Positions 1 to 64,000 of a DNA stretch of 64,000 bases are shown here, one piece after another. The translations under genes were made by a program, and so were the position numbers. Positions within the stretch are counted from its first letter, which is position 1. Every line of letters starts with the position of its first letter. The notes under the pieces were generated by a model. The model worked only from the letters and a program-made list of their open reading frames with translations, was not told the DNA's origin and made no database searches. Location: NCBI GenBank assembly GCA_001777655.1, contig MFER01000013.1, forward strand, positions 68,322 to 132,321, in the 5' to 3' direction. Origin of the DNA: Candidatus Doudnabacteria bacterium RIFCSPHIGHO2_02_FULL_43_13b. GTDB lineage: Bacteria > Patescibacteriota > Doudnabacteria > UBA920 > O2-02-FULL-48-8.

Positions 1-125
1 GGTGAAACACTCGGTGCCATTCTACTACCCTCCTTTCTGAGTAGAGTTTGGGTTTAAATAATAATTCTCTTTTTATTCCCTGTCAATGCTACAATTCCTA
101 TAGATAACTATTAGATCCCACTTTA

Positions 126-1616
126 ATGTTTCACGGTGAAACATATAAAACTATCAGAAATCTTAAGATTCACGAGGTTTTGTTCTACGTATTTCTGTTG
201 TTTTTGCCACTCCAGACCCGGATTCTCTATAATCCAACCTCGGCGTATATCCAAGATTACTTCAATTACCACTTGGCGTTTTTTGTCTATCTGACTGATC
301 TAATTCTAATCACATGTTTTATTAGTTGGTTCTTGTTTCCAACTAACGCATCTGCGAGCGAAGCGAAGCAGTCTATTTTAAGTTTTAGATTGCTTCGTCG
401 GTCAAATGGCCTCCTCGCAAATGCGAACAACCGATTTTTTTGGCTAATTTTAGCCTTTTTTCTAGTAATTTTAATAGGAATGTTCCCCGTGAAACATCTA
501 GATTTTGGCTTATATCAGGCATTTAAGTGGTTAGAGCTCTGGCTCCTAGTGATTTATATCTGGCAAACGTTTCACAAAAGGTTTCACTTCATAGTTTCAT
601 GTGCAACAATCTTCGTTTCTGGCCTGGGACAGGCCTTTCTAGGTCTATGGCAGTTCCACGTGCAACATGGGCTGGGACTGGGCTGGTTGGGCGAATATAT
701 CGCGCCAATAGGCACCTCTGGCCTGGCGACTATCAATGTGGCTGGGGAGAAACTAATCCGCGCCTATGGAACCATGCCGCATCCCAATGTTTTCGGGGCA
801 TTCCTAGTTTTTGGCTTATTTATGGGCTTTTTCTTGGTTTCACATGGAACCTCAAAAGAAACCCATCCCCGCGAAAGCGGGGATCTAAATAAAGCTTTAT
901 CAAGATCCCCGATTACTTATTTAATACTTGCCTCGGGGATGGTTATCGTTACCCTTGGAATCTTTGTGTCATTCTCTAGGTTAGCCTGGATAGCGGCGGC
1001 AATAGGGTTTTTCGGGTTTGGCCTCTATTATTTACTCAAAAAGGCTTGGAAACCCCTAATTTTATTAGGGTTTATAGCGATTGTTTCAGGTGGAACAATC
1101 CTGTTCTTCTTTGGGAACGACTTCAGTGCCCGAGTTTTTGATGCCAATCAAACGGCTTTAGTGGATCGCTGGTTTTTCGACGACCTCGGGTTAAAAATGA
1201 TGGCCCAACACCCACTGTTAGGAGTAGGAGTAGGCAATTATGTTCCGGCGTTACAGGCCGGGGTGTCGTTAGCCTCCTGGCAATACCAACCGGCTCATAA
1301 TATTTTTATCTTCTTGGGAGCAGAACTGGGCATCATTGGCCTGATAATTTTTCTCGGGCTGGTATGGGAAATTTGCCGGCGCCTAAAAAATATTTTTTCT
1401 GATCCATTACTATTTACTATTTACTCATTACTAATTACTATCCTGCTCATGGGACAGTTCGACCATTATTTTGTTACAATTCAACAGGGGAGACTGATGT
1501 TTTTTACTATCCTTGGATTATTAGCGGCGCTGCCCAATCTTTACGATCAACGGCGCGTCATTCCGGACCACGATCCGGAATCCAGATCTCTAGATTCTGA
1601 ATCAAGTTCAGAATGA
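126..1616 (+). CDS. O-antigen ligase / Wzy-like polytopic membrane protein; true start may be internal
   Basis: Many TM segments and a FSRLAWIAAAIGFFG motif typical of Wzy_C/O-antigen ligase. The ORF carries two in-frame palindromic repeat elements (351..428 and 863..942). Confidence 0.6.
   Translation: MFHGETYKTIRNLKIHEVLFYVFLLFLPLQTRILYNPTSAYIQDYFNYHLAFFVYLTDLILITCFISWFLFPTNASASEAKQSILSFRLLRRSNGLLANANNRFFWLILAFFLVILIGMFPVKHLDFGLYQAFKWLELWLLVIYIWQTFHKRFHFIVSCATIFVSGLGQAFLGLWQFHVQHGLGLGWLGEYIAPIGTSGLATINVAGEKLIRAYGTMPHPNVFGAFLVFGLFMGFFLVSHGTSKETHPRESGDLNKALSRSPITYLILASGMVIVTLGIFVSFSRLAWIAAAIGFFGFGLYYLLKKAWKPLILLGFIAIVSGGTILFFFGNDFSARVFDANQTALVDRWFFDDLGLKMMAQHPLLGVGVGNYVPALQAGVSLASWQYQPAHNIFIFLGAELGIIGLIIFLGLVWEICRRLKNIFSDPLLFTIYSLLITILLMGQFDHYFVTIQQGRLMFFTILGLLAALPNLYDQRRVIPDHDPESRSLDSESSSE
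351..428. repeat. Palindromic repeat family 1 copy (GCGAGCGAAGCGAAGCA...TTGCTTCGTCG...CCTCGCAAATGCG), in frame inside the Wzy-like CDS
   Basis: Nested inverted repeats. The same arms recur at 18445..18521, 26308..26372 and 61926..62002, with short relatives at 9386..9417 and 49090..49107. Confidence 0.7.
863..942. repeat. Palindromic repeat family 2 copy (CCATCCCCG..CGGGGATCTAAATAAAGC..AAGATCCCCG..CGGGGATGG), in frame inside the Wzy-like CDS
   Basis: A near-identical composite element lies at 44917..45011; both share the exact 17-mer GGGGATCTAAATAAAGC. Confidence 0.7.
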
Positions 1617-1623
1617 CAAGCTT

Positions 1624-2892
1624 ATGATGAAATCATTTATTAAACAATTTATTCCCGAAAGTTGGTTGAACTTCTATCACTTAAGTTTGGCGCGCTTGAG
1701 TAATTTTATTTTTAGGTATCCTTCAGAAAAATTAATTGTCATCGGGGTAACTGGCACCAACGGCAAATCAACTACAGTCAATTTGATTGCCAAAATTTTA
1801 TCCGGCTTCGTCGGGGATGAACGCAAGGTTGTAATATCATCAACAGTAAATTTTAGTGACGGCAGCAAAGAATGGTTGAATGATAAAAAAATGACCATGC
1901 CGGGAAGATTTTTTTTGCAAAAACTTTTAAACCAAGGGGTAAAAGCTGGCTGTAAATTCGCCGTCATCGAGTGTTCGTCTGAAGGGATTCTCCAACATCG
2001 TCAAGCGGGAATCTATTTCGACGTCATGGTTTTTACCAATTTAACCGCAGAGCACCTGCAAGCTCATGGGGGATTTGAAAATTATAAACAAGCTAAACTG
2101 ATTTATTTTCGACATCTAGAAAAACTGCCGCACAAAGTTATCGAAGGCAAAAAAATTCCGAAAATAATCATTGTCAACACAGATGACCCGCATGCACAAG
2201 AATTTTTGAATTGCAATGTCGATAAAAAAATTATGTATAGCAAAAACGCTGCTCAAAATATCCAAATTTCAGAAAGAGGCATTTCTTTCCAGTATCAAAA
2301 TACGCAATTTAGGCTTAATTTAAAGGGGATTTTTGATATTTATAACGCCTTAGCCGCGATTGCCACTACTGCGGCCTTGGGTGTTGGTCTAAACATTAGT
2401 AAACAAGCATTAGAAAAAATTTCTAACATCCCCGGCCGAATGGAATTAATTAATACGGGCCAAAGCTTTAAAGTATTGGTGGATTATGCACCCGAACCAG
2501 AAAGCTTAAAGCAAATGTATGCATCGATCAAAAGTTGGGATAAAAATAAAATTATTCATGTGCTCGGGTCAACTGGCGGTGGGCGCGATGTCGCCCGCCG
2601 AAAAATTTTGGGAGAAATCGCAGCGGCTAATGCGGATACGGTGATCATCACGAACGAAGATCCGTATGATGATGACCCCCAGCAAATTATCGATGATGTC
2701 GCCGTGGGTGTCCCACAAGCCTTAAAAATTCTCGATCGCCGAGAAGCGATTGCCAAAGCCTTATCGCTAGCGCAAAAAAACGATTTAGTCATTATCACCG
2801 GCAAAGGTGCTGAGCAAAAAATGGCAGTGCGCGGCGGCTATATTGACTGGGACGATCGGAAGGTTGTTCGAGAAGAGTTGTCGCGGTTGTAA
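1624..2892 (+). CDS. Mur ligase family protein (MurE/MurF-like UDP-N-acetylmuramoyl-peptide ligase)
   Basis: P-loop VIGVTGTNGKSTT typical of Mur ligases; central and C-terminal Mur ligase domains. Confidence 0.65.
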   Translation: MMKSFIKQFIPESWLNFYHLSLARLSNFIFRYPSEKLIVIGVTGTNGKSTTVNLIAKILSGFVGDERKVVISSTVNFSDGSKEWLNDKKMTMPGRFFLQKLLNQGVKAGCKFAVIECSSEGILQHRQAGIYFDVMVFTNLTAEHLQAHGGFENYKQAKLIYFRHLEKLPHKVIEGKKIPKIIIVNTDDPHAQEFLNCNVDKKIMYSKNAAQNIQISERGISFQYQNTQFRLNLKGIFDIYNALAAIATTAALGVGLNISKQALEKISNIPGRMELINTGQSFKVLVDYAPEPESLKQMYASIKSWDKNKIIHVLGSTGGGRDVARRKILGEIAAANADTVIITNEDPYDDDPQQIIDDVAVGVPQALKILDRREAIAKALSLAQKNDLVIITGKGAEQKMAVRGGYIDWDDRKVVREELSRL

Positions 2893-2921
2893 AAAAGACA
2901 GTTTATCTTTATAATCAATCT

Positions 2922-3086
2922 ATGCAAAGTCAAAATAATCAAGACGACTATCGGCAAGTCCGACACGATTTAATTTTTGTCCTCACGATGAATGCGATAT
3001 TTTTCGCCATCCTCATCGGTCTCTACTTTGTGAATCGCGCGACTGGGCAAATCGATAGTTTCTTTGTGAATTTGTTGAAATTTTAA
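2922..3086 (+). CDS. Possible small hydrophobic peptide (54 aa); not in the ORF track
   Basis: ATG..TAA ORF translating MQSQNNQDDYRQVRHDLIFVLTMNAIFFAILIGLYFVNRATGQIDSFFVNLLKF with one predicted TM helix. Confidence 0.2.
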   Translation: MQSQNNQDDYRQVRHDLIFVLTMNAIFFAILIGLYFVNRATGQIDSFFVNLLKF

Positions 3087-3166
3087 GGGCTCGTAGTAAA
3101 GTGGTATTATCCGCCTACACTGAAGTTTCGGCGGACAGGCACGCATTTGTCCCGCACCAATTTCGA
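3086..3166 (+). ncRNA. tRNA-like sequence directly upstream of tRNA-Ala; possible degenerate or duplicated tRNA
   Basis: Starts GGGCTCGTAGTAAAGTGGTATTATCCGCC, closely resembling the 5' half of the adjacent tRNA-Ala, but no clean cloverleaf could be folded by eye. Confidence 0.25.
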
Positions 3167-3240
3167 GGGCTTATGGTCTAGTGGTATGACGCCACATTCG
3201 CATTGTGGAAGCGCCAGTTCGATTCTGGCTAAGTCCACCA
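3167..3240 (+). tRNA. tRNA-Ala (anticodon CGC)
   Basis: Acceptor stem GGGCTTA/TAAGTCC with the G3:U70 Ala identity pair; anticodon stem CCACA/TGTGG with loop TTCGCAT; T-loop GTTCGATTC; discriminator A plus encoded CCA. Confidence 0.85.
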
Positions 3241-3251
3241 GAGAGGAAATC

Positions 3252-3707
3252 ATGAATCTTACTTACATCAATAGTATATTATCAGGGACATTACTACTGC
3301 TAGTGATCTGGCAAACCGTCCGACTGATCAAATTGGATCGCATTAGAAAAGAGTTTTTCTCCTCTGGATTAAAGAAAAATTTAGAGCAAATTTTAGTTGA
3401 CCAAAATCGGAGTCTAACCCAAATCAGCCAGGATTTACGGCACCTCGACGAAAACTTAACCAGGTTATACAAAGACAATCGGCATAATCTGCAAAAAGTC
3501 GGGTTTATCCGCTTTAATCCGTTCGACGATGCCGGAGGAAACATCAGTTTCGCTCTCGCCTTGCTGGATGGTGATGATAACGGAGCGGTAATTTCTTCCC
3601 TGCATGGACGCGAAGGAACGCGAATGTATGCGAAAGCAATTAAGGGCGGAGTTTCCGAATCTAAACTTACCGAAGAAGAGACGCAGGCTATTAAGGACGC
3701 TAAATAA
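3252..3707 (+). CDS. DUF4446-like membrane-anchored protein
   Basis: Start moved to MNLTYINS because the upstream part of the ORF overlaps tRNA-Ala; N-terminal TM helix. Confidence 0.5.
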   Translation: MNLTYINSILSGTLLLLVIWQTVRLIKLDRIRKEFFSSGLKKNLEQILVDQNRSLTQISQDLRHLDENLTRLYKDNRHNLQKVGFIRFNPFDDAGGNISFALALLDGDDNGAVISSLHGREGTRMYAKAIKGGVSESKLTEEETQAIKDAK

Positions 3708-3803
3708 ATTTTAAATGATTTATTTTTAATTTTGATTCAATTTCTAATATTTTAATATTAAAAATTCACTCGAAATTCAAAACTGAAAATTAAAAATTAT
3801 ATT

Positions 3804-4163
3804 ATGGCAAAACCAGAAACTAATCCAGAAACAATTGTCGCCGCTGGGATGCGGATCGAGGGGGAGCTTAAAAGCTCAGGCAATATCCGAATCGACGGCA
3901 TCGTCTCTGGTAAAATTCATACCTCACAAGATTTGATGGTCGGCCCAAATGCCCAAATCGACGCTGATTTGATTGCTGACAATGCTGTAATTGCTGGCGT
4001 GGTGAAAGGCAACATCACGGCGAAAGGATCAGTACTAATTTTAGAAACCGCCAAAATACTTGGCAACATCAGCTGTTTAAGTCTAGGGATTAAAGAAGGG
4101 GCATATTTCTCTGGCGCTTGTCGCATGAACGAGCCGAAGCCTACCGCAACCAATGGACAATAA
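3804..4163 (+). CDS. Bactofilin family cytoskeletal protein
   Basis: Beta-helical repeats IEGELKSSGNIRIDGIVSGKI..ADNAVIAGVVKGNITAKG characteristic of bactofilin (DUF583). Confidence 0.7.
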   Translation: MAKPETNPETIVAAGMRIEGELKSSGNIRIDGIVSGKIHTSQDLMVGPNAQIDADLIADNAVIAGVVKGNITAKGSVLILETAKILGNISCLSLGIKEGAYFSGACRMNEPKPTATNGQ

Positions 4164-4990
4164 TGTATTACTACATCGTCGATCCGGGAAAAATTTCACA
4201 GCGAGATTTCGAACGAGTCCAGAATCAGCTGTACTCGTCTGTTTCTGAATACAAAATTGCTGGTGAAATAGCGAGGGTTACCACGCTGCGCACCATTCCT
4301 CAGCTGGTCGAAGGAGCGTTGACCCGAGGGTATAAAACTATTGTGGCCGTGGGTGGTGACGATACTCTACACGATTTAATCAATGCCGTAGCCGGTCGGG
4401 AAGTGGGGATAGGATTCATCCCAATAATTGCATCTGAAGTTGGACAGATTTTGGGACTTGGCGATATTCCACATTCTGCTAAAACCATAGCCATTCGTCG
4501 AATCGAAGAGATGGATTTAATCTACATTAATCACAACGCGATTATCACATCAGTGGCGTTCGGCGCAGGCATGCAGGCTTACTCCTCGATATTTGAATTG
4601 TGGCGTTTGCCAACTTTTCAGATCGATTTTTCGGCTGACAACAATGAGTTTCGAGGAACAACTCAAGCAATTGGCGGGGTCGTCATTAACAGCCGCCTGA
4701 AAAAACCTGACAACCAAAAACTTTTTAATCCCACCGATGGAATATTGGATGTATTATTATTGCCGAAGCTTTCCAAGTTCCAAACCTTGAAGTTTCGAAT
4801 AGATATTTTAAAAGGAAACTTCGAAAAAATCCCGGGCAGCAGCATCATCCACGTCCGGCAACTGCAGATTTCTGCTCCTGAAGGCCTGCCGCTGCGGGTT
4901 AGTAATAAAATTATCACCCGCACGCCAGCAACGATCGAAGTCAAACCAAAGGCACTCAAAATCATCGTCGGAAAAGAGCGGAAATTTTAA
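4163..4990 (+). CDS. Lipid/diacylglycerol kinase catalytic-domain protein (YegS/DagK-like)
   Basis: TIVAVGGDDTLHDLINAV matches the DAGK_cat GGDGT motif; its start ATG overlaps the bactofilin stop (TAATG). Confidence 0.6.
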   Translation: MYYYIVDPGKISQRDFERVQNQLYSSVSEYKIAGEIARVTTLRTIPQLVEGALTRGYKTIVAVGGDDTLHDLINAVAGREVGIGFIPIIASEVGQILGLGDIPHSAKTIAIRRIEEMDLIYINHNAIITSVAFGAGMQAYSSIFELWRLPTFQIDFSADNNEFRGTTQAIGGVVINSRLKKPDNQKLFNPTDGILDVLLLPKLSKFQTLKFRIDILKGNFEKIPGSSIIHVRQLQISAPEGLPLRVSNKIITRTPATIEVKPKALKIIVGKERKF

Positions 4991-4998
4991 ATACTAAA

Positions 4999-5031
4999 GA
5001 AAAAATTCCATCATCAGATGGGATTTTTTCT
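4999..5031 (+). terminator. Rho-independent terminator
   Basis: AAAAAATTCCATCATCAGATGGGATTTTTTC hairpin followed by a T-tract. Confidence 0.6.
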
Positions 5032-5033
5032 TC

Positions 5034-5107
5034 TGGAGCGGGTAGCGGGAATCGAACCCGCGTCATTTGATTGGCAACCAAATGTTCTACCATTGAACCA
5101 TACCCGC
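5034..5107 (-). tRNA. tRNA-Gly (anticodon GCC)
   Basis: The reverse complement folds as GCGGGTA..TTGCCAA..GGGTTCGATTCCCGC..TACCCGC-T-CCA. Confidence 0.85.
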
Positions 5108-5118
5108 TCAAATATTTT

Positions 5119-5403
5119 TGGTGCCGCAGGTCAGAATCGAACTGACTACGCTCGCCTCTTCCAAAGGCTACTTGGACTATATCATCATCCTTTATAAAAA
5201 GGAGTTGGGCGCTGGTGCAGGGTTATTGTTGGGACTCACCTGCTAGTCTCTACACCTTACAGGAAACCTTCAGCCCTTCCTGCCTTGGCTCGGGATTGTC
5301 TTTTGCAAGAGTTCCCCCGAATTCACCCAATTTTTCTCAAGAACCATTACTGGTTCTGGCCCCAAAGATTTAGGGCGACGCTCTACCAATGAGCTACTGC
5401 GGC
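5119..5403 (-). tRNA. tRNA-Phe (anticodon GAA inferred) interrupted by a group I intron between U33 and G34
   Basis: 5' exon GCCGCAGTAGCTCATTGGTAGAGCGTCGCCCT; 3' exon GAAGAGGCGAGCGTAGTCAGTTCGATTCTGACCTGCGGCACCA. The spliced product is a canonical 75-nt cloverleaf with A73. Confidence 0.7.
5162..5371 (-). ncRNA. Group I intron (IC3-like, tRNA-intron type), about 210 nt
   Basis: P1 pairs exon CCCU with the guide sequence GGGG (U-G at the splice site). P10 pairs UCUUU with the 3' exon GAAGA. The intron ends in G. Core motifs CAAUCCCGAGCCAAG, GGUGUAGAGACUAGC and GAUAUAGUCCAAG match cyanobacterial tRNA-Leu introns. Confidence 0.7.
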
Positions 5404-5427
5404 GTGAAGTATATTATACATTATTTC

Positions 5428-5504
5428 TGGTGGACGCTAAAGGATTCGAACCTTTGACCTTCGCAGTGTAAATGCGACGCTCTAACCAGCTGAGCTAAGC
5501 GTCC
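5428..5504 (-). tRNA. tRNA-Val (anticodon TAC)
   Basis: GGACGCTTAGCTCAGCTGGTTAGAGCGTCGCATTTACACTGCGAAGGTCAAAGGTTCGAATCCTTTAGCGTCCACCA. Confidence 0.85.
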
Positions 5505-5508
5505 TAAT

Positions 5509-5594
5509 TGGTGGGGACGGAGAGATTTGAACTCTCACGCCTTGCGGCATACGCACCTCGAGCGTACGTGTATACCAAGTTCCACCACGTCCCC
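5509..5594 (-). tRNA. tRNA-Leu (anticodon GAG), class II with long variable arm
   Basis: GGGGACG..TACGC-TCGAGGT-GCGTA..variable arm GCCGCAAGGCGT..GAGAGTTCAAATCTCTC..CGTCCCC-A-CCA. Position 33 appears to be C. Confidence 0.7.
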
Positions 5595-5702
5595 AAAAAT
5601 CCCTCAAAGTATAAGTTAGATTGAACCATAGGTCAATTGTAGCATGAATTGCAGACTACTCCGACGTTTCAGTCGGAGTCCCGACCGCTATGCGTTCGGG
5701 AT

Positions 5703-5730
5703 TGACAAATCTGCGTTTTTGTGCTAACAT
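5703..5730 (+). promoter_or_regulatory. Sigma70-like promoter (TTGACA, 16-nt spacer, TAACAT) driving the GC-rich ORF
   Basis: TTGACAAATCTGCGTTTTTGTGCTAACAT, followed by a roughly 140-nt leader holding the long hairpin GCGCTGCTT..AAGCAGCGC and the RBS TAGGAGGAAGTAATG. Confidence 0.5.
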
Positions 5731-5879
5731 ATTTAGTTTGATAGTACTTTTATATCGACTTGCGGAATGGCGCTGCTTGTGCAGTTCTAAAATTTAGGAC
5801 TTTATAAGCAGCGCTGTTCCGAACTCAATCGGAAAGCTCTGACCAGCTCCGATAAGGGGCACCTTCTTAGGAGGAAGTA

Positions 5880-6491
5880 ATGGAATTGCCAAATCGCGTG
5901 CTCGTGAAATTTCGAATCAATCTCACCCGGGCCGCCGAACTGCGTGCCGCTGGACTCTACGAAGTCAAGCGCAGCATCGTGCAAGACCAGGCACTGCGGG
6001 GCAGGCAGGCCATCGAAGCGGAGGCTCTCGGTCGCGACCCATACCGCGGGCAGCGAACGGACGCCACTGGCACTGTCCGCCCGGACAGCGGCACGCCCAT
6101 GTTCACCTGGGACCCCAAGGGTCGGGTGAACGTGTGCCTGGCGACAACGATCGAGGATCTCCAGACGATTCTGGGCATGGTGTTGACGCAAGTCAACACG
6201 CTACAGAAACCGAACGATCACATGGCTTTCCTCGTTCTCAAGTTGGAGAACGCGGGATCGCCGGTGAATCTGTCGGCCAAGCAGCAGGCCCTCATCGACC
6301 GGCTCACAAGCCGGATCTACGGTCACCTGCATGGGTACAGAAACCCAGACAGATCGTGGACGCTCAACGCGGCCCACGCCGAGGACAACCCGTCCGAGAT
6401 CCGCGACGTACGGTTTTCCACAGACGGCTCAGTTCGCTGCGTCCCACGCCAGCAACACCCATCACACCACCAGCCGCCACCCCGCGGCTGA
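5880..6491 (+). CDS. Hypothetical protein (203 aa) encoded by a GC-rich, apparently foreign cassette
   Basis: GC about 62 % with strong G/C third-codon bias, against about 40 % in the flanks. It has its own promoter, an AGGAGG RBS and a downstream terminator hairpin; no recognisable domain. Confidence 0.55.
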   Translation: MELPNRVLVKFRINLTRAAELRAAGLYEVKRSIVQDQALRGRQAIEAEALGRDPYRGQRTDATGTVRPDSGTPMFTWDPKGRVNVCLATTIEDLQTILGMVLTQVNTLQKPNDHMAFLVLKLENAGSPVNLSAKQQALIDRLTSRIYGHLHGYRNPDRSWTLNAAHAEDNPSEIRDVRFSTDGSVRCVPRQQHPSHHQPPPRG

Positions 6492-6500
6492 AGAGACCCA

Positions 6501-6548
6501 AAGACTTAGATCGCAACGATTTAAGTCTTCTTCTTTTTGCTGAAATTT
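6501..6548. terminator. Bidirectional terminator hairpin AAGACTTAGATCGCAACGATTTAAGTCTT plus T-tract
   Basis: Perfect 8-bp stem followed by CTTCTTTTTG; lies between the GC-rich ORF and the convergent truD. Confidence 0.55.
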
Positions 6549-7950
6549 ATTCTTCTGATTCCGATTCCCTGGCCACGATAAACTTTTCTAATTTCTTTAA
6601 AGCTGGATCCATAGTGCCTGTTCCTAAAACCTGTTTAAGATCGTATTTCTTTGGATTAACTACGCTTGCTAATGATCCCTCAAGCGTAAAAAGATGAGAC
6701 AGAAAAGTCGTGGCATAAGCTCCCTTGGGCAAATCAAAGCTAATAATAACTCCTTCGGGTAAAATTTTGTAACCTAAAATCTTCGGCAATAATTTCGTTT
6801 CTACATATCTGAGTGTAAATCGAATAAAATCAAATCGTTTGATTTTTTGGGCGAAATCTAAGGGTATTTTATCCATTTCTAAAAACTGCCGATAAACCTC
6901 TCGATCTTTGGGGTCATTACTCAAAAGGAGAGGGAGGTTGGTGGGGACTTGAAATTTATCAGCAGCTGCCAATGACAGAACTTTATTAAATACAAAACTA
7001 CTGTAAGCATAAATCCACATTTTGACCTGTTCGGAAATGCTCCTGAGCGCCCCCGTATAATCGTGTCGAAATTCCTTCAAGTAATTTAAAAGTAATAACT
7101 CGAAACGCAGACTGAACCCGAATGGTTCATACAATTTTATTATTTCTTCCCAATTTCCGAATTGCTGGTTTGCCTGCTTCCGAAGTTGTGAAAAAAACGG
7201 CAATTCGCCGGGTCCTGGATCGCAAAGATAAGAACGCACCGTTTTTTCTTCCTTACCTTGTAGCAAAAGGAGTCCCCACCAATGACTCAGCAGGCGGTTA
7301 CCGAAACGCTGAAGCCAATAAAAATTCCAAAAACCCTCGGCCTGGATTTGAGTTAGACGTTGGACTAATTTTTCTTCATCAACCTGCTCTTGGGTTCGAA
7401 TAAATATTGTAAAACGATTCCCTAAAATATTATTCATGCTCATCGCTTCTTGGGCCGACTGGATATTTTTCAAATAAAAATTACTGTTAGGCAAAGTTTG
7501 GAGTTGATCTAGCGACACTTTACTTACACTTATTCGCTGTGACGTTAAAGCAATAGCATCTTTTACCCCACCATATCCGACTTGAGTTTCTTTGATATTT
7601 AGTTTCCGGGCCAGTTCCCGAATTGCATCGATGGTTGAAATTCCAACTTTAACCAAATCAGCACGAAAAAATGGAGCCGGTTGGCTGGAGACCGGAGACG
7701 AGTTAACGTCAATAGAAACTATGGTTCCATCGGACAATCTTTCTTCCACAATAAAATCAAAGGGATGGTATTTGATAAATCCTTTCACCAGAGGCTGGAC
7801 TGGCAAAACAATACCGACTCGCGTTAGTTGCTCTAAAATCTCTAATCCCTCTGTTCTTATAAATAATTCAGGATGTTGCTCTTTTTGGCTCGCCAAAAAG
7901 GCCTGTTCTTTCTGCCATTTCTCAAAGATCGGATCAAATAATTCGGGCAT
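6547..7950 (-). CDS. truD: tRNA pseudouridine(13) synthase TruD
   Basis: GYGGVKDAIALTSQR matches the TruD catalytic GxKD motif and YWLQRFGNR matches the RFG motif. Start set at MPELFDPIFEKW; the upstream part of the ORF is intergenic-like. Confidence 0.75.
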   Translation of the reverse strand: MPELFDPIFEKWQKEQAFLASQKEQHPELFIRTEGLEILEQLTRVGIVLPVQPLVKGFIKYHPFDFIVEERLSDGTIVSIDVNSSPVSSQPAPFFRADLVKVGISTIDAIRELARKLNIKETQVGYGGVKDAIALTSQRISVSKVSLDQLQTLPNSNFYLKNIQSAQEAMSMNNILGNRFTIFIRTQEQVDEEKLVQRLTQIQAEGFWNFYWLQRFGNRLLSHWWGLLLLQGKEEKTVRSYLCDPGPGELPFFSQLRKQANQQFGNWEEIIKLYEPFGFSLRFELLLLNYLKEFRHDYTGALRSISEQVKMWIYAYSSFVFNKVLSLAAADKFQVPTNLPLLLSNDPKDREVYRQFLEMDKIPLDFAQKIKRFDFIRFTLRYVETKLLPKILGYKILPEGVIISFDLPKGAYATTFLSHLFTLEGSLASVVNPKKYDLKQVLGTGTMDPALKKLEKFIVARESESEE

Positions 7951-8322
7951 GACCAAAGTATAGCCTGGTATGACACTATTGACAAAGCGGGGATTTTGTG
8001 CTAATATTATCAGTTGCGTACCCGACCCTATCCTCGTGGTAGGGCCGGGCAGGCAGCATGGGTCGCTGTGGTACATTTGCAAAAACTACCGGCAGTCAAA
8101 TTTAACTAAATTTGCTGCCTACGTGCTCGGTCGCTAAGGCGACCTGCGCAGGTTAGTTTTTGGCAAAGTACCTCGCTTCAGAGTAAAAAGTAAGTTCTTT
8201 ATAATATTAACTTCGCCTATTTCGTGGTCCCGCCTACGTGCAGGACGCAATACCCCGCGAACTAACACTTCGACGGGCAGGCAGGAGCCATAAAGTAAGC
8301 GAAGGATAGAAAGCATTATTCA
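7951..8322. other. Unusually long (372 bp) intergenic region with GC-rich repeated motifs; candidate structured RNA or regulatory region
   Basis: GGGCAGGCAG and CCTACGTGC each occur twice. GGCAGGCAGCA can pair with TGCTGCCT, and GGTCGCTAAGGCGACC forms a hairpin. Confidence 0.3.
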
Positions 8323-8862
8323 ATGACAAGCCGTTTTGTCTTGGTGGTGCTGACAGCAATTGTGATGGTAACTATATTCCCGCAAGCTGCATCAGCGCAT
8401 ATCAAAAACAAAACTCCACTCGTCTTTGAAATCAAAAGTATTCCAACAATTTCAGAACTAACTGGAAAAGCAGCGGTTGCGAAACCTTATGACCCTAAAA
8501 CTTACCAGATTCCTCCGAAAGTAACTGGCGACAATCGAATCTATATGCATGAGCCAGAAATTCGTGCTTATATCTGTCCAAAGATGGGCCAGAACGCTTG
8601 TAATATTTTTGTCGCTATCTTGAAAGCCGAAAACGGCACACATGAATGTACCAGAGACAATCGAGGATTAAATAAAAACGGATCAGTTGATGTAGGGTTA
8701 GCCCAGATCAATTGGAATCGAAATTATAACCCTCCTTATTCGATAGAACAGTTACAGGATTGCCAGTTCAATCTAGATATAGCGATAAAAAAATATGACG
8801 CCAGAGGATTCCAACCCTGGTATGCTTATACCAAAGGTGCCTACAAAAAATTCTTAAATTGA
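8323..8862 (+). CDS. Secreted lytic transglycosylase / lysozyme-like domain protein
   Basis: N-terminal signal peptide (VLVVLTAIVMVTIFPQAASA) and DVGLAQINWN resembling the SLT GLMQIN motif. Confidence 0.55.
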   Translation: MTSRFVLVVLTAIVMVTIFPQAASAHIKNKTPLVFEIKSIPTISELTGKAAVAKPYDPKTYQIPPKVTGDNRIYMHEPEIRAYICPKMGQNACNIFVAILKAENGTHECTRDNRGLNKNGSVDVGLAQINWNRNYNPPYSIEQLQDCQFNLDIAIKKYDARGFQPWYAYTKGAYKKFLN

Positions 8863-8910
8863 GCACTATAAAATTATAAATAGACGAAATCCCGTCGAAT
8901 GACGGGATCT

Positions 8911-8938
8911 AAAAACCCCCACAAATGTGGGGGTTTTT
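8911..8938. terminator. Rho-independent terminator AAAAACCCCCACAAATGTGGGGGTTTTT
   Basis: Perfect GC stem flanked by an A-tract and a T-tract. Confidence 0.75.
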
Positions 8939-8954
8939 AGATCAATAATTTCTT

Positions 8955-9041
8955 TGGTGGGCGAGGAGGGATTCCAACCCTCAATCCCTTGCGGGCCCAA
9001 GATTTTAAGTCTTGTGCGTATAGCAGTTCCGCCACTCGCCC
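8955..9041 (-). tRNA. tRNA-Leu (anticodon TAA), class II
   Basis: GGGCGAG..CAAGA-CTTAAAA-TCTTG..long variable arm..GAGGGTTGGAATCCCTC..CTCGCCC-A-CCA. Confidence 0.8.
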
Positions 9042-9047
9042 AAATAT

Positions 9048-9121
9048 TGGAGGCGTCAACCGGAGTTGAACCGGTGTAAAAGGTTTTGCAGACCTCTGCC
9101 TAACCGCTCGGCCATGACGCC
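9048..9121 (-). tRNA. tRNA-Cys (anticodon GCA)
   Basis: GGCGTCA..GAGGT-CTGCAAA-ACCTT..ACCGGTTCAACTCCGGT..TGACGCC-T-CCA. Confidence 0.8.
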
Positions 9122-9122
9122 A

Positions 9123-9368
9123 CTAGTCATTCTTGAAACGTTCTTTGAGTATTTCTTTTTGTTGATGAGCCTTGAGAAATCTTTCGCGTCTCACTGCTTC
9201 GCCTCTAGTATTATAACTCTCGGAGCCTAGCAACTTCCAGGGTGCATAAGCCTTTGTAGATCTAACTGACTTATTATTGTGCCTTGCAATTCTGCTGCTG
9301 ATATTCTCACAAGATCCTATATAGAGATCCCCGTTTACTTGGCTTTTAAGAAAATAAACATGGTACAT
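9123..9368 (-). CDS. GIY-YIG nuclease family small protein
   Basis: YHVYFLKSQVNGDLYIGSCENISSRIARHN is a GIY-YIG motif; the gene sits next to the tRNA cluster. Confidence 0.7.
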   Translation of the reverse strand: MYHVYFLKSQVNGDLYIGSCENISSRIARHNNKSVRSTKAYAPWKLLGSESYNTRGEAVRRERFLKAHQQKEILKERFKND

Positions 9369-9561
9369 AAAAAATAAAGAGTTTTGTCCCGCTACGCGGG
9401 ATCTCGCGAAGCGAGACAGACTCCAGCCTTACCCCTTGGCTACCAGGCCATAACTAGCATATTATAGTTTTTTTTTCGGAAATAATCTACACCAGACCAA
9501 TTGATCCTTAAGATCTAACAAAAATCCTAGAATTGATTAAGCATAAAAAAACTGCCTATTG

Positions 9562-10218
9562 CTAGGCAGTTTTTTGCTTTCTATTATCGGCCAATTCTCT
9601 TTCGATATACCCTATCTTTCCAGCAACAGCAGCCCATTTATGATCTCTCCTTAGTATGTCTTTTTCAATACCAGTTATGGCCTGGCGCAAATCCTTCCGT
9701 CTGGTTTCTGAAGTGCTTTCATCGTCGATCATGGATTTAAAATCTCGAATCCGTTGTCTCTCTGATTCTTGCACTTCCATAAATTTTTGGTGTTCAGCTC
9801 TGAGAATAGATAATTGATATTCCAATGCTCCCACCCGTTCTTGGAAAAAAGCTGACGAATAAGCGGCATCTGAACTTCGCCCCGGAGCATCTCTAAACGA
9901 ATAAGTAGAACCATCGGGTGATTGAAGTTCATAATCTATTTTCATATCAACCCAATCCGTATCTCCCTTTTGCTGATGTCTATAATCTATTACTGGAACG
10001 ACGGTTTGAGCAGATTCGATATTTTTTCTGTCATTGGCCAATAAAGGGTTTCTTTGGCGGCCCTCACCATAACTAGCTAAGATATCTTTCCTAAGCTCTG
10101 ACAGCAATGCCGCCTGAAACCTAGCCACCTGCTCTGTAGATTCTCGTCCCGATTCTTGCCCTTCAGGAGTAGCAATCCCCATCTCTTCCGGGGATGGACC
10201 TAATGTGTCTCTACCCAT
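9562..10218 (-). CDS. Hypothetical protein with a coiled-coil C-terminus
   Basis: ORF with a downstream terminator AAAAAAACTGCCTATTGCTAGGCAGTTTTTT at 9545..9575. Confidence 0.4.
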   Translation of the reverse strand: MGRDTLGPSPEEMGIATPEGQESGRESTEQVARFQAALLSELRKDILASYGEGRQRNPLLANDRKNIESAQTVVPVIDYRHQQKGDTDWVDMKIDYELQSPDGSTYSFRDAPGRSSDAAYSSAFFQERVGALEYQLSILRAEHQKFMEVQESERQRIRDFKSMIDDESTSETRRKDLRQAITGIEKDILRRDHKWAAVAGKIGYIERELADNRKQKTA

Positions 10219-10301
10219 ATTTTAATAGATTACTTATAATTTATGAGTTTAGTATATAACGACTAGGAAAAAAAACAAATATACGATGTTGATATACCAG
10301 G

Positions 10302-11018
10302 TTGACCTCTGAGTTAATTTTTAGTATCGTTTGGCTTGTAACAAATCCCATGGATATAATAAAAGTCATTCGGTATTTTCATCTTAAAGCAAACTTTGAA
10401 AACCTTTCCTGGATAAATAAATTTTTCCTGATTATTTTTTTAGTTAGCTTGATTTTTAATCTTATCCCGCACGAAGCCCAAGCGGCATTTTTAATTGTCA
10501 AAGATTATAAACCGATCTTAGTGTTTGATAGTAGTAGTCTAGATTACACAGATTACCTGGTCCAAATCAGCCAAGAAGCCACAGATCGATACTACCAGTT
10601 GCAAATGCAACAACAAGCGCAAAAACAAGTCTTGTTAGCAGAAAAAATCCAGAATTATTTAGAGTCTTATAATTCCCCGCTGGCTGATTATGCCGCGGCC
10701 TTGATAACCATGCGAAACTGGAAAACCATCATCTCCCTGGCTAACGCCGAAAGCTCAATGTGCCGCAAATATCCAATTTCGACTGCTAATTGTTGGGGGG
10801 TGGGCGGGTCTAATCTTTGGGATATGGGTGATAACTTAGCCCAGGGTATTATTAGTATGAACCATTTTTTAAACAAATACCCGAAAGGTCCGGTCAAATA
10901 TTCACAAATGAGTTTTGAACAAATGAATGGGTTTTACAAGCAACCAGCCAGAGACCACTGGGTTTATAACAATCAAAAAATTTATGACGAGCTTGCAGCC
11001 ATCGAACAAAACCTGTAA
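10302..11018 (+). CDS. Hypothetical membrane-anchored protein, possibly glucosaminidase-like
   Basis: TM helix, then SLANAESSMCRK..ANCWGVGG, loosely like the AQAALESGWG motif of endo-beta-N-acetylglucosaminidases. Confidence 0.35.
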   Translation: MTSELIFSIVWLVTNPMDIIKVIRYFHLKANFENLSWINKFFLIIFLVSLIFNLIPHEAQAAFLIVKDYKPILVFDSSSLDYTDYLVQISQEATDRYYQLQMQQQAQKQVLLAEKIQNYLESYNSPLADYAAALITMRNWKTIISLANAESSMCRKYPISTANCWGVGGSNLWDMGDNLAQGIISMNHFLNKYPKGPVKYSQMSFEQMNGFYKQPARDHWVYNNQKIYDELAAIEQNL

Positions 11019-11046
11019 AAAATCCCTCGAACGAGGGATTTTTTAT

Positions 11047-12186
11047 TTATTCAGAAGTTGGTGTCACTGGTTGGGGTGGAAGAGCCACTACTGCTCGCAA
11101 GGACAAACCCAATCGGTGTTCCTGCGGCTCAATTGAAATGATTTTAAATTCTTTCACGTCGCCGACTTTGACAATCTCGGATGGATCAGAAACTTCTTCC
11201 GATGAAAGCTCTACCGAATGCACCAGGCCATAAATTTCTGGGTCCAGTTCGACAAATGCGCCAAACGGCATCAGCTTCGTCACTTTACCAAAAACGACCT
11301 GGCCGACTTGATATTTCTTGATTGATTCAAGCCACGGGTCAGCCTGCAACCGTTTGACAGACAGTGAGATTCGATCCCGATCTATAGAAATAATCTGGGC
11401 CTGAATCTTCTGGCCGACTTTATAAAGCTCTCGGGGATGATCAATTCGATTCCACGATAATTCGGAGATATGAACCAGCCCTTCCAAACCTTCCCCGAAT
11501 TTGATAAAGATGCCAAAATCAACAACACCGGTTACTTCCCCGTCAACGAGGTTGCCCAGTTGCAATTTGCCAATTTTTGCTCGCAACTCGTCTTCCCCGA
11601 CCGCCTTTTCTGAAACAATTAATTTTTCATCAGTTGAATCAGCTGTGATAATTTGGACATCAAAAACTTTCCCGATGTAGCTACGCAAAATTTCCAAAAT
11701 CTTATTCTTATCGCCCTCTTCAACCCGCGGGTAATGTTCCGAAGACAGCTGAGAAACTGGTAAAAACCCGACAACCCCGTTGATTTCAACCATCAGACCA
11801 CCTTTATTAGCTTCTAAAATTTTAGTCTTGATCGCTTCTTTGGTTTTTAGTTGCTCGTTGAGAGTTTGCCAAACCCGTTCTTGACCCGCGGCTCGAAACG
11901 ATAACTCCACATTACCATCCTTGTTTTCTGGTTCAAGCACAGAGGCCAAAACTTTATCGCCAACTTTTAGGGTAGCAATCCGAACCGCCTCATCATAAAG
12001 CTCACGGCCCCGGACTACCCCTAATCCAATCCCTTCAAGATCAACATAGACTTCGTTTTTACCGACTGACAACACTGTTCCTTCGAGCACATCACTAATT
12101 TTTGGAATTTTAATTTCCACTCCTTCTTGCGCTAGGAGCTCCTGCATGGTTTTGGGTTCCGCGATAGCGGTTGTATTCGTATTCAT
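11047..12186 (-). CDS. rpsA: 30S ribosomal protein S1 (short four-domain form)
   Basis: Repeated S1 domains, e.g. VGQVVFGKVTKLMPFGAFVEL. Confidence 0.85.
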   Translation of the reverse strand: MNTNTTAIAEPKTMQELLAQEGVEIKIPKISDVLEGTVLSVGKNEVYVDLEGIGLGVVRGRELYDEAVRIATLKVGDKVLASVLEPENKDGNVELSFRAAGQERVWQTLNEQLKTKEAIKTKILEANKGGLMVEINGVVGFLPVSQLSSEHYPRVEEGDKNKILEILRSYIGKVFDVQIITADSTDEKLIVSEKAVGEDELRAKIGKLQLGNLVDGEVTGVVDFGIFIKFGEGLEGLVHISELSWNRIDHPRELYKVGQKIQAQIISIDRDRISLSVKRLQADPWLESIKKYQVGQVVFGKVTKLMPFGAFVELDPEIYGLVHSVELSSEEVSDPSEIVKVGDVKEFKIISIEPQEHRLGLSLRAVVALPPQPVTPTSE

Positions 12187-12251
12187 AACTTTAAGATTAT
12201 AGTTGAAATCGGGTTGAAAATCAAGCCCTTTTTTGGTAGAATATACAGGCT

Positions 12252-12881
12252 ATGACTATTTCCTGGTTTGGGCTTTCCAGCTTTAAAATCGTCGGACGCG
12301 ATCTCACCATCATCACTGACCCCTTTGGTAAACAAACCGGCTTGAGCGCGGTGCGGGGAGCAGCCGATGTGGTTGTTTCATCTAACCCCAAGTTAGACTG
12401 GTGTAACAATTTTTCCTCAATCCAAGGGTCGCCATTTATCATCACTGGTCCCGGCGAGTATGACATTAAAGGGGCTTTTATTATCGGCACGGCTGCTGAA
12501 AACAAAGAGTTAGGCGATTTGACAATTTATAGTATCGAAGTGGAAGGAATCCGCATCGCTTTCTTAGGCCCCATCAAACAAGGACAATTAACTGATGCCC
12601 AAAAAGCTATCTTTGAAGGCTCAGATTTGGTGTTAATACCAACCGGGGGTAAGCAAATCTTGGATTTTGAAAACGGCGCCAAAATCGCCACGCAACTGGA
12701 ACCTTATATTATCATCCCTCATAGCTATAAAACTTCGGGTCTGACATTAAATTTAGATAAACTGGACAAATTCTTGCAAGAGATGGGAAATAAATATGAA
12801 GAATCGGATAAACTGACTTTGAAAAAGAAAGACTTAAGCGGTGAACAAACCTCCCTGGTCGTACTTACTCCCCAACGATAA
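12252..12881 (+). CDS. Metal-dependent hydrolase, MBL fold (UPF0173-like)
   Basis: MTISWFGLSSFKI..TDPF..HSYK pattern of the Lactamase_B_3 family. Confidence 0.55.
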   Translation: MTISWFGLSSFKIVGRDLTIITDPFGKQTGLSAVRGAADVVVSSNPKLDWCNNFSSIQGSPFIITGPGEYDIKGAFIIGTAAENKELGDLTIYSIEVEGIRIAFLGPIKQGQLTDAQKAIFEGSDLVLIPTGGKQILDFENGAKIATQLEPYIIIPHSYKTSGLTLNLDKLDKFLQEMGNKYEESDKLTLKKKDLSGEQTSLVVLTPQR

Positions 12882-13450
12882 TGGATATCAAAAAAAGCCT
12901 GGAAAACTTACAAGACAAACCGTTTGCGACCCGAGTCAAAATATTATGGCTGACTGTCGGGGTTGTTGCTATTGGACTTATTATTATTTTTATTTTCAAT
13001 TTAAAATCAACTGTTAGTAATCTAAGCGGGCAGGATTTGATTAATTTATCGAATCGTTCTTCACAAACTGATTCCGAACAGCTTGAAACTCAATTGATTC
13101 AGGTGGAACGGATTGAAAAAGCTAATAATTCCTTCAAAATTTATTTTAACGTCAACAACGAAAGCCAAAATATCCTTAATTTTCCAAAATCGGAAGATAT
13201 CACCCTAACGGTGGAAGATCGCTCTTACCACCCTCGGCAAATTTCCGACCGGCAAGGAGAACCTTTCGTGCAAAAAATTCTCTCCCGCACTCAAAATTTC
13301 GGGATTTTAATTTTTGATTCAATCAACGGCGACGAAGGAAAACTGATTTTGGATAATTTAACCTTTGAGGAATCAAGTGCGACAACCTTGAAACAAGAAC
13401 TTGATTTAGACTTTAAGCAATTATTAAATCCCGTCGAGGTAAGAAACTAA
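12881..13450 (+). CDS. Hypothetical membrane-anchored protein
   Basis: N-terminal TM helix; no known domain recognised. Confidence 0.35.
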
Positions 13451-13451
13451 C

Positions 13452-15914
13452 ATGGATATCGGTAAAGTCAATCCAAGATCAATTGAACGTGAGATGGAGG
13501 AGTCATATTTGGATTACGCGATGAGTGTGATCGTGGCTCGGGCCCTGCCGGATGTTCGAGATGGGTTAAAACCCGTCCACCGCCGAATTCTTTATGCCAT
13601 GTCAGAGCTCGGGCTTCGCTCCAACGTAAAATTTCGCAAATCAGCGGCTGTGGTCGGGGAAGTTTTAGCCAAATACCATCCCCATGGGGACGTCGCAGTT
13701 TATGATTCCATGGTCCGCATGGCCCAAGAATTCGCCATGCGTTATCCCTTAATTGACGGGCAAGGAAACTTCGGTTCCATGGACGGCGATGCCCCGGCGG
13801 CCATGCGTTATACGGAAGCGCGCATGATGGCTTTGGCCGAAGAAATTTTGGCCGACTTGGAAAAAGACACGGTGGATTGGATGGATAATTATGATGCCAC
13901 AAAAAAAGAACCGAAAGTGCTGCCGGCCAAAGCTCCCAACCTGCTGCTCAACGGCACTTTAGGCATCGCAGTCGGGATGGCCACTGATATCCCGCCTCAC
14001 AATTTAGGGGAAGTGGTGGATTCCGTGATTAAATTAATTGAAGAACCACAAACTACGACTGATGAACTAATGGAGTTTGTGAAGGGCCCGGATTTTCCAA
14101 CTGGCGGATTTATCTATGATTGGAATACAATCAAACAAGTTTACGCCACCGGCAAAGGCCCCATCGTCATGCGCGGCCGGACCGAGATTGTGGAAGAAAA
14201 AGGCGTCCATAAAATTCTGATTACGGAAATTCCCTATCGAGTCAATAAGGCAACTCTCTTAGAGCAGTTTGCCGAGCTGGTGAAAGATAAAAGAATCGAA
14301 GGGATTAAAGATCTAAGGGATGAGTCGGACAAAGACGGGGTGCGAATCGTGATTGATCTGAAAAAAGAAGGCTTACCGAACAAAATTTTAAATCAATTAT
14401 TTAAATACTCATCTTTGCAAGAAACCTTCCACGTCAACATGCTGGCCTTGGTAGATGGAATAGAACCGCAGGTTTTGAACTTAAAAAATATTTTAGAATA
14501 TTACATTAAACATCGGGCCGAGGTTATCAAGCGGCGCACTGCTTTTGATTTGAACAAAGCGAAAGACCGCGCTCACATTTTAGAAGGATTAAAAAAAGCC
14601 CTGGATCATATCGATGCAGTGATCCAAACAATTAAGAAATCTGATACCACGGAAGAGGCTCATGCAGCCCTGATAACAAAATTCAAATTGTCAGATAAGC
14701 AGTCAACCGCGATTCTGCAAATGCAGCTTCGCGCACTGGCGGGATTGGAGCGTAAAAAAATCGACGATGAATTGAAGGAAAAACGGAAATTGATTGAAGA
14801 ATTGGAAGATTTACTCAAAAGTGAAAAAAAGATTAAAACCGTGGTCAAAACCGAACTGTTGGAATTGAAAGATAAATATAACAATCCTCGCAAAACCACG
14901 TTAGTGAAACAACCGATTGGAGAATTTAAAGCAGAAGATTTAATCCCCGAGCAATCAACCATGGTAATCGTTACCAGGTCAGGATACGTCAAACGTCTGC
15001 CCCCAGATACTTATAAAACCCAGGGCCGCGGCGGCAAGGGGGTAATCGGCATGACTACCAAAGAAGAAGACGTGGTAGAATGGCTGTCGACGACCAATAC
15101 TCACGATGATATTTTATTCTTTACGAACAAAGGGCGGGTTTTCCAAACCAAAGTCTACGAATTACCAGAAGCTTCCCGCACCGCCCGCGGTCAGGCCTTG
15201 GTCAACTTCTTGGAACTGCCGACTGATGAAATGGTTTCGGCCATCTTAACTTTTTCCAAGAAAATCCCGGCCAAATTTCTGATCCTTTCGACCAAAAAAG
15301 GCTTGATTAAAAAAACCGTAATCGAGGAGTTCGCGAAAGTCAGGCGATCGGGTCTGATTGCTATAAAGCTCAAAACCGGTGACGAACTGCGCTACGTCAA
15401 ATATTCTACGGGCAACGACGATGTGATTTTGTCCACGGCAGGCGGGCAAGCGATTCGGTTTGATGAAAAAGACGTCAGATCCATGGGCCGCGCCACTGCC
15501 GGAGTGAAAGGTATGCGATTGAAATCCGCCAGAGGCGGATCCTCCTCCGGAGGAAAAGATGATTACCTGATGAGTATGGATTTGGTATCCAAGAAAAACA
15601 AACTGGAAAATTTGCAACTTTTGATCGTCACGGAAAATGGCTTAGGCAAAAAAACAGATTTGAAATTCTACAAACGGCAACATCGCGGAGGATCGGGTAT
15701 AAAAACTTTGAAAGTTAGCCCGAAAACAGGCAAGATTGTCTCCCTCCACGTAATTGATAAAACCGAGGAACACGATCTGATGGTTATTTCCAAACTCGGA
15801 CAAACTCTTAGGACCCCCATCGGCAAAATTTCAACGCTGGGCCGCGCCACCCAAGGCGTACGAATCATGACCTTGGATAATAAAGACAAAGTGGCTACAA
15901 CCACAATAATTTAG
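13452..15914 (+). CDS. gyrA: DNA gyrase subunit A
   Basis: [16 protein letters not shown], the active-site Tyr region, and GyrA-box beta-pinwheel repeats. Confidence 0.95.
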
Positions 15915-15999
15915 AATTTACAATTTTGATTGAATTTTCGAAATTTGAATATTTAATATTCATTCGAAATTCATAACTCAAAATTAAAAATTCACTTTC

Positions 16000-16662
16000 A
16001 TGCTCTACGTAGTGGCTACCCCCATCGGCAATTTACAAGACATAACCTTTCGCGCCCTGGAAGTCCTCAAGACTTCCGATTTCGTAATTGCGGAAAATCC
16101 CAAAAACAGCGGCTTGCTTTTGAAACATTTTCAAATTGACAAGCCCTTCAAACAATTTGCCGAACATAATGAGCAAAAAGCTCTCCCACCCTTAATCCTA
16201 CAACTTAAATCCCAAAACGGCGCCCTCATTACCGATGCCGGGACGCCAGGCATCTCAGACCCCGGTTTCAGGCTCGTCCGGGCCTGTGTGGAAGCGGGGA
16301 TTAAAGTTGTTCCGATTCCAGGAGCAAATGCGGCCATCAGTGCATTATCAGTTTCGGGGTTGCCTACGGATCGCTTTCTTTTTATTGGTTTTGCTCCTCG
16401 CACAGAAAACAAACTAATCAAAACAGTCTTACTGGGTAAAGACACGGAAAGCACAGTCATTTTCTACGAATCACCCTTTCGGATTGTCAAATCTTTAGAA
16501 TTTATCCAAAAACATTTCCCAGACTGTCATGTGGTCGTGGCCCGCGAAATCACGAAAGTCTACGAAGAATTCCTGCGAGGGGCGCCCTCGGAGATTCTGC
16601 CCAAGCTCACAAAAGAAAATACAAAAGGGGAATTTACAGTCCTTATATCTTTCAAAAAATAG
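16000..16662 (+). CDS. rsmI: 16S rRNA (cytidine1402-2'-O)-methyltransferase RsmI
   Basis: MLYVVATPIGNLQDITFRALEVLK tetrapyrrole-methylase fold. Confidence 0.85.
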   Translation: MLYVVATPIGNLQDITFRALEVLKTSDFVIAENPKNSGLLLKHFQIDKPFKQFAEHNEQKALPPLILQLKSQNGALITDAGTPGISDPGFRLVRACVEAGIKVVPIPGANAAISALSVSGLPTDRFLFIGFAPRTENKLIKTVLLGKDTESTVIFYESPFRIVKSLEFIQKHFPDCHVVVAREITKVYEEFLRGAPSEILPKLTKENTKGEFTVLISFKK

Positions 16663-16702
16663 ATGTACTCTAATCTGACCGATCGGTCAATGGTGAGTAC
16701 AT
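16663..16702. repeat. Nested palindrome ATGTACTC..GACCGATCGGTC..GAGTACAT
   Basis: 8-bp outer inverted repeat around a perfect 12-bp palindrome; the TGACCGATCGGTCA core recurs at 59207..59222. Confidence 0.6.
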
Positions 16703-16849
16703 GGCTATTTAATCATTCCCCACGAAAACGGATCTATTTTATCAAAAAGGAAAGACCAAGCCGAATTGCTCTTCCAAAATTTTCAAAGCTTGAAAACTTA
16801 GGAAGGGGCACAAACTGAATTGCTCTATTTGTGCTCTTGGGTCGTATCG

Positions 16850-16937
16850 CTTTGGGGCGACAATCAAACGGCAAAAAAGCCATCACTGACCAAGGAAAAC
16901 ACCAAAGGTGAGTTTACGGTTCTAGTCTCGTTTAAAT
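16850..16937 (+). pseudogene. Degenerate duplicated fragments: yebC 5'-like (GGGCGACAATCAAACG) then rsmI 3'-like (translates TKENTKGEFTVLVSFK)
   Basis: Near-copies of the real rsmI C-terminus (TKENTKGEFTVLISFKK) and the yebC N-terminal codons, placed between rsmI and the TA cassette. Confidence 0.5.
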
Positions 16938-17007
16938 AATTTGACAAGTTAATTTAGTGGGAGCATAATAAACACATAAGGCGGCCAAGGGCCGTTTTTA
17001 TATTTTT

Positions 17008-17334
17008 ATGAAAATAATTATTAGCAAAGAAATGGGAAAATTTATCTATTCTCTTGAGAAGCAAACAATTGCCAAAGTTTTACGCACTCTAGATTTATTA
17101 GAAGAATTTGGTTACAAACTGCCAATGCCTCACAGCAAAAAGGTTTCGCGGAACATATTCGAACTCAGAACACGAGGACAACAGGAAATTCGAATATTCT
17201 ATTGCTTTTATCAAAGTAGAATTTATTTAATCTCGGGATTTGTTAAGAAGTCGCAAAGAATACCTCGTAAAGAATTAGAAAATGCAGAAAATAAATATAA
17301 AACTTTGGTTATTAATACTCTTGACAAGATATAA
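17008..17334 (+). CDS. Type II toxin, RelE/HigB (Gp49-like) family
   Basis: IFELRTRGQQEIRIFYCF..IYLISGFVKKSQ matches the Gp49/HigB addiction-module killer pattern; followed by an HTH antitoxin. Confidence 0.7.
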   Translation: MKIIISKEMGKFIYSLEKQTIAKVLRTLDLLEEFGYKLPMPHSKKVSRNIFELRTRGQQEIRIFYCFYQSRIYLISGFVKKSQRIPRKELENAENKYKTLVINTLDKI

Positions 17335-17355
17335 CTTATAAGTTATATTATATTC

Positions 17356-17628
17356 ATGCAAAGCTACAAATATTTCAAGGCTCAACTACTTAAGGATAAA
17401 ACTATCAAAAAGGCCTATAAAGAACTGGGACCGGAATTTGTTTTGGTGAAAATGTTGATTGAAAAGAGATTAAAACAAGGCTTGACTCAAACAGAACTAG
17501 CCCGAAAGATCGGTTCACAACAACCGGTAATTTCAAGACTGGAACGAGGAACTTATAATCCAACGATAAAATTCCTACATCGAATCGCTGACGCTCTAGA
17601 CGCCGAACTGAAAGTTTCAATTTCTTAA
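17356..17628 (+). CDS. HTH XRE-family antitoxin (HigA-like)
   Basis: GLTQTELARKIGSQQPVISRLERG helix-turn-helix. Confidence 0.7.
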   Translation: MQSYKYFKAQLLKDKTIKKAYKELGPEFVLVKMLIEKRLKQGLTQTELARKIGSQQPVISRLERGTYNPTIKFLHRIADALDAELKVSIS

Positions 17629-17719
17629 ATTTAAATCGAAAAACCAAGCCGACGTGCCCCGCACCGACACTTTTTGAACTCGCTTGGCAATAGGCCACTT
17701 CTTATGACAAAATAAAACC

Positions 17720-18436
17720 ATGAGTGGGCATAGTAAGTGGGCGACAATCAAACGAGCCAAAGGTGCGGCTGATGCCAAGCGCGGTCAGTTGTTTACGAAA
17801 TTGGCCAAAAATATTTCGGTGGCTGTCCAAAGCGGCGGGGGATCCGATCCGTCTTTCAATTTCAAACTCCGCATGGCAATTGACAAGGCCAAAGAATCGT
17901 CCATGCCGAATGAAAATATTGAGCGGGCAATCAAGCGTGGCGCGGGTGAGGGCAAAGAAGCCATTGTTTCTGTCACTTATGAAGGTTTTGGGCCGGCCGG
18001 ATCAGCATTGATTGTGGAAGCTATCACTGACAATTCCAATCGAACCCTCCAAGCCATCCGGACCGTTTTTCAAAAACATAACGGGCGGTTGGGTGAGCAG
18101 GGCAGTGTAGCTTGGATGTTTGAATCAAAAGGCGAGGTTCTAGTTGAACGGCAGCGTGGCGCTATGGATCTATCGTTAGAATTGATTGACCAAGGAGTCG
18201 AGGATGTGAAAGAAACCGAACATGGTTTAGAAATCTACACTCTGCCCGTGGATTTGGAAAAAACAAAAAAATTTATCGAAGGAAAAGGATTAAAAGTTCT
18301 ATCGGCAGAGCTGATTATGCGTCCGCAACAAACCGTGCAGCTGTCCGAAAACGATGCGGCTAAAGTTCAGGCTTTAGTGGACACTTTAAATGATAATGAT
18401 GATGTGGTAAATGTGCATAGTAATGTGAACTTATAA
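17720..18436 (+). CDS. yebC: YebC/PmpR family transcriptional regulator
   Basis: MSGHSKWATIKRAKGAADAKRGQLFTKLAKNI is the conserved YebC N-terminus. Confidence 0.9.
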   Translation: MSGHSKWATIKRAKGAADAKRGQLFTKLAKNISVAVQSGGGSDPSFNFKLRMAIDKAKESSMPNENIERAIKRGAGEGKEAIVSVTYEGFGPAGSALIVEAITDNSNRTLQAIRTVFQKHNGRLGEQGSVAWMFESKGEVLVERQRGAMDLSLELIDQGVEDVKETEHGLEIYTLPVDLEKTKKFIEGKGLKVLSAELIMRPQQTVQLSENDAAKVQALVDTLNDNDDVVNVHSNVNL

Positions 18437-18444
18437 AATAATCT

Positions 18445-18546
18445 TGTCTTTGCGAGCGAAGCGAAGCAATCTCTTTACTTAGGTCGGGATTGCTTCGTCG
18501 CTGTCGCTCCTCGCAAAGACAGAAGGAAAAAGACAGAAGGAAAAAG
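18445..18546. repeat. Palindromic repeat family 1 copy (12-bp perfect outer inverted repeat TGTCTTTGCGAG/CTCGCAAAGACA) followed by a 14-bp tandem GACAGAAGGAAAAA x2
   Basis: Shares the GCGAGCGAAGCGAAGCA and TTGCTTCGTCG arms with the copy at 351..428. The tandem ends at the ruvC ATG. Confidence 0.7.
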
Positions 18547-19020
18547 ATGAGAATACTAGGAATCGACCCCGGAATCGGCCGCACTGGCTATGCAATTTTG
18601 GAACAAACCAAGCAGAAAATTACTCTGCTGGCTTGCGGTTGTATCACGACCAAAACCGGCGAGGCCGAGCCTGCGCGATTGCTCGAGATCAAAACTGACT
18701 TAATGGCGATTATCAAAAAATATAAACCAGAAGCGATTTGCATTGAGTCATTATTTTTCGCGGCCAACGCGAAAACCGCGATGATGGTTGGGCAAGCTAG
18801 AGGAGTGGTGGTCGTCACCGCAGCGGAGAGCAAACTAAAAATTATTGAGGTCACCCCACTGCAAGTCAAAATTGCTGCCACAGGTTATGGCAAAGCGGAT
18901 AAACGGCAAGTGCAAACCATGATTGTCAAACTTTTGAAGTTAAAAAAAATCCCCAAACCCGATGATGTAGTGGATGCCATCGCTATCGCATGGGCGGGGA
19001 TTGGACGGACTAAGTACTAA
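18547..19020 (+). CDS. ruvC: Crossover junction endodeoxyribonuclease RuvC
   Basis: MRILGIDPGIGRTGYAIL RuvC N-terminus; start moved to the internal Met after the repeat. Confidence 0.9.
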   Translation: MRILGIDPGIGRTGYAILEQTKQKITLLACGCITTKTGEAEPARLLEIKTDLMAIIKKYKPEAICIESLFFAANAKTAMMVGQARGVVVVTAAESKLKIIEVTPLQVKIAATGYGKADKRQVQTMIVKLLKLKKIPKPDDVVDAIAIAWAGIGRTKY

Positions 19021-19029
19021 AATAAAAGA

Positions 19030-19067
19030 AAAGACCCTGTCCATCTACGAGAGTTGGACCGGGTCTT
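19030..19067. terminator. Bidirectional terminator hairpin AAGACCCTGTCC..GGACCGGGTCTT
   Basis: Long imperfect stem flanked by A-rich and T-rich runs, between ruvC and the GC-rich minus-strand gene. Confidence 0.5.
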
Positions 19068-19130
19068 CGTTGTGCACGACCGGCTGTCGCCGGGAATTTC
19101 CGTCTTTCTGGTCGTTGCCGTCTACGACGG

Positions 19131-19397
19131 CTACGAGGCGTCGCGCGTCGCTTCCGCGTCCGGTTGCGGCGGTGCGTCGCCTTCCGGGGGCGTGTTGCTG
19201 GCCGCCGCATGAGCCGCCGGCATCCGTGTATCAACAGCACGCTCTTCGCTGAAATGGAATCTCTCCGAGGGCGGGCGGGCGGGCGGAGCTGCGGTGGTGG
19301 CGGGCCGGGTCGAGCGGTTCCGGCTCCGAGCTGTCCTCGTGGAACGGCGGTTGCGCTTGCTCACTGGCTTGGCTAAACGTTTGGTCGCCTTTGACAT
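19131..19397 (-). CDS. Small, highly basic, low-complexity protein (88 aa) in a GC-rich (about 65 %) cassette
   Basis: MSKATKRLAKPVSKRNRRSTRTARSRNRS.. with an AGGAGGT RBS 5 nt upstream, a terminator downstream and a perfect palindromic operator upstream; GC far above the flanks. Confidence 0.5.
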   Translation of the reverse strand: MSKATKRLAKPVSKRNRRSTRTARSRNRSTRPATTAAPPARPPSERFHFSEERAVDTRMPAAHAAASNTPPEGDAPPQPDAEATRDAS

Positions 19398-19415
19398 GCT
19401 ACCTCCTGCTGATAA

Positions 19416-19438
19416 TTCACCTGGGATACCCAGGTGAA
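19416..19438. promoter_or_regulatory. Perfect palindrome TTCACCTGGG-ATA-CCCAGGTGAA (candidate operator or 5' UTR hairpin) upstream of the GC-rich small gene
   Basis: 10-bp perfect inverted repeat with a 3-nt spacer, 8 nt upstream of the RBS. Confidence 0.5.
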
Positions 19439-19481
19439 CCATTGAGCTAAGGTATCAGAAACCACAGTTTTAGTCAACACT

Positions 19482-19503
19482 AAAAAAGGCCTCATAGTGA
19501 GGC
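19482..19503 (-). terminator. tyrS rho-independent terminator (GCCTCACTATGAGGC plus T6 on the minus strand)
   Basis: Hairpin immediately downstream of the tyrS stop, followed by TTTTTT. Confidence 0.7.
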
Positions 19504-19589
19504 GCCTCTTCAACCCATCTCGAACGAAGGGAGAGATCTCGGTATTAACACCAAGATTTCTCGTCCCGATAAATCGGGACTCGAAATGG

Positions 19590-20744
19590 TTATTCAGTTT
19601 TAATAAATTTACGCTTACCCACCTGAATTATGCTACTGGGAGGAACCTTAGTCCCTTCATTAGCAATCTCATCATTAACCCTTACTCCTTTTTGATCAAT
19701 TAAGCGCTTAGCTTCATTTTTACTTGATGCTAAATTCGTTTCAACTAAAATACCAATAATGCTCGATTCGTGAACTTTTACATTCCGGATCTCCGAAGGT
19801 TTCTCTTTCTTAGAAAAAACTTTCGCCCACTCATTGGCCGCGCTCGTTGCCAATTTGGCTCCATGATATAACGTAACAATCTCTTGGGCCAAACGTTTCT
19901 TAATATCGCGGGGGTTAGCTCCCGCTTCCAGTTCTTTTTCCAATTCCTTAATTTCACTTATCGGCATTTGGGTCGCAAATTCAAAATATTTGAGGATCAG
20001 GTCATCATTAATCGACATAACCTTACCAAACATGTCATTCGGCTCATCTTCCAAGGCAATAAAATTACCGAGAGTCTTGCCCATCTTTTGGCCATCAGTC
20101 CCAATCAAATAATCAGCCAAGACAATATCTTGCGGCTCCAACCCGTGAGCATGCATGAGTTCTCGGCCGGTCAATAAATTAAATTTTTGATCCAGGCCAC
20201 CCAGTTCAACATCGGCCTTAGTCGCCACCGAATCGTAGGCTTGGATTAAAGGATATAACAATTCGTGAAAAGCCAAGGACTGGCCCATCTTTAATCGCTG
20301 TCTGAAAGTTTCGTGAGACATAATCCAACCAGCAGATAATTGCGAGGCTTCATAAATAACATCTTGCAGAGTAAATTTAGCAAACCATTCGGACTGCCAA
20401 TGCAATTCCAGCCGATTTTTATCCAAGATTTTCAAGGCTTGCTGTTCGTAAGTTGCAAAATTTTTGGCAATGTCGCTTTTGGTCAGTGGCGGCCGAGTTT
20501 CATTTTTGCCAGAGGGGTCGCCGATTGAAGCAGTCGTATCGCCGATAATTAAAACGGCGGTATGGCCCAGGTCTTGAAATCGCCTCAAAATCCACAGGAC
20601 CACGGCATGTCCGATATGAAGCCTTGCTCCCGTTGGATCAATCCCGAGTTTGATTCGTAATTTTTTCCCGCTATGCAGCTGCTGTTCGAGATGCTTTCGA
20701 TCGATAATCTCAGCAACACTGCGAGTCAATATTTCGTCTTCCAT
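19590..20744 (-). CDS. tyrS: Tyrosine--tRNA ligase
   Basis: HIGHAVVL (HIGH) and KMGKT (KMSKS) class I motifs, C-terminal S4 domain. Confidence 0.9.
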   Translation of the reverse strand: MEDEILTRSVAEIIDRKHLEQQLHSGKKLRIKLGIDPTGARLHIGHAVVLWILRRFQDLGHTAVLIIGDTTASIGDPSGKNETRPPLTKSDIAKNFATYEQQALKILDKNRLELHWQSEWFAKFTLQDVIYEASQLSAGWIMSHETFRQRLKMGQSLAFHELLYPLIQAYDSVATKADVELGGLDQKFNLLTGRELMHAHGLEPQDIVLADYLIGTDGQKMGKTLGNFIALEDEPNDMFGKVMSINDDLILKYFEFATQMPISEIKELEKELEAGANPRDIKKRLAQEIVTLYHGAKLATSAANEWAKVFSKKEKPSEIRNVKVHESSIIGILVETNLASSKNEAKRLIDQKGVRVNDEIANEGTKVPPSSIIQVGKRKFIKTE

Positions 20745-20796
20745 AGTAATAGTAAAGACATTATATCAGTTTTTTGCTACAATTAGTAGGCATTTT

Positions 20797-23361
20797 ATGA
20801 GTTATTATTATTCAAATTGGAATCGCAATCAAAGATCAGGGTGGAAAAAAATTGTCCAGCAAATTTTGGGTTATCCGAAAAACCTCTGGCAAAAATTCAG
20901 AACCCAAAAAACTTTCCGGCGGAAAATTTTTATGATCTGCGCTTACGCCATAACCGGCGCGTTATTAGCGGCCAGCGCCCTGTTTGCTGCCGTTTCATTA
21001 AGCTTACCTGACCCTAACAAACTCAATGCCAGAATTATACCTCAGTCGACGAAAATCTATGCCCGAGACGGCACCACGCTATTATACGAAGTTCACGGTG
21101 AAGCGAAACGCACTCTGATAGAACTGGCTGAAATTCCAGACTATGTAAAATGGGCGACTATTGCCATCGAAGATAAAAATTTCTATAACAACCACGGCAT
21201 TGACTGGCGGGGGATTTTCCGTTCCCTGTTTCGGAATATCACTTCCGGCGATTTAACTGGCCAGGGAGGTTCTACCATCACCCAACAATTTGTGCGCAAC
21301 GCGATTTTAACTCGCGAAAAAACCTTGATTCGAAAAATTAAAGAAGCCGTGCTGGCAATTGAGATCGATCAAAAATTTACTAAAGATGAAATTCTCAAAC
21401 TTTATCTAAACGAAATCCCGTATGGCCAAAACGCTTATGGTATTGAGGCGGCGGCTCAGACGTATTTTGGCAAACGCGCGCGTAATTTAGGCTTGGCAGA
21501 AGCAGCTTATCTGGCCGCTCTTCCTCAAGCCCCCACGTTTTACAATCCCCAGGGCCCCAACAAAGATCGGCTGGAAGCGCGAAAAAACTTAGTTTTGGAT
21601 CAAATGTTTGAGCAAGGATATATCAAAGAACAAGAACGCGACGAAGCTTGGGCCAGTCAAGTTACCTTTAATAAAATTAAGGATGCTATCTTAGCTCCGC
21701 ATTTTGTGCTCTATGTCCAAGGGTTGCTGGCGGAAACTTACGGGGAAAAAACTTTGGAAGAAGGCGGGCTCAAAGTTATCACGACCCTGGATTGGAATTT
21801 GCAGCAAATTGCCGACAAGGCGGTTAAAGAAGGCGTTGCTAAAAATGAAAAAAACAATAAAGCCAGTAACGCGGCGCTGACTGCGATTGATCCAAAAACC
21901 GGCCAGGTCTTAGCTATGGTCGGCTCCAGAGATTATTTTGATGACGAGCACGATGGTCAGGTTAATGTTGCTATCAGAGAACGACAACCAGGTTCCTCAA
22001 TCAAACCCTATATTTACGCAACAGCCTTTAAAGAAGGGATGGGCCCAGCAACGATGTTGGTGGATGTAAAAACCGTATTTGGGACTTATAACGGCAGGGA
22101 ATACGCGCCAACAAATTATGACGGAGCTGATCACGGAATCGTTAATATGCGAAAAGCGCTAGCCGGCTCCCTCAATGTACCCGCTGTCAAAACTTTGGCT
22201 TTAGTGGGAGTCCAAGATGCGATTGATACTGCCAAAGATATGGGAATTAGTTCGGATATCAGCGCCGACCGCTGTGGATTGGCCTTAGTTTTAGGGGGCT
22301 GTGAAATTAAACTAATCGATCATGTCTCAGCCATGGGAGTATTTGCCAACAATGGCGTTCGACACGAAGCGACCACCATCCTGAAAATTACGGACGGCTC
22401 AGGAAAAATTTTAGAAGAATACCAAGATAACGAAGGCGAGCAAGTTTTAGATCCGCAAGTTGCTTACCAAATCGTTAATATCATGACTGACAACGATGCC
22501 CGGTCTTTTATTTTCGGTTCCAATTCCCCATTAATTCTACCGGGAAGAACTGTCGCAGCCAAAACCGGCACGACGCAAGAATGGCGTGACGGTTGGACCT
22601 TAGGATTTACTCCCTCCCTGGCGGCCGGAGTTTGGGTTGGCAATAACGATTTTTCTAAAATGCGCGCGGGCGCTGACGGAGTGATTGTCGCCGCCCCGAT
22701 CTGGAACCAATTTATGCGGGAGGCGCTGAAGGATACCCCCCCGGAATTATTCATTGAACCTCCCGGCATCCAGCACATTCTCGTCGATTCGATTTCAGGC
22801 AAACTCCCCACCGAGTATACTACAGCTACTAAATCAGAAGTCTTTGCGGATTTTGCTCTGCCCAATACGTTTGACGATGTTCATGTCACATTAAACATCA
22901 ATAAATACAACGGTAAACTAGCTAACTCTCTAACACCTGCTGACGCGTTGGAAACCCGGGTTTATACGGTCTTACATTCAGAAATGCCAAATAATCCTGA
23001 CTGGGAGGTACCGGTGGTGTTCTGGGCCCAGGCGAATGGCTATAGTTATCCAACCGAACAAGATGATGGATCCACCAACCCCTCCTTTAATAACCCAACT
23101 ATTAACTTTATAACTCCGATTGAAAATCAAGAAATCTCAAATTTGCCTTTGATGGTCCAATTATCAGTCAGCGGCGATGTCCCCCTTAGTGTGGAACTGT
23201 CATTAAACAGCGTATTTATTGGTTCGACTAATACGCCTCCTTATAGTTTTGAAATCAAACAAGCGCCAAATGGTTGGTCCGTTCTTTCTGCGAAAGCAAA
23301 GATGTCGAATGGCAATACGATCCAAAAAAATATCCTTATCAATGTCAAGGTCAAAAAATAA
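20797..23361 (+). CDS. Class A penicillin-binding protein 1A (transglycosylase/transpeptidase) with a C-terminal extension
   Basis: GT51 motifs (EDKNFYNHGIDW, GGSTITQQ) and transpeptidase motifs (SSIKP, KTGT). Start set at MSYYYSNW to avoid overlapping tyrS. Confidence 0.85.
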   Translation: MSYYYSNWNRNQRSGWKKIVQQILGYPKNLWQKFRTQKTFRRKIFMICAYAITGALLAASALFAAVSLSLPDPNKLNARIIPQSTKIYARDGTTLLYEVHGEAKRTLIELAEIPDYVKWATIAIEDKNFYNNHGIDWRGIFRSLFRNITSGDLTGQGGSTITQQFVRNAILTREKTLIRKIKEAVLAIEIDQKFTKDEILKLYLNEIPYGQNAYGIEAAAQTYFGKRARNLGLAEAAYLAALPQAPTFYNPQGPNKDRLEARKNLVLDQMFEQGYIKEQERDEAWASQVTFNKIKDAILAPHFVLYVQGLLAETYGEKTLEEGGLKVITTLDWNLQQIADKAVKEGVAKNEKNNKASNAALTAIDPKTGQVLAMVGSRDYFDDEHDGQVNVAIRERQPGSSIKPYIYATAFKEGMGPATMLVDVKTVFGTYNGREYAPTNYDGADHGIVNMRKALAGSLNVPAVKTLALVGVQDAIDTAKDMGISSDISADRCGLALVLGGCEIKLIDHVSAMGVFANNGVRHEATTILKITDGSGKILEEYQDNEGEQVLDPQVAYQIVNIMTDNDARSFIFGSNSPLILPGRTVAAKTGTTQEWRDGWTLGFTPSLAAGVWVGNNDFSKMRAGADGVIVAAPIWNQFMREALKDTPPELFIEPPGIQHILVDSISGKLPTEYTTATKSEVFADFALPNTFDDVHVTLNINKYNGKLANSLTPADALETRVYTVLHSEMPNNPDWEVPVVFWAQANGYSYPTEQDDGSTNPSFNNPTINFITPIENQEISNLPLMVQLSVSGDVPLSVELSLNSVFIGSTNTPPYSFEIKQAPNGWSVLSAKAKMSNGNTIQKNILINVKVKK

Positions 23362-23364
23362 ACT

Positions 23365-24504
23365 ATGATTCACTTTTTAGGTTTGGTTCTGGCTCTCCTG
23401 CCAACCTACTTGATCCGATTCAAGCTTTTTGGCGTTCCGACAACCCTGTTAGAACTCTTGATTGCGGCCTTTTTATTTCTAACTCTGATTAATTTTAAAC
23501 TAACTGATCTTGTCAAGTTAAAAAGTTTAGGAAAAATAAACTTAAGCGCGGGCTTATTTATTTTGGCTGGAATTATTTCAACAATTGTTTCACCAGAACC
23601 CTTGCGGGCATTGGGACTTTTAAAAGCTTTTATCATTGAGCCAGTTCTACTTTTCTATGCCACTATCGTTACTATAAAATTGCCCAAAGATAAAATCGTA
23701 GTTTTGCGATGGTTGTTGGCAAGCAGTTTTCTGATTTCTCTGTTTGGGATTGTTCAATACTTTACTTATCTTAACTTGCCGATCAAGTTTTGGGGAAGCG
23801 GAGATGAGGGGCTTCGGATTACTTCAATCTTTGAACACCCCAACCAGTTAGCATTATACCTAGCCCCGTTATTAATTTTCTTTTTTGCTCTTTATCTTTC
23901 TGGTTTTAAATTATTTAAGGTTTGGTTTGAACGATTAGCTTTAATCATTCTGGGGGTTGCTTTGGCCCTGACGTTTTCTCGGGGCGCCTGGCTGGCTGTG
24001 AGTCTGATGGGTTTGATTTTGCTGATAAAAAAATACTCTTGGAAACAAATTCTACCACTCGTGCTTTTGTTGGTATTAATTCTCTTCAGTATTGCTCCAA
24101 TTAGAGAACGAGTCATGCTTGGAATCTCTGACCCATCCAGCAGTGTCCGCTTGCAACTGATGAAAATCGGCTTTCAAAAAACCCTATCTTCTCCCTTCTT
24201 AGGCAACGGCTTGTATGGATTTCGGACCACCCTGGCCGAATCCCAATTTAGCGGGGAAATTTTAAACAATCCTCATAATATTTTTCTGACCTTTTGGCTG
24301 GAAATGGGACTATTAGGATTACTGACCTTTGCTTTAATTTTCTTCATCTCCGCTGAGCAGGTAAAAATACACCCGTCAGCACTAAAGTTTGCTGCGGGTG
24401 TATTTTTGTTAACTGTGATTATTCAAGGCATGGTTGATGTGCCATATTTTAAAAATGATCTCTCAATTTTATTTTGGTTTATGATCAGTTTATTTTTTAT
24501 TTAG
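23365..24504 (+). CDS. O-antigen ligase / Wzy-like membrane protein
   Basis: FSRGAWLAVSLMGLILL Wzy_C motif; polytopic. Confidence 0.6.
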   Translation: MIHFLGLVLALLPTYLIRFKLFGVPTTLLELLIAAFLFLTLINFKLTDLVKLKSLGKINLSAGLFILAGIISTIVSPEPLRALGLLKAFIIEPVLLFYATIVTIKLPKDKIVVLRWLLASSFLISLFGIVQYFTYLNLPIKFWGSGDEGLRITSIFEHPNQLALYLAPLLIFFFALYLSGFKLFKVWFERLALIILGVALALTFSRGAWLAVSLMGLILLIKKYSWKQILPLVLLLVLILFSIAPIRERVMLGISDPSSSVRLQLMKIGFQKTLSSPFLGNGLYGFRTTLAESQFSGEILNNPHNIFLTFWLEMGLLGLLTFALIFFISAEQVKIHPSALKFAAGVFLLTVIIQGMVDVPYFKNDLSILFWFMISLFFI

Positions 24505-25234
24505 GTTCTAGACTGTCCCACATAAAATTAAAGCTAGCTCGCTGCATCTGCGATAATTCTTGGCTTTCAATTAATATTGCTGAGAGGTCTTCGCCAAAAG
24601 AAAACATCGCAATTTTATCATTCCAGATATAAAACAATCCATGATAATCGTAATGTTCTGGAATCAATCTAACTTCTCTTAAATGTTGCGGTCCTAAAAC
24701 TTTTCTTTCCCGGGCCTTCGGAGAATCTCTGAGAATGACTCTAACTGGAATTTTTAGTTCCACTCTCTTTTTCACAAAATCTGGATAATTTTCCAGAGTC
24801 GCAAATAAATCTTCAACCGAGGCAAATGATAACAGACTCTTTGCTTCATTGAGAATTTCTTCGAGAATAATTTTCATCCCCGGCTTGCCTTCATAAAAAC
24901 GAACAGTTGGACGAGATTTGCTACTGCCATACACAGCCATAAATTTCGGCAAGGCTCTCTCCATAATCGTAGTTTTTTCTTTCAGCGATCCAATAATCGT
25001 ATGCGGATCATCGGCACTGAAATATCTGACGCGTTTCTTTTTGAATGACGAAACCAGCCCTTTGTCGAGTAGGGTATTAAGCACGATTTCGGTCGTGGAC
25101 CTAGCCAACCCGGCTTGCTGGGCGATTTTTAATATGGGTCCAGAGCCGACTTGAAGAGTAGCCAAGTAAACCTTGGCCTGTTTTGGCCTGAGGCCATAAT
25201 CGATTAAAGTTCGTTCTAGGTCTAGTTCTGCCAT
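24497..25234 (-). CDS. TrmB-family transcriptional regulator
   Basis: N-terminal winged HTH (AKVYLATLQVGSGPILKIAQQAGLARSTTEIVLNTLLDKGLV); start at MAELDLER. Confidence 0.65.
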   Translation of the reverse strand: MAELDLERTLIDYGLRPKQAKVYLATLQVGSGPILKIAQQAGLARSTTEIVLNTLLDKGLVSSFKKKRVRYFSADDPHTIIGSLKEKTTIMERALPKFMAVYGSSKSRPTVRFYEGKPGMKIILEEILNEAKSLLSFASVEDLFATLENYPDFVKKRVELKIPVRVILRDSPKARERKVLGPQHLREVRLIPEHYDYHGLFYIWNDKIAMFSFGEDLSAILIESQELSQMQRASFNFMWDSLEPK

Positions 25235-25398
25235 AAAAACCGGCGGCATTAATTAGCTATATTATAGCTTATTTAAAGCCCTTTTGTCAATAGTTTACTA
25301 AAATATGCCAAAATTATTGTTTATATATCTATAATACTATAAACTTTCAAGTCAATGTAGGAATAGATCTAATTGACTGCCAATCCCAAGGAGGCAAA

Positions 25399-25869
25399 AT
25401 GGACGCGGTGCTACAGCTAGATAGGATAATGAATTTGCTTGCTGAATCTGAAGCGGTCTTGGAAGAAGTGGATCACAATCTTCAAGCGCTAGAAAAGAAA
25501 GTTCCTCAAGCTACGGCACATATGGTCAGATTCGCAACCTTGCAAGGAAGAATCGAGGCTATAAAGGGCCGGCTGAAGCACCAGAAACTCAGGTTACTGT
25601 CAGCAATGGACATCTGCATGAAACCCCTTTTTCCTGCATATAAATGGGGGGAAATGAGTATGGAAAATCTGGCTTCATGGGAAGGAAGGTATGATTTCGA
25701 GCGGTACTGTCCCGCAAGACTTCATGACCTCTCTACCAAATTTGAGGATGGTGAGAAATCTAGCCAAGCAGTCATGGAACAAGTGAGCAACCTTAATCTT
25801 GTATGCTTACAAATCCAAACCAAGCTAAATACTCTTATACGACGTGACCAGAAACTCGAGAAAGAATAA
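25399..25869 (+). CDS. Hypothetical protein (156 aa)
   Basis: Strong RBS AAGGAGGCAAAATG; no domain recognised; divergent from the TrmB regulator. Confidence 0.4.
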   Translation: MDAVLQLDRIMNLLAESEAVLEEVDHNLQALEKKVPQATAHMVRFATLQGRIEAIKGRLKHQKLRLLSAMDICMKPLFPAYKWGEMSMENLASWEGRYDFERYCPARLHDLSTKFEDGEKSSQAVMEQVSNLNLVCLQIQTKLNTLIRRDQKLEKE

Positions 25870-25973
25870 TCTCAAAACCGGCCCAGTCGCTGACTGAGCC
25901 GTTCTCTTTTATTTAAACCCAAAGGATTTTGGTTTTTCTTCAACCGACAACAGATTCCTGATCGCGTTAAAGA

Positions 25974-26300
25974 CTATTTTAAACCGCTGATCGTATTTGC
26001 GTTCCAGTTTTTTCCCGCCACTGCTATTTGAAAATTAAATGTAGGCGGGATCCCGCCAAAGGCGGTGACAATCTTTTCTCGCAACTCTTTATTACTCACG
26101 AGCATCTCGCGCAATTTCGTAAATGTCCGCATGATTTGGATATTGACTTGAATCGCGCGTTTACTATTGAGCACACTCGAAAGCATGGCAACGCCTTGTT
26201 CCGTAAAAACCAACGACGCGTATTTGATATTTTGCCTCTATTCAAGGTGCCAATTTGGAACCCCAAGTTCTTTAAGGTCACAAATTGTGACCTCGAAATT
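25974..26300 (-). pseudogene. ORF6N (KilA-N-like) domain gene remnant, frameshifted and N-terminally truncated
   Basis: Frame 1 gives [22 protein letters not shown]; frame 2 continues [36 protein letters not shown] (ORF6N core). A family 1 repeat replaces the upstream part. Confidence 0.55.
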
Positions 26301-26307
26301 TTCTGAT

Positions 26308-26372
26308 AGATTGCTTCGTCGGCGCCGAGGTTCTAACTATAAAAAAAGCGCCTCCTCGCAAATGCGCTTTTC
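26308..26372. repeat. Palindromic repeat family 1 copy (GATTGCTTCGTCGG..CCTCGCAAATGCG)
   Basis: Same arms as 351..428 and 61926..62002; truncates the ORF6N gene. Confidence 0.65.
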
Positions 26373-26402
26373 GTACTTTTATATTTTTTCCTAGTTCGTA
26401 GA

Positions 26403-26900
26403 CTAGCTATTCTCAATAAAATTAAATCCGTCTTTGTCTTTAACTTTGGCTTTTGGCCGGATGATCAGTTTGCGATTGGGTTCCACTCCCATGCTTTCTG
26501 ACCCCACGTCAGAATATAAAGATAAATAAGAATGTACCACGCGACGCTCATATGCCGGCATGGGTTCTAAAGAGACCGCTCTTTTCGTTTCACGGACATG
26601 GTGAGCGGCCTTGCGCGCCAATTCCTTTAAATAAATCACGCGCTTATCTTTATAATCATCAATATCAATGGCAAATGGGAATCGATCATCTTGAATCTGC
26701 TTGCGAAACAACACTCTAAGGATGTATTGCAGGGCCTCTAGGTTGGCCCCCAGTTTACCAATCAAAAGCTGCGCGTCATGGGTTTTGATATTAAATACCG
26801 TGCGGCCTTCTTCTTGGCGTTCGAAAATTTCTGCTTCAAATCCCATTTTTCGCAACAAATTTAAAGTTATATTTTTCAAAAGTTCATTGCTTGGTTCCAT
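26403..26900 (-). CDS. jag: Jag/KhpB RNA-binding protein (KH and R3H domains)
   Basis: Located downstream of yidC; MEPSNELLKNITLNLLRKMGF..R3H-like C-terminus. Confidence 0.7.
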   Translation of the reverse strand: MEPSNELLKNITLNLLRKMGFEAEIFERQEEGRTVFNIKTHDAQLLIGKLGANLEALQYILRVLFRKQIQDDRFPFAIDIDDYKDKRVIYLKELARKAAHHVRETKRAVSLEPMPAYERRVVHSYLSLYSDVGSESMGVEPNRKLIIRPKAKVKDKDGFNFIENS

Positions 26901-27594
26901 ATAACGCTTCCTTGGCTTCCTTTCGCAAAAGATAATATTGCTGGCCCACCCCAAACAAAGTAGTGATAATCCAATACAAGGTCAGTCCGGCTGGAAAAGT
27001 GCTGCCAAAAAATACTGTCAGGGCTGGCAAAAAATAGAGCGTTTGGTATTTGACCATTTTGGTGGTCGCATCCTCTGTCTGATTCTTTGGGAGCATAATT
27101 TTACTTTGCCAATACTGTAAGGCACCCGCTACCACTGCCATAATAATATTTTTTTTGGCCAAATCCAGAAACCCCAAAAACACTGGATTGATTTTTTCTG
27201 GAGCAGTGATAAATGAATATATCCCGTGTAGCTCGTTGCCGTTTAAGCTTTGGATAAACACCTGATAAAGCGCAATCAGGATTGGTAATTGAATTAAAAG
27301 CGGTAAGCAAGAACTTAAGGGATTTACCTTATGAGTGGAATAAAGCTCCATCATGGCCTTGGCTTGACGCTCTTTGTCATCCTTATATTTCTCTTTAATT
27401 TCGGCCATTTTGGGCTGGAGCGCGGTCATGGCCCTTTGGTGTTTCAATGATTTATGAAAGGAGGGCAAAAGGAGTAAACGAACTATAAGCGTTAACAAAA
27501 TGATAACCGCCCCGATATCCGGAATAAAATTATAGAAAAAAACCAAAAGGTTCAAAAGTGGGTAAACTAAAATTTGATTAAAAACTTGAATCAT
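26884..27594 (-). CDS. yidC: Membrane protein insertase YidC (short form)
   Basis: Five-TM YidC/Oxa1 core in the conserved rnpA-yidD-yidC-jag order. Confidence 0.85.
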   Translation of the reverse strand: MIQVFNQILVYPLLNLLVFFYNFIPDIGAVIILLTLIVRLLLLPSFHKSLKHQRAMTALQPKMAEIKEKYKDDKERQAKAMMELYSTHKVNPLSSCLPLLIQLPILIALYQVFIQSLNGNELHGIYSFITAPEKINPVFLGFLDLAKKNIIMAVVAGALQYWQSKIMLPKNQTEDATTKMVKYQTLYFLPALTVFFGSTFPAGLTLYWIITTLFGVGQQYYLLRKEAKEALYGTKQ

Positions 27595-27599
27595 AAACT

Positions 27600-27857
27600 T
27601 TAGGGCTGATCAATCACCGGAGCAACGCCGGGTCGGCACTTAATTAAACGCTTAATAATTTTAGGTAGCCCCGCCACGCCTTCATTTCTTAAAACTAATT
27701 CGGCATAAGCTGAACAAGAAGGATAAAATTTACAATAACCGTATGGGTAAAAAACCCTCAAGGGACCATGATCAAAAGAAAAGGTTTTTTGGTAAAGCCA
27801 AACCAGCCCTCTTAGAGGAAACGCCAAAATTAAATTAATATATTTTATGATTGCCAT
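27600..27857 (-). CDS. yidD: Membrane protein insertion efficiency factor YidD
   Basis: YQKTFSFDHGPL..CKFYPSCSAYA is the YidD signature. Confidence 0.85.
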   Translation of the reverse strand: MAIIKYINLILAFPLRGLVWLYQKTFSFDHGPLRVFYPYGYCKFYPSCSAYAELVLRNEGVAGLPKIIKRLIKCRPGVAPVIDQP

Positions 27858-28180
27858 ACGTTTGCTCGCTTCAGTAACTGGGTAACCTCTAATTCTAAAT
27901 CTTGGAATTTAATTCTCAAAATCTTACTGCTTGGAAAAAACAAGACATCAAAGGACTTAAATTTGTTTTGGTGCTGACTGACGATTGACTTTAAGCGCCG
28001 TTTAACTTTATTCCGATCAACTGCTTTGGGTAATATTTTTTTAGGGACAATAAAACCAAAACGTGGCAGGTTTTGGTTCGAGGGGAGAACTCTGATCCGA
28101 AGGTTTAAGCTTTGGAAGAAACGACCCGATCGAAATCTAGTAAAGTCAGCCTCATTTTTAAGTAAGTGAATCTTCCCCAT
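27845..28180 (-). CDS. rnpA: Ribonuclease P protein component
   Basis: KAVDRNKVKRRLK RNR-like motif; sits between rpmH and yidD. Confidence 0.85.
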   Translation of the reverse strand: MGKIHLLKNEADFTRFRSGRFFQSLNLRIRVLPSNQNLPRFGFIVPKKILPKAVDRNKVKRRLKSIVSQHQNKFKSFDVLFFPSSKILRIKFQDLELEVTQLLKRANVWQS

Positions 28181-28315
28181 TTAAACAGTGAGTCGTTTTC
28201 TGCCCTTAGCGCGTCTTCGGGATAAAACTGCTCGCCCAGTTCTTGATTTCATTCGCTTTCTAAACCCATGAACCCGTTTGCGTCGAAGCTTTTTCGGTCG
28301 ATATGTTGGTTGCAT
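28181..28315 (-). CDS. rpmH: 50S ribosomal protein L34
   Basis: Translates [44 protein letters not shown]; absent from the ORF track because it is under 60 aa. Confidence 0.9.
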
Positions 28316-28523
28316 ACTGACACATTATACTGCAAAGTGAGAGTTCTGTCACCCGGTTGTCGGCTTTGTAACACTTAATCAACTAATAATCCACATTATA
28401 TTAACAAGCTATCTATTTTTTGCTTAATCTTAGGCAAAAAATATATATTTACATGTTGATAACTTATCTGTTAAAATAAGTCACAGCCATTAAAAATCTT
28501 CAACCTTTACGATTAGCCTTGAA

Positions 28524-29855
28524 ATGACAAACCAACAACTCTGGCAAGCAATCCTCGGCAACCTAGAACTAGCCATAAGTAAAGCTAGTTTTACTACTTG
28601 GTTTAAAAACACCTCAATTTTGGAAAAAACCGACTCCGCGATAATAGTAAATACCCCCAACGCTTTCACGAAAGAGTGGCTGCAGAACAAATACCACCAG
28701 GATATTCTGAAAGCCTTAAAATCAATCGCCCCAGAGATTAGAGAGGTTAAATTCCAAATCACCAACCCAACTTATGTTGCTCCTCAGGCTGCCAGAGAAA
28801 TCCCCAAAACTACCGTAAAACGACCTGAAAACCAAAGTCTTAACCCCAAATATACTTTTACCACCTTCATTGTTGGTTCGAACAACCAGCTCGCTCATGC
28901 CGCCAGCTTAGCAGTCAGCAAAAAACCAGGAACAGTCTATAATCCATTATTTATCTACGGCGGCGTCGGCTTAGGCAAAACGCATTTAATGCAGGCGGTT
29001 GGAACGGAAATTTTAAAAAAAGACCCTTCGACCAAAATTTTATACGTAACCAGCGAAAAATTTACCAATGATTTCGTCTCAGCCCTTTCGCAAGGTCGAG
29101 CAGATCAATTCAAGTCACTTTATCGAAACGTTGATGTATTGTTGGTGGACGATATCCAATTCCTAGCCGGGAAAGAAGGAACCCAAGAAGAATTTTTCCA
29201 CACTTTCAATGCTCTGCACCAAAATAATCGACAAGTGGTGATGACCTCTGATCGATTACCGAAAGAAATCCCCGCCATCGAAGAACGGCTAGTTTCTCGG
29301 TTTGAATGGGGGATGATCGCGGATATTCAGGCGCCCGACTTGGAAACACGAATCGCGATTTTAAAAACGAAGGCCAAGGAAAAAAATTACAACGTTGACC
29401 CGGAAATTTTAACCTATATTGCCGAAATTATTCAAAGCAATATTAGAGAATTGGAGGGAGCCCTAAACCGCTTGATGGTTTATTGCCAGCTCAATAACAC
29501 CAAGCCCACCATCGATCAGGTAAAAAGTGTGTTGGTTAACGTCATCACCCCACCCAAAAAACGCGGTGTCTCAGCCAAAAAAATCATAGAGGTAGTGTCT
29601 GATTTTTATAATGTTTCACCAGAAGACTTACTCAAACAATCGCGTAAAAAAGAGTATGTGAACCCCAGACAAATCGCAATGTATATCATCAGGAAAGAAT
29701 TAGAAACTTCCCTGCCTTCCATTGGTGAGTTTTTTGGTGGGCGCGACCATACAACAGTCATCCATGCCGTAGACAAGATTGAACGAATAATTAAAGAGAA
29801 AAATAGTTTAAAACAAGAGATTAATTTAATCAAAGATCGGTTATATTTGAATTAG
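28524..29855 (+). CDS. dnaA: Chromosomal replication initiator DnaA
   Basis: Walker A GGVGLGKTHL, box VII, and the C-terminal DnaA-box-binding HTH. Confidence 0.95.
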   Translation: MTNQQLWQAILGNLELAISKASFTTWFKNTSILEKTDSAIIVNTPNAFTKEWLQNKYHQDILKALKSIAPEIREVKFQITNPTYVAPQAAREIPKTTVKRPENQSLNPKYTFTTFIVGSNNQLAHAASLAVSKKPGTVYNPLFIYGGVGLGKTHLMQAVGTEILKKDPSTKILYVTSEKFTNDFVSALSQGRADQFKSLYRNVDVLLVDDIQFLAGKEGTQEEFFHTFNALHQNNRQVVMTSDRLPKEIPAIEERLVSRFEWGMIADIQAPDLETRIAILKTKAKEKNYNVDPEILTYIAEIIQSNIRELEGALNRLMVYCQLNNTKPTIDQVKSVLVNVITPPKKRGVSAKKIIEVVSDFYNVSPEDLLKQSRKKEYVNPRQIAMYIIRKELETSLPSIGEFFGGRDHTTVIHAVDKIERIIKEKNSLKQEINLIKDRLYLN

Positions 29856-30060
29856 TTGTTAATTAACGGTTAACATCTTCTAGGTAAGTTTTTAGTAATA
29901 ATTATGTTAAAATATTTAGGGCAATCTTAACGACAGGTTTTACACAAGGTCCAGACAAGTTATTGCTTTGACCCAAACCTAAACCACCCAACAAAACAAA
30001 CAAAAACAACCTTACACACAAATCCACAGTACTTATTATCATTATTATTTTTTAAAATTT
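29856..30060. other. Probable oriC (dnaA-dnaN intergenic, AT-rich DUE plus DnaA-box-like 9-mers)
   Basis: AAATCCACA and TTTTACACA 9-mers and an AT tract TTATTATCATTATTATTTTTTAAAATTT. A second box-like TAATCCACA lies upstream of dnaA at about 28385. Confidence 0.5.
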
Positions 30061-31158
30061 ATGAAATTAATAGTAACTAAAGAAAATTTGAAAAAAGGTT
30101 TGTTTGCGGTTAGCCGGGTTGTTGGCAGCGGTAACCCCCTGCAGGTTTTAAATAATATTTTAATCAAAACCGACCAGGGCCGGGTTAAATTTTCTGCGAC
30201 CAACTTAGAAATTGGAGTAAACACTTGGGTAGGGGGAAAAACCGAAAAAGAAGGGGCTTTGACCGTACCGGCCAGATTAATTAATGAATATGTTAATAAT
30301 TTACCAACCGAGAAGGTAACGCTCGAGGGAACCGAAGGAAATACATTAAAACTTGACTCAGAAAATTATCACACGAATATTAAAGGTCTTCCTGCTGAAG
30401 ATTTCCCGCTAATCCCTCAGGTAACCGAAGAGCCGTTTGCTAAAATTGACGCTTCAGAGTTTAAAGATGCTTTAGCCGAAACAATCTGGGCTTCTTCTAA
30501 CAATGAGACCCAACCGGAAATTTCAGGGATTTTTATGGCGTTCGAAGATGAAAAAATAAGAATTGCCGCCACCGACCGATATCGTCTTGCCGAGCGAACA
30601 GCCACACTTAAAACCGCGGCCCGGGTTGTCAAAGAGGTCATTGTGCCATCCCGAACTGTTTCAGAGCTTTATAAAATCTTAAGCGTGGGGGCAGGAGAAG
30701 TAGAGATTTATTTTTCTGAAAGCCAGGTGTTGTTTAAATTTGATGATACCGAGTTGATTTCTCGCCTGATTGATGGCCAATACCCAGATTATCGGCAAAT
30801 TATTCCCAAGGAATTTAAGACTGAAGTCGAAGTTGAGCGAGAAGAATTTATCCACGCGCTTAAAGCTGCCGCGCTGTTTGTTCCAGATTCCAACAACATC
30901 ACAGTTGAGGTTAAGGCAGCAGGGATTACTGTTTCCGCCTCTTCTATGGCAGCGGGTGAGAACACCACTCAAATCAAAGCCAAGGTTTCCGGCAGTGATA
31001 ACAGCGCGGTGTTTAATTTTCGTTATTTGTTGGATTGCTTGAACAATTTGAGTGAAGCGATTGTGAAATTCAAAATGATTAATGACGCCTCGCCGGCCTC
31101 GCTGGCGCCCCTCAAACGGGACAATTATGTTTACATCGTCATGCCAATCAAGTTGTAA
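30061..31158 (+). CDS. dnaN: DNA polymerase III beta sliding clamp
   Basis: Three-domain clamp; conserved dnaA-dnaN-recF order. Confidence 0.9.
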   Translation: MKLIVTKENLKKGLFAVSRVVGSGNPLQVLNNILIKTDQGRVKFSATNLEIGVNTWVGGKTEKEGALTVPARLINEYVNNLPTEKVTLEGTEGNTLKLDSENYHTNIKGLPAEDFPLIPQVTEEPFAKIDASEFKDALAETIWASSNNETQPEISGIFMAFEDEKIRIAATDRYRLAERTATLKTAARVVKEVIVPSRTVSELYKILSVGAGEVEIYFSESQVLFKFDDTELISRLIDGQYPDYRQIIPKEFKTEVEVEREEFIHALKAAALFVPDSNNITVEVKAAGITVSASSMAAGENTTQIKAKVSGSDNSAVFNFRYLLDCLNNLSEAIVKFKMINDASPASLAPLKRDNYVYIVMPIKL

Positions 31159-32222
31159 TGAAGTTAACTGAGGTTAAATTAGAAAACTTTCGTAATTATA
31201 AAAAAATCGGCGTCGCTATTGACGCTGATTTAGTTTTGGTTTTAGGGGATAACGCTTCAGGTAAAACTAATTTTTTGGAAAGTATCTATTTTTTATCTCG
31301 TTTAAAATCTTTTCGCGCCCCCGATGATTTGTTGATAAGAGTCGGAGCAGATTATTTCAATTTACAAGCCAAAGTCCAAGAACAAAAACTTGAAGCAGTA
31401 GTTGCAAAAAACACTATCGTTCGCCGGGTGTTTAAAATTAATGATCAGAAAGTTAAACGAACGATCTGGCAATCATACAAAACTGTTTTATTTGTTCCCA
31501 ACGATTTAAACTTGTTTATTTTAGGGCCTGCGACAAGACGGAAATTCTTGGATGAAATATTGTCACAAAAAAGCAAAGAATATTCGCTGGCATTAATATC
31601 ACTGGGGCACATTCTCAAACAAAAAGCCGCGTTGTTAGAAGTTTTGAATCAAGGGAGCGGGGATGTTTCTGAGTTGGAATCTTGGAACGAACAGTTAACT
31701 CAATCCAGCCGAATCATCGAGCAACACCGCTATTTATTTATTGATTTTATTAACCAAAGATTTAAGCATTTAAATCAGGAATTAACCGGGCTTTCTTCTC
31801 GCTTTTTGGTGGAATTTATAAGTATGGTTGCCGGTTTAGATGAACAAGGACTTTTAGCCAAGCTTTCACAATACCAAGAGGCAGAAATCAAAAGCGGTCA
31901 GTGTTTGGTTGGCCCGCACCGTGATGATTTTGTCATCAAAAAAGACGAAGTTTTAAATATCTTTAATTCTTCCCGTGGTGAACTTCGCACCCAAGTACTT
32001 ACATTAAAACTGCTCGAAGCTGAGTATTTATCAGACGACAAGCAAAAACCCATCATTTTGCTTGATGATGTGTTTTCAGAGCTAGATGAAATTCGGCGCG
32101 CCAAGCTAATTGAAAACTTAAAGGGTTATCAAATTTTTATTACATCCACCGAAGAGCACCATCTGCCGAAACTAAGCAAGGAAGCCTTGGTTTTGAAAGT
32201 TGAGAATAATGCTATAATTTGA
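31158..32222 (+). CDS. recF: DNA replication and repair protein RecF
   Basis: Walker A GDNASGKTNFLESI and an SMC-like signature. Confidence 0.9.
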   Translation: MKLTEVKLENFRNYKKIGVAIDADLVLVLGDNASGKTNFLESIYFLSRLKSFRAPDDLLIRVGADYFNLQAKVQEQKLEAVVAKNTIVRRVFKINDQKVKRTIWQSYKTVLFVPNDLNLFILGPATRRKFLDEILSQKSKEYSLALISLGHILKQKAALLEVLNQGSGDVSELESWNEQLTQSSRIIEQHRYLFIDFINQRFKHLNQELTGLSSRFLVEFISMVAGLDEQGLLAKLSQYQEAEIKSGQCLVGPHRDDFVIKKDEVLNIFNSSRGELRTQVLTLKLLEAEYLSDDKQKPIILLDDVFSELDEIRRAKLIENLKGYQIFITSTEEHHLPKLSKEALVLKVENNAII

Positions 32223-32226
32223 ATAT

Positions 32227-32856
32227 ATGAGAGATTATGCAACATTAGCAACACCTGAAGAGCCAACCGCCGGTACAGAAAAAAATCCGGGAGATAGGTC
32301 GAGTGTATCAGCTGAAGAAACCGAGGCTAGTAATTTAGAAATTGTTAAAGCACAGATAATTAATCAAGCCCAGTTGTTATATTCCCAAGGGGCTTGGACT
32401 GATCTGAATCAACTGGTTCATGAACCCTTAACTACAAGATTGTTTGCCACGACAAACCTAGCAGTGAATCTACACGATCGATTAGCCCACGGAGAATTTA
32501 GGCTAGCAAAAGATCACTATTATTTAGACGATACACCATATAACTTCGCGACGGATTTAGTAGAATCTATGGGTGATAATCCGGATAACCTACCCGAGTT
32601 AATGAAAATTTGGTTAAAACATAAAGTCTCATCAGAAGAATGCGAAGAAGCTTTTGCTACTGAAGAACTTTTTCGCCAGCCTGATGAACTGCATTCTCAT
32701 AAAGAAAATAGATATATTTTAATTAGCAAGACCAAAAAATCGAGATTATTATTTATTGTTTATACGATTAGAAAAAATAAGGTGCGTGTAATTTCCGCCA
32801 GAAGCATGCACAAAAAGGAGCAAGATTTTTATGAAAAAGAAGCTGGTTCTGCCTAA
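32227..32856 (+). CDS. BrnT-family (DUF497) ribonuclease toxin fused in frame to a 125-aa N-terminal region of unknown function
   Basis: C-terminal MKIWLKHKVSSEECEEAF..RYILISKTKKSRLLFIVYTIRKNKVRVISARSMHKKEQDFYE matches BrnT. An internal Met at 32602 would give a standalone 84-aa BrnT. Confidence 0.6.
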   Translation: MRDYATLATPEEPTAGTEKNPGDRSSVSAEETEASNLEIVKAQIINQAQLLYSQGAWTDLNQLVHEPLTTRLFATTNLAVNLHDRLAHGEFRLAKDHYYLDDTPYNFATDLVESMGDNPDNLPELMKIWLKHKVSSEECEEAFATEELFRQPDELHSHKENRYILISKTKKSRLLFIVYTIRKNKVRVISARSMHKKEQDFYEKEAGSA

Positions 32857-33094
32857 ATTCAAAAATGAAGACGAAGAAAGAGAATTTTGGGATAAAATTG
32901 ACCTTGCCGATTATCTAGAACCTGGTGATTTTATCCGCGTCCGATTCCCAAACCTGAAACCCACTTCTCGATCGATTTCTATCCGGATCCCCGAATATAT
33001 CATTAATCAAGTCAAGATTGAAGCGAACAAGATTGACATTCCTTATCAGGCCTTGATGAAACAGTATATCGCCAAAGGTGTCTTAAAAAAATAG
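32831..33094 (+). CDS. BrnA-family antitoxin (CopG-like)
   Basis: EFWDKIDLADYLE..ISIRIPEYIINQVKIEANKIDIPYQALMKQYI; overlaps the toxin stop. Confidence 0.65.
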   Translation: MKKKLVLPKFKNEDEEREFWDKIDLADYLEPGDFIRVRFPNLKPTSRSISIRIPEYIINQVKIEANKIDIPYQALMKQYIAKGVLKK

Positions 33095-33158
33095 GCTTAA
33101 AAAGTCCGCTCCAAACTCAGGAGCGGATTTTTGGTTTTGAAAGTTGAGAATAATGAGA

Positions 33159-33719
33159 TTATTTATTAAACGGGTTTTTTTGTTTCTGTTTTTCGGGCAA
33201 GGCCTCGTAGAGATCCAAAAGTATTTTATTGATTTTGGTCGGGTTTGGTACGCGGTCAAACTCAAACCGATTGGTTTCAGCTGCGGTTTGGACGTAGACA
33301 TTACCATAATCAAAGAAGTTTTCTAAAATACCGTTGACCTCGGCGGTTACATCTTCAATTCTGCTTAAATGAAGCTCGGAAATTGTATGATGCAAGAGGG
33401 ATTTTTGGGTAATATCGACGATCCGTTCGTTCGTGACAATTTGCATATTCAGATAATACATGACCCAAGTGATCAAAAACCCCAGCAAGATGAAGAGTAG
33501 ATAAATAGTTTTGATCAGATTAACATAATCCAGATAAGGGTCTTTTTTAAGGGTCGGGGCATAACGGTTAATAGCCCAGTCAGAGAGGAACAAAATTATT
33601 ATAAATAAAAACCAAACCAAAAGTTTCGTGACCAACACCATCCAATGCTGGCGAGTGATGATGAAGATTTGCTCATTTTCTTGTTGGCCGGGGAAAAGGA
33701 TTTTTTTATTAATTAGCAT
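33159..33719 (-). CDS. Bacterial PH-domain (YdbT/DUF304-like) membrane protein
   Basis: Two TM helices followed by a PH-like domain. Confidence 0.45.
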   Translation of the reverse strand: MLINKKILFPGQQENEQIFIITRQHWMVLVTKLLVWFLFIIILFLSDWAINRYAPTLKKDPYLDYVNLIKTIYLLFILLGFLITWVMYYLNMQIVTNERIVDITQKSLLHHTISELHLSRIEDVTAEVNGILENFFDYGNVYVQTAAETNRFEFDRVPNPTKINKILLDLYEALPEKQKQKNPFNK

Positions 33720-33721
33720 GG

Positions 33722-33946
33722 TCAGAATTTAATGTTACTTAGATTATTAACAGCCGCTACATAGAGTCCGGCGGTAATTGTTAAGTAGACTAAAGATACC
33801 ACAATCGCCAGGATTTTGGAGCGACCGTAGCGCAGGAGTGCATAAAGCGCGATTAAACTATAAAGCACAAACCCAGCCATGATTAGATAAAAAATTAAAC
33901 TGACAATGCTCGAGATAAGGTTGGTTGGTTGAAAAGCTGGAGTCAT
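33722..33946 (-). CDS. Small two-TM membrane protein
   Basis: 74-aa hydrophobic ORF just upstream of ruvB. Confidence 0.35.
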
Positions 33947-34983
33947 AAAAGTGGTTTGGTTAGGGGTTTATTAATGGGTTTTTTCAAATGATCATAAGCC
34001 GCCGGTGTGGCCACCCGCCCTTTCGGAGTTTTGGCGATTAACCCTAAGCGTAATAAGTAGGGTTCATAAATATCCTCGATAGTCCCGGCATCTTCGGAAG
34101 TGGCAGCGGCGATGGACGTAATACCAACCGGCCCCCCCCCGAATTTTTCAATCAAGGCTTCCAAAATTCGTCTGTCGTTATTATCTAAACCCAAGTCATC
34201 AACTTCCAGCATATTTAAGGCGTCGTGTGCGACTTGTTCTGTGATCTTCCCTCCAGCGCGCACTTGCGCGTAGTCGCGAACTCGCTTGAGCAAGCGATTG
34301 GCAATTCTAGGGGTCCGCCGGGCCCGTTTGGCCACCTCTGCCCGGCCCGTAGATTCGATTTTGATATTCAAAATTTTTGCTGACCGCTCGATAATTTTTT
34401 CAATTTCTGGTTCTTCGTAATAATCTAGGCGGTAAGTCATGCCAAAACGGTCACGCAAGGGAGCTGAGAGCATGCCGATTCTCGTGGTGGCGCCAATTAA
34501 AGTAAATTTAGGCAGATCCAAGCGTAGGGCTTTTGCTCCCGCGCCTTTGCCCAAGACTATGTCCAAACTATATTCTTCCATGGCGGGGTAAAGAATTTCC
34601 TCTACCGTTTTGTTCAGTCGATGGATTTCATCTATGAATAAAATATCATTTTCTGAAAGATTCGTAAGCAACGAAGCTAAATCGCCGGATTTTTCAATGG
34701 CGGGGCCAGAGGTAATCTTAATGCCAACCTTTCCTTCTTTGGCAATAATATGAGCCAGTGTGGTTTTGCCCAAGCCCGGCGGGCCATACAGCAAGAGATG
34801 TTCTAAAGTTTCTTTTCTGCCCGAGGCGGCATCAATGAGAATTTTCAGACTTTCCTTGATTTTTTCCTGTCCGATGTATTCGGATAGCTTTTGCGGCCGC
34901 AGGGTTACTTCAAATAGCGTTTCAGAAGCATCTGGAACCGGGTTGATAATATCGATTTCGGCAACAGTTGGTTCAATAGCCAT
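33943..34983 (-). CDS. ruvB: Holliday junction branch migration helicase RuvB
   Basis: [18 protein letters not shown] Walker A, sensor motifs. Confidence 0.95.
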
Positions 34984-35002
34984 GAGTTTAGTATATCAAA
35001 TC

Positions 35003-36445
35003 TTAAAGATTACGTAAGAATTTTAAAGTTAGGTATACTCCCCAGCCAGTCGCACCCACTGTCAGGTGTTTTTTTGGTCGCATCGTCGAGGCCGTACCTG
35101 CAATGTCCAAATGAATCCAAGGGGTATTTTGCACGAAATGTTTTAAAAATAGCGCTGCCGTAATCACCCCCGCTAAGCCTTTTTCACCAACATTCTTCAA
35201 ATCAGCAACTTGGCTCTGGAGCTGATCTTGATACTCGGACACAAGCGGTAAGGGCCAGAGATTTTCGGCAGTGGCTAAGCTTGCTTGGTTTATTAATTTG
35301 TCATAAGTTTTGGTATTGGCAAAAAACCCGGTATATTCATCACCTAAAGCCACTAATACCGCCCCAGTTAAGGTGGCGTAGTCAATGATCAGTTTGGGTT
35401 GATAATGTTTTTTGGCAAAACTAATCGCATCCGCCAAAACTAGCCGGCCTTCTGCGTCAGTATTAATAATTTCTACGCTGGTTTTATCGTGAGCGACTAA
35501 AATATCGCCTGGTTTTAAAGCGGCGCCTGAGACCAAATTTTCTGCCGCTGGAATGATGGCGACCAGATGGCTTGAGAGTTTGAGCATGGCCGCCGCTTGC
35601 ATAACGCCAAGCACAGTTGCCCCGCCCGCCATGTCGAATTTCATTTCTTCCATTTTTTCGGCAGGTTTAATCGAGATCCCGCCGCTGTCAAATGTTAATC
35701 CTTTGCCAATTAAGACTATCGGTGGCTGTTTTTGATTCCCTGATTCTAAAATAATAAACCGAGGGGGTTCGTCAGAGCCCCGGGAGACTCCTAAAATTAG
35801 GCCTAATTTTTCCCTCATCATTTCTGATTCACCGAGGATTTTGTAATTTAGTTTATATTTTTTGGCAATGGTTATGGCGTGTTGGGCTAAGTGTTTCGGG
35901 GTCATGATGTTGCCTGGATGATTAGCCAAGTCCCGCGCTTGGTTGGTAGCCAGACCGATCATCCCTCCATCATTAAGAGCTGTTTTATAGCTTTTATTGT
36001 TCTGAATCACGATCTCTATTTGTTCAAAAGCTGGCGTTTTGTTGCCTTGTTTATAAATATTAAATTGGTAAGCACTATGCGTTACAGCAAAACCCGTAAG
36101 TTCCAAATAATTTGGGACCCAAGCTCGGTTGACGCTTGGCAGAAACAAACTGATTGATTTTGCTTGTAATTTTTGAGCGTTAGTGATGGCAGTATGGATG
36201 GCAATTCGCCAATTTTTTGCACCAAAATTTTGCTTCTTTCCCAAAGCGATTAATAACAGCCGAGCTGTCGGGGTATAGACGAGCAGACTATTGCCAATTT
36301 CATTTTTAAAATCAGCCAAAGCAGCTTCGGGTATTAAGAGTTTAGTTTTTTGCTTAACCGTCTTGGCTGCCTCCTCGTTTTCAAACAATGGAAAAACAAT
36401 CAGATCGGTTTTACTAGATAGTTTTGGATTGAGAGTAATTTTCAT
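35003..36445 (-). CDS. pepA: Leucyl aminopeptidase (M17)
   Basis: NTDAEGRLVLADA and the M17 catalytic-domain motifs. Confidence 0.85.
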   Translation of the reverse strand: MKITLNPKLSSKTDLIVFPLFENEEAAKTVKQKTKLLIPEAALADFKNEIGNSLLVYTPTARLLLIALGKKQNFGAKNWRIAIHTAITNAQKLQAKSISLFLPSVNRAWVPNYLELTGFAVTHSAYQFNIYKQGNKTPAFEQIEIVIQNNKSYKTALNDGGMIGLATNQARDLANHPGNIMTPKHLAQHAITIAKKYKLNYKILGESEMMREKLGLILGVSRGSDEPPRFIILESGNQKQPPIVLIGKGLTFDSGGISIKPAEKMEEMKFDMAGGATVLGVMQAAAMLKLSSHLVAIIPAAENLVSGAALKPGDILVAHDKTSVEIINTDAEGRLVLADAISFAKKHYQPKLIIDYATLTGAVLVALGDEYTGFFANTKTYDKLINQASLATAENLWPLPLVSEYQDQLQSQVADLKNVGEKGLAGVITAALFLKHFVQNTPWIHLDIAGTASTMRPKKHLTVGATGWGVYLTLKFLRNL

Positions 36446-36553
36446 CCCGATTAGAAATTTTGATTAGTTAATTATACGATTTAATTAGATTATTCCCGTT
36501 GAATACATTTTTCTTGGCAAAGATGCTTGTGAGTATTTCTAACGGGATTCATA

Positions 36554-37699
36554 TTATTGGGTTGAGGAAGGAGTTTCAGGGTTCGGAGTGGAGGGCTCGG
36601 TGACGGTTATTTTTTGGAACAGAGCAGGAGGGAGATAAGTGCTTTTGAAGGTTTGAGTAGTGGTTTGGTCATTCATAGTGACATGTCTAGTCCAGCTTGC
36701 TTTCATGGAGCCGTCTGGTTTTTGATCGAATTGGTATGGTCCTTCAAATACTACACTACGGTTATCTTTTGTGCCATAGAACTCAAAGTAGAGTTTACGA
36801 CCAACAATTTTGGTATGAATCAAAAAACTGCTCGGTAAGTTGTTAGTAAATTTTAAATCCAAGGCCCCCGGGTAGATCGTGGCATCGGAACCTTGTGGTG
36901 CGTAGTATTTTACGGCAAAAGAGTGATTCCGGCGAGCCGTAATCGGTAACCCCGCGTTCATCGCCGCTCGAAAAGCAGTGGTAGAGACTTGGCAGAGGCC
37001 TCCACCAAACTCTGGCACCAGGCCATCGGGTTTAATGACCAGCTCCGGCAAAAATCCGTGTTCCGCATCCACGTCGCCTAAAAATTTGTTGAAAGAAAAT
37101 TCTTCCAGGGGTTTAATAATCACTCCGTCGTATTTTTTTGAGCCGACGCTGATGTTATGAACCCGGTTAGCGGGAGAACCAGAGAAGTCCGACTCGCCTG
37201 CCGCCACTAATTCATTAATACCCAAGGTATTGGTTTGGGACAGTTTAATTTTTGGTTCTGAAATTAAAACCGGCAACCCAACAAGCAAGGCATCAGATTG
37301 CAAACTTTGGGCCAGAGAATAAATATCTAGGGCTTGTCCGTTTTGGCCTGGATTGAATTCTTCCGCCTTGCCGTTTTGCAAAATCAACTTGGCGTTTTCG
37401 GTTGATTGATTAATCTGGGCAGTTAAATCCTCGATTTGATTGATTGTGGCTGGGTCAAAAATTTTTCCTGGTTGTTCTAAATTTTTATCCAAAACTACCG
37501 AATTGATCAGACTAACTAGGGAAAAATCATTCCTAGTGTATGCTTGAGTAAGAAAATTAATACTATTAGTTTCAATTTCCCATTTTTTTTCACCAAAAAG
37601 TAAAGTTTTCCCAGAAACGATGGTAGGTAGGAGTAAAAGGGCAAGAACAATATTAAATTTTATGATTTTGGATCGTAACATTTCTGGTTTGGTTAGCAT
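36554..37699 (-). CDS. VanW-domain protein
   Basis: GGGLCQVSTTAFRAAMNAGLPITARRNHS matches the VanW core. Confidence 0.55.
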   Translation of the reverse strand: MLTKPEMLRSKIIKFNIVLALLLLPTIVSGKTLLFGEKKWEIETNSINFLTQAYTRNDFSLVSLINSVVLDKNLEQPGKIFDPATINQIEDLTAQINQSTENAKLILQNGKAEEFNPGQNGQALDIYSLAQSLQSDALLVGLPVLISEPKIKLSQTNTLGINELVAAGESDFSGSPANRVHNISVGSKKYDGVIIKPLEEFSFNKFLGDVDAEHGFLPELVIKPDGLVPEFGGGLCQVSTTAFRAAMNAGLPITARRNHSFAVKYYAPQGSDATIYPGALDLKFTNNLPSSFLIHTKIVGRKLYFEFYGTKDNRSVVFEGPYQFDQKPDGSMKASWTRHVTMNDQTTTQTFKSTYLPPALFQKITVTEPSTPNPETPSSTQ

Positions 37700-38081
37700 T
37701 GATTTTGATCGTGATGATTAGATCGCATCGGGTTTTTACTTTCGGAAAACGATCAACCCATTCGATCAGTACCACATTTTTTTCACCAAGAATTTCATCT
37801 AAACCCAAGACCGAAAGTTGGTCCAGTTTTTTCAGCCGATAAAAATCTAGATGAAATAAAACCCGGGAGTCGAACTTATATTGATGGATGACAACAAAAC
37901 TCGGACTGCTGATTTTTTGAATTCCCAAAGCCCGGGCAAAGGCTTTGACAAAGGTGGTTTTCCCAGCCCCCAAGGGGCCGATTAACCCAATCACATGGGC
38001 CTTTTTACGATACCTCATCCCTAGGCTTTTGCCTAGATTTTGAAATTGTTTTAGGCTTAAGTTTTTAAGCTTCATCGCCAT
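37653..38081 (-). CDS. tsaE: tRNA t6A biosynthesis ATPase TsaE
   Basis: LIGPLGAGKTTFVKAFARALGI P-loop. Confidence 0.8.
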   Translation of the reverse strand: MAMKLKNLSLKQFQNLGKSLGMRYRKKAHVIGLIGPLGAGKTTFVKAFARALGIQKISSPSFVVIHQYKFDSRVLFHLDFYRLKKLDQLSVLGLDEILGEKNVVLIEWVDRFPKVKTRCDLIITIKINANQTRNVTIQNHKI

Positions 38082-38082
38082 A

Positions 38083-38225
38083 CCCAGTATATCAACTTCG
38101 ATAAATGGTTTATTGGCTTTTGCATAAAATTAAAGTCTTTATTATAGATTTTTTGCTTAATCTATTATTATTAGTTTGATAATAAAACCATTTAGGGGCA
38201 AAAGCATCGAAGTTGTATTACTGGG
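38083..38225. mobile_element. MITE-like element A, copy 1 (about 143 bp, TIR CCCAGTATATCAACTTCGAT / ATCGAAGTTGTATTACTGGG)
   Basis: Near-identical inverted copy at 48128..48274. Terminal inverted repeats match at 18 of 20 positions. The element starts 1 nt from the tsaE start codon. Confidence 0.65.
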
Positions 38226-38282
38226 CTTATTTTAGCAGCTATTGACGACTTAGCCAAAACCAATTATAGTAATATGATTTAT

Positions 38283-38423
38283 GCCCGGTAGTAGAAATTT
38301 GATATTTATCCCGCGACTCGTGGGATAAATAAAAAACAACCGCGCGATAAAATTTCTTTGCTGGTTATAATAATCAAAGACAATTAGTAACTAATTTATT
38401 CTTTAATCAAATTTTCACTACCG
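38283..38423. mobile_element. MITE-like element B, copy 1 (TIR CCCGGTAGTAGAAATTTGAT / AAATTTTCACTACCGGG)
   Basis: Second copy at 47962..48057 with the same termini. It abuts the ATG at 38427 as ..CACTACCGGGTATG. Confidence 0.55.
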
Positions 38424-38426
38424 GGT

Positions 38427-39566
38427 ATGGAAATCACAGCTCAAATTACCTCAAAAATTTCACAGGCCGCCACAGTCTTGATTATTGTGGCAGGAGATAG
38501 CGGTGATAGCCTGGCCGCCGGTTTAGCATTGCAAGGATTTCTTAAAAAACTGGAGAAGGAAACCGCTGTTTTATCCTTCACCCCGAAATTGAACAAGCTA
38601 GATTTTTTGCAAGGATTTAGGGAGGCTCGGGAAGAGCTGGATGTGACCAAAAGTTTTGTCATTGACGTCTCAACCAAGCAGACGCAAATCGAGGAACTAA
38701 GTTATAAAAAAGAGGTTGATAAACTCTCGATTTTTATTAAACCTAAAAAAGGCCAATTCGAAAAAAATGACATTAGTTTCCGCAGTTCAAACTTTCCCTT
38801 CGATTTATTAATCATGATCGGGGTTGACTCGCTGGACCGTTTGGGGCAGCTTTATAATGAAAATACGGAATTATTTTTTGAAACCCCGATTTTAAATATC
38901 GATTTTAAGGCTACTAATGAAAATTTTGGGCAATATAATCTAGTGAATTTGACTGCCACTTCCAATTCGGAAATTGTGTTTGATTTAATCAACCACATTG
39001 AGGCTACCTTTATTGATGAAGCGATCGCGACTCAACTGTTAACCGGGATTATTTCCGAAACCGAAAGTTTCCAGCATGTTCGGACTACACCCCAAACTTT
39101 TCTCAAAGCTTCCCAGTTAGTCAGTTTAGGCGCCAACCAACAGGAAATTATCTCAAGGCTTTATAAGACGAAAAGTTTGGGGTTACTAAAGCTATGGGGC
39201 CGGGTTCTTGCTCGTCTGCAGCAGGCGCCAGAAATTTCTTTGGTTTATTCGTCAATTAATCAAACCGATCTAGAACGCTCACAGGCTTCGGAAGAAGACG
39301 TTCAGACTATTATCAAGGAAATGTCGATGCAGTTAGGGTTTGCCAAACTGTTTTTATTTTTTAAAGAAGACCAGTCCAACCAAACCTCTGTTTGGTGCCA
39401 CTCCACTCTGCCGGTTGATTTAAGACAAATTTTCGCCCAGTTTAAGCCCAAACTACTCGCTTACCAGACGACCTATTTTAGTTTGAACCAACCGTTATCT
39501 GAGGCGGAAAAACAAATCGTCTCGTTGCTAAAAAGTGACATTGCCAAATATAAATTGAACATGTAA
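38427..39566 (+). CDS. DHH/DHHA1-like phosphoesterase (NrnA-like), possibly degenerate active site
   Basis: NrnA-like architecture with VAGDSGDSLAAGLAL in place of HxNPDGDAxGS and NHI in place of DHH. Confidence 0.4.
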   Translation: MEITAQITSKISQAATVLIIVAGDSGDSLAAGLALQGFLKKLEKETAVLSFTPKLNKLDFLQGFREAREELDVTKSFVIDVSTKQTQIEELSYKKEVDKLSIFIKPKKGQFEKNDISFRSSNFPFDLLIMIGVDSLDRLGQLYNENTELFFETPILNIDFKATNENFGQYNLVNLTATSNSEIVFDLINHIEATFIDEAIATQLLTGIISETESFQHVRTTPQTFLKASQLVSLGANQQEIISRLYKTKSLGLLKLWGRVLARLQQAPEISLVYSSINQTDLERSQASEEDVQTIIKEMSMQLGFAKLFLFFKEDQSNQTSVWCHSTLPVDLRQIFAQFKPKLLAYQTTYFSLNQPLSEAEKQIVSLLKSDIAKYKLNM

Positions 39567-39612
39567 ACATCCCGCCAATGGCGGGGTGTTTTTTTCGTGA
39601 TATACTAAAATC

Positions 39613-41253
39613 ATGTCCAACCAAGCCGATAAAGCGATGCGGCTAAAGCAGGTTTACTCTGAGCTTAATCGCAAGTTTGAAGAAGAAGAAACTCAAAGGC
39701 AAGCGCTAAAACTTAACCTTCCCTATATTAATTTATATGGTTATCCGACCGATACCCAGGCTTTAAACGTGCTGTCGAAAGAAGACGCCCAAACGCATGA
39801 CGCCGCGGTATTTTTCCGCGAAGGGCGAGTTTTAAAATTAGGGGTAGTCAAACCTTCCCCGAGCCACCAGCAATTAATTAAGGAATTAAAAGAGCTAGAC
39901 TATACCGCTGAAATATACCTAATTTCCCACAGCAGTTTGCAACACCTTTTTGGTGGTTATAATGTGCTGCTATCGACGAAACAGAGATCCTCAGAAATTA
40001 AATTGATCAGCAGCGACCCGCGGTTTAAAGCTGCTTCGATTAAAGAATTTGGTCAGCAATTATCGAAAGTTTCGGCCACGGAACTGATCGATGTGCTTTT
40101 GGGATCGGCCTTAGATTTAGATTCCTCGGATATTCATGTTGAACCAGAAGGCGCCGATTTGAAAATTCGATTTCGCATAGACGGGGTGTTACAAGACGTC
40201 GCCGCTCTTTCGTTGGATACTCACCATCAAATGGTTTCCCGAATCAAAATTTTATCCAAGATGAAACTGAATATAACAACCACTCCACAAGACGGCAGTT
40301 TCGGCCTGACTTTTAATCAATCGCAAGTGGATGTCAGGGTTTCGGTCCTCCCATCGGCTTACGGCGAATCTATCGTGATGCGGATACTGCGACAGGACAA
40401 GGGTTCATTGCAGTTTGAGGAGTTGGGGATTGTCGGATTGGCCCGCGAGCGGATTTTGAAAGAAATTGAAAAACCTAACGGCATGATTTTAACCACCGGG
40501 CCGACCGGTAGCGGCAAAACTACGACTCTCTACGCAATTTTGAAACGTCTCAACGAACCAGGGATTAAGATCATCACTTTGGAAGATCCCGTGGAATATA
40601 AGATCGAAGGGATTACCCAAACCCCGATAGATACTCGCGCTGGCATGACTTTTGCTTCGGGCCTGCGAGCCATTTTTCGACAAGATCCGGATATTATCAT
40701 GGTTGGAGAAATGCGCGATTTAGAAACTGCTGAAACCGCCTGCCAAGTCGCTTTGACCGGACACATCGTTTTGTCGACCCTCCATACCAATGATGCGCCG
40801 TCCGCGATCCCGCGGTTGTTAGATTTGGGCGTTAAACCATTTGTGCTCGCTCCCGCCATCAATGCGATCATCGCCCAGCGATTAGTGCGGAAAATTTGCA
40901 CCGCTTGCAAGGAAAGTTATAAACCGTCAGGAAGATTGCAAGAACGCGTGGAAATGATTTTGAAAGCAGTGCCCAAATCTGCTCAAGCCGACATCCCTTC
41001 AAAACTTAACTTCTACCACAGCCCGGGTTGTAGCGTATGCAAAGGTTTGGGGTATAGGGGGCGAATGGGTGTTTATGAAGCCTTTAATATTAGCGATGAG
41101 ATTGAAAAAATGATTACTCGAGGCGCTACGACTACGGAAATTCGCAACCAAGCCATCAGTGAGGGCATGTTAACTATGGCCCAGGATGGGCTATTAAAGG
41201 CCTTGCAAGGGATCACAGACGTGGAAGAAGTATTTCGGGTGACCGAAGAGTAA
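39613..41253 (+). CDS. pilB: Type IV pilus / type II secretion assembly ATPase (PilB/GspE family)
   Basis: ILTTGPTGSGKTTTLYA Walker A, Asp and His boxes, tetracysteine motif. Confidence 0.85.
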   Translation: MSNQADKAMRLKQVYSELNRKFEEEETQRQALKLNLPYINLYGYPTDTQALNVLSKEDAQTHDAAVFFREGRVLKLGVVKPSPSHQQLIKELKELDYTAEIYLISHSSLQHLFGGYNVLLSTKQRSSEIKLISSDPRFKAASIKEFGQQLSKVSATELIDVLLGSALDLDSSDIHVEPEGADLKIRFRIDGVLQDVAALSLDTHHQMVSRIKILSKMKLNITTTPQDGSFGLTFNQSQVDVRVSVLPSAYGESIVMRILRQDKGSLQFEELGIVGLARERILKEIEKPNGMILTTGPTGSGKTTTLYAILKRLNEPGIKIITLEDPVEYKIEGITQTPIDTRAGMTFASGLRAIFRQDPDIIMVGEMRDLETAETACQVALTGHIVLSTLHTNDAPSAIPRLLDLGVKPFVLAPAINAIIAQRLVRKICTACKESYKPSGRLQERVEMILKAVPKSAQADIPSKLNFYHSPGCSVCKGLGYRGRMGVYEAFNISDEIEKMITRGATTTEIRNQAISEGMLTMAQDGLLKALQGITDVEEVFRVTEE

Positions 41254-41431
41254 TAGGAGTGAGACGATTATTAATTTTTCTATAATTATCTTTTACTATC
41301 ATTTTTTGACCGGTCGGACAAAATTTGAGAGTAATCATTTCATCCATTTTTCAATCTCCTGATCTGACTTCACCCAAGCTTGGTCGGACAAGCAGGCGTT
41401 TTTTTGATATGATAATTGTATCGATACTTCT

Positions 41432-43741
41432 ATGGAATTTAAGCAAAAACTCCTTTTAATTGATGGGCATGCGCTGTTTCATCGCGCTTATCACGCCTTG
41501 CCCAATATGACTGGGCCGGGCGGGTTTCCGACTGGCGCGATTTTCGGCTTTTTGTCCATGTTATTTAAAGCTTTGGTGGACATCAAACCGACCCATGCTT
41601 TGGTAACCTTTGACGTGCCTGGCAAAACTTTCCGCGATGAAATGGCGGCAGATTACAAAGCGCACCGCAAGGCGCCGGATGAACAGATGGTGATCCAACT
41701 CCCCAAGCTCAAAGAAATTTTGGCCGCGCTTGATATTCCAATTTATGAAAAAGAAGGATTTGAAGCCGATGATCTGCTCGGCATTATCTGTCACAAAACT
41801 TTAAAAGATGTCTTGAATATTATTGTCACTGGCGATTTGGATTTGTTGCAGCTAATCGATAATCATACCCATGTTTATCGGTTCAAAATTGGCTTTTCGG
41901 ATATCCAAATTTTCGATGCGGATAAAATGGTGGAAACTTTCGGGCTGCACCCGTCACAATGGGTGGATTACAAAGCCATCCGCGGGGATACTTCGGATAA
42001 CATTCCCGGTGTGCCAGGCATTGGTGAGAAAGGGGGCCTGGAATTGATTAAACAATTCGGATCTCTGGACGGCGTGTATGAAGCCGTAAATCAAGGAGCA
42101 GGCTCCGACGCTTCGGTCGGAGCAGGCAAAATCAAACCCGGGACCTTGAAAAAATTGATGGCTGGCAAAGATAAGGCATATTTATCTCAAAAATTAGCGC
42201 ACATTGACCAAACCAACCATCTGGATTTTGATTTTGAAGACACATTGCTTGATAAATATGATCAGGAAAAAACCAAAGAGTTATTGCATACGCTCGGAAT
42301 CAAAGCTTTGGATTCGAGACTGCCAGGGCTTAAGCAAGTTGAAAGTAAACAGGAAGCAGGAAGCAGTAAGCAGAGTGGTAAATCAAATAAATCTAATAAT
42401 CTAATCAAATCTGAAGCCCAAGCCCAAATCGCGGCATATCTTCTCGATCCCGGTCGGCGAAGTTATGATACGAGTAACTGGGACGAACTAGCTAAACAAC
42501 TGAGCGAACAGAAAAAACTTCTCGAACTTTATCAAGAGATTGAACTGCCGCTGATGCCAGTGCTTGAAAAAATGCAACAGCGCGGCGTCAAGGTGGATTT
42601 GCCTTGGCTGAAATCGTTAAGCGTGAAGCTTGAAGCGCGAATTGCAACTTTAACGAAACTGATTTACAAAGAAGCGAACATGGAATTCAATATCGCTTCC
42701 CCGATTCAACTGCGCGAAGTGCTGTTTGAGAAACTTAAGATTCCGACAGAGAATATTCGCAAAACCGGCAAAACCAAAGCGCTTTCCACGGGTGCGGAAC
42801 AGTTGGAAAAATTGCGCGGCCTGCACCCGATCATTGAATTAATCTTCGAGTATCGAGAACTGGCGAAACTCAAATCTACCTACATTGATGCGTTGCCGGA
42901 GTTAGTCGGACCAGATGACCGGATTCATACAACCTATAGCCAAACGATCTCGGCGCATGGGCGGCTGTCCTCGGTTAATCCCAATCTGCAGAATATTCCC
43001 ATCAAAACCGAACTGGGCAATAAAGTGCGCAAGGCTTTTATCGCTGATCCTGGCCAGGTCTTGTTGTCTTTGGATTATTCGCAGATTGAATTGCGCATAG
43101 CCGCGTCGTTGTCAGGGGACGCGGAGATGATTAAGATTTTTGACAAAGGCGAAGATTTTCATAGCGCCACGGCGGCGAGAATTTTCGGCGTGAAGGAGTC
43201 GGAAGTTACCCCGAAGCAACGACGCGATGCCAAAACCATTAATTTCAGCATTCTTTATGGGGTGTCAGCCTTCGGTTTATCCGAACGATCGGAAATGGAG
43301 CGGGCGGAAGCGGCCGACTATATCAAAAAATACTATGAAGCTTTTCCGCAATTGAAAGCCTATATCATGGGCCTAATTCAACTGGCCCACCAAGACGGCT
43401 TTATGACCAACCCGTTGGGTCGGATCCGTTATTTTCCGGAAATTCATGATTCGAAGTTCGCGGTTCGCACCGCGGCCGAGCGCTCGGCTGTGAATATGCC
43501 CATGCAATCGCTGGCTGCGGATATTATTAAAATGGCCATGATTGAGATTGATCAGAAATTGCCGGATCTAAAAATGCTCTTGAGTGTGCATGATGAATTA
43601 GTTTTTGAAGTAAAAGAAGGCGAGGAGAAAATTTGGGCGGCCAAAATTAAGCCGATCATGGAATCCGTCTATCAATTAAAAGTGCCAGTGATGGTGGAGG
43701 CCAAATTCGGCAAAAATTGGGCGGAGATGAAAAAGATATGA
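41432..43741 (+). CDS. polA: DNA polymerase I (5'-3' exonuclease plus polymerase; proofreading domain apparently reduced)
   Basis: N-terminal FEN-like domain and C-terminal Pol A motifs (DYSQIELR, KTINFSILYG, SVHDELVFE). Confidence 0.9.
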   Translation: MEFKQKLLLIDGHALFHRAYHALPNMTGPGGFPTGAIFGFLSMLFKALVDIKPTHALVTFDVPGKTFRDEMAADYKAHRKAPDEQMVIQLPKLKEILAALDIPIYEKEGFEADDLLGIICHKTLKDVLNIIVTGDLDLLQLIDNHTHVYRFKIGFSDIQIFDADKMVETFGLHPSQWVDYKAIRGDTSDNIPGVPGIGEKGGLELIKQFGSLDGVYEAVNQGAGSDASVGAGKIKPGTLKKLMAGKDKAYLSQKLAHIDQTNHLDFDFEDTLLDKYDQEKTKELLHTLGIKALDSRLPGLKQVESKQEAGSSKQSGKSNKSNNLIKSEAQAQIAAYLLDPGRRSYDTSNWDELAKQLSEQKKLLELYQEIELPLMPVLEKMQQRGVKVDLPWLKSLSVKLEARIATLTKLIYKEANMEFNIASPIQLREVLFEKLKIPTENIRKTGKTKALSTGAEQLEKLRGLHPIIELIFEYRELAKLKSTYIDALPELVGPDDRIHTTYSQTISAHGRLSSVNPNLQNIPIKTELGNKVRKAFIADPGQVLLSLDYSQIELRIAASLSGDAEMIKIFDKGEDFHSATAARIFGVKESEVTPKQRRDAKTINFSILYGVSAFGLSERSEMERAEAADYIKKYYEAFPQLKAYIMGLIQLAHQDGFMTNPLGRIRYFPEIHDSKFAVRTAAERSAVNMPMQSLAADIIKMAMIEIDQKLPDLKMLLSVHDELVFEVKEGEEKIWAAKIKPIMESVYQLKVPVMVEAKFGKNWAEMKKI

Positions 43742-44385
43742 GTGAAATTAAAGCTGTAATTTTTGATATCGATAATACCTTGACCAAGAAAAATTCTTGG
43801 TGGATGATTGCTGAAGCTATGGGCATGACCATAGCAGAAGATTTGGAAATTTATGAATTATCCAAAAGGGAGAAGGTTTCTCCAAGAGAGGTGGATAAGC
43901 AACTTTTGACTTTGTGGCAAAGGAAAGGATTGGCAACCAAGAGTAATTTTGAAAAAACATTCAGAGAAATGGAGCTAAGAGATGGCGTGCTTGATTTGAT
44001 AAAGTAATTGAAGCAAAAGAGTATAAAAGTTTGTTTAATTACTGGATCGATGGGACCTTTCGCTAAAATTATCGCCGAACGAGTCGCTGCCGATGATTTC
44101 TATTTCAATACGCCTCTTAGCTATGACGAGCAGGGGAATATTACGGATTTAGTATATGAAAAAGATCAAGCGGGACATAAACTTAAGCAATTCACGGAAT
44201 TTTGTCAGAAGTATGGATTTAAACCCGAAGATTGTGTAGTAGTCGGAGATAGCGAAAATGATCTTTTGCTTTTCCTAGAAACCAAGAAAGGTATCGCGAT
44301 TCGGACTGAAGCAGAAGATAAAATTTTGGAGCCTGTCGCTTGGAAAATCATTAATAATTTAGCAGAAATAAAAAATATTTTATGA
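43717..44385 (+). pseudogene. HAD-superfamily hydrolase interrupted by a single in-frame TAA at 44005..44007
   Basis: IFDIDNTL (HAD motif I) sits in the first part and VVGDSENDL (motif IV) in the second; both ORFs share one reading frame. Confidence 0.5.
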
Positions 44386-44879
44386 AACTTATAGAAACGC
44401 CCCTGGGAACGCCTGAGCAATTTAATGTTGTGATTGAAATTCCGAAGGGATCAGAAAATAAAATTGAATATGATGAGATAAAGGACGAAATGTTTGTAGA
44501 TTTTATTTTTACTGGTGGGTTTAAATTCCTATTCAATTATGGTTTTATTTCGAAGACCAAAACTGGCGACGGGGATACCTTGGACGCTATTGTTTTAGGA
44601 CCGAACCCGATTGCTTCGGGGACAGTAGTTTTATGTCGACCCGTGGGGATTATGCGGCAGTTGGATCGGGGGCAAGTGGATAATAAAATTATTGCAGTGC
44701 CAGTAAATGAACCAGAAACTATCTCGATTCAATCAATTCAAGACGTCCCCCAAGGAGAAATTCAAGCCTTTATAGAATTTTATGCCGAAGTGGCTCGGCA
44801 AAAACAGAAAACCATCGAAGTCACTGGTTTTGAAGATAAGGCGAGCGCGATCGAGGAAATAAAAAAAGCAATGATATGA
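44382..44879 (+). CDS. ppa: Inorganic pyrophosphatase (family I)
   Basis: EIPKGS..KIEYD..DGDTLDAIVL signature. Confidence 0.85.
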   Translation: MKLIETPLGTPEQFNVVIEIPKGSENKIEYDEIKDEMFVDFIFTGGFKFLFNYGFISKTKTGDGDTLDAIVLGPNPIASGTVVLCRPVGIMRQLDRGQVDNKIIAVPVNEPETISIQSIQDVPQGEIQAFIEFYAEVARQKQKTIEVTGFEDKASAIEEIKKAMI

Positions 44880-44916
44880 TATACAATGCGAATACGCGAA
44901 TACGCGAATACCATAA

Positions 44917-45011
44917 CCCATCCCCGAGGCGAGGATTAGCCAAGTGATCGGGGATCTAAATAAAGCCAACTAAGATCCCCGCTCAACTTTAGGAATACTT
45001 AGCGGGGATGG
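44917..45011. repeat. Palindromic repeat family 2 copy (intergenic), preceded by the tandem CGAATACG x3
   Basis: Shares CCATCCCCG..GGGGATCTAAATAAAGC..AAGATCCCCG..CGGGGATGG with the in-frame copy at 863..942. Confidence 0.7.
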
Positions 45012-45046
45012 TAAAAAAGCCCCGATTGTCGAGGCCTTTATGTTTC

Positions 45047-45301
45047 TTATTTCAACTTCGCAACCATCCGGCTTAGTCTGGATTTTTTGCGAGAAGCGTT
45101 ATTCTTATGAATAATGTTTTTCTTGGCAGCTTTATCCAGGGCAGCAAACGCGGCAGTTAGGGCTTTCGTCCCATCAGCCTTGGTCGCGGCCTTGTGGACC
45201 TGCTTGATGGCTTTGCGAATGGTTTCTAAAGCCTTAAGGTTAGTGACTCGGCGTTTCAGATTTTGCCGGACAGCCTTCATGGCGGATTTAGTGTTGGGCA
45301 T
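45047..45301 (-). CDS. rpsT: 30S ribosomal protein S20
   Basis: MPNTKSAMKAVRQNLKRR.. basic helical protein. Confidence 0.85.
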   Translation of the reverse strand: MPNTKSAMKAVRQNLKRRVTNLKALETIRKAIKQVHKAATKADGTKALTAAFAALDKAAKKNIIHKNNASRKKSRLSRMVAKLK

Positions 45302-45386
45302 GTTTCAAAGTAAAAGGTTAAAAGTAAAAAGTCAAAATTTGATTAGCCAAACAATGATAACAAAATTGCCTAAAAAAGACAAGGGT

Positions 45387-45656
45387 TTAATATGTTTTTG
45401 AAGTTCGCCGTTCGAGACGGAAGACTAAAATTATTTTTAGATCAATTAGAATTTTGTAGAAAATACGGTAGTTGCCGACTCTTCGGCGCCAAGTATGATC
45501 TTGGCCTTTCATTTTTTGGACATCACCGAAATAGGGATTAGTTGGCAAGAGTTTAATGACTGCTAAAATCGCCTCGGTATCGTGTTGAGGGATATTTTTT
45601 AACGCTTTGAAAACATCCGGGTCAATTCTTAAGTCCCAATTTTCTGATAGTGTCAT
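45387..45656 (-). CDS. RelE/ParE-family type II toxin
   Basis: WRRRVGNYRIFYKI..VFRLERR pattern; overlaps the upstream antitoxin gene. Confidence 0.65.
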   Translation of the reverse strand: MTLSENWDLRIDPDVFKALKNIPQHDTEAILAVIKLLPTNPYFGDVQKMKGQDHTWRRRVGNYRIFYKILIDLKIILVFRLERRTSKTY

Positions 45657-45900
45657 GGTAACTTAAGGATTTACCGTGTTCCAAATTTTGTTCGGCCTTA
45701 ATCAAGGCTTTTTTTTGAGCGGCAGTGGCAACAAATAGTTTCGGATCAGTTATTTCTTCCCAAATTTCCTCCTCGACGGGAGACACCCTAAAGATTGGTT
45801 CAGACCGTTTCATAACCACGACCGAATTACCATGTTTGACGTGTTTGATCCAGACGTCGACATTATTTCGAAATTCTTTTAGGCCCACAATATTTTTCAT
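45622..45900 (-). CDS. Phd/YefM-type antitoxin
   Basis: Small acidic protein immediately upstream of the RelE-like gene with a 35-bp overlap. Confidence 0.55.
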   Translation of the reverse strand: MKNIVGLKEFRNNVDVWIKHVKHGNSVVVMKRSEPIFRVSPVEEEIWEEITDPKLFVATAAQKKALIKAEQNLEHGKSLSYHDTIRKLGLKN

Positions 45901-45959
45901 GTTTATTAAGTTAATTAAAGTTCAACTTAAGTTTATCTTAAGATAAACCTTATGTCAAG

Positions 45960-47960
45960 TTACTTGAAACTATGCCGCTTCATCCGTTGTTTTTGGCGGA
46001 TGGCTTGGATTTCATCCCGTAATTTGGCGGCTTGTTCGAAATCAAGATTGCGGGCGGCCAGATCCATCTGATCGCGCAGTTCTTCGATCGCATAAGCAAT
46101 TTCTTGCTTGGTCATTTTGGTCAGATCTCGTTGAGGGGTGAGGGGTGAGGGTTCGGGGGTGAGTTTTTGACCAGCAAGCCGAGATTCGCGAATTGCCTTT
46201 TCTATACCTTTGGGCGTGATGCCATGTTTTTTATTATAATCTTCTTGGATTTTACGGCGACGGAGGACTTCATCCGTGGCCCGCCGCATGGAACCCGTGA
46301 TTTTGTCAGCATACATAATTGCCTTGCCATCTAAATGTCTGGCTGCCCGACCCATGGTTTGGATAAGAGAGGTATCGGAGCGCAAAAATCCTTCCTTATC
46401 AGCATCAAGAATGGCAACCAGTGAAACTTCCGGCAAATCCAAGCCTTCTCGTAAAAGGTTGATCCCCACGACCACATCATAAACACCTATTCGCAAATCG
46501 CGCAAAATTTCCAACCGTTCTAGGGTCTCTACGTCAGAGTGCAGATAATGGACTTTTATCCCATATTCTGTCAGATAATTGGCCAATTCCTCGGCCATGT
46601 TTTTGGTCAAGGTAGTAACCAAGACGCGTTGGTGTTTTTTCACTCGAATTTGGATTTCCTCCATTAAATCATCAATCTGATTTTTCGTCGGCCGAATCTC
46701 GATCTTAGGATCCAACAGGCCGGTTGGTCGGATCAACTGCTCGGCGACTTGTTTTGAGATTTTAAGCTCGCGGTCTTTCACCGGGGTAGCAGAAACAAAA
46801 ATTGTCTGGCCGATTTTTTTCTCAAATTCCTCGAATTTTAAAGGCCGGTTATCGGCAGCAGACGGTAGGCGAAAACCGTAATCAATCAAAGTTTTTTTGC
46901 GGGATTGGTCGCCCAAATACATCCCACCGATTTGCGGCAGTGTCATGTGAGATTCGTCGATAAACAGCAGAAAATCGTCAGGGAAATAATCCAGCAGGGT
47001 AGATGGCGGTTCTCCGGCCTTACGAAAGTCTAGCTGCCGAGAGTAGTTTTCAATCCCTGAGACAAACCCTGTTTCCAGCATCATTTCGATATCGAAATTT
47101 GTTCGCTGCTCAATCCTTTGGGCTTCGAGTTCCTTTCCTTGTTTTTTGAAAAATTTAACCTGATCGGCAAGTTCCTTTCGGATATTGCCAATCGCCGCCA
47201 TTAGCTTTTCTCTCGGTGTGACGAAATGTTTAGCTGGAAAAATAGTATATTCATCCAAGGTCCCGAGATCTTGACCAGTCAGAGGATTGTGCTGGGAAAT
47301 TTTTTCCACCCTATCACCATCAAAATTAAACCGCAAGACCCAATCAGAGGAAGCGGGGATAATTTCGATGACGTCTCCTCTGACGCGGAACGTTCCGCGC
47401 TCTAAATTAATGTCGTTTCGTAAAAACTGCAGATCGGTTAAGCGCCGTAAAAATTTATCTCGCTTGAAAGTCTCACCAATCCTAACTGGAATTGATAATT
47501 CCAAATAATCGTCCGGGGAACCCAAGCCATAGATACACGAAACAGAAGCGACGATCAGGACGTCTTTGCGAGAAAGGAGGCTTTCGGTGGCGGCATTGCG
47601 CAATTTATCAATCTCTTCGTTAATTTCCGTTTCTTTTTCGATATAAGTGTCAGAGCGCGGGATATAGGCCTCCGGTTGATAGTAATCATAATAAGAGACA
47701 AAATAGTGCACAGCGTTATCTGGAAAGAAATTTTGAAACTCTGAGGCTAATTGCGCCGCTAAGGTTTTATTATGAGAAATGATTAAAGTTGGTTTTTGGA
47801 GTTTTTCGATAACGTTGGCCATGGTAAAAGTTTTACCTGAGCCTGTCACCCCCAAAAGCGTTTGGTAGCGGTATTTTTTGGCCAGACCCGCAACTAGTTT
47901 GTCGATGGCATCTGGTTGATCCCCCGCGGGTTTGAAATCGGAATGAATCTTAAACGGCAT
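45960..47960 (-). CDS. uvrB: Excinuclease ABC subunit B
   Basis: [12 protein letters not shown] Walker A, helicase motifs, C-terminal UVR domain. Confidence 0.95.
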
Positions 47961-47961
47961 A

Positions 47962-48057
47962 CCAGGTAGTAGAAATTTGATTAATGCTTAAATTTACTGC
48001 AAGGTGTTATATTAATCTGTTCGCGAAGCGAACAGATATGAAATTTTCACTACCTGG
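47962..48057. mobile_element. MITE-like element B, copy 2
   Basis: CCAGGTAGTAGAAATTTGAT...AAATTTTCACTACCTGG with the internal hairpin CTGTTCGCGAAGCGAACAG. It starts 1 nt from the uvrB start codon. Confidence 0.55.
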
Positions 48058-48127
48058 CATAGTAAATTTCATTGTAGCAGAAATTTGTTGCGGGTGTATA
48101 GACCAACAGAGTATAATACGTTTATGA

Positions 48128-48274
48128 CCCAGTAATACAACTTCGATGCTTTTGCCCCTAAATGGTTTTTGAATTAACCTTCATTAGTTATATGACTAAG
48201 AATACAGTTAATAATAATGGTTTTTTTAGCGCAAAAGCGCACACAAAAACCATTATCGAAGTTGATATACTGGG
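48128..48274. mobile_element. MITE-like element A, copy 2 (inverted relative to copy 1)
   Basis: Its reverse complement aligns along its length with 38083..38225. It ends ..GTTGATATACTGGG directly at the ruvA ATG. Confidence 0.65.
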
Positions 48275-48841
48275 ATGATTGGATCAATTAAAGGCAGGGT
48301 TTCCAACAAAGGCACAGGGTACGCCATCCTGGATACTGGCAGTGTTGGCTATAAGATTTTTATTACTCCCACGCTTTGGGCGACCTTGAAGTTAAATCAA
48401 GAGATTGTTTTAATGATTCATACTTATGTTCGAGAGGATCAGCTCACTTTATATGGATTTCCCAGTTTACCAGAACTAGAATTTTTTGAACTACTCCTGA
48501 CTGTTTCCGGCGTCGGACCCAAATCGGCTTTAGGGATCATGTCTTTAGCTTCGATTGAGATGATCAAATCAGCGATCGTGTCAGAGGATCCGTCGGTGTT
48601 TACTAAAGTATCAGGGATTGGCAGAAAAACGGCGGAACGCGTAATTTTGGAATTGAAAGAAAAACTAAAAGATGAATCGTCGTCAACTCCGGTCGCCAAA
48701 GAACATTCGGATGCGATGGACGCCCTGATCGCGCTGGGGTACACTCAACAACAAGCCCGGGAAGTCTTAAAAACTGTACCCAAAGATGTGGTGGATTTGC
48801 AGGCCAAAATTAAGATGGCATTGAAGAGTTTAAATAAGTAA
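48275..48841 (+). CDS. ruvA: Holliday junction DNA helicase RuvA
   Basis: MIGSIKGRV N-terminus and the HhH motifs VSGVGPKSALGI / VSGIGRKTAERVI. Confidence 0.9.
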   Translation: MIGSIKGRVSNKGTGYAILDTGSVGYKIFITPTLWATLKLNQEIVLMIHTYVREDQLTLYGFPSLPELEFFELLLTVSGVGPKSALGIMSLASIEMIKSAIVSEDPSVFTKVSGIGRKTAERVILELKEKLKDESSSTPVAKEHSDAMDALIALGYTQQQAREVLKTVPKDVVDLQAKIKMALKSLNK

Positions 48842-48879
48842 GCAGGAAGTAGTAATCAGTAAGTAGATACGTCACCGAT

Positions 48880-49195
48880 ATGAATCATGGATATCAAAAT
48901 TTGATTGTTTGGCAGAAATCAATGTTGGTTGTTAAGGGCGTCTATAAAATCACAGGAGAATTGCCTAAACAAGAACAGTATATTTTAGTTTCACAGATGC
49001 TAAGAGCGGCAATATCTATTCCGTCAAATATTGCTGAGGGATGGTCACGCTAACTGGAATCAAGAGTTTATACGATTTTTTGAAATAGCCTTTGCTTCGC
49101 CTGCGAGCTGGAAACTCAGTTATTGATATGTAAAGATCAATATCAAAAAATAGATTGTAGTTCTGTCGAAGCGATCCTCGTAGAGGTTAAAAAAT
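48880..49195 (+). pseudogene. Four-helix-bundle protein (23S rRNA IVS / Avd-like family) with two frameshifts
   Basis: Frame 1 gives MNHGYQNLIVWQKSMLVVKGVYKITGELPKQEQYILVSQMLRAAISIPSNIAEGWSR then a stop. The family consensus continues in other frames as NQEFIRFFEIAF.. and ELETQLLICKD... Confidence 0.6.
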
Positions 49196-49264
49196 GTTAA
49201 CGAGTCTTATTCAGAACAAAACAAGGGCCCGGTTCTGATTACTGCTTACTATTTACTGACTGCT

Positions 49265-50197
49265 ATGATAAGCGCTCTTACAGAACAAACTTGGGATGCG
49301 AAAGTTGTCGAGCTGGGCGGCTCGATTTTGCAATCATGGAGTTGGGGTGAATTTCAGAAATTTCTAAATCAAAAAATTTACCGTTTTTCTGGTCAGGATT
49401 TTATTTGTTTGGCAGTTGGAATCGAATTGCCACTAGATAAAAAATATATTTATTGTCCCCGCGGCCCAGTTGGCAATCTCGAGTCTGCTTTGAGTGATTT
49501 AAAAAAATTAGCAGAGGACCATTCTATTATTTTTTCACGGCTTGAACCCCCCCAACCGCTGTTATTGCCGAAAGCGATCAAAGATGTTCAGCCTCCGAAC
49601 AATTGGATGTTGTCATTGGAAAAATCCGAAGAAGAATTATTGATCGGGATGAAACCAAAAACCCGCTACAATATCAATTTGGCCCAGCGTAAAGGAGTGT
49701 CGGTGCGGCTTGGGAACCAAGTTGACCTTTTGGATTTTTATAAGTTGATGCTGGAGACGGCGAAGCGCAATCAGTTTAAATTACATCCGCAGAATTATTA
49801 TTTGCAGATGTGGGATCATTTAGCTCCAACTAATTTGCAATTACTCTTGGCTTATTATAAGAATCAATTATTATCAGGAATGCTGTTGTCATGGTTTGGC
49901 GATTCGGCGACTTATCTGCATGGTGGGTCCTCGGTCAGATTGAAAGAGGCAATGGCCCCTTATTTAGTGCATTGGGAGGCGATTAAATTAGCTAAAGAGC
50001 GGGGGTACAAAACTTATGACTTTGGCGGAGTGGCTCCGGGCAATCAAACAGGGCATAGTTGGGCGGGAATCTCGAGGTTTAAGAAGGGTTTTGGCGGCTT
50101 TGAGGTGACCTATCCCGGAGCTTATGACCTAATTTACTCGCCAATTTGGTATAATGTTTATACGCAAGCATGGAGCTTACGAAAAATCTTAAGGTAG
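49265..50197 (+). CDS. FemAB-family peptidoglycan peptide-bridge aminoacyltransferase (FemX-like)
   Basis: APYLVHWEAIKLAKERGYKTYDFGG closely matches the FemAB core. Confidence 0.65.
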   Translation: MISALTEQTWDAKVVELGGSILQSWSWGEFQKFLNQKIYRFSGQDFICLAVGIELPLDKKYIYCPRGPVGNLESALSDLKKLAEDHSIIFSRLEPPQPLLLPKAIKDVQPPNNWMLSLEKSEEELLIGMKPKTRYNINLAQRKGVSVRLGNQVDLLDFYKLMLETAKRNQFKLHPQNYYLQMWDHLAPTNLQLLLAYYKNQLLSGMLLSWFGDSATYLHGGSSVRLKEAMAPYLVHWEAIKLAKERGYKTYDFGGVAPGNQTGHSWAGISRFKKGFGGFEVTYPGAYDLIYSPIWYNVYTQAWSLRKILR

Positions 50198-50270
50198 TAA
50201 ACAGAAAACAGTAAGCAGTAATCAGAATTAGTTCCTGTTTCCTGATTACTATTTACTGCTTACTAAATTT

Positions 50271-50840
50271 ATGAATTACAAAATTGCTGTTTCTGGATCA
50301 GCCTCCAATAATTGTGCGAAGGGAGCATTTAGAAAATCTTTTGAAGTCGGGCGGCAGATTGCTTTGCATGGCTGTGTTTTAATCACCGGCGCTACTATCG
50401 GGATACCCGAATGGGCGACCAGGGGAGCGAAGTCAGTGGGTGGCGTATCAATTGGCCTCTCCCCGGCAGTTTCCAAGCAAGCCCACATCAATACTTATCA
50501 TTTGCCTACTCGTTACATGGATTTGATAATTTATACCGGTTTTGATTATTCTGGTCGGAACATGCTCATGACCAGAGCTTGTGATGCCGTAATTACGATT
50601 TGCGGCCGGATTGGTACCTTAAATGAGTTTACGACTGCGTTCGAAGATCGGCGGGTTGTGGGAGTCTTGACTAACACGGGGGGAATTGAAAGCGAAATTG
50701 ATGATATCCTAAAACTTGCTAAACGCGGCCGAAGACGGATAGTATTTGATGATGACCCCAAGCGTTTGGTCCAGAGGGTTATCAAGGCAATCCGGATCAA
50801 TGAAAGGCAAAAACATATTAGACACAAAGAAGTTGCTTAA
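50271..50840 (+). CDS. TIGR00725 / LOG-like Rossmann-fold protein
   Basis: IAVSGSAS..LITGATIGIPEWATRGA pattern of the TIGR00725 family. Confidence 0.5.
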   Translation: MNYKIAVSGSASNNCAKGAFRKSFEVGRQIALHGCVLITGATIGIPEWATRGAKSVGGVSIGLSPAVSKQAHINTYHLPTRYMDLIIYTGFDYSGRNMLMTRACDAVITICGRIGTLNEFTTAFEDRRVVGVLTNTGGIESEIDDILKLAKRGRRRIVFDDDPKRLVQRVIKAIRINERQKHIRHKEVA

Positions 50841-50841
50841 T

Positions 50842-51168
50842 ATGATTTTATCCATTGACTCTTCAGATAACCAGATTACCAAGTTATCGTTGGTTTCTCC
50901 CAAAAAAATATTTACTCACCAATTTGAATCAGCAGGAAGTTTGTCCGAACAGCTGACGGAAGAGATAACCAGTTTTCTTAAAAAAAATAAGATCAGCATC
51001 CGGCAAATTAAAAAGATTACTGTCCATGAAGGTCCCGGTCCGTTTTCTCGAATTCGAACCGATATTGCCACAGCTAATGCTTTAATCTTCAGCTTGAACC
51101 TTAAGCAAAAATTGATTAAACCCCGATATGAAAAGGCACCAAATATCACCTTCCCCAGACATAGTTGA
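50842..51168 (+). CDS. tsaB: TsaB-like (YeaZ) N-terminal domain protein, short
   Basis: MILSIDSSDNQITKLSL..GPGPFSRIRTDIATANAL resembles the TsaB N-terminal half; start at the internal Met. Confidence 0.5.
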   Translation: MILSIDSSDNQITKLSLVSPKKIFTHQFESAGSLSEQLTEEITSFLKKNKISIRQIKKITVHEGPGPFSRIRTDIATANALIFSLNLKQKLIKPRYEKAPNITFPRHS

Positions 51169-51273
51169 CAACTTTTAAAAAAAGATTAAGATAGTAATGT
51201 GATATCAAACTTAATAAGCTTATAGCCAAAAGAGCGGCTCTTTTTGCATATGTGCAGAAAGAGAGATTATTTT

Positions 51274-54200
51274 ATGTCTCAAAAAAAGAAAATGGCTAAT
51301 CTTAGCCTAAATTTTAGCCCAACAAAGAATCTTCAAAACTCCCGAAGGTTCTTCACTTCATTTACCGAGGTGATGGAGATGCCCAATTTGATTGAAGCCC
51401 AAATTCGATCTTATAAATGGTTTTGGGAAAAGGGACTCAAGGAGCTGTTTGCCGAAATTAACTCGATTAAGGATTTTACAGGGAAGAACTTAGAGCTATT
51501 TTTTGGCGATTACTATCTTGATAAGCCTAAATATGATGAAAAAACCGCGAAAGAACGCAACACCACTTATGAAGCTCCGCTTTATGTTTCGGTAAGATTG
51601 GTGAACAAGGTGACCGGCAAGACTAAGACCCAAGATGTTTATCTGGGTGATTTTCCATTGATGACCCCTCGAGGAACCTTTGTGATCAATGGAGTAGAAC
51701 GCGTGGTGGTTTCACAGTTAGTCAAATCACCAGGCGTTTTCTTTAGCGCTGAAGTTGCCCGGGGCCGGAACTGGTATGGCGCCAAGATTATTCCCAATCG
51801 CGGAGCTTGGCTTGAAATCGAAACCGATATTAATGGCATAATCAGTGTCAAGATCGATCGAAAACGCAGAATTCCAATCACGGCCCTGATGCGAGTATTT
51901 AAGTTTACGACTGACGAAGAAATTCTGTCAGCCTTTGCCGACGTGGATACCAACCCCGATCTTCGATACATTCAAAACACTTTAGAGAAGGATCCGTCGA
52001 AGAGCGCTGATGAAGGATTTAAGGAAGTATATAAAAGAATTCGACCAGGAGATTTGGCGACAGTCGATAACGCGCGATCCTTGATCGAGGCCATGTTTTT
52101 CCACGCTGATCGCTATGATCTTTCAGAAGTTGGTCGCTACAAGCTAAATCAGCGTTTAAATGTCAAAGATCGACAGGACCGGATTTTAACCAAACAAGAT
52201 TTAACTGAAATTATCCGCGAAGTAATCCGTTTAAATAACAGCCAAGGAATCTGGGATGACATTGATCATCTTTCTAATCGTCGAGTGAGGGCCGTGGGCG
52301 AGTTGATTCAGGGTAAGTTCCGAATTGGTCTGGCTCGCATGAGCAGAATCGCCAAGGACCGCATGAGTTTGGCAGATATCGAAACAGTAACGCCAGCCCA
52401 GTTAATTCATGTTCGTCCGATTGTCGCGGTTATTCAAGAATTTTTTTCCTCCTCTCAATTGTCTCAATTTATGGACCAGACTAATCCTTTGGCGGAACTG
52501 GAGCATAAGCGCCGATTATCAGCTATGGGGCCAGGTGGGTTATCGCGGGAACGAGCGGGATTTGAGGTTCGAGACGTCCATCGTTCTCACTATGGCCGAC
52601 TTTGCCCAATCACCACCCCGGAAGGACCCAACATTGGCCTGGTGGCCCATTTGGCTAGTTATGCCAGAATCAACGATTTTGGTTTTATTGAAACCCCTTA
52701 TCGAAAGGTCATTAAACAATTACCCAATAACGGCAAATCAGCCGTAGGCCAAGCCGCCCTTTATGATTTAAAAGACACTTCTGACCAAGTCCTTGTTTTG
52801 GCAGGCAAAAAAATTAGTAAAGAAGCGGCCGGCAAGCTAGCTGCGAATAAAGCGCTGGGAATGATTCGAATCAAACCTTATTTGACCGAGGAGATTGAAT
52901 ATCTTGATGCCTACGAAGAACAACTGACTATTATTGCCCAGGCTAATGTATTGACTGACGAGCAGGGATATTTTATCGATGAAAGAACTTCGGTTCGAGT
53001 TCATGGCGAACCGTCCATTGCCGAAACTTCTGAAATAGATTATGTTGAAGTTTCTCCCAAACAAATTATTTCAGTCACGACTTCTCTGATTCCTTTTTTG
53101 GAGCACGATGACGCGAACCGAGCCTTGATGGGATCCAACATGCAACGTCAAGCGGTTTCCTGTATTAAACCCCAAGCTCCTGTTGTTGGTACTGGCGTAG
53201 AGTCTAAGGCTGCTTATGATTCTGGCCAAGTAGTAATTACCGAAACCGCTGGAGTAGTATCAAGTGTCTCCGGTGAAAAAATTATCATCGCGGAAAAAAC
53301 CGGGAAAAAACGTGAATACTCTCTGCAAAAATTTGTTCGTTCCAATACTTCGACTTCGATTAACCAACACCCAACTGTCAAAAAAGGAGAAACGGTCAAA
53401 GCCGGCCAGCCAATTGCCGATGGTGCCGCGATTGAAAACGGGGAACTGGCCTTGGGTCAAAACATGTTGGTCGCTTTTATTTCTTGGGAAGGCGGCAATT
53501 ACGAAGACGCAATTTTGATTTCTTCCCGGGTCGTGGAAGAAGATCGTTATTCTTCAATTCATATCGAAGATTTTAAGGTTGACGTTCGGGATACCAAATT
53601 GGGACCTGAAATTATTACTCGAGATATTCCAAATGTCGGAGAAGAGAAGCTGAAAGATTTGGATGAACTTGGAGTGATTCGAATTGGGGCCCAAGTCAAA
53701 GCCGGTGACATTTTAGTTGGAAAAATTACTCCGAAAGGAGAAACGGATCTGACTGCTGAAGAAAAATTACTCCGAGTTATTTTCGGCGAAAAATCCCGCG
53801 ACGTGAAAGACACTTCTCTGACATTGCCGCACGGTGAATACGGTAAAGTTGTGCATATTCGAGAATTTTCTCGTGAACAAGGCGACAAATTACCATCGGG
53901 CGTGATCAGATCGATTCAGGTGTCAGTCGCGGTGCTTCGAAAAATTCAAGTGGGTGATAAAATGGCTGGTCGTCACGGCAACAAGGGAGTTATTTCCCAG
54001 GTAATCCCAGTTGAAAACATGCCATTTATGGCTGACGGCACGCCAGTGGATATAATTTTAAACCCTTTGGGAGTGGCAAGCCGCATGAACATCGGCCAAA
54101 TTTTGGAAACTCATTTAGGTTTGGCGGCTCAGCGACTCGGGTATACCGTCGCCTCCCCGGCGTTAAATGGGGTGTCGGAAGAGATCATAAAACAAGAACT

Positions 54201-54759
54201 TGATAGAGCTGGTTTCCCTCAAGATGGAAAGGTGACTTTGTTTGATGGGAAAACCGGGCAGCCATTTTTAGAAAAGGTGACGGTGGGCATAATTTATATG
54301 TTGAAACTGCACCACCTAGTTGATGATAAAATGCATGCTCGCTCCACCGGCCCTTATTCCTTAATTACCCAACAGCCCTTAGGTGGTAAAGCACAATTCG
54401 GTGGCCAAAGGTTTGGGGAAATGGAAGTCTGGGCTTTAGAAGGATACGGAGCAGCGCACACCCTACAGGAAATGCTGACTATAAAATCTGATGACGTGGT
54501 TGGTCGGGCGAAGACCTATGAATCGATCGTTAAAGGCGAGCCGATCAAAAAGCCAAATGTGCCGGAATCTTTCCGGGTCTTGGTGAAAGAATTGCAATCG
54601 TTGTGTTTGAGTGTCGAATTGGTCGGCGAAAAGTTGGCCCGTGACAATGAAGTTAGTAGCGAGATTCGCGAGCTTGCGACTACCGATGTCCAAATTCCAA
54701 TAGAGGAGAAAGAAGAGATTTTAGACGATAAAGGAAAAAAGAGGAAGGGGAAAAAATAA
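51274..54759 (+). CDS. rpoB: DNA-directed RNA polymerase subunit beta
   Basis: LPNLIEAQ..SY N-terminus and conserved beta-subunit regions throughout; start at MSQKKK after a purine-rich RBS. Confidence 0.95.
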
Positions 54760-54763
54760 TCTT

Positions 54764-57700
54764 ATGTTACAAGCAACCGAAGAATTTAAAGCCGTCCGAC
54801 TCAGGCTCGCTTCACCCGCGGATATTTTGAATTGGTCGTATGGAGAAGTGACCAAGCCGGAGACTATTAATTATCGCACTCAACGGCCGGAGAAAGACGG
54901 TTTATTTGATGAGAAAATTTTTGGTCCGATTAAAGATTGGGAGTGTTATTGTGGTAAATACAAGCGCATTCGTTATAAAGGAATTATTTGCGATAAATGC
55001 GGCGTGGAGGTGACTCGCGCAGCAGTCCGCCGAGAGCGGATGGGCCATATCAAACTGGCCGCTCCCGTCGCTCACATTTGGTTTTTGCGCGGCGTGCCAT
55101 CCAGGTTAGGTTTAGTTTTAGATCTTTCAGTCCAGGAACTTGAGAAAGTCGTTTATTTTGCAGCTTATATTATCACGAATGTTGATGAAGAAGCCAGGTC
55201 AGCTACCCAAGAACAGATTGAGCGAGAATTTAAAGCGAAACGAAAAGAAATTGACGGTCGTTATGAGCACTTACTTAATCAATCCAAAGAAGAGGCTGAG
55301 GGCTTGCGAACCAGAGACATGTGGAGTAAGGAGATTGAACATTTAGAATCAATTCGTGATTTGGCCCGCTCGGAACTTAAATCCATCAAAAAATACCAAA
55401 TTATTTCGGAATTGGAATATCGCGATCTGTCCTTAAAGTACGGTCCGGTCTTTCAGGCCGGCATTGGAGCCGCAGCGATTGAACAGTTGGTTTCGGAGAT
55501 TGATTTGGAAAAACTATTTACCTTGTTGCGAGAAGAAATTAATACCGCGGAAGGCGTGAATAAGCGTAAATTAATTAAACGTCTCAAGTTGGTCAAATCG
55601 ATGATTAAATCCGCGATCCGACCCGAATGGATGATTATCCAAAACTTGCCGGTCATCCCGCCGGATCTGCGTCCGATGGTTCAATTAGATGGTGGTCGGT
55701 TTGCCGCTTCGGATTTGAACGATTTATACCGTCGAGTGATCAATCGTAATAATCGATTAAAAAAACTTTTGGAAATCGGCGCGCCGGAAGTGATTACTAG
55801 GAATGAAAAAAGAATGTTGCAAGAGGCAGTGGATGCTCTGATTGATAATTCTATCCGGCATGGTAAGGAAGTCACGGCTTCGACCGGTCAAAAACGTAAA
55901 CTTCGATCGTTAGCGGATATGTTGAAAGGCAAACAAGGAAGATTCCGACAAAATCTTTTAGGTAAACGTGTGGACTATTCCGGCCGCAGCGTGATTGTGG
56001 TGGGACCGAAATTGAAACTGCACCAGTGTGGTCTGCCGAAAAAAATGGCCTTGGAATTATTTAAACCATTTGTCATTTCTAAATTGATTTTAAGAGAGTT
56101 TGCTCATAATGTTCGCAGTGCCAATCGGTTGATTGAGCAAGGACGACCAGAGGTTTACGATATTTTAGAAGAGGTGACCAAACATCACTATGTCTTGCTC
56201 AATCGAGCCCCGACCCTGCATCGATTAGGTTTTCAAGCTTTTTTGCCAGTCTTAATTGAAGGCAAGGCCATCCAGATTCATCCCATGGTTTGTGATGCTT
56301 ATAACGCTGATTTTGACGGTGATCAAATGGCTGTCCATGTTTCCCTGACCGAAGCCGCTCAAGAAGAAGCGCGGAACATTATGTTGTCTGCCAAAAATTT
56401 GTTGAAGCCAGCCTCCGGAGAACCAGTCATGGGACCTACGAAAGATATGGTCTTAGGATGTTTTTGGTTGACCCGCATCCAGGCGGGTCAAAAGGGAGAA
56501 GGCATGGTTTTCGGCAGCGCAGAAGAAGCAATTTTGGCCTACCAATCCGGGATTTTAAGTTTGAAAGCCAAAATTAAAATTCGTTTGGGAGAAAAATGGG
56601 GCAATTTGGGTTTAACAGAAACTTGCGTTGGCCGGGTAATGTTTAATCAGATTTTACCGGAGGGGGTTAGGTTTAATAACGAAGTCATGGATAAAAAGAA
56701 ACTGCAACAGGCCTTACAGGTAGTTTATCGGGATTTTGGCATTGAGCGTACGGCCGATCTTTTAGATGAGATTAAAAAATTAGGGTTTAATTACGTCACC
56801 AAATCAGGTTTGTCTTGGGGGATGGAAGATTTGAAGGTGCCGGAAATTAAGAAACAATTGGTTGAACAAGCCGATCGAGAAGTTTTGGAAACTTACGAAC
56901 AACATCGAATGGGACTGTTGACTGAGCAAGAACGATATAATCGGGTGATTGAAATTTGGGCTACGGTCCGTGATAAAGTGGCGGAAGCTGTGACGAAAAG
57001 TTTGGATGAATATGGACCGGTTTATCAAATGGTGATTTCCGGAGCGCGGGGATCAGTTTCGCAGCTGGCTCAGATGGCTGGCATGAAAGGGTTGGTGACT
57101 AATCCGGCTGGGGACGTCATTGAATTGCCAGCCAAAGATTCATTTAAAGAAGGTTTAAGTATTTTAGAGTATTTTATCTCTACTCACGGTTCCCGTAAAG
57201 GGATGACCGACACGGCGTTGCGGACTGCCGATGCTGGATACCTGACTCGTCGGTTGGTTGATGTGGCGCAGGATATCGTGATCAACGCTGAAGATTGTGG
57301 GGTTGAAGAGGGTCGGATTATTACTAGGGCCTCTTCGGAAGCCTTGGGCCGACCTTTGGCTCGGCGAATTTTTGGTCGGGTCTTGGCAGCCAACGTGAAA
57401 GACGCCTCTGGTAAAGTCATTGCCAAGGCAGGGACCCTAATTGACGATAAACTCTCGGTTGAAATTGAAAAATCTACCACTGATCAAGTAGAGGTCCGAA
57501 CCGTACTTCGCTGCACCCTAACTCGCGGCGTTTGTACCAAATGTTATGGTTATGACCTTGGCTTTAATCGATCCGTCGAACAAGGAGCGGCAGTCGGGAT
57601 TGTCGCAGCGCAGGCGATTGGAGAACCAGGAACTCAGCTGACCATGAGAACTTTCCATACAGGAGGGGTGGCGGGCTTAGATATTACCCAAGGTTTGCCT

Positions 57701-58600
57701 CGGGTCGAGGAGTTATTAGAGGCCCGTGAACCGAAAGGTCAAGCGGTAATTTCCGAAATCGATGGATTCGTTTCCGAAATTAAACCTACGAACAAAGAAA
57801 CCACGATTCGGGTGGAAGCCAAAGAGATTTCCCAAGACAAATACGCTCTCGATCTGCCAAGTGGGGGGCCACGATTACAATTAACTGATGGCGAAGGAGT
57901 CAAGCAAGGGGATCCACTGTTCGTCAATACCAAAGGTGAGACGATCAAGGCTAAAGCACCGGGAGTCGTAAAGATTAAAAATAATCAATTGTTCGTCGTT
58001 CATGAATCTGAGAATTTTAAAGAATATTCAGCGCCGCTTGGCTTTAACGTAATTGTGAAACAAGGTGAGCTGATTACTAAAGGGCAGGCCTTAACCGAAG
58101 GTAATTTGAACCTACATCAATTATTTATTTTGAAGGGAATTGAGGCTTGTCAGGATTATATCATCAAAGAGGTCCAGGAGATTTATTCTTCCCAAGGACA
58201 AAATGTGAACGAAAAACATATTGAGATTATCGTACGACAAATGTTTTCCAAAGTTCGAATCACTGAAGCCGGAGATGCTGATCTTTTAATCGGGGATTTG
58301 ATAGATAAATCGAGATTACAAATGGCTAACGCGAAAATTGAAAAAGGCAAAGAAGCACAAGCCGAACAACTCCTTATGGGAATTACCAAATCATCTTTGA
58401 ATACCGAATCGTTCTTGGCTGCCGCTTCTTTCCAAGAAACCACGAGGGTTTTAATTGAGGCAGCGGTCACGGCAAAAACAGATTATTTAAGGGGTTTGAA
58501 AGAAAATGTGATTATCGGAAAACTTATTCCAGCTGGCACCGGTTTTCGAAAAGAAGCGCTGGGTGAAAAAGAAGCGGCTGAAATTGCCGATAATATTTAA
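54764..58600 (+). CDS. rpoC: DNA-directed RNA polymerase subunit beta'
   Basis: Zn-finger [35 protein letters not shown] catalytic loop, bridge helix and trigger loop. Confidence 0.95.
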
Positions 58601-58724
58601 AAGCGGTATACTAACGCCATGAATCCCGTTAGAAATTTCACATTGCGAGTTTATACTAAAAACACTCTCTGACGGGCTGATTATAAAGAAATTATTTATT
58701 AACTAATCAAAATTTCTAAACGGG

Positions 58725-59165
58725 ATGAATAAATACATCCAAGGAATTATCTTATTAATCTTGGTCGTTGCGGCAATCTTTTTGATTCCTAAGAAACAAG
58801 AACAGGCGCCACCAACCCAGGTTACTGACCAACAACCTCAAGCTATTCCAGAAGTGATTGTTGATACCCCGCAACCCAACGATGTGATCATAAGCCCAGT
58901 GACTGTGACTGGCCGCGCTCGTGGGTTTTGGTATTTCGAAGCCAATTTACCAGTGACGCTGAAAGATGGCAATGGCAATGTTTTGGCGCAAAAAGGTTTT
59001 CAGGCTATTGGAGATTGGATGACCACGGATCATGTGGATTTTTCTGACACTTTAATATTTATTACTCCGGCCACGCAATACGGCACTTTGATTATCAGTA
59101 AAGATAACCCGTCGGGCGAGCCGATCAACGACGCTGATTTCGTAGTCCCTATAAGATTTTGGTAA
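58725..59165 (+). CDS. Gmad2/GerMN-like immunoglobulin-fold secreted protein
   Basis: Signal-anchor, proline-rich linker, then VTVTGRARGFWYFEANLPVTLKDGNGNVL. Confidence 0.5.
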   Translation: MNKYIQGIILLILVVAAIFLIPKKQEQAPPTQVTDQQPQAIPEVIVDTPQPNDVIISPVTVTGRARGFWYFEANLPVTLKDGNGNVLAQKGFQAIGDWMTTDHVDFSDTLIFITPATQYGTLIISKDNPSGEPINDADFVVPIRFW

Positions 59166-59295
59166 AAATCCGCTCGGACACTGCTAAAAAATCTGAGATG
59201 TATGCACATTTGACCGATCGGTCAGCTAAGAGTACAAAAAGAAAAGCGGTTTAGTAGGTTAGATCCTGAAACGAGTTCAGGATGACGAATATTTT

Positions 59296-61521
59296 TTAGT
59301 TTAATTTTATCGGCCATTTTTCGACCAGCAGTAGGTTCTTGTGATTGATTTGCCAGGCGGCTTCGGTAACGAACGGCACGAATGGATGCAGGAGTTTGAG
59401 GCAAGTTTCCAAGACAGTTTTTAACATTAGTTGGGTGGAAGCCTTGGTTTTTGGATTGGCTAGCTGAGCTTTGGATTCTTCGATAATTTTATCAGCGAAG
59501 GTATGCCAAAAGTAATGATAGAGATTTTCTGCCGCATGGGCGAGGTCTTGTTTGTCCAAAAGTTTAGTTGTGCCATTAGTTACTTTGTCTAAATTTTTCA
59601 GGATGACTTTGTGAGCAGGGGCTAATTGAGCTGTTGCGTCCATGCCCTCTGTGTTTTGCATGACAAACCGAGCCGCGTTCCAAATCTTGTTGGCAAAGTT
59701 TCGGTAGCCGCGGACTTTATCTTCTGATAGCGGCAAATCATTGCCTGGCAAGTTGCCGACAACCAAAGCCATCCGCAGAGCGTCGTTGCCATAAATATCG
59801 ATCACGCCCAAAGGATCAATGACATTGCCCTTGGACTTGCTCATTTTTTGGCGATCTTTATCGCGCACCAGGCCATGAAGGTAGACGTTTTCAAACGGCA
59901 CCTGCCCGGTTTTGTAAAGCCCGAACATAATCATCCGCGCCACCCAGAAGAAGAGAATATCCCAACCAGTTTCCATCATTTGGGTCGGGTAAAAAGTCTG
60001 GAAGTTTATACCCCCCCTAGCCCCCCCTATGTTAGGGGGGGAATCTCTCTGTTCTCCTCCTTTCAAGGGGGAGTTAGAGGGGGTATTATCTAATGCCATG
60101 AGTGTGGCATATGGCCACTGACCGGAAGAAAACCAGGTGTCGAAAGTGTCAGGATCCTGGACCCAACCTTCCCCTGGCGATGCTTCTGAAATTTTCAGCT
60201 CATTGTCTTTATACCACACCGGGATCGGAATGCCCCACCAGATTTGGCGAGAAATCGGCCAGTCACGGATGTTTTTCATCCAATGCATTAGCACTTTTTC
60301 AAATTTTATTGGATTTATTTTAACTTTTTTATTTTTTACAGCATTTACGACCAAATCACGCAGTGAAATTTCGAATTTTGAATTTCGAATTTTGAATTTT
60401 TTTGTCATTGCCACATACCACTGGGGGATGATCAGGGGTTCCAGGACATTCTTACACTTGTAGCATAGTGACACGTTGTGCTTGTAAGTTTCATCGATTT
60501 TTTCCAGCAGTCCCAGCTTCTGCAGATCTTCGACAACTACCTTGCGTGCTTCGGCGACCTTCAGTCCGTGATATTTCGTGTTGGGCAAGTCCATCTTACC
60601 TCGCTTATCAATAACCTGTTTGGGCCCTGGGATTTCATCTTTTCCGCCGGGGACGGATCCGCCTTTGGCGGAATGTTTCTGCCAGATTTCGAAATCTGCG
60701 GCATCATGCGCCGGTGTTACCTTGACTACCCCGGTGCCGAAATCTTTATCTACTAGTTCATCCGCAATCACTTTGATTTTAAATTTGCCCAAAAGTCCTT
60801 CAGCCTCCAGTTCTTGGCCAATGTATTTTTTATATCTGGTATCTTTCGGATTGACTGCCAAGGCCGTGTCGCCAAATTTGGTTTCCGGCCGCACTGTCGC
60901 CAAAGTCAGCGGGCCGTATTTGATGTAATAAAGCGGATCGGTTCGCTCTTCGTGCTCGGTTTCGAGGTCAGCTAGGCCGGTTTGGTGTTTGACACACCAG
61001 TTGCAGATGCGGTTGCCGCGGTAAATCAGACCGTCGCGGTACATTTGCTCAAATGTTTCGTAAACGATTTGGATAATCCGCGGATCCAGGGTAAACATAT
61101 TGCGCGACCAGTCAGTCGAAGCGCCGAGGCGGCGAATGCCGTCTTCGGTTTGCTGTTTATAGTCCTGCACGAAATCCCAGACTTCTTTATAAAATTCCTC
61201 CCGCGTCATCTGAAAGCGTGACCGGCCTTCTTTTTCCAGTTTTTTCTCAAACACGACTTGGGTTTCGAACCCGGCATGATCCGTGCCGGGTAGCCAAAGG
61301 GTTTTTCGGCCGCGCATGCGTTCGAAGCGGATCATGATATCTTGCAGAGTAAAGCCTAATGCGTGGCCGACATGGACTTGGCCGTTGGCATTAGAAGGCG
61401 GCATGATGATCGTATATGGCTTGCCCGACAGATTATCGGGATTAAAAAAACCTGACTCTTCCCAGAGTTTGTAAATCTTGGACTCTTTGGATTGGTCATA
61501 GGTTGTGGGGATGTCGCGCAT
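59296..61521 (-). CDS. valS: Valine--tRNA ligase (short form) carrying two in-frame repeat insertions
   Basis: HVGHALG (HIGH) and KMSKSKGN motifs, editing domain. Insertions lie at 60009..60090 (G/C-homopolymer palindrome) and 60361..60400 (tandem). Confidence 0.85.
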   Translation of the reverse strand: MRDIPTTYDQSKESKIYKLWEESGFFNPDNLSGKPYTIIMPPSNANGQVHVGHALGFTLQDIMIRFERMRGRKTLWLPGTDHAGFETQVVFEKKLEKEGRSRFQMTREEFYKEVWDFVQDYKQQTEDGIRRLGASTDWSRNMFTLDPRIIQIVYETFEQMYRDGLIYRGNRICNWCVKHQTGLADLETEHEERTDPLYYIKYGPLTLATVRPETKFGDTALAVNPKDTRYKKYIGQELEAEGLLGKFKIKVIADELVDKDFGTGVVKVTPAHDAADFEIWQKHSAKGGSVPGGKDEIPGPKQVIDKRGKMDLPNTKYHGLKVAEARKVVVEDLQKLGLLEKIDETYKHNVSLCYKCKNVLEPLIIPQWYVAMTKKFKIRNSKFEISLRDLVVNAVKNKKVKINPIKFEKVLMHWMKNIRDWPISRQIWWGIPIPVWYKDNELKISEASPGEGWVQDPDTFDTWFSSGQWPYATLMALDNTPSNSPLKGGEQRDSPPNIGGARGGINFQTFYPTQMMETGWDILFFWVARMIMFGLYKTGQVPFENVYLHGLVRDKDRQKMSKSKGNVIDPLGVIDIYGNDALRMALVVGNLPGNDLPLSEDKVRGYRNFANKIWNAARFVMQNTEGMDATAQLAPAHKVILKNLDKVTNGTTKLLDKQDLAHAAENLYHYFWHTFADKIIEESKAQLANPKTKASTQLMLKTVLETCLKLLHPFVPFVTEAAWQINHKNLLLVEKWPIKLN
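60009..60090. repeat. G/C-homopolymer palindrome CCCCCCCTAGCCCCCCCTATGTTAGGGGGGGAA..GGGGGAGTTAGAGGGGG in frame within valS
   Basis: Encodes the low-complexity segment ..NSPLKGGEQRDSPPNIGGARGGINF.. inside ValS. Confidence 0.6.
60361..60400. repeat. Tandem repeat ATTTCGAATTTTGA x2 in frame within valS (encodes KFKIRNSKFEIS)
   Basis: A related tandem AAATTCAAAATCC sits in tsaD at 63026..63060, both next to CGCGAAC/GTTCGCG-type hairpins. Confidence 0.55.
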
Positions 61522-61558
61522 AGTAATAAGAAAAAAGCGGCTCGTCGGCCGCTAGTGG

Positions 61559-61801
61559 TTATTTTTGCATTCCGACTTTCTTTTCGAGTAATTCTACCCG
61601 TCGCTGTAATTCGACAAGCTCAAACCGATAAGCGACATTGTCGAGCTTAAGTTTAATTTCTTCTTGGCCTTCTTTAAGGTTGTTCAATCTTTTCTCAACC
61701 CCTCCAAAGCCTGTTTGGACCATTACAGCTAAGTCATCAATTGTAGTGCCTGATTTGTTACTCATAAAAATAATTATACTCCCTATTGACAAATTCGTCA
61801 A
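61559..61801 (-). CDS. Small hypothetical coiled-coil protein (80 aa)
   Basis: ORF with a C-terminal heptad-like region (ELVELQRRVELLEKKV). Confidence 0.35.
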   Translation of the reverse strand: MTNLSIGSIIIFMSNKSGTTIDDLAVMVQTGFGGVEKRLNNLKEGQEEIKLKLDNVAYRFELVELQRRVELLEKKVGMQK

Positions 61802-61814
61802 AAAGGAGTATAGT
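61786..61814 (+). promoter_or_regulatory. Sigma70-like promoter (TTGACA, 17-nt spacer, TATAGT) with a palindromic -35 region TTGACAAATTCGTCAA
   Basis: Consensus hexamers at ideal spacing, reading towards the RT fragment; the -35 element sits inside a 16-bp palindrome. Confidence 0.5.
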
Positions 61815-61845
61815 ATTAAACTGATAATTTGACCATCAGATACTT

Positions 61846-62430
61846 TTGAATATTTTCAAGCAATATATCCCAGATCAAGATAATATTTTATGGTTGTTGG
61901 AGGAGATAATTGAGAGCTTTGGATTAGATTGCTTCGTCGCCCCGCCATGGCGGGACTTCTCGCAAATGCGTAAAGATGCTTCTGCGAGGAGCGAAGCGAC
62001 GTGGCAGTCTAAAAAAGGCCTGCCCTTAGGCAACCTCACCTCCCAGCTCTTTATCAATCTCTATATGAATGAATTTGATCAATTCGTGAAGCACAAACTG
62101 AAACTTAAATACTATATCAGATACGCCGACGATTTTGTGTTCTTATCCGATACTAAGAATGACCTTACTGCAATACTGTCCCGTATTGCAGTATACTTGA
62201 ACGATGGGCTAAAACTATCGCTTCACCCTAACAAAATTATCCTCAAAACCTTTTCGTCTGGCCTTGATTTCTTAGGCTGGGTGAATTTCCCGCAGCATCG
62301 AGTCTTAAGAGCCGCGACGAAGCGGCGGATGATGAAAAAAGTCAATGAGAAAAACATATCGTCATATTTGGGGCTTCTAAAACATGGAAATACTCGTAAA
62401 ATTTCTACTTCAATTCCAAATTTGGTTTAG
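61846..62430 (+). CDS. Reverse transcriptase, DGR-type signature, N-terminally truncated (fingers motifs 1-3 absent), TTG start
   Basis: GLPLGNLTSQLFINLYMNEFDQFV has the [ILV]GxxxSQ motif diagnostic of DGR RTs, and YIRYADDFVFL is the YxDD catalytic motif. The ORF is only 194 aa, with a stop 21 nt upstream in frame. Confidence 0.65.
   Translation: MNIFKQYIPDQDNILWLLEEIIESFGLDCFVAPPWRDFSQMRKDASARSEATWQSKKGLPLGNLTSQLFINLYMNEFDQFVKHKLKLKYYIRYADDFVFLSDTKNDLTAILSRIAVYLNDGLKLSLHPNKIILKTFSSGLDFLGWVNFPQHRVLRAATKRRMMKKVNEKNISSYLGLLKHGNTRKISTSIPNLV
61926..62002. repeat. Palindromic repeat family 1 copy inside the RT ORF (GATTGCTTCGTCGCC..CTTCTCGCAAATGCG..CTGCGAGGAGCGAAGCGACG)
   Basis: Same arms as the other family 1 copies; translates in frame as LDCFVAPPWRDFSQMRKDASARSEAT between RT motif A remnants and motif B'. 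Confidence 0.65.
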
Positions 62431-63424
62431 CGGAGAAGGTTTTCACAAACTTTGCTTTGTGATTTTTTATGCGATAATAAGCCGCGAGGCCGATCATGGC
62501 TGCGTTGTCAGTGCAGTACTCAAGCTTAGGAATAGAAGCTTTTAGCTTATAGCTTTTAGCTAACAGTCCGAAGCGCTTGCGAAGTAATTTATTCGCAGCA
62601 ACACCGCCGCCGAGCATGATAGTTTTTGGCTTGTAACGGATGATGGCCTTTTCAAGCTTAGCAATCAGAACATCAACAATGGCTTGTTGCACGGAAGCAG
62701 CGATATCAGGTTTTAGGTTATAGGTTATAGGTGATAGTTCCTGAAGCTTATAAAGCACGGCGGTTTTCAGGCCGGAAAAACTGAATTCGAAATTTTTCGA
62801 GTTGATCATAGGCCGAGGAAAATCAAAGGCTTGCGGATTTCCTCGTTCAGCCAGTTTGCTTAAGTGTGGTCCCCCAGGATATGGCAAGCCGAGCATCTTT
62901 GCGGTTTTGTCGAATGCTTCCCCCGCGGCGTCGTCCAAAGTTTCCCCCAAGATGCGATACTGGCCATGTCCGCGCATGAGGACCAACAGCGTATGCCCAC
63001 CGGAGACAATCAATATTATCGCCGGGAATTTTGGATTTTGAATTTTGGATTTTGAATTTTCGCGAACGAAGTTCGCGTAGATATGGGCCTCCAAATGATT
63101 GACTGGCAGCACGGGTTTATTCAGAGCCAGGCCCAAAGCCTTGGCCGTATCAACGCCGACCATTAGTGAGGTCGCCAACCCCGGACCTTCGGTCACTGCG
63201 ATATAGTCGATTTGTTTCAGTGTCGTTTTCGCCTGTTTCAACGCTAAATCAATCGTCGGGATGATGGCCGTAATATGCTCCCGGGCCGCCACTTCGGGCA
63301 CGACACCACCATACTTTTTGTGCAGACTTGCTTGAGAGGCGATAATATTGGATTTTATCTGACCATTAATAATAACCGCGGCCGCGGTTTCATCACAACT
63401 AGTTTCGATGGCGAGGATCCTCAT
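62405..63424 (-). CDS. tsaD: tRNA N6-adenosine threonylcarbamoyltransferase TsaD
   Basis: MRILAIETSCDETAAAV and conserved His/metal motifs. Contains an in-frame tandem-repeat/hairpin insertion at 63026..63080. Confidence 0.85.
   Translation of the reverse strand: MRILAIETSCDETAAAVIINGQIKSNIIASQASLHKKYGGVVPEVAAREHITAIIPTIDLALKQAKTTLKQIDYIAVTEGPGLATSLMVGVDTAKALGLALNKPVLPVNHLEAHIYANFVRENSKSKIQNPKFPAIILIVSGGHTLLVLMRGHGQYRILGETLDDAAGEAFDKTAKMLGLPYPGGPHLSKLAERGNPQAFDFPRPMINSKNFEFSFSGLKTAVLYKLQELSPITYNLKPDIAASVQQAIVDVLIAKLEKAIIRYKPKTIMLGGGVAANKLLRKRFGLLAKSYKLKASIPKLEYCTDNAAMIGLAAYYRIKNHKAKFVKTFSAKPNLELK
63026..63080. repeat. Tandem AATTTTGGATTTTG x2.5 plus hairpin CGCGAACGAAGTTCGCG in frame within tsaD
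   Basis: Encodes ..ANFVRENSKSKIQNPKFPA..; related to the valS tandem. Confidence 0.55.
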
Positions 63425-63978
63425 ACCAAACTTTCTGTTTCCATATGACGTCTGGATTTCCAGAAGAAATAACCCACAGTGCCGAACGTAATTAGCGGAG
63501 AAAGCCACGTAGGTATATGGAACCCAAAGCTATCCGAAAGCATAATCAGTCCCAAAAATAAAATTGAATACATCGCGCCGTTTTTCAAATATTTATATTT
63601 TTTGATCCGTTCAATATTGCTCACAGTCAGTTTTCGTAAAACCAAAGCTCCCAAACCGTTCCCCAAGAGGATTAAAGGAACTGAAAAAGTGAAAGCAAAC
63701 GCGCCAATCACGCCATCTATCGAAAAGGAGGCGTCTAATACTTCCAAATATGCGACTTTTGCAATATCAGAGATTCCCCCAGCCAGAAGTTTTTTTTCTT
63801 GCTCCTCGGCATATTGTCGAAAACCATGAATGATGAAGAAAGCAGTAGAACCCAACACTGCCCCAAAGGCCATGAGGGGATTGATTTTAAGAGCAAACCA
63901 GACAATCGTAGCCAATAAGATTGAAACTACAGCAAAATACCACGCCCCTTGTCGGTGCAGAAATTTTTCGCCGAACAA
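63421..63978 (-). CDS. Integral membrane protein (DUF475/TerC-like); N-terminus may lie beyond the window end
   Basis: Multiple TM helices. Confidence 0.4.
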   Translation of the reverse strand: MFGEKFLHRQGAWYFAVVSILLATIVWFALKINPLMAFGAVLGSTAFFIIHGFRQYAEEQEKKLLAGGISDIAKVAYLEVLDASFSIDGVIGAFAFTFSVPLILLGNGLGALVLRKLTVSNIERIKKYKYLKNGAMYSILFLGLIMLSDSFGFHIPTWLSPLITFGTVGYFFWKSRRHMETESLV

Positions 63979-64000
63979 CCCATAATTTTTTGGTTCTAAA

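Follow-up and report, generated by a model that had tools for sequence, protein, structure and literature searches.

The stretch of DNA analysed here (the window) spans 64,000 nucleotides of a genome of Candidatus Doudnabacteria (CPR/Patescibacteria), that of an uncultured bacterium from groundwater of the Rifle aquifer, the GC content of which is about 43%. In this window the convergent genes ruvC and tyrS enclose a gap of 569 nt, and GC content, calculated in 200-nt windows, reaches 0.595–0.695 over positions 19000–19400 compared to 0.40–0.48 in the flanks. A preliminary description made from the sequence alone had singled out this segment as GC-rich, which holds (60–70% GC at 19021–19470 compared to ~43% for the genome), and had listed a minus-strand open reading frame of 88 codons (hereafter ORF88), a Shine-Dalgarno (SD) sequence, a palindrome and a terminator, all of which were found, with the SD spacing corrected (Table 1). 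Among the 63 ORFs of the window, which place host GC at third codon positions (GC3) at 0.434 ± 0.076, only ORF88 and one other gene, ORF203, are GC3 outliers.

Table 1. Positions of the features of the tyrS–ruvC gap, and of ORF203, counted from the first nucleotide of the window
Feature	Position	Strand	Details
ruvC stop codon	19018-19020	+	
Intrinsic terminator of unit	19017..19067	-	stem 19067..19052 / 19046..19031, then U-tract TTTTCTTTTATTTT
ORF88	19131..19397	-	88 aa + TAG, MSKATKRLAKPVSKRNRRSTRTARSRNRSTRP...; 68.5% GC; GC1/2/3 0.63/0.70/0.73
G-quadruplex-type motif GGGCGGGCGGGCGGG	19269..19283	+	template (antisense) strand of ORF88, codons for PPARPP
Shine-Dalgarno AGGAGGT	19401..19407	-	3 nt before ATG
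5'-proximal stem-loop	19412..19442	-	core TTCACCTGGG-TAT-CCCAGGTGAA (19438..19416), extendable to 14 bp (AUGG.../...UUAU)
Palindrome (perfect 10-bp inverted repeat)	19416-19425 / 19429-19438		
Predicted sigma-70 promoter, extended -10	19449..19477	-	TTGACT-N14-TGA-TACCTT
Predicted -35 TTGACT	19477..19472	-	17-nt spacer ending TGA
Predicted -10 TACCTT	19454..19449	-	predicted transcription start near 19442
tyrS intrinsic terminator	19489..19503	-	GCCTCACTATGAGGC then CTTTTTT; terminator scan; upstream boundary of unit
tyrS stop codon	19590-19592	-	
ORF203	5880-6491		GC1/2/3 0.65/0.46/0.76

The signals around ORF88 are laid out as would be expected of a single gene transcribed on its own. The predicted promoter was missed by a simple scan because its -10 hexamer agrees with the consensus at only three of six positions. 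In sequence it has a TTGACA-like -35 hexamer, a 17-nt spacer, a TGn and a -10 hexamer of the form TAnnnT. The block TTGMYY-N14-TGN-TAYYTT (hexamer TTGACY or TTGCTT) is shared by the window's own locus (W in the locus comparisons) and three relatives (L120, L039 and L024), in all four of which it begins 111–122 nt past the tyrS stop codon and the first SD-led ORF starts at nt 196–225 after the same stop. The pattern has a single match in the window against 0.02 expected, a statistic that is not independent since the pattern was derived from these four sequences. Between the tyrS stop and the tyrS terminator, the latter included, W and L120 also resemble each other, L120 having a terminator hairpin in the same position. 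The SD context CAGCAGGRGG...ATG is common to W and L039. The SD sequence AGGAGGT named in the preliminary description is present, 3 nt rather than 5 nt before the ATG.

Downstream of ORF88, the terminator-like hairpin that had been claimed is indeed present at 19031–19067, with arms of 16 nt that pair at 14 of 16 positions (88% complementary) and appear in both the minimum free energy (MFE) and centroid folds. It combines a GC-rich stem-loop with a following U-tract on the transcribed strand, as in intrinsic terminators, and the U-tract overlaps the stop codon of ruvC; a T-tract of the form CTTTTCTTTT also adjoins ruvC in L120 and L039. The proposal that ORF88 is an independent transcription unit past the tyrS terminator is supported by the predicted promoter, the position and spacing of which are kept in the three relatives.

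The convergent pairing of tyrS and ruvC is itself widely kept, being found in 17 of the loci fetched, mostly from distant CPR-type relatives. For a closer comparison of the gap we used 11 related Doudnabacteria with RuvC proteins 71–84% identical, making 12 genomes with the window. The gap in these relatives ranges from 37 to 1650 nt and is too short to hold a gene in three of them (37 nt stop to stop in L123, about 40 nt in L125 and 113 nt in L033), so that the direct adjacency of ruvC and tyrS for which the preliminary description had suggested looking does occur. One further gap (L122, 204 nt) is without a convincing ORF. The remaining seven hold differing genes: an 87-aa ORF of 73.5% GC in L039 (gap 590 nt), ORFs of 78 and 82 aa with 62% and 59% GC in L024 (694 nt), a 61-aa ORF of 57.5% GC in L120 (471 nt) that had been missed by the gene caller of the source, ORFs of 384 and 80 aa in L119 (1650 nt), of 90 and 60 aa in L121 (584 nt), an 84-aa ORF together with a PspC-domain gene in L124 (725 nt), and a 315-aa ORF on the ruvC strand in L023 (1049 nt).

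Small, mostly GC-enriched orphan ORFs in the orientation of tyrS thus occur in six of the seven gene-bearing relatives. All of the small ORFs share that orientation, all have an SD sequence and most are GC-enriched (53–73.5% compared to 42–52% for the locus), none matches a known family, and in an all-against-all comparison they are mutually unrelated save for one weak pair (L024_82 and L121_60, E = 0.034). The 87-aa ORF of L039 resembles ORF88 in size, in GC content, in its basic N-terminus and in its acidic, Pro-rich C-terminus. Homology between the two was considered and rejected, as their similarity is not significant against composition-preserving shuffles (gapped z = 0.7–1.5, ungapped p = 0.25–0.7). 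An R-M/L-P motif at residues 58–60 is common to both, an observation that is anecdotal.

With the same core genes on either side, eight of the 12 genomes have unrelated contents in the gap, three have gaps too short for a gene and one lacks a convincing ORF. On this evidence the tyrS/ruvC gap appears to be a small gene-turnover hotspot of the Doudnabacteria, an accessory slot. It goes back to an ancestor that a group of Doudnabacteria have in common, and its coding content has been replaced, or has diverged beyond recognition, between species.

The N-terminal third of ORF88 is basic and rich in Arg, and its C-terminal part is acidic and rich in Ala and Pro. Public gene callers working on long contigs start it instead at an upstream ATG at 19442 (103 aa), which falls within the hairpin and is not preceded by an SD sequence. 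The length of the frame is in itself no evidence of coding, since the body is poor in T, 29.7% of its dinucleotide-shuffled versions lack a stop over 87 codons or more in the ORF88 frame, and the GC-rich body contains only one or two stops in each of the six frames. The periodicity of GC across codon positions is weak. There is a frame-specific pattern (48% C at position 2, position 3 poor in A, T at 8–12%), which recurs in the L039 ORF. About two-thirds of the GC excess is due to a protein rich in Ala, Pro, Arg, Thr and Ser (expected GC 0.61 with host codon usage); the GC3 of 0.73 also exceeds the 0.49 expected from the amino acids and host codon usage (z = 4.6), and the earlier judgement that the gene is compositionally deviant is upheld with synonymous sites included. 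Codon adaptation (0.73 compared to 0.76 ± 0.03 in the host) is uninformative on foreignness because host codon usage is nearly flat. There were no within-population SNPs in ORF88 among the contigs compared, and purifying selection cannot be shown because the protein sequence is not conserved in relatives.

It is possible, if on balance rather unlikely, that ORF88 is non-functional whether or not it is transcribed, and that the GC-rich body was captured or left behind, as the filler of some old insertion or as a cassette in decay, and remains open only because it is poor in T. The open shuffles and nearly stop-free frames are what this would predict, as are the weak codon-position periodicity and the lack of both a homolog in any database searched and a predicted fold. 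However, the 5' limit of the GC-rich body falls precisely at the consensus AGGAGG, 3–4 nt before the ATG, and there is a conserved predicted promoter in front and a proper terminator behind; SD-led small ORFs lie at a similar distance from tyrS in L039, L024 and L120, and the analogous ORF of L039 displays the same frame-specific composition.

As a protein, ORF88 is a strict orphan in all of the collections searched. It retrieved only itself from 5.8 billion protein clusters (word-indexed search) and from 1.84 billion representatives (full phmmer/HMMER search), and had no match in Pfam (E ≤ 10), PHROGs, NCBIfam or the PDB sequences, nor at the DNA or protein level in IMG/VR and collections of phages and plasmids. 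The PADLOC models of anti-phage defence matched neither ORF88 nor seven other slot ORFs. That the body might be a captured fragment of a known gene was also considered, and no match to Pfam was found in its other frames. The preliminary description had regarded a frame not conserved in relatives as evidence against its reading, and for the protein sequence this is the case.

AlphaFold2 predicted no fold for ORF88 (pLDDT 62, pTM 0.18) beyond a single helix at residues 14–29 in the Arg-rich part; a single-sequence AlphaFold2 model is weak evidence. The suggestion that the protein is histone-like or nucleic-acid-binding found no match to any family or structure, no profile match to histone-like, nucleoid-associated or repressor families (HU, Hc1, RHH, Xre etc.) and no such predicted fold, leaving the Arg-rich N-terminus as the sole hint. 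Our best guess is that ORF88 would be a young, weakly constrained and disordered protein, the Arg-rich N-terminus of which may bind RNA or DNA non-specifically.

The palindrome between promoter and SD had been described as a perfect 10-bp inverted repeat, which it is, and as either an operator or a hairpin of the 5' untranslated region. It occupies approximately +1 to +31 of the predicted mRNA. Palindromes at +1 to +30 can also serve as operators. A stem-loop of different sequence occurs in the corresponding position in L039 and L024, directly downstream of the -10 element, and the MFEs of the predicted 5' ends are -22.8 kcal/mol in W, -13.3 in L039 and -20.4 in L024. The left arms of the three stems (TTCACCTGGG, TTGACCGGG and TTGCCGGCG, respectively) look homologous and the right arms are complementary to them. 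According to RNAalifold, with only these three sequences, both partners have changed in eight of the 16 consensus pairs. L120 has the predicted promoter and no stem or palindrome. Since L039 and L024 keep a stem-loop at the same place with another sequence, the palindrome is more likely to be a stem-loop at the 5' end of the mRNA than a DNA operator; of the two functions first offered, the hairpin fits better and the operator has become less likely. Most likely the stem-loop would shield the 5' end of the transcript against decay or tune translation. The idea that the palindrome is a dispersed regulator site fared poorly, as it is single-copy in the window, with zero matches expected even at three mismatches. 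Two matches to it in IMG/VR were discarded as chance, both being one GC-rich coding sequence.

We consider it improbable that ORF88 is a small basic DNA-binding protein, histone- or repressor-like, which regulates itself with the palindrome as its operator. In favour of this, the inverted repeat has no mismatch, occurs only once in the window and extends over the predicted transcription start; the protein begins with a strongly basic region in which a helix is predicted; and W, L039 and L024, with their different ORFs, have different palindromes, which would also follow if every ORF bound an operator of its own. On the other hand, there are no matches to DNA-binding families in Pfam, NCBIfam or the PDB, no hydrophobic core or dimerisation fold is predicted (pTM as above), the changes between the homologous-looking stems are compensatory as in an evolving RNA helix, and in L120 the promoter stands without a palindrome.

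In AT-rich genomes an island of high GC is often an RNA gene, and the segment could be conceived of as a structured non-coding RNA, GC-rich through its structure as are rRNA and tRNA in such genomes. The whole 450 nt do fold better than shuffled sequences (z = -3.6 on the minus and -3.2 on the plus strand), but it is the hairpins at the two ends that produce this difference, and the body of 323 nt gives z = +0.63. Rfam yielded no match at gathering score in 19021–19470, the best having an E-value of 1.5 and 18.9 bits against a threshold of 94 bits, with nothing but noise at E ≤ 10, and the sequence is not conserved in relatives. An RNA gene is very improbable and already largely refuted.

Six independent contigs, assembled by different programs from different samples (L013–L016, L001 and L002; ENA and Logan), cross both junctions of the segment at 99.96–100% identity, with at most one mismatch and none inside the unit; the sole mismatch among them lies upstream of ruvC (SNP 18536). 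In five other assemblies, contig ends map to 19261–19281, a break zone that coincides with the (GGGC)n quadruplex-type motif GGGCGGGCGGGCGGG, and two truncated contigs (L018 and L019) have mismatches at 19276 and 19280, at their ends. Mismatches inside the GC-rich segment are contig-end errors at this motif only. The breaks are considered technical because they coincide with the motif and the mismatches are confined to contig ends, and it is plausible that the (GGGC)n motif is a sequencing or assembly obstacle behind the breaks in many public assemblies. An assembly chimera or contaminant, with GC-rich reads of a different organism built into a CPR contig, would account for the abrupt compositional shift and for the many public contigs that stop inside the region, but is for practical purposes refuted by the six spanning contigs from various samples and pipelines, by the plausible technical cause of the breaks and by the analogous GC-rich ORFs that other species hold in the same slot.

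The preliminary description had regarded the segment as a foreign insertion, the second in the window after one at ORF203, and the evidence supports neither part of this claim. No donor of ORF88 was found in any collection searched, and the regulatory frame is common to relatives, the body of the ORF alone being unique. The Pfam-annotated genes within ~10 kb of the two GC-rich genes, in neighbourhoods of ORF203 and tyrS that total about 25 kb, include no integrase and no mobile-element gene. The spacers of W, L039, L024 and L120 contain no attC-type pair (RYYYAAC...GTTRRRY, 40–150 nt apart) on either strand. As for transposable elements or MITEs, there is no flanking terminal inverted repeat or target site duplication, only short imperfect repeats consistent with chance, and none of the collections searched contained the segment a second time. 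The turnover of slot contents could proceed by homologous replacement via the flanking core genes, by very fast divergence or by de novo birth.

ORF203 is a genuine gene, with a codon-position profile typical of coding sequence, a GC3 excess of z = 8.8 and about nine homologs at 45–76% identity. The orthologs checked are syntenic, lying next to truD in related Doudnabacteria, share 72–76% amino-acid identity with it, and have 57–62% GC within genomes of 40–43% GC, with GC3 of 0.70–0.78 across species. Because these homologs are both syntenic and GC-rich, a recent insertion of ORF203 is excluded. The lineage seems to maintain a high GC content in selected genes. Among the titles and abstracts listed for GC anomalies in Doudnabacteria, nothing was relevant.

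Taking the evidence together, we propose with a probability of roughly 0.55 that ORF88 is a species-specific orphan gene, forming a complete single-gene unit and probably encoding a disordered protein, which lies in a gene-turnover hotspot with a conserved promoter and 5' stem-loop. Transcription would start from the extended -10 sigma-70 promoter directly after the tyrS terminator, and the first ~30 nt of the mRNA would form a very stable stem-loop that may protect the 5' end or tune translation. The strong SD sequence would then drive translation of an 88-aa product without a hydrophobic core, with a helical N-terminus rich in arginine and a tail that is acidic and rich in Ala and Pro, and the hairpin and U-tract would end transcription at the ruvC stop codon.

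A bolder reading, which we hold to be doubtful, is that the promoter downstream of tyrS and the 5' stem-loop constitute a dedicated, conserved expression slot into which unrelated GC-enriched small ORFs are repeatedly swapped, or in which they are born de novo, without a recognisable recombinase, and that the persistently high GC of these ORFs, synonymous sites included, and of the syntenic ORF203 family reflects a process specific to the lineage. If this were true, the process might be selection on the mRNA, conversion biased towards GC at a hotspot of recombination, or supply from a hidden donor of high GC, for which the host of these episymbionts would be a candidate, and high GC would not mean recent foreign origin.

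That a hotspot flanked by core genes should hold an orphan is already known in kind. Integration or gene-turnover hotspots ('islets') between core genes are described for the pan-genomes of E. coli and Listeria (PMC2617782, PMC3556495). Like the islets as portrayed there, the tyrS/ruvC gap is a fixed site between syntenic core genes that contains different accessory genes, or none, in relatives, and the Pfam-annotated genes within ~10 kb include neither an integrase nor a mobile-element gene. Unlike those islets, the slot is tiny (0–1.6 kb), holds mostly single ORFs of less than 100 aa, all of its contents are orphans and mostly GC-richer than the host, and different ORFs stand behind a partly conserved regulatory frame of predicted promoter and 5' stem-loop. 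Genes that have been acquired tend to be richer in AT than their host. What is unusual here is the GC-rich composition, and the retention of a regulatory frame before unrelated ORFs.

Phage morons are reportedly single genes of deviant composition that lie between conserved genes and have their own promoter and factor-independent terminator. ORF88 is similar in having a predicted promoter, one small gene, an intrinsic terminator and deviant composition, between genes that are adjacent in relatives, but its site is chromosomal, between housekeeping genes, with no phage genes nearby and no homolog in phage collections. Integron gene cassettes are small, promoterless orphan ORFs with attC sites, inserted at attI behind the promoter Pc. 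The slot shares with them a fixed predicted promoter and exchangeable small orphan ORFs in one orientation; it differs in that there is no attC pair in the spacers of W, L039, L024 and L120 and no integrase among the Pfam-annotated genes within ~10 kb, and in that the hairpin is 5' rather than 3' of the ORF.

Stem-loops at the 5' end that stabilise mRNA are found in the 5' untranslated region of E. coli ompA and in the leaders of B. subtilis aprE and ermC. Here too a stable hairpin lies a few nucleotides from the predicted 5' end and upstream of the SD sequence. Among related loci it is the hairpin's position and pairing that persist and not its sequence. As to the protein, arginine-rich-motif peptides and small disordered basic proteins include lambda N. 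ORF88 is likewise a small, predicted disordered protein with an Arg-rich N-terminal helix and an RNA hairpin in its own leader; it shows no sequence similarity, its hairpin is a perfect stem of 10–14 bp with a loop of 3 nt, unlike boxB, and there is no antitermination context.

The genomes of CPR/Patescibacteria are small and streamlined, and an orphan unit maintained from promoter to terminator is a candidate for lineage-specific biology, with host interaction and RNA or nucleoid handling among the roles that it could have. ORF88 may be an example of a very young gene, and the tyrS/ruvC gap provides a precise locus at which to follow the turnover of small genes, with more than 100 public RuvC homologs available at 69% identity or above. 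As the GC3 of ORF203 across species illustrates, GC-rich genes in a lineage of ~43% GC are not necessarily recent imports. The turnover of this slot, and the retention of high GC, bear on the origin of gene novelty in reduced genomes.

ORF203, one of the two GC-rich genes of the window, was taken for a foreign insertion in the preliminary description. It is a member of a small, unannotated family; in related Doudnabacteria its homologs, at 72–76% identity, adjoin truD and remain at 57–62% GC, against 40–43% for these relatives. The high GC content has therefore been kept across species and is not the mark of a fresh import. The gene is preceded by a promoter-like site (TTGACA-17-TAACAT), and a long 5'-UTR hairpin can be read from the sequence at about 5766–5825.

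Features in the ORF203 and tyrS/ruvC regions and the tRNA-Phe intron (window coordinates)
Feature	Position	Strand	Details
Group I intron	5152-5381	minus	Rfam RF00028, 66.7 bits
ORF203	5880-6491	+	62% GC, GC3 0.76; leader 5700-5879
Gp49/HigB-like toxin + HTH_3 antitoxin pair	17008-17628	+	between TP_methylase gene and yebC
Canonical G-quadruplex motif GGGCGGGCGGGCGGG	19269-19283	+	
Two hairpins (19556-19587 + GAGATCTCTCCCTTCGTTCGAGATGG)	within 19505-19589	minus	directly 3' of tyrS stop

Public gene callers give ORF88, the orphan GC-rich small ORF between the convergent ruvC and tyrS genes, as a 103-aa protein starting at the ATG at 19440–19442 (minus strand). This ATG lies 7 nt downstream of the predicted -10 element, which would place the start codon at the predicted transcription start in a leaderless configuration; however, it sits inside the 14-bp stem and is without a Shine-Dalgarno sequence.

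The right arm of the stem-loop upstream of ORF88, together with its 3' flank (19412–19425, ATAATTCACCTGGG on the + strand), is complementary at 12 of 14 positions to 19618–19631, the part of tyrS that encodes the conserved IIQVG near the C-terminus. Pairing with the ORF88 leader would thus be possible for a transcript that reads through from tyrS. The complementarity is probably due to chance, and the pattern was not seen in the related locus L039.

In five of the public assemblies, one of them the NCBI MAG GCA_001777825.1, the contigs stop at 19261–19281, and base errors at contig ends (19276 and 19280) fall within the canonical G-quadruplex motif. L039 has a G-quadruplex-type motif of its own, GGGGAGGGTGGGAGGGG, on the sense strand at 4239–4255 (spacer nt 93–109), after the tyrS terminator and before the promoter predicted in the gap.

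Elsewhere in the window, the tRNA-Phe(GAA) gene (5119–5403, minus strand) is split in the anticodon loop by a group I intron. The default tRNA scan of the window missed this gene, whereas ARAGORN in intron mode places it at c[5119,5403] and gives the intron a length of 210 nt.

The two hairpins following the tyrS stop codon, both of which precede the true tyrS terminator, are common to the window and the related locus L120 (RuvC identity 81%) and may represent a conserved 3'-UTR element, for which an Rfam search returned no match. The toxin/antitoxin pair is present in the window strain, lies at another location in L122 and is absent from L119, L120 and L123; it thus adds a further small insert of variable occurrence to the tyrS/ruvC neighbourhood.

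Follow-up and report, generated by a model that had tools for sequence, protein, structure and literature searches.

Two families of short inverted-repeat elements, here called A and B, and a related element C occupy gene leaders in the 64,000-nt stretch of Candidatus Doudnabacteria bacterium RIFCSPHIGHO2_02_FULL_43_13b that we analysed (contig MFER01000013.1, positions 68,322 to 132,321; hereafter the window). They are probably non-autonomous, MITE-type foldback elements whose insertions took place at ancestral start sites. Under this explanation, each insertion would have duplicated 4 bp including the start codon (TATG or ATGA), leaving one duplicate beside the old promoter and the other at the head of the gene, so that the end of the element lies flush with the ATG. 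Each of two divergent gene pairs, tsaE/DHH and uvrB/ruvA, would have received one A and one B, with the ancestral two-way promoter core left between them; the whole element would therefore be expected to be transcribed as a 96-147-nt leader, and pairing of its arms would bring the 5′ end of the transcript beside the start codon. TsaE, UvrB and RuvA were verified with Pfam, and the DHH gene encodes an NrnA-like phosphoesterase according to the names of its homologues. The elements, their flanking duplicates and the putative promoter cores are located as follows.

38079..38082, minus strand: gene-side duplicate of A copy 1, TATG on the gene strand.
38083..38225, minus strand: element A copy 1, 143 nt, in the tsaE leader; outer arm (38083-38102) on the gene side, inner arm (38206-38225) on the promoter side.
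38226-38229: promoter-side duplicate of A copy 1, TAAG, identical to TATG at 3 of 4 positions.
38226..38283: putative ancestral divergent promoter core of tsaE/DHH; plus strand TTGACG-17-TATAGT, minus strand TTGGCT-17-TAAAAT with TG before it.
38280-38283 and 38426-38429: duplication around B copy 1, TATG.
38284..38425, plus strand: element B copy 1, 142 nt, in the leader of the DHH/NrnA-like gene, with its 'AG' arm 5′.
47958-47961 and 48058-48061: duplication around B copy 2, TATG on the gene strand (CATA on the plus strand).
47962..48057, minus strand: element B copy 2, 96 nt, in the uvrB leader, with its 'GA' arm 5′.
48058..48127: putative ancestral divergent promoter core of uvrB/ruvA; minus strand TG-TACAAT-N10-ATG, plus strand TTGCGG-18-TATAAT-N6-ATG.
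48124-48127 and 48275-48278: duplication around A copy 2, ATGA.
48128..48274, plus strand: element A copy 2, 147 nt, in the ruvA leader.
36446..36546, minus strand: element C copy 2, between the VanW stop and the start of the M17 aminopeptidase gene; the duplicated sequence, TGAA, lies inside the start codon.
58625..58724, plus strand: element C copy 1, before the Gmad2 gene and after a putative TATACT-N6-ATG leaderless promoter.

The arms of both families stand out clearly from chance. The 20-nt A arm, CCCAGTATATCAACTTCGAT, has four matches in the window at up to 3 mismatches (38083+, 38206-, 48128+ and 48255-), compared with 0.02 predicted by shuffles. The B arm, CCCGGTAGTAGAAATTTGAT, has three matches at the same tolerance and a fourth (48038-48057) at 4 mismatches, compared with 0.01 predicted. 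The terminal inverted repeats (TIRs) of A and B are about 20 nt long. These matches bear out the coordinates, TIRs and inverted second copy that the first-pass annotation had given for A. Its span for the B copy at 47962-48057 was also right, but the other, given as 38283-38423, is corrected here to 38284-38425. Likewise, the outer ends, which had been placed 0-1 nt from four ATGs, do lie there, with a gap of 0 nt at ruvA and 1 nt at tsaE, DHH and uvrB. The two A copies, mutually inverted, have in common 53 nt at the inner end (91%) and 29 nt at the outer end (90%), and their centres differ. The inner and outer A arms differ from each other by 3 nt (TAATA versus TATAT), identically in both copies. 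The interiors of the two B copies in the window (142 and 96 nt) are unrelated.

In size, A (143 and 147 nt) and B (142 and 96 nt), with arms of about 20 nt, are typical of MITEs, which are below ~300 bp. Their coding content in the window consists of uORFs of 3-17 codons only; one of these, the 3-codon uORF ATG ACC CAG TAA, is opened by the upstream ATGA duplicate of A copy 2. TATG stands on both sides of B at both loci. A is flanked by ATGA at ruvA and by TATG and TAAG at tsaE, where the mismatch looks like a single mutation. Evidence of multiple copies is ample for B (more than 117 loci, 99 unique paired elements) and weak for A (2 copies). C copy 2 has the arms (T)CCCGTTAGAAAT and ATTTCTAATCGGG(A), and the VanW-M17 gap that it occupies measures 15 nt in a relative. 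Viral contigs scanned with a 14-mer C pattern gave mostly chance matches and three real C elements at gene starts (L062 and L068/L092); no A or B arms were found in the viral-contig scans.

Orthologous sites in relatives are empty. A is absent from the ruvA site in 10 of 10 Doudnabacteria-type relatives, and TATAAT-N6-ATGAT(T/C)GG is found there in nine of them. Neither A nor B is present in the uvrB/ruvA spacers of L148, L011, L016 and L010, while in L018 the uvrB B site is occupied by a different B element of 141 nt. The tsaE/DHH spacer lacks A in L147 and L148, and it measures 70-115 nt in four relatives versus 345 nt here. When the elements and one duplicate each are subtracted, uvrB/ruvA becomes colinear with the empty spacers, short coding flanks included, and this reconstructed empty site is 78% identical to that of L148, 73% to L011 and 60% to L016. 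Presence or absence of the element at one site is thus documented by L148, L147, L010, L011 and L016, among others. We also looked for the pattern expected of a conserved promoter, namely only two copies and the same sequence in the orthologous regions of relatives, and did not find it, because those regions are empty. The TIRs, 4-bp duplications and empty sites, and for B also hundreds of copies elsewhere, support the view of A and B as mobile elements, and speak against the conserved promoter cassette that had been offered as the alternative.

That the same pair of families sits at both loci could also reflect segmental duplication of one intergenic cassette between divergent gene pairs, or chance. 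We regard this as extremely improbable, given that A/B order and orientation are swapped between the loci, that the promoter cores are mutually unrelated and each is orthologous to the relatives' empty site, that the B interiors are unrelated and of different length (142 versus 96 nt), and that only 0.01-0.02 arm matches are expected by chance. The inner A and B arms that flank the core are 15/20 alike and inverted, and an invertible promoter switch was therefore considered and rejected: inversion would change nothing, because the core is a symmetric divergent promoter, and it is present in arm-free relatives.

At both loci, the predicted sigma-70-type promoters are situated between A and B, and relatives without the elements conserve them; at tsaE/DHH, the blocks conserved in L147 and L148 are TATTTTAGCA, TTGACG, TATA(G/T)T and ATGATT. 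The earlier proposal that the elements carry a promoter and start module was consequently not upheld. On sequence grounds, the start codons at these loci are ancestral and were duplicated through insertion. The suggestion of leaderless transcripts from the TATACT box in the A outer arm fared no better, since the box lies 3-4 nt from the ATG (3 nt at ruvA) compared with ~6 nt in this genome and its relatives.

A broader form of the same idea would have the element ends act as promoter or start modules, with TGATATACT in the outer arm serving as an extended -10 that yields leaderless or near-leaderless mRNAs, so that expression signals are what spread. The A outer arm does contain TGATATACT, and at two leaderless-type genes of the window (33943- and 39613+) the same 9-mer is the predicted extended -10. 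With the second ATG as the tsaE start, the box would lie 10 nt upstream, which is the native geometry of the uvrB and DHH promoters. Correia elements are also known to create promoters at their own ends (PMC2649163). Nevertheless, besides the spacing at ruvA, a start 7 nt downstream of the box would miss the ruvA ATG, yet RuvA_N aligns from residue 1. The hexamers of the B and C arms (TCTACT, TCACTA) lack the A at position 2 that is essential in a -10 box, the native promoters between the elements are conserved, and the arm in the wider family is an intercistronic spacer behind a nuclease ORF. We therefore consider spreading promoters quite improbable.

Beyond the window, B arms were found at more than 117 loci in one metagenome scan. 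Among the matches listed from that scan, 40 of the 99 unique elements directly abut a start codon (TATG on both sides) and 31 directly abut a Shine-Dalgarno (SD) sequence (GAGG on both sides, the downstream copy reading GAGG-N4-5-ATG); the other 28 have no assignable start site, and many of these lie at contig ends. Orientation is tied to the class of insertion, at 35:5 for start codons versus 0:31 for SD sequences (Fisher p = 3e-15). The modal duplication is 4 bp (43/79), reading CATA, GAGG or TATG in the element frame, and the target consensus in that frame is S-A-K-R. Tandem insertions at one regenerated site were seen in L152 and L296. The named hosts are the Patescibacteria group, Portnoybacteria, Berkelbacteria and Doudnabacteria (the window and L018). 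Element interiors are unrelated between B copies, and the genes behind them, which include rpoB, ribosomal protein genes, ftsA and uvrB, share no function; a LexA/SOS-type regulon was rejected, as these are unrelated housekeeping genes. A generic scan for hairpins abutting an ATG was too noisy and was dropped.

The B family is apparently widespread in candidate-phyla-radiation (CPR) bacteria and undescribed so far: in the literature searched, we found no account of MITEs targeted to start codons or SD sequences, no MITEs reported from Patescibacteria and no GIY-YIG elements bounded by TIRs. Scans of viral contigs and of ~860 kb from related and B-bearing loci detected no copies of the A arms beyond the window's two. 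A is like B at 13/20 arm positions, in its CC..GG ends, in its duplication and in its placement, and by this resemblance it may be assigned to the same superfamily. Because A is known from the window's two copies only, its link to the nuclease family described below is likewise one of resemblance.

Full-length B-armed elements measure ~310-420 bp, and their interior is filled by an ORF for a GIY-YIG nuclease of 86-97 aa. This ORF lies between B arms in L153/L189 and L196, and L235 both starts and finishes in GIY-YIG-bearing B copies. The nuclease matches Pfam PF01541 at 58 bits (cut-off 22.6, E = 1e-15), which places it in the GIY-YIG superfamily, whereas its match to NCBIfam TIGR01453 is weak (24-27 bits versus a cut-off of 56). 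The closest solved structures are the UPF0213 proteins 1zg2 (E = 4e-8) and 1ywl, and SLX1 chains. Judged from these matches, the enzyme is a UPF0213/SLX1-like single-domain GIY-YIG nuclease, and it is like UPF0213/YhbQ-type and SLX1 proteins in size and single-domain architecture. To our knowledge, UPF0213 proteins have never been described as cargo of TIR-bounded mobile elements.

The association between nuclease and arms also holds when the protein is the starting point. Homologues number 817 at E <= 1e-8, and four further homologue clusters were chosen by protein alone, their flanks being inspected afterwards. Three of the four (L266, L276 and L286/L294) have B-type arms, TATG or ATGA on both sides and a host ATG directly behind the 3′ arm. 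The fourth (L296) has the arms and a 5′ TATG, with CAAG as the 3′ flank and no host gene behind. In 21 of 120 homologue clusters, the translated arm (MPGSEN..) is found at or near the N-terminus, the ORF using the duplicated host ATG. The peptide MPGS(E/R)N.. also begins the vestigial uORFs of 33 start-codon MITEs, both B copies in the window included. In many of the elements, the nuclease ORF that opens at the duplicated host ATG stops ~20 nt, or one arm, before the ATG of the host gene. The B nuclease elements have no promoter of their own; they are co-directional with the host gene and lie just upstream of it, on its start codon or SD.

From this arrangement we infer that the element takes over the host's signals for transcription and initiation to express the nuclease, and that the duplication restores the initiation signal for the host gene. 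The MITE copies would then be deletion derivatives mobilised in trans, and their MPGS(E/R)N.. uORFs would be remnants of the nuclease N-terminus. In the window itself, no TIR-type nuclease gene was detected. Its GIY-YIG gene at 9123-9368 was rejected as a partner of A and B, as it has no B arms and belongs to a different subfamily, one associated with tRNA-Cys.

Same-armed elements encoding a GIY-YIG nuclease exist, and no DDE transposase was found between or beside the B arms in the fetched loci, but we know of no GIY-YIG enzyme that performs transposition. A separate transposase could be involved, and the nuclease could be a passenger. The elements might be classical MITEs moved by a DDE transposase (e.g. 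IS1380/piggyBac-like), with the GIY-YIG gene as a passenger or, in some copies, a secondary invader, and with start placement reflecting weak target preference plus survival of those insertions that do no harm in very compact genomes. The combination of TIRs and a 4-bp modal duplication is what DDE enzymes classically leave, the S-A-K-R target consensus alone can explain the tie between orientation and insertion class, and arm mismatches without strand bias (see below) fit DNA-level constraint. A relationship between IS1380 and piggyBac has been noted in the literature, and both resemble the elements here in their CC..GG ends and 4-bp duplication of a preferred tetranucleotide. Typical IS1380 elements have ends beginning with CC and 4-5-bp duplications (ISfinder tables), which counts in favour of such a transposase. 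Precise excision, were it to take place, would account for the patchy occupation of a given site.

The IS1380/piggyBac target is TTAA rather than TATG or GAGG, and the elements here are an order of magnitude smaller; assignment to this group also fails because no DDE transposase was seen between or beside B arms in the fetched loci. No transposase-sized arm-bounded element was found in ~630 kb of B-bearing loci. The lone candidate, an apparent 2-kb element with a XerC/D-like recombinase (L158/L240), was rejected: its second 'arm' is a chance 9-mer in a DedA-like ORF, and it is therefore a solo arm. Moreover, arms are present at every nuclease homologue inspected. The ORF also occupies the whole interior precisely and, in 21 of 120 clusters, takes the duplicated ATG as its start, a fit that a passenger role would hardly explain. 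We accordingly judge a DDE transposase to be an unlikely driver.

A more radical interpretation, which we offer tentatively, is that the B-armed GIY-YIG elements form a new class of minimal autonomous mobile element with heritable tetranucleotide targets and a cut-and-religate nuclease. At ~0.3-0.4 kb, they would be among the smallest known. The bare SLX1/UPF0213-like nuclease would act on hairpin or cruciform junctions, cutting the base of its own TIR hairpin or cruciform as well as 4-nt targets, and the sticky ends of the excised DNA would re-ligate only into the same tetranucleotide. The duplicated sequence would therefore be heritable, and lineages would be tied to TATG (start codon) or GAGG (SD). 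Such elements would be obligate hijackers of translation-start sites, leaving A/B-like MITEs as hairpin leaders on essential CPR genes.

Selfish GIY-YIG nucleases that sit between host genes and are expressed by the host are known from free-standing homing endonuclease genes (T4 seg) and I-TevI. Those enzymes, however, are ~200-250 aa long with a DNA-binding domain, compared with the bare 86-97-aa catalytic domain here, and they are copied into the same locus by recombinational repair, with no TIRs and no target duplication. The B nuclease genes, in contrast, lie between TIRs at many unrelated loci with 4-bp duplications. On all of these points, and with TIGR01453 below its cut-off, they fall outside the homing endonucleases.

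RNA folding gave -40.1 kcal/mol for A copy 1 (z -5.8), -56.2 for B copy 1 (z -9.4) and -35.3 for B copy 2 (z -7.3), so that the elements range from -35 to -56 kcal/mol with z from -5.8 to -9.4. At positions 10-11, the paired arms have a conserved A.C/G.U imperfection. Ten of the 20 arm pairs are altered on both sides, a level reached in 0/500 shuffles. This co-variation can be explained by descent from a few subfamilies, and compensatory double changes are expected equally of co-evolving TIRs and of selection on RNA. Single arm mismatches on the mRNA strand comprise 16 G.U versus 18 A.C. A structured cis-regulatory RNA would be expected to have more G.U than A.C on the transcribed strand; there is no such strand bias, and selection on pairing at the RNA level is therefore not supported. 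At the orthologous sites of four orthologous pairs, arms changed at 2/160 positions versus 64/717 third codon positions, a figure biased towards slow arm evolution, exact matches to the arms having been the means of finding these loci. Rfam 15 gave no match in the window at gathering scores, and at E <= 1 it returned noise only (MIR4208, 21.6 bits versus 140; EF0408_EF0409, 15.4 versus 440).

These folds raise the possibility that the window copies, whatever their origin, have been domesticated and now serve the host as cis-acting RNA leaders, whether as a 5′ stabilising hairpin, as a processing site for RNase III or as a means of translational control over DNA-repair and tRNA-modification genes. 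The stability of the folds is very high, their base lies beside the start codon, and base pairing is possible between the start codon and the duplicated UAUG. Only 3-13 nt separate the end of each predicted -10 box from the inner arm, which would make the hairpin 5′-terminal. Arms vary less than third codon positions at the four orthologous pairs, the internal hairpins of L165 and L198 are kept through compensatory changes, and a related Doudnabacteria contig has a gene for RNase III. Relatives, however, express the same genes without the elements, the genes downstream of B have no common function, the interiors are unrelated between copies, and neither an excess of G.U over A.C on the sense strand nor an Rfam match was seen. 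A retained regulatory role is thus doubtful.

As for how the genes are translated, in-frame translated insertion was rejected, as element length + 4 is not preferentially a multiple of 3 and the median distance to a stop is 21 codons. The idea that the MITE uORF is coupled to the host ATG was also rejected, the uORF stop lying a median of 69 nt upstream. For a normally leaderless gene with a hairpin of this stability flush on its AUG, stem opening by uORF translation and RNase III cleavage of the TIR duplex would be the most likely routes to translation.

Among known repeats, the Correia elements of Neisseria (CREE/NEMIS) are alike in being 100-155 bp long, with TIRs of ~20-26 bp, gene-adjacent, co-transcribed and able to form a TIR hairpin. 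Their arms are presumably unrelated in sequence to those of A and B, the resemblance being functional only. Correia elements differ in duplicating TA, in having no fixed position relative to start codons, in being able to create promoters at their ends and in having no known nuclease-encoding full-length form. The elements here, with 4-bp duplications (TATG, GAGG or ATGA) and Patescibacteria hosts, therefore do not belong to the Correia family. In Neisseria, RNase III cleaves the Correia hairpin, which can change how neighbouring genes are expressed (PMC2649163; PMC10969869).

The elements also invite comparison with a second group of repeats. Rickettsia palindromic elements (RPEs) are small and palindromic, and are tolerated at lethal-looking positions as the gene stays functional. 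RPEs are inserted in frame within coding regions and translated, whereas the elements here lie directly before the ORF and recreate its start signal. RPEs are named in PMC10969869.

If the proposed explanation is correct, these would be mobile elements that insert at the translation-initiation signals themselves, start codon or SD, and regeneration of the signal by the 4-bp duplication would make them tolerable before rpoB, ribosomal protein genes, ftsA, uvrB and ruvA. Their sole cargo would be a 90-aa GIY-YIG domain that borrows the host promoter and even the host ATG. This would give a concrete role to the many small ORFs of CPR metagenome-assembled genomes that are annotated as 'GIY-YIG nuclease family' or, wrongly, as 'excinuclease ABC subunit C'.

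There are also consequences for annotation. Such repeats break assemblies, many arms being found at contig ends, and they can mislead start-codon calls, as in nuclease ORFs with an MPGSEN.. extension. The first ATG of tsaE is probably another such wrong call. The true tsaE start is probably the second ATG (38075-38073), because it is aligned with the L148 start codon and keeps the TAAAAT-N6-ATG geometry.

Elements A and B of this Candidatus Doudnabacteria bacterium, a member of the candidate phyla radiation (CPR; Patescibacteria), are bounded by terminal inverted repeats (TIRs) of ~20 nt, hereafter arms, and each occurs at two loci:

38083-38225: element A, before tsaE
48128-48274: element A, before ruvA
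38284-38425: element B, before a DHH/NrnA-like gene
47962-48057: element B, before uvrB

The A arm, CCCAGTATATCAACTTCGAT, matched four sites in the window at up to 3 mismatches (38083+, 38206-, 48128+ and 48255-; 0.02 predicted by shuffles), and the B arm matched 38284+, 38406- and 47962+ at up to 3 mismatches and 48038-48057 at 4 mismatches (0.01 expected). These counts upheld the first-pass annotation's description of TIR-bounded elements at two loci. Its claim that the outer ends abut four ATGs also held, as the measured distance to the first ATG of tsaE, the DHH/NrnA-like gene, uvrB and ruvA is 0-1 nt. The A copies agree over 53 nt of the inner end and 29 nt of the outer end, with differing centres; the window's B copies have their arms alone in common. 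The A arm shares 13 of its 20 positions with the CCC variant of the B arm. The arms of all families, including element C described below, are imperfect 8-11 bp in from the end: A has a 3x3 loop there, B an A.C plus a G.U, and C a bulge.

Both A and B inserted into ancestral start sites, duplicating 4 bp each time; insertion was one of two alternatives in the first-pass annotation. Orthologous sites in relatives are empty, and the duplications flank the elements. The ruvA start reads TATAAT-N6-ATGAT(T/C)GG in 9 of 10 Doudnabacteria-type relatives, and A was present in none of the 10. In one relative's contig (L148), the entire uvrB–ruvA spacer is 62 nt, CAT-agcaaactttATTGTAgca...TTGCGGgtgtatagag...TATAATgccttt-ATGATTGG, and corresponds to the window's inter-element core. 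When element and one duplicate were deleted, the window became colinear with relatives (identity 78% with L148, 73% with L011 and 60% with L016). The tsaE–DHH spacer measures 345 nt in the window versus 70-115 nt in four relatives, and the ~314-nt uvrB–ruvA spacer is kept in other assemblies with an identical RuvA, wherever the contig also has uvrB. The junctions (slashes mark element ends) are:

ruvA: ..TATAAT-acgttt-ATGA/A/ATGA-TTGG
uvrB, gene strand: ..TACAAT-N10 ending in TATG/B/TATG-CCG
DHH gene: ..TATG/B/TATG-GAA
tsaE: TAAG/A/TATG, one duplicate mutated

A different species (L018) has a different 141-nt B element on the same uvrB start codon, whereas L010 and L011, at least as close as L018 by RuvA identity, lack it; this distribution suggests that one site was used repeatedly or that the element was lost precisely.

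The first-pass annotation had placed promoters within the elements. Predicted promoters of the sigma-70 type were found instead in the stretch between A and B, pointing outwards (consensus scans and direct reading):

38229-38270: promoter pair of the tsaE/DHH core, plus strand TTGACG-17-TATAGT, minus strand TTGGCT-17-TAAAAT with TG
ending at 48071, minus strand: promoter toward uvrB, TG-TACAAT
48112-48117, plus strand: promoter toward ruvA, TTGCGG-18-TATAAT

Because the -10 boxes end 3-13 nt ahead of the inner arm of the element faced, the elements should be transcribed whole, each as the complete 5' leader of its own gene. At many other window genes the -10 box lies ~6 nt from the ATG (e.g. 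TGATATACT-N6-ATG), so (nearly) leaderless mRNAs look normal in this genome. With TATAAT-N6-ATG at ruvA in relatives, leaderless initiation seems common in Doudnabacteria, as judged from sequence. The annotated start of tsaE (38081) probably lies 6 nt upstream of the true one; a second tsaE ATG (38075-38073) lines up with the L148 start, and removing element A restores TAAAAT-N6-ATG. The geometry (TGn)TATACT or TATAAT, 6-9 nt and ATG, without a Shine-Dalgarno (SD) sequence, recurs, for example, at the gene starts 34983 (-), 39613 (+), 12186 (-), 32227 (+), 12252 (+) and a uORF at 58619.

Folded as RNA, the four leaders reached -35 to -56 kcal/mol (z -5.8 to -9.4). An SD sequence was absent from all four, and in the predicted fold of the B leaders the start codon can pair with the duplicated UAUG. 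Three routes to expression can be proposed. Translation of a uORF from the promoter-proximal ATG, which about 30 of 32 copies at start codons have kept, would open the stem. Alternatively, the ~20-bp duplex might be cut by RNase III, by analogy with Correia elements, in which this enzyme cuts the TIR duplex (PMC2649163, PMC10969869); an RNase III gene was found on a related Doudnabacteria contig. At tsaE alone, A's TATACT box, 10 nt ahead of the probable true start, could add transcription. The two arms co-vary, 10 of 20 pairs having changed on both sides, a level reached by 0 of 500 shuffles. At four orthologous pairs, 2/160 arm positions had changed versus 64/717 third codon positions, rates biased by the loci having been found via exact arm matches. 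Among single mismatches on the mRNA strand, G.U was no commoner than A.C (16 vs 18). Given this and the ascertainment bias, the constraint on the arms may lie at the DNA rather than the RNA level, through recognition or through hairpins formed during mobility.

B is one member of a family found across the CPR, which sits flush with start codons or SD sequences in fixed orientation. One exact-pattern scan of JGI metagenomes found B arms at at least 117 loci, and from those listed we took 99 unique paired elements, most of 120-145 nt, with conserved arms and largely unalignable interiors. The commonest flanking direct repeat is 4 bp (43/79); in the orientation of the element it reads CATA or GAGG, and more rarely TATG (consensus S-A-K-R). 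By placement, with 'GA' and 'AG' denoting the two ends, the 99 comprise:

start-codon-flush (TATG/../TATG-ORF), 40/99: upstream arm 'GA' in 35, 'AG' in 5
SD-flush (GGAGG/../GAGG-N4-5-ATG), 31/99: 'AG' arm upstream in all
no assigned placement, 28/99: many at contig ends

Orientation was strongly associated with placement class (Fisher p = 3e-15). Tandem pairs on one regenerated target occur at L152 and L296. The downstream genes are unrelated housekeeping genes, with N-termini resembling rpoB, rpsD, rpsK, rpsQ, rpmI, rplC, ftsA, glmS, pgk, ruvC, uvrB, nusA, ssb, murB and pilins; names came from the source for S11, a ribosome-hibernation factor and NusA only, the rest being judged from N-terminal sequence. 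Proteins read from the flush ATG equalled public gene-caller predictions for 10 of 10 exact sequences looked up. Hosts bearing names were Patescibacteria group, Portnoybacteria and Berkelbacteria.

Some B copies were irregular. SD-class elements (e.g. L157, L161, L176, L199) have an internal third partial arm, GTAGTGAAAA, beside the 3' arm, TTTTCACTAC, so the 3' arm can either pair long-range or fold locally into a hairpin adjacent to the SD, a possible alternative-structure switch. In L150, L200 and L201, a ~45-nt GC-rich insert splits the left arm (CCAGGTAGT/cccgcctgccaacgcctga../..GGCGGGCAGGAGAAATTTGAT) and appears to be a smaller hairpin element nested within it. A solo arm followed by GAGG-N5-GTG lies ~60 nt past a XerC/D-like tyrosine recombinase gene (L158 13565-13584; L240 3765-3784); a candidate partner arm 2 kb away was rejected as a chance match within a DedA-like ORF.

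Some elements bounded by these arms encode a small GIY-YIG protein, from a gene that uses the host's start site. In two long B-armed elements, a GIY-YIG ORF of 86-90 aa (PF01541, 58 bits) fills the interior, and both contig ends of L235 fall inside further copies. A search returned 817 homologues at E <= 1e-8 (named sources Berkelbacteria, Nealsonbacteria, Harrisonbacteria and Patescibacteria), and B-type arms bound the ORF in 4 of 4 homologue clusters chosen through protein sequence alone:

L153/L189: 423 bp, at an SD sequence, ORF between B arms
L196: 317 bp, ATGA/../ATGA, ORF between B arms
L266: same locus as L196, ATGA/CCAAGTAGTAGAAATTTGAT..TCAAATTTTCACTACCTGG/ATGA
L276: TATG/CCCCGTAGTAGAATTTCAAA..TTTGAAATTTCACTACGGGG/TATG, precedes a T2SSE ATPase gene
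L286/L294: ATG/CCAGGTAGTGAAAATTCGAC..GTCGAATTTCTACTACCTGG/TATG, precedes an AMMECR1 gene
L296: next to a MITE copy, TATG only 5', 3' arm with no host gene after it

In L266, L276 and L286/L294, ORF and host gene are co-directional and the ORF stop abuts the 3' arm, which puts the host ATG ~20 nt downstream. In L286/L294 the duplicated host ATG starts the ORF, the arm being translated as MPGSENST... This MPGSEN extension occurs in 21 of 120 homologue clusters, and vestigial uORFs of 33 start-codon MITEs open with the same peptide; the window's two B copies are among these MITEs (MPGSRNL.., MPGSENF..). The nearest solved structures are UPF0213 proteins (1zg2, 1ywl) and SLX1.

We infer that the nuclease element lacks its own promoter and ribosome-binding site and would survive by inserting at places where transcription and initiation by the host are assured. 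Duplication would restore the host signal, with the 20-nt arm serving as intercistronic spacer, and A, B and C would be non-autonomous derivatives with internal deletions. Such a cycle would give an element-level reason for the placement, which a weak S-A-K-R preference and viability alone explain poorly. The nuclease may be the mobilising enzyme of B-armed elements. The elements are of the MITE type and work like Correia-type MITEs, but their duplication, placement and cargo set them apart. In lifestyle the cargo is similar to free-standing GIY-YIG homing endonucleases, although it lacks a DNA-binding domain and is found at many loci, flanked by TIRs and duplications. In their ends and 4-bp duplication the elements recall IS1380/piggyBac; no DDE gene was found in the B-bearing loci examined. 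No Rfam family matched the elements and no description of them was found in the literature searched. The chance that the parent element represents a new class of mobile element is substantial.

A third element, C, has arms (T)CCCGTTAGAAAT..ATTTCTAA(T/A)CGGG(A) and two copies in the window:

36446-36546, minus strand: before an M17 aminopeptidase gene
58625-58724, plus strand: before a Gmad2 gene

Each has a TGAA duplication within the start codon, and the ATG is rebuilt by the last A of the element; elements of the same layout were found in L020 and three IMG/VR contigs, one of the IMG/VR elements preceding a radical-SAM gene. Taken with the copies beyond the window (L020 7479-7554; L062 about 10173-10217; L068/L092), the family has arms CCCGTTAGAAAT..ATTTCTAACGGG and occupies start codons, the duplicated sequence being TGAA or TGCA and a terminal A rebuilding ATG; uORFs beginning MNPVRN start from the upstream duplicate.

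Other repeats were also noted. A 77-nt AT-rich repeat (83% identical; 3722-3798 and 15916-15992), with inverted ends AATTTTGAT..TCAAAATT, ends 5-7 nt ahead of the start codons of bactofilin and RsmI-like methylase genes and may be a fourth leader-embedded family. Three 38-49-nt repeat pairs (16664-16702/59198-59236, 894-942/44918-44966 and 15525-15562/60635-60672) could be terminator-like or protein-binding hairpins, or more mobile elements. The first pair is palindromic (TGTACTC..TGACCGATCGGTCA..GAGTACA), both copies beginning at most ~35 nt past gene ends (16662, 59165).

The window also contains a free-standing 81-aa GIY-YIG gene (9123-9368, minus strand; flanks 9048-9455). Upstream lie a 5' tRNA-like half (GGCCTGGTAGCCAAGGGGTAAGGCTGGAGTCTG), apparently broken off in the anticodon loop, and then GC-rich hairpins; on the other side is an intact tRNA-Cys. 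By eye, three homologues in other CPR genomes (L302, L303, L304) have a tRNA-like half and hairpins before the ORF and tRNA-like sequence after it. These surroundings suggest a nuclease element other than the TIR type, either tRNA-Cys-targeting or intron-like. A group I intron found by Rfam (RF00028, 66.7 bits) lies at 5152-5381 (minus strand), between tRNA-Gly (5034-5107) and tRNA-Val (5428-5504), and its ~45-nt flanks might be halves of a split tRNA gene without an ARAGORN call.

Follow-up and report, generated by a model that had tools for sequence, protein, structure and literature searches.

MITE families probably inserted on the initiation signals of Candidatus Doudnabacteria genes, and their GIY-YIG-bearing relatives

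In the genome of Candidatus Doudnabacteria bacterium RIFCSPHIGHO2_02_FULL_43_13b, the divergent genes uvrB and ruvA are separated by two short repeat elements, each flush against a start codon, and by the promoter region that lies between them. At this locus (locus 2), the window, i.e. the whole 64,000-nucleotide stretch of DNA that was analysed (contig MFER01000013.1, positions 68,322 to 132,321), contains the following features:

47958..47961 and 48058-48061: left and right copies of the B2 target-site duplication, CATA
47962..48057, plus strand: B2, a 96-bp B-family MITE, flush against the uvrB start codon
47962-47981 and 48038-48057: ends of B2, a 'GTAGTAG'-type and a 'GTAGTGA'-type terminal repeat, respectively
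48018..48036: internal hairpin of B2, CTGTTCGCGAAGCGAACAG
48058..48127: ancestral bidirectional promoter spacer of uvrB and ruvA, collinear with the intergenic region of the relative L010
48100-48095 and 48076-48071, minus strand: uvrB promoter, TATACA and TACAAT at a spacing of 18
48088-93 and 48112-17: ruvA promoter, TTGCGG, 18 nt, TATAAT, then 6 nt and the ATG (a leaderless arrangement)
48124..48127 and 48275-48278: upstream and downstream copies of the A2 target-site duplication, ATGA
48128..48274, plus strand: A2, a 147-bp A-family MITE in gene-sense orientation, inverted relative to A1
48128-48147: distal terminal repeat of A2, CCCAGTAATACAACTTCGAT
48255-48274: proximal terminal repeat of A2, ATCGAAGTTGATATACTGGG, immediately 5′ of the ruvA ATG at 48275

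The left CATA of B2 includes the uvrB start codon (ATG, minus strand, 47960-47958), and the downstream ATGA of A2 contains that of ruvA. One member of each family is also found between tsaE and a gene for a DHH-family phosphoesterase (locus 1):

37653..38081, minus strand: tsaE
38079-82 and 38226-29: flanks of A1, CATA and CTTA
38083..38225, minus strand: A1, a 143-bp A-family MITE, proximal end towards tsaE
38229..38279, both strands: ancestral divergent promoters
38242-38270: plus-strand promoter, TTGACG-17-TATAGT
38257-38229: minus-strand promoter, TTGGCT-17-TAAAAT
38280-83 and 38426-29: B1 target-site duplication, TATG
38284..38425, plus strand: B1, a 142-bp B-family MITE, adjoining the phosphoesterase start codon
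38427..39566: DHH-family phosphoesterase gene

The A1 duplication is imperfect, CATA and CTTA agreeing at 3 of 4 positions. A third family, C, has an apparent duplication of 6 bp, as against 4 bp for A and B, and its second copy has a TATACT-N6-ATG promoter on one side and the ATG at 58725 on the other:

35003..36445, minus strand: leucyl aminopeptidase gene
36446..36546, minus strand: C1, a MITE with the end CCCG(A)TTAGAAATTT, abutting the leucyl aminopeptidase start codon
58625..58724, plus strand: C2, with ATGAAT on either side

The original prediction, which treated A and B as a module present at both loci, gave the exact boundaries of B2, with its internal hairpin, and of the inverted A2, and it read the order correctly as A-B at locus 1 and B-A′ at locus 2. 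The terminal repeat of A, CCCAGTAWAYMAACTTCGAT, occurs four times in the window (at both ends of A1 and A2) where 0.03 occurrences are expected, and that of B, CCNGGTAGTAGAAATTTGAT, four times where 0.02 are expected. For A the predicted repetition holds over the full length: A1 is 79.5% identical to the reverse complement of A2, and the interiors alone reach 72%, where shuffled sequences give at most 59%. For B it holds for the ends only, since B1 and B2 have just ~20-24 nt at each end in common, and because their interiors are 42% identical, which is the shuffle level, 'B' denotes a family defined by its ends with no conserved 96-bp sequence. The TTGCGG-18-TATAAT promoter noted between the two elements is real and is kept in the empty site, but it is the ancestral leaderless promoter of ruvA and no part of a module. 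A simple promoter scan called the divergent uvrB promoter (TATACA-18-TACAAT) instead, missing TTGCGG-18-TATAAT because its -35 fits just 3 of 6 positions.

Relatives retain the genes and their promoters without the elements. In L010, whose RuvA is 79% identical, the start codons of uvrB and ruvA are only 62 bp apart; B2 and A2 are absent, CATA and ATGA each occur once, and the whole 62-bp region is collinear with 48058-48127 of the window. The TATAAT-N6-ATG arrangement 5′ of ruvA is kept in L010, L011 and L012. At locus 1, the tsaE-phosphoesterase spacer is 111-114 bp long in L171 and L172 as compared to 345 bp in the window, and B1 is absent from L011, L171 and L172, all of which keep the TTGACG...TATAxT core. 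The A-to-B spacers of the two loci are themselves unrelated (54-56% identity). Because each element has its own duplication and the sites are empty in relatives, independent insertion of the four window elements is supported, as had been predicted, with recombination as the other option, in preference to a simple segmental duplication. The notion of a module was not borne out: A and B are separate elements with their own terminal inverted repeats, each placed on a start codon. Each of these four insertions hit a 4-bp target that contains or adjoins a start codon in a compact divergent promoter region, and because this target is duplicated, the gene keeps an ATG flush against the element while a second copy remains beside the old promoter.

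The same habit is seen across both families, whose sample was blind to flanking sequence; because the scan for A needed one exact end and at least 119 loci were listed for B, copy numbers and site frequencies are biased by conservation. From 39 genome loci, nearly all of them in Doudnabacteria, the A family yielded 37 complete copies (105-149 bp), spread over at least eight Doudnabacteria assemblies; a scan of viral contigs with the A end found nothing. Its ends are invariant and asymmetric, the 20-nt arms pair at 17 of 20 positions (7 bp, a 3x3 mismatch, 10 bp), and target-site duplications are visible in most copies. Counting ORFs of 60 codons or more, the proximal end lies directly against a start codon in 18 of the 37 copies and the distal end in none (p = 2e-25 against a null of 1.2%; orientation, p = 8e-6), and the genes downstream are functionally unrelated. 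The inversion of A at locus 2 thus fits a family-wide rule by which the GATATACTGGG end faces the gene.

For B, at least 119 metagenome loci gave at least 81 paired copies, including at least 66 that are non-redundant and orientable; exact protein look-up named one host, a Patescibacteria group bacterium. The 20-nt arms are complementary at 18 of 20 positions. Among the matches listed, copies are mostly 120-140 bp long, and target-site duplications, visible in most of the 66, usually consist of a start codon (TATG) or a Shine-Dalgarno core (GAGG), the commonest being CATA (19), GAGG (9) and TATG (5); in 56 of the 66 orientable copies an ORF starts within 16 nt of one end. Orientation depends on which signal was duplicated, start codon or Shine-Dalgarno core (28:1 versus 4:23 by site class among the matches listed; Fisher p = 1.4e-10). 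The interiors of the matches listed are mostly non-homologous between copies, an unusual finding for MITEs if a single master copy gave rise to them. Both families are therefore concentrated on start codons (TATG/ATGA) or, for B, on the Shine-Dalgarno core (GAGG), and they are strongly biased in how they are oriented to the downstream gene.

Several further possibilities were considered. A sense promoter-like sequence, TTGAtA-N16-18-TATGAT, occupies a fixed position in about 10 of the 37 A copies; because it is absent from both window copies, and because B has no directional enrichment of internal promoters, internal promoters are no general cause of orientation. The proximal end of A includes GATATACT, which is the native -10 motif, but a leaderless transcript from it was rejected, as the motif lies 3-4 nt from the ATG versus 6 nt in the native arrangement. 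Coupling to an upstream mini-ORF, or in-frame fusion, was rejected as well: from the upstream ATG copy A2 reads M-T-Q-stop and B gives variable ORFs, with no consistent frame or stop position. Nor does replication direction account for the orientation, A1 and A2 lying on the same side of dnaA in opposite orientations.

A and B have terminal inverted repeats at exact boundaries, direct duplications, small size and no transposase ORF, and their dispersed copies occupy orthologous sites that are filled in some genomes and empty in others; by these features they are MITEs. They share with the Neisseria Correia and cyanobacterial Nezha MITEs a length below 200 bp, terminal inverted repeats, duplications, the lack of a transposase ORF, a multi-copy state and stable RNA folds; bacterial MITEs often lie 5′ of genes and are co-transcribed, and Nezha mobility was shown by comparing filled with empty orthologous sites, the same test as used here (PMC3184786). 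The Correia and Nezha ends are unrelated in sequence to those of A and B, which differ further in their extreme preference for initiation signals, their strict orientation, their host, a CPR bacterium with leaderless genes, and in the ORF-bearing relatives of B, which encode a GIY-YIG nuclease and no DDE transposase. The Correia element, moreover, has 26-bp ends, a TA duplication and a Neisseria host, whereas the A/B duplications are 4 bp (ATG/GAGG), in a Candidatus Doudnabacteria host. Like A and B, the Neisseria REP2 and Borrelia IR repeats lie directly upstream of ORFs, where they come with a promoter, ribosome-binding site and ATG; in REP2, terminal inverted repeats are lacking, and neither duplications nor empty sites have been described (PMC3184786). 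REP2 supplies initiation signals itself, while A and B carry none and duplicate those of the host.

The relatives of B that carry an ORF are elements of 312-423 bp, found in seven lineages, with B-type ends and duplications (GAGG, ATGA and, three times, TATG). Their sole ORF, codirectional with the host gene, encodes a single-domain GIY-YIG nuclease of 86-90 aa, and in 7 of 7 lineages the layout is end, 4-5 nt, ORF, end. The proteins match PF01541 (E = 1e-15 to 3e-17) and no other domain, lack a DNA-binding domain, and are 60-78% identical to one another with an invariant Tyr, Tyr-x-Gly, Arg, His, Asn and Glu; the sequence of the ends varies together with the protein lineage. Among solved structures, the UPF0213 proteins 1zg2 and 1ywl are nearest, and NCBIfam gives only sub-threshold matches, to the group I intron endonuclease model TIGR01453 (16-27 bits; cut-off, 56 bits). 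A 4-bp duplication implies a cut with a 4-nt stagger, and we know of no GIY-YIG nuclease that makes one. The subterminal consensus of the B MITEs beside their ATCAAATTTTCAC end, GAAAAAT(T/A), matches the 3′ ends of these ORFs, so that the MITEs retain subterminal bases of the 312-423-bp elements. We infer that B copies are deletion derivatives of the GIY-YIG elements. A may be so likewise, judging by its ends: in an ungapped comparison, 13-14 of the 20 nt of the distal end agree with B-type ends, and random 20-mers of the window give P(≥14) = 7.5e-5.

ORF-bearing elements with A-type ends were not found, nor were any with A- or B-type ends in this genome. The genome does have a resident gene of the same kind:

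9123..9368, minus strand: GIY-YIG gene, 81 aa, single domain, 37-41% identical to the nucleases of the long B elements

No B-type terminal repeats surround this gene, which is a possible candidate for a trans-acting factor.

On this evidence, we propose that A and B are MITE families inserted on initiation signals, with GIY-YIG-bearing relatives, and we regard this explanation as a whole as likely. B and A would be mobilised in trans by the GIY-YIG elements. The nuclease ORF would lack a promoter of its own and depend on host transcription, and such reliance would explain why the elements lie immediately behind promoters and in sense orientation. In read-through transcripts the element would form a hairpin leader of 100-150 nt, and the copy of the ATG or Shine-Dalgarno sequence in use would be the gene-proximal duplicate.

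The nearest described system is Ssn/NTS, in which single-domain GIY-YIG site-specific ssDNA nucleases are flanked by hairpin repeats, an arrangement (NTS-ssnA-NTS) that its authors liken to an insertion sequence (PMC11893778, Nat Commun 2025). Ssn proteins have about 90-110 aa, are assigned to CDD cd10448 and cut single-stranded DNA at the repeat (PMC11893778). Both Ssn/NTS and the long B elements consist of a GIY-YIG domain alone (~90 aa) whose gene is bracketed by short inverted repeats that also occur in many ORF-less copies. Hairpins like the NTS core, TTCCCGCGMAVGCGGGAA, are present inside B1 (TCCCGCGACTCGTGGGA) and upstream of the window GIY-YIG gene (TCCCGCGTAGCGGGA). However, NTS are self-folding 28-nt hairpins, and Ssn systems have such SRM/NTS hairpins on both sides of the gene, whereas the long B elements have 20-bp ends that are mutually inverted at exact boundaries. 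The A and B elements also differ in sitting on start codons or Shine-Dalgarno sites, and their clean 4-bp duplications and empty sites amount to transposition, which is not reported for Ssn/NTS; neither 'target site duplication' nor CPR bacteria are mentioned in that paper (PMC11893778). The IS200/IS605 elements and derivatives discussed there (PMC11893778), together with REP/BIME, resemble the A/B system in combining a small nuclease, many ORF-less derivatives, and strand- and orientation-specific insertion beside a short target. Palindromes derived from IS200/IS605 are excluded for A and B, which have terminal inverted repeats and duplications, the duplicated tetramers being variable. The transposase of IS200/IS605 elements themselves is an HUH Y1 enzyme; these elements lack terminal inverted repeats, cause no target duplication and insert 3′ of a fixed tetra- or pentanucleotide. 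Free-standing and intron-borne GIY-YIG homing endonucleases (I-TevI, Seg) have the catalytic domain and selfish behaviour in common with the long-B nucleases, but they are larger, being ~200-250 aa with a DNA-binding domain, and they copy into one cognate allele by repair, with no terminal repeats and no duplications.

A bolder reading, which is tentative and which we consider somewhat less likely than its opposite, is that these elements represent an undescribed CPR transposon superfamily, with autonomous members of 312-317 bp whose ~88-aa Ssn-like GIY-YIG nuclease is the mobiliser and whose insertion is a strand-specific homing onto initiation sites. Autonomous members would consist of two 20-bp inverted ends and the nuclease gene, A and B being their non-autonomous tail. 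The targets would be the start codon of a leaderless gene or a Shine-Dalgarno core, the target duplication would restore the signal, and the host promoter would express the nuclease gene. We found no description in the literature of a transposon type with only a ~88-residue GIY-YIG nuclease gene.

Alternatively, A and B might be moved by a conventional, unseen DDE transposase, with the GIY-YIG gene as a passenger. Terminal inverted repeats with a duplication of fixed length are the hallmark of DDE cut-and-paste elements, and a candidate would be an enzyme like those of IS1380/piggyBac, whose elements have CC...GG ends and duplicate 4 bp. The lack of a DNA-binding domain in the nuclease also favours this alternative, and MITEs bearing ORFs unrelated to transposases are known (PMC3184786). 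On the other hand, no pair of A, B or C ends 600-3500 bp apart was found in ~1 Mb of DNA; the large ORFs beside unpaired B ends were rejected as candidates, since every unpaired end belonged to a MITE whose second end is degenerate and beyond which host genes begin. A Pfam scan of 20 window ORFs found no transposase domain. Furthermore, in seven diverged lineages the nuclease ORF fills the element from end to end, leaving a 4-5-nt linker, and the ends covary with the protein. We consider a DDE transposase unlikely, though it is a serious contender.

The bias in site and orientation might also stem from selection alone after near-random insertion without targeting: in very compact genomes, the surviving insertions would be those that regenerate an initiation signal. 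The window is 85% coding, the duplications are no single sequence (A also duplicated CCTA, TCAA, TTGA, CACG and AGAG), and three families with different ends and duplication lengths converge on the same kind of site, all of which speaks for selection. Yet insertions behind the 3′ ends of genes should be no more harmful, and they are a minority; 126 purely intergenic TATG/CATA/ATGA/TCAT sites in the window are all unoccupied; and an insertion between the promoter of a leaderless gene and its ATG should carry a cost and hardly be neutral. The 28:1 ratio of GAGG to CCTC among the matches listed likewise suggests a strand-specific step. We doubt that selection by itself accounts for the pattern and rate it, too, as unlikely.

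It is far less probable that A and B are non-mobile, conserved cis-regulatory leaders, whether RNA hairpins or protein-binding palindromes. Their predicted RNA folds are very stable (z = -6.9 to -8.5; B1, z = -8.5; B2, -35.3 kcal/mol, z = -7.3; A2, -48 kcal/mol, z = -7.7), their 5′ leader position is exact and their orientation fixed, and some A copies have the promoter-like sequence at its fixed position. This idea is contradicted by the empty sites, at which relatives keep genes and promoters without the elements, as well as by the flanking target duplications, the unrelated functions of the downstream genes and the lack of conservation of B interiors. The Rfam 15 covariance models gave no match to 47900-48330 at gathering score, the best two (E = 0.64 and 0.89) falling far under it, and because the consensus fold consists of the invariant end stem alone, covariation is uninformative. 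Finally, origin of locus 2 by segmental duplication or recombination of a pre-assembled module from locus 1, suggested by the presence of one A and one B within ~350 bp at either locus, is refuted to near certainty by the unrelated spacers and B interiors, by the separate target duplication of each element, and by the fact that each spacer is its own locus's ancestral promoter, kept in relatives.

The placement of A and B means that the 100-150-bp blocks preceding many CPR genes are insertions, not native leaders, and that the true promoters are found on their far side; models of gene starts and promoters in CPR organisms should allow for such insertions. Because uvrB, ruvA and tsaE are intact repair and housekeeping genes whose leaderless start codon would now follow a very stable hairpin leader that lacks a Shine-Dalgarno sequence, A and B constitute a natural experiment on how leaderless genes tolerate the gain of a leader. 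The 312-317-bp GIY-YIG elements, in turn, offer a concrete system for asking whether the IS-like architecture of Ssn is that of a transposon and whether a single-domain GIY-YIG enzyme can drive transposition, with the sequence, ends, targets and empty sites at hand. If so, they would be, to our knowledge, the smallest autonomous DNA transposons known, and their enzyme would belong to a nuclease class that we know of no previous case of acting as a transposase. Such a result would also answer whether the Ssn/NTS architecture is a mobile element.

Both the tsaE|DHH phosphoesterase spacer (locus 1) and the uvrB|ruvA spacer (locus 2) carry one A and one B element, and it is close to certain that these are MITEs that inserted independently of one another. 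The original prediction described the sequence at 47962..48274 correctly, including B2 with its hairpin, A2 and the promoter between them, and the uvrB|ruvA spacer is identical in nine contigs of the same population. The genes and elements concerned are as follows.

37653..38081, minus strand: tsaE (Pfam)
38083..38225: A1, flush with a start codon, 4-bp flanks CATA/CTTA
142 bp: B1, flush with a start codon, 4-bp flanks TATG/TATG
38427..39566, plus strand: DHH gene (homologues with PF01368, named DHH family phosphoesterase or nanoRNase in their sources; the protein itself had no match in a Pfam scan)
45960..47960, minus strand: uvrB (Pfam)
47962..48057: B2, abutting the uvrB start codon, contains hairpin CTGTTCGCGAAGCGAACAG, 4-bp flanks CATA/CATA (TATG on the uvrB strand)
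48088-48117: TTGCGG-18-TATAAT, between B2 and A2
48128..48274: A2, flush with the ruvA start codon, 4-bp flanks ATGA/ATGA
48275..48841, plus strand: ruvA (Pfam)

Each of the four elements directly adjoins a start codon, is flanked by 4-bp direct repeats and has inverted ends of ~20 nt at its bounds. Against expected counts of 0.03 and 0.02, the window has four matches each to the A end CCCAGTAWAYMAACTTCGAT (both ends of A1 and A2) and to the B end. Long alignments between the loci had been predicted for both elements; this is borne out for A, A1 being 79.5% identical over its full length to A2 in reverse complement, but not for B, where similarity between B1 and the 96-bp B2 is confined to the ends and the interiors are at shuffle level. 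Judged on sequence, A and B are MITEs by every structural criterion, the definition and the empty/filled-site test of mobility being those of PMC3184786. Neither matches an Rfam family. Correia elements are ruled out, as these duplicate TA and reside in Neisseria, and so are IS200/IS605-type derivatives, which have neither the terminal repeats nor the duplications that A and B both possess.

Segmental duplication of the two loci is excluded, and the independent insertion originally proposed is upheld, by the unrelated A-B spacers, the separate 4-bp repeats around each element and the empty sites in relatives. The notion of an A/B module is not sustained: each divergent promoter region has two start codons, with a separate insertion on each. 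A clean empty site for locus 2 is present in L010, the locus of a relative whose RuvA is 79% identical, where the uvrB-ruvA gap is only 62 bp (CATAGCAAACTTTATTGTAGCAAAATTTGGTTGCGGGTGTATAGAGTCACAGGTATAATGCCTTTATGA), is collinear with window 48058..48127 and contains CATA and ATGA once each, which makes the 70 bp between B2 and A2 the ancestral back-to-back uvrB/ruvA promoter. The ruvA-side TATAAT-N6-ATG is kept in L010 and in two other loci, L011 and L012, and a promoter scan found TATACA-18-TACAAT on the uvrB side. Many window genes have TATAAT or TATACT 6 nt before the ATG and no Shine-Dalgarno, the arrangement that marks leaderless mRNAs; other genes carry GGAGG. In relatives L171 and L172 the tsaE|DHH spacer measures 111-114 bp versus 345 bp in the window, with both A1 and B1 missing from it, and its TTGACG-17-TATAxT core is conserved in relatives. 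Boundaries are less clean at locus 1 than at locus 2, the leader of the DHH gene being 25-40 nt longer in relatives, and L171, when compared, points to the second ATG as the true start of tsaE. The uvrB, ruvA, tsaE and DHH ORFs are all intact and keep their ancestral N-termini.

A few bases past the -10 box of the DHH-gene promoter lies a mini-ORF that opens with ATGATTAT and is conserved in the window (38271..38283) and three relatives (L011 ~75-100, L171 ~2949-2965, L172 ~2972-2990); it may be a leaderless upstream ORF, and in the window it now runs into B1. Near locus 2, a degraded 23S_rRNA_IVP (four-helix-bundle) gene cassette and a solo repeat hairpin were seen (48842..49264 and 50203..50264). 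The cassette, with inverted repeats AGTAAGCAGGAAGTAGTAATCAG / CTGATTACTGCTTACT at its bounds, lies between ruvA and a FemAB-family gene and is missing in L010, where these two genes overlap; the solo hairpin of its repeat stands after the FemAB gene. Palindromic repeats of ~41 nt, of the type GTAYAC ... TGACCGATCGGTCA ... GTRTAC, stand just beyond gene ends (window 16661..16701 and 59196..59236), and similar ones in L012 (9290..9330, 9880..9920) bracket a PaaX_M-domain gene inserted between uvrB and ruvA.

Candidatus Doudnabacteria belongs to the candidate phyla radiation (CPR). When one genome per species was scanned by exact pattern, with one exact A end required, 39 loci were recovered, nearly all from Doudnabacteria and a few labelled Saccharibacteria, Azambacteria or other groups. 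Together with the window these provide 37 complete copies of 105-149 bp, all with the same asymmetric pair of ends (distal CCCAGTAATACAACTTCGAT, proximal ATCGAAGTTGATATACTGGG), conserved subterminal modules and a variable AT-rich core. Most show 4-base duplications: ATGA about ten times, NATG about seven, TTGA or TCAA four, and CCTA three, the last being a single orthologous site common to three species. By the simple ORF calls used for both the A and B surveys, 18 of 37 copies have their proximal side, and none their distal side, against the start codon of an ORF of 60 codons or more (orientation test p = 8e-6; start-codon enrichment p = 2e-25 against a null in which a random tolerated 4-bp target has a start codon in ~1.2% of cases). 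At about half of these start-codon sites the upstream ATG copy has a -10 box spaced as in leaderless genes, compared with 14% of random ATGs. Because near-identical copies occupy different sites within one genome (L017, L024), recent movement of A elements is indicated. Relative to dnaA (28524..29855), A1 and A2 share one side but have opposite orientations; given this gene, the window probably spans the replication origin region.

A metagenome scan requiring one exact B end yielded at least 119 loci. Among the matches listed, 81 copies were paired, mostly 120-140 bp, of which 66 were non-redundant and could be oriented by the dinucleotide that distinguishes the GTAGTAG from the GTAGTGA end; their conservation is limited to the ends. 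Within this listed set, duplications so oriented were mainly CATA (19), GAGG (9, plus near-variants) and TATG (5), and in 56 of the 66 an ORF begins no more than 16 nt from one end. At Shine-Dalgarno sites it is the GTAGTGA end that faces the gene (28:1), and at start codons the GTAGTAG end (23:4; Fisher's test p = 1.4e-10), again among the matches listed, where the gene-proximal Shine-Dalgarno copy is intact and the upstream copy often degraded. A third MITE family, C, has ends CCCG(A)TTAGAAATTT resembling those of B and is found on start codons in two window copies and four elsewhere.

36446..36546: C copy abutting the start codon of a leucyl aminopeptidase gene
58625..58724: C copy abutting the start codon of the gene at 58725

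The window flanks are ATGAAT/ATGAA[AT], and a 6-bp duplication is suggested because ATTCAT or GTTGAC stands on both sides of the copies elsewhere. A 77-nt direct repeat (3722..3798 and 15916..15992, 83% identical), ending a few bases before gene ATGs (3804, 16000), is a further repeat family just upstream of start codons.

No conventional autonomous element for A or B was found in about 1 Mb of DNA or among 20 window ORFs. Among the matches listed, long ORF-bearing B elements are present at four loci (L057 and the twin locus L097, 423 bp; L106 and L142, 317 bp), and the ORF encodes a GIY-YIG domain alone (86-87 aa; PF01541 E = 1e-15 to 3e-17). A nuclease profile search recovered 4070 cluster representatives at E <= 1e-10, and homologues are named from Berkelbacteria, Nealsonbacteria and Parcubacteria/Patescibacteria. 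Every further homologue seen in its genomic context has the layout end, 4-5 nt, ATG...stop, end.

Further GIY-YIG-bearing elements
L173:776-1087, 312 bp, TATG/TATG: pilB-like gene, at its start codon and 1 nt past the upstream stop
L188:682-994, 313 bp, TATG/TATG: pilin gene, at its start codon
L198:676-988, 313 bp, TATG/TATG: behind TACACT-N6-ATG
L183:777-1092, 316 bp, AAAA/AAAC: within a gene, among its first codons
L186:776-1092, 317 bp, no clear flanking repeat: after GGAGGtaaaATGAA

The nucleases are 60-78% identical across lineages with invariant catalytic residues, end sequences differ by lineage, and the ORF runs in the direction of the downstream host gene in all seven lineages. L198 has its GTAGTAG/GTAGTGA ends reversed relative to the other six, so that the end swap between Shine-Dalgarno and leaderless contexts is seen in ORF-bearing elements as well as B MITEs. 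In L183 a new ATGA start overlaps the nuclease stop, with the right end read in frame as part of the host protein. The annotated host start lies inside the element in both L183 (777..1092) and L186 (776..1092), its ATG overlapping or preceding the nuclease stop, so the right terminal repeat forms a new host-protein N-terminus.

The B MITE subterminal consensus, GAAAAAT(T/A) beside the GTAGTGA-type end and nAAT after the other, matches the last and first bases of the nuclease ORF, the pattern expected of internal-deletion derivatives, and B quite probably derives from GIY-YIG elements. The distal A end matches B-type ends at 13-14 of 20 ungapped positions (P(>=14) = 7.5e-5 for random window 20-mers). 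That the nuclease is the transposase of these elements is a tentative proposal, somewhat more doubtful than not.

The nearest solved structures are UPF0213 proteins, and the closest described system is the Ssn family, GIY-YIG ssDNA nucleases of a single domain that are encoded between NTS/SRM hairpin repeats, an architecture likened by its authors to an insertion sequence (PMC11893778). NTS-like hairpins also occur inside B1 and upstream of the window GIY-YIG gene, but the elements described here differ from Ssn in having true terminal inverted repeats, duplications and empty sites, and in their location on initiation signals. The window gene (9123..9368, minus strand, 81 aa, a single domain) lacks B-type ends and directly adjoins tRNA-Cys; upstream of it stand the NTS-like hairpin GATCCCGCGTAGCGGGAC, another hairpin TCTCGCTTCGCGAGA and a stretch like a tRNA 5' half (GGCCTGGTAGCCAAGGGGTAAGGC), and the region to ~9460 may represent either a tRNA gene that has been interrupted or a locus of Ssn type. 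Elsewhere, a group I catalytic intron (5152..5381, minus strand; RF00028, 66.7 bits, exceeding the gathering score) between tRNA-Gly and tRNA-Val may interrupt a tRNA gene not called by ARAGORN, and a 194-aa ORF (61846..62430, plus strand) that contains part of a reverse-transcriptase domain (PF00078, E = 2.6e-12) may be what is left of a group II intron or other retroelement.

Insertion at initiation signals with target duplication, non-random orientation and matching GIY-YIG-only elements are shown by these data. An ORF-bearing element would have no room for its own promoter and would rely on that of the host immediately before it, a dependence that would favour insertion in the sense direction right behind promoters. 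The duplication would restore an ATG or Shine-Dalgarno for the host gene, so that insertion stays tolerable, and the MITEs would be mobilised in trans. Transcription from the ancestral promoters would turn the window copies into leaders of 100-150 nt (-35 to -52 kcal/mol, z = -6.9 to -8.5), and such transcripts would place the start codon at the foot of a stem without a Shine-Dalgarno. Translation of uvrB, ruvA, tsaE and the DHH gene may then involve hairpin processing, Shine-Dalgarno-independent initiation or internal promoters in some element copies.

Full-text searches of the open-access literature found no paper describing MITEs of CPR/Patescibacteria or GIY-YIG genes bounded by terminal repeats with duplications. 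The original finding is real and its interpretation right as far as it was taken; A and B represent new families of MITE, unusual in how specific they are as to site and orientation, and they point on to a candidate for a new type of very small transposon.
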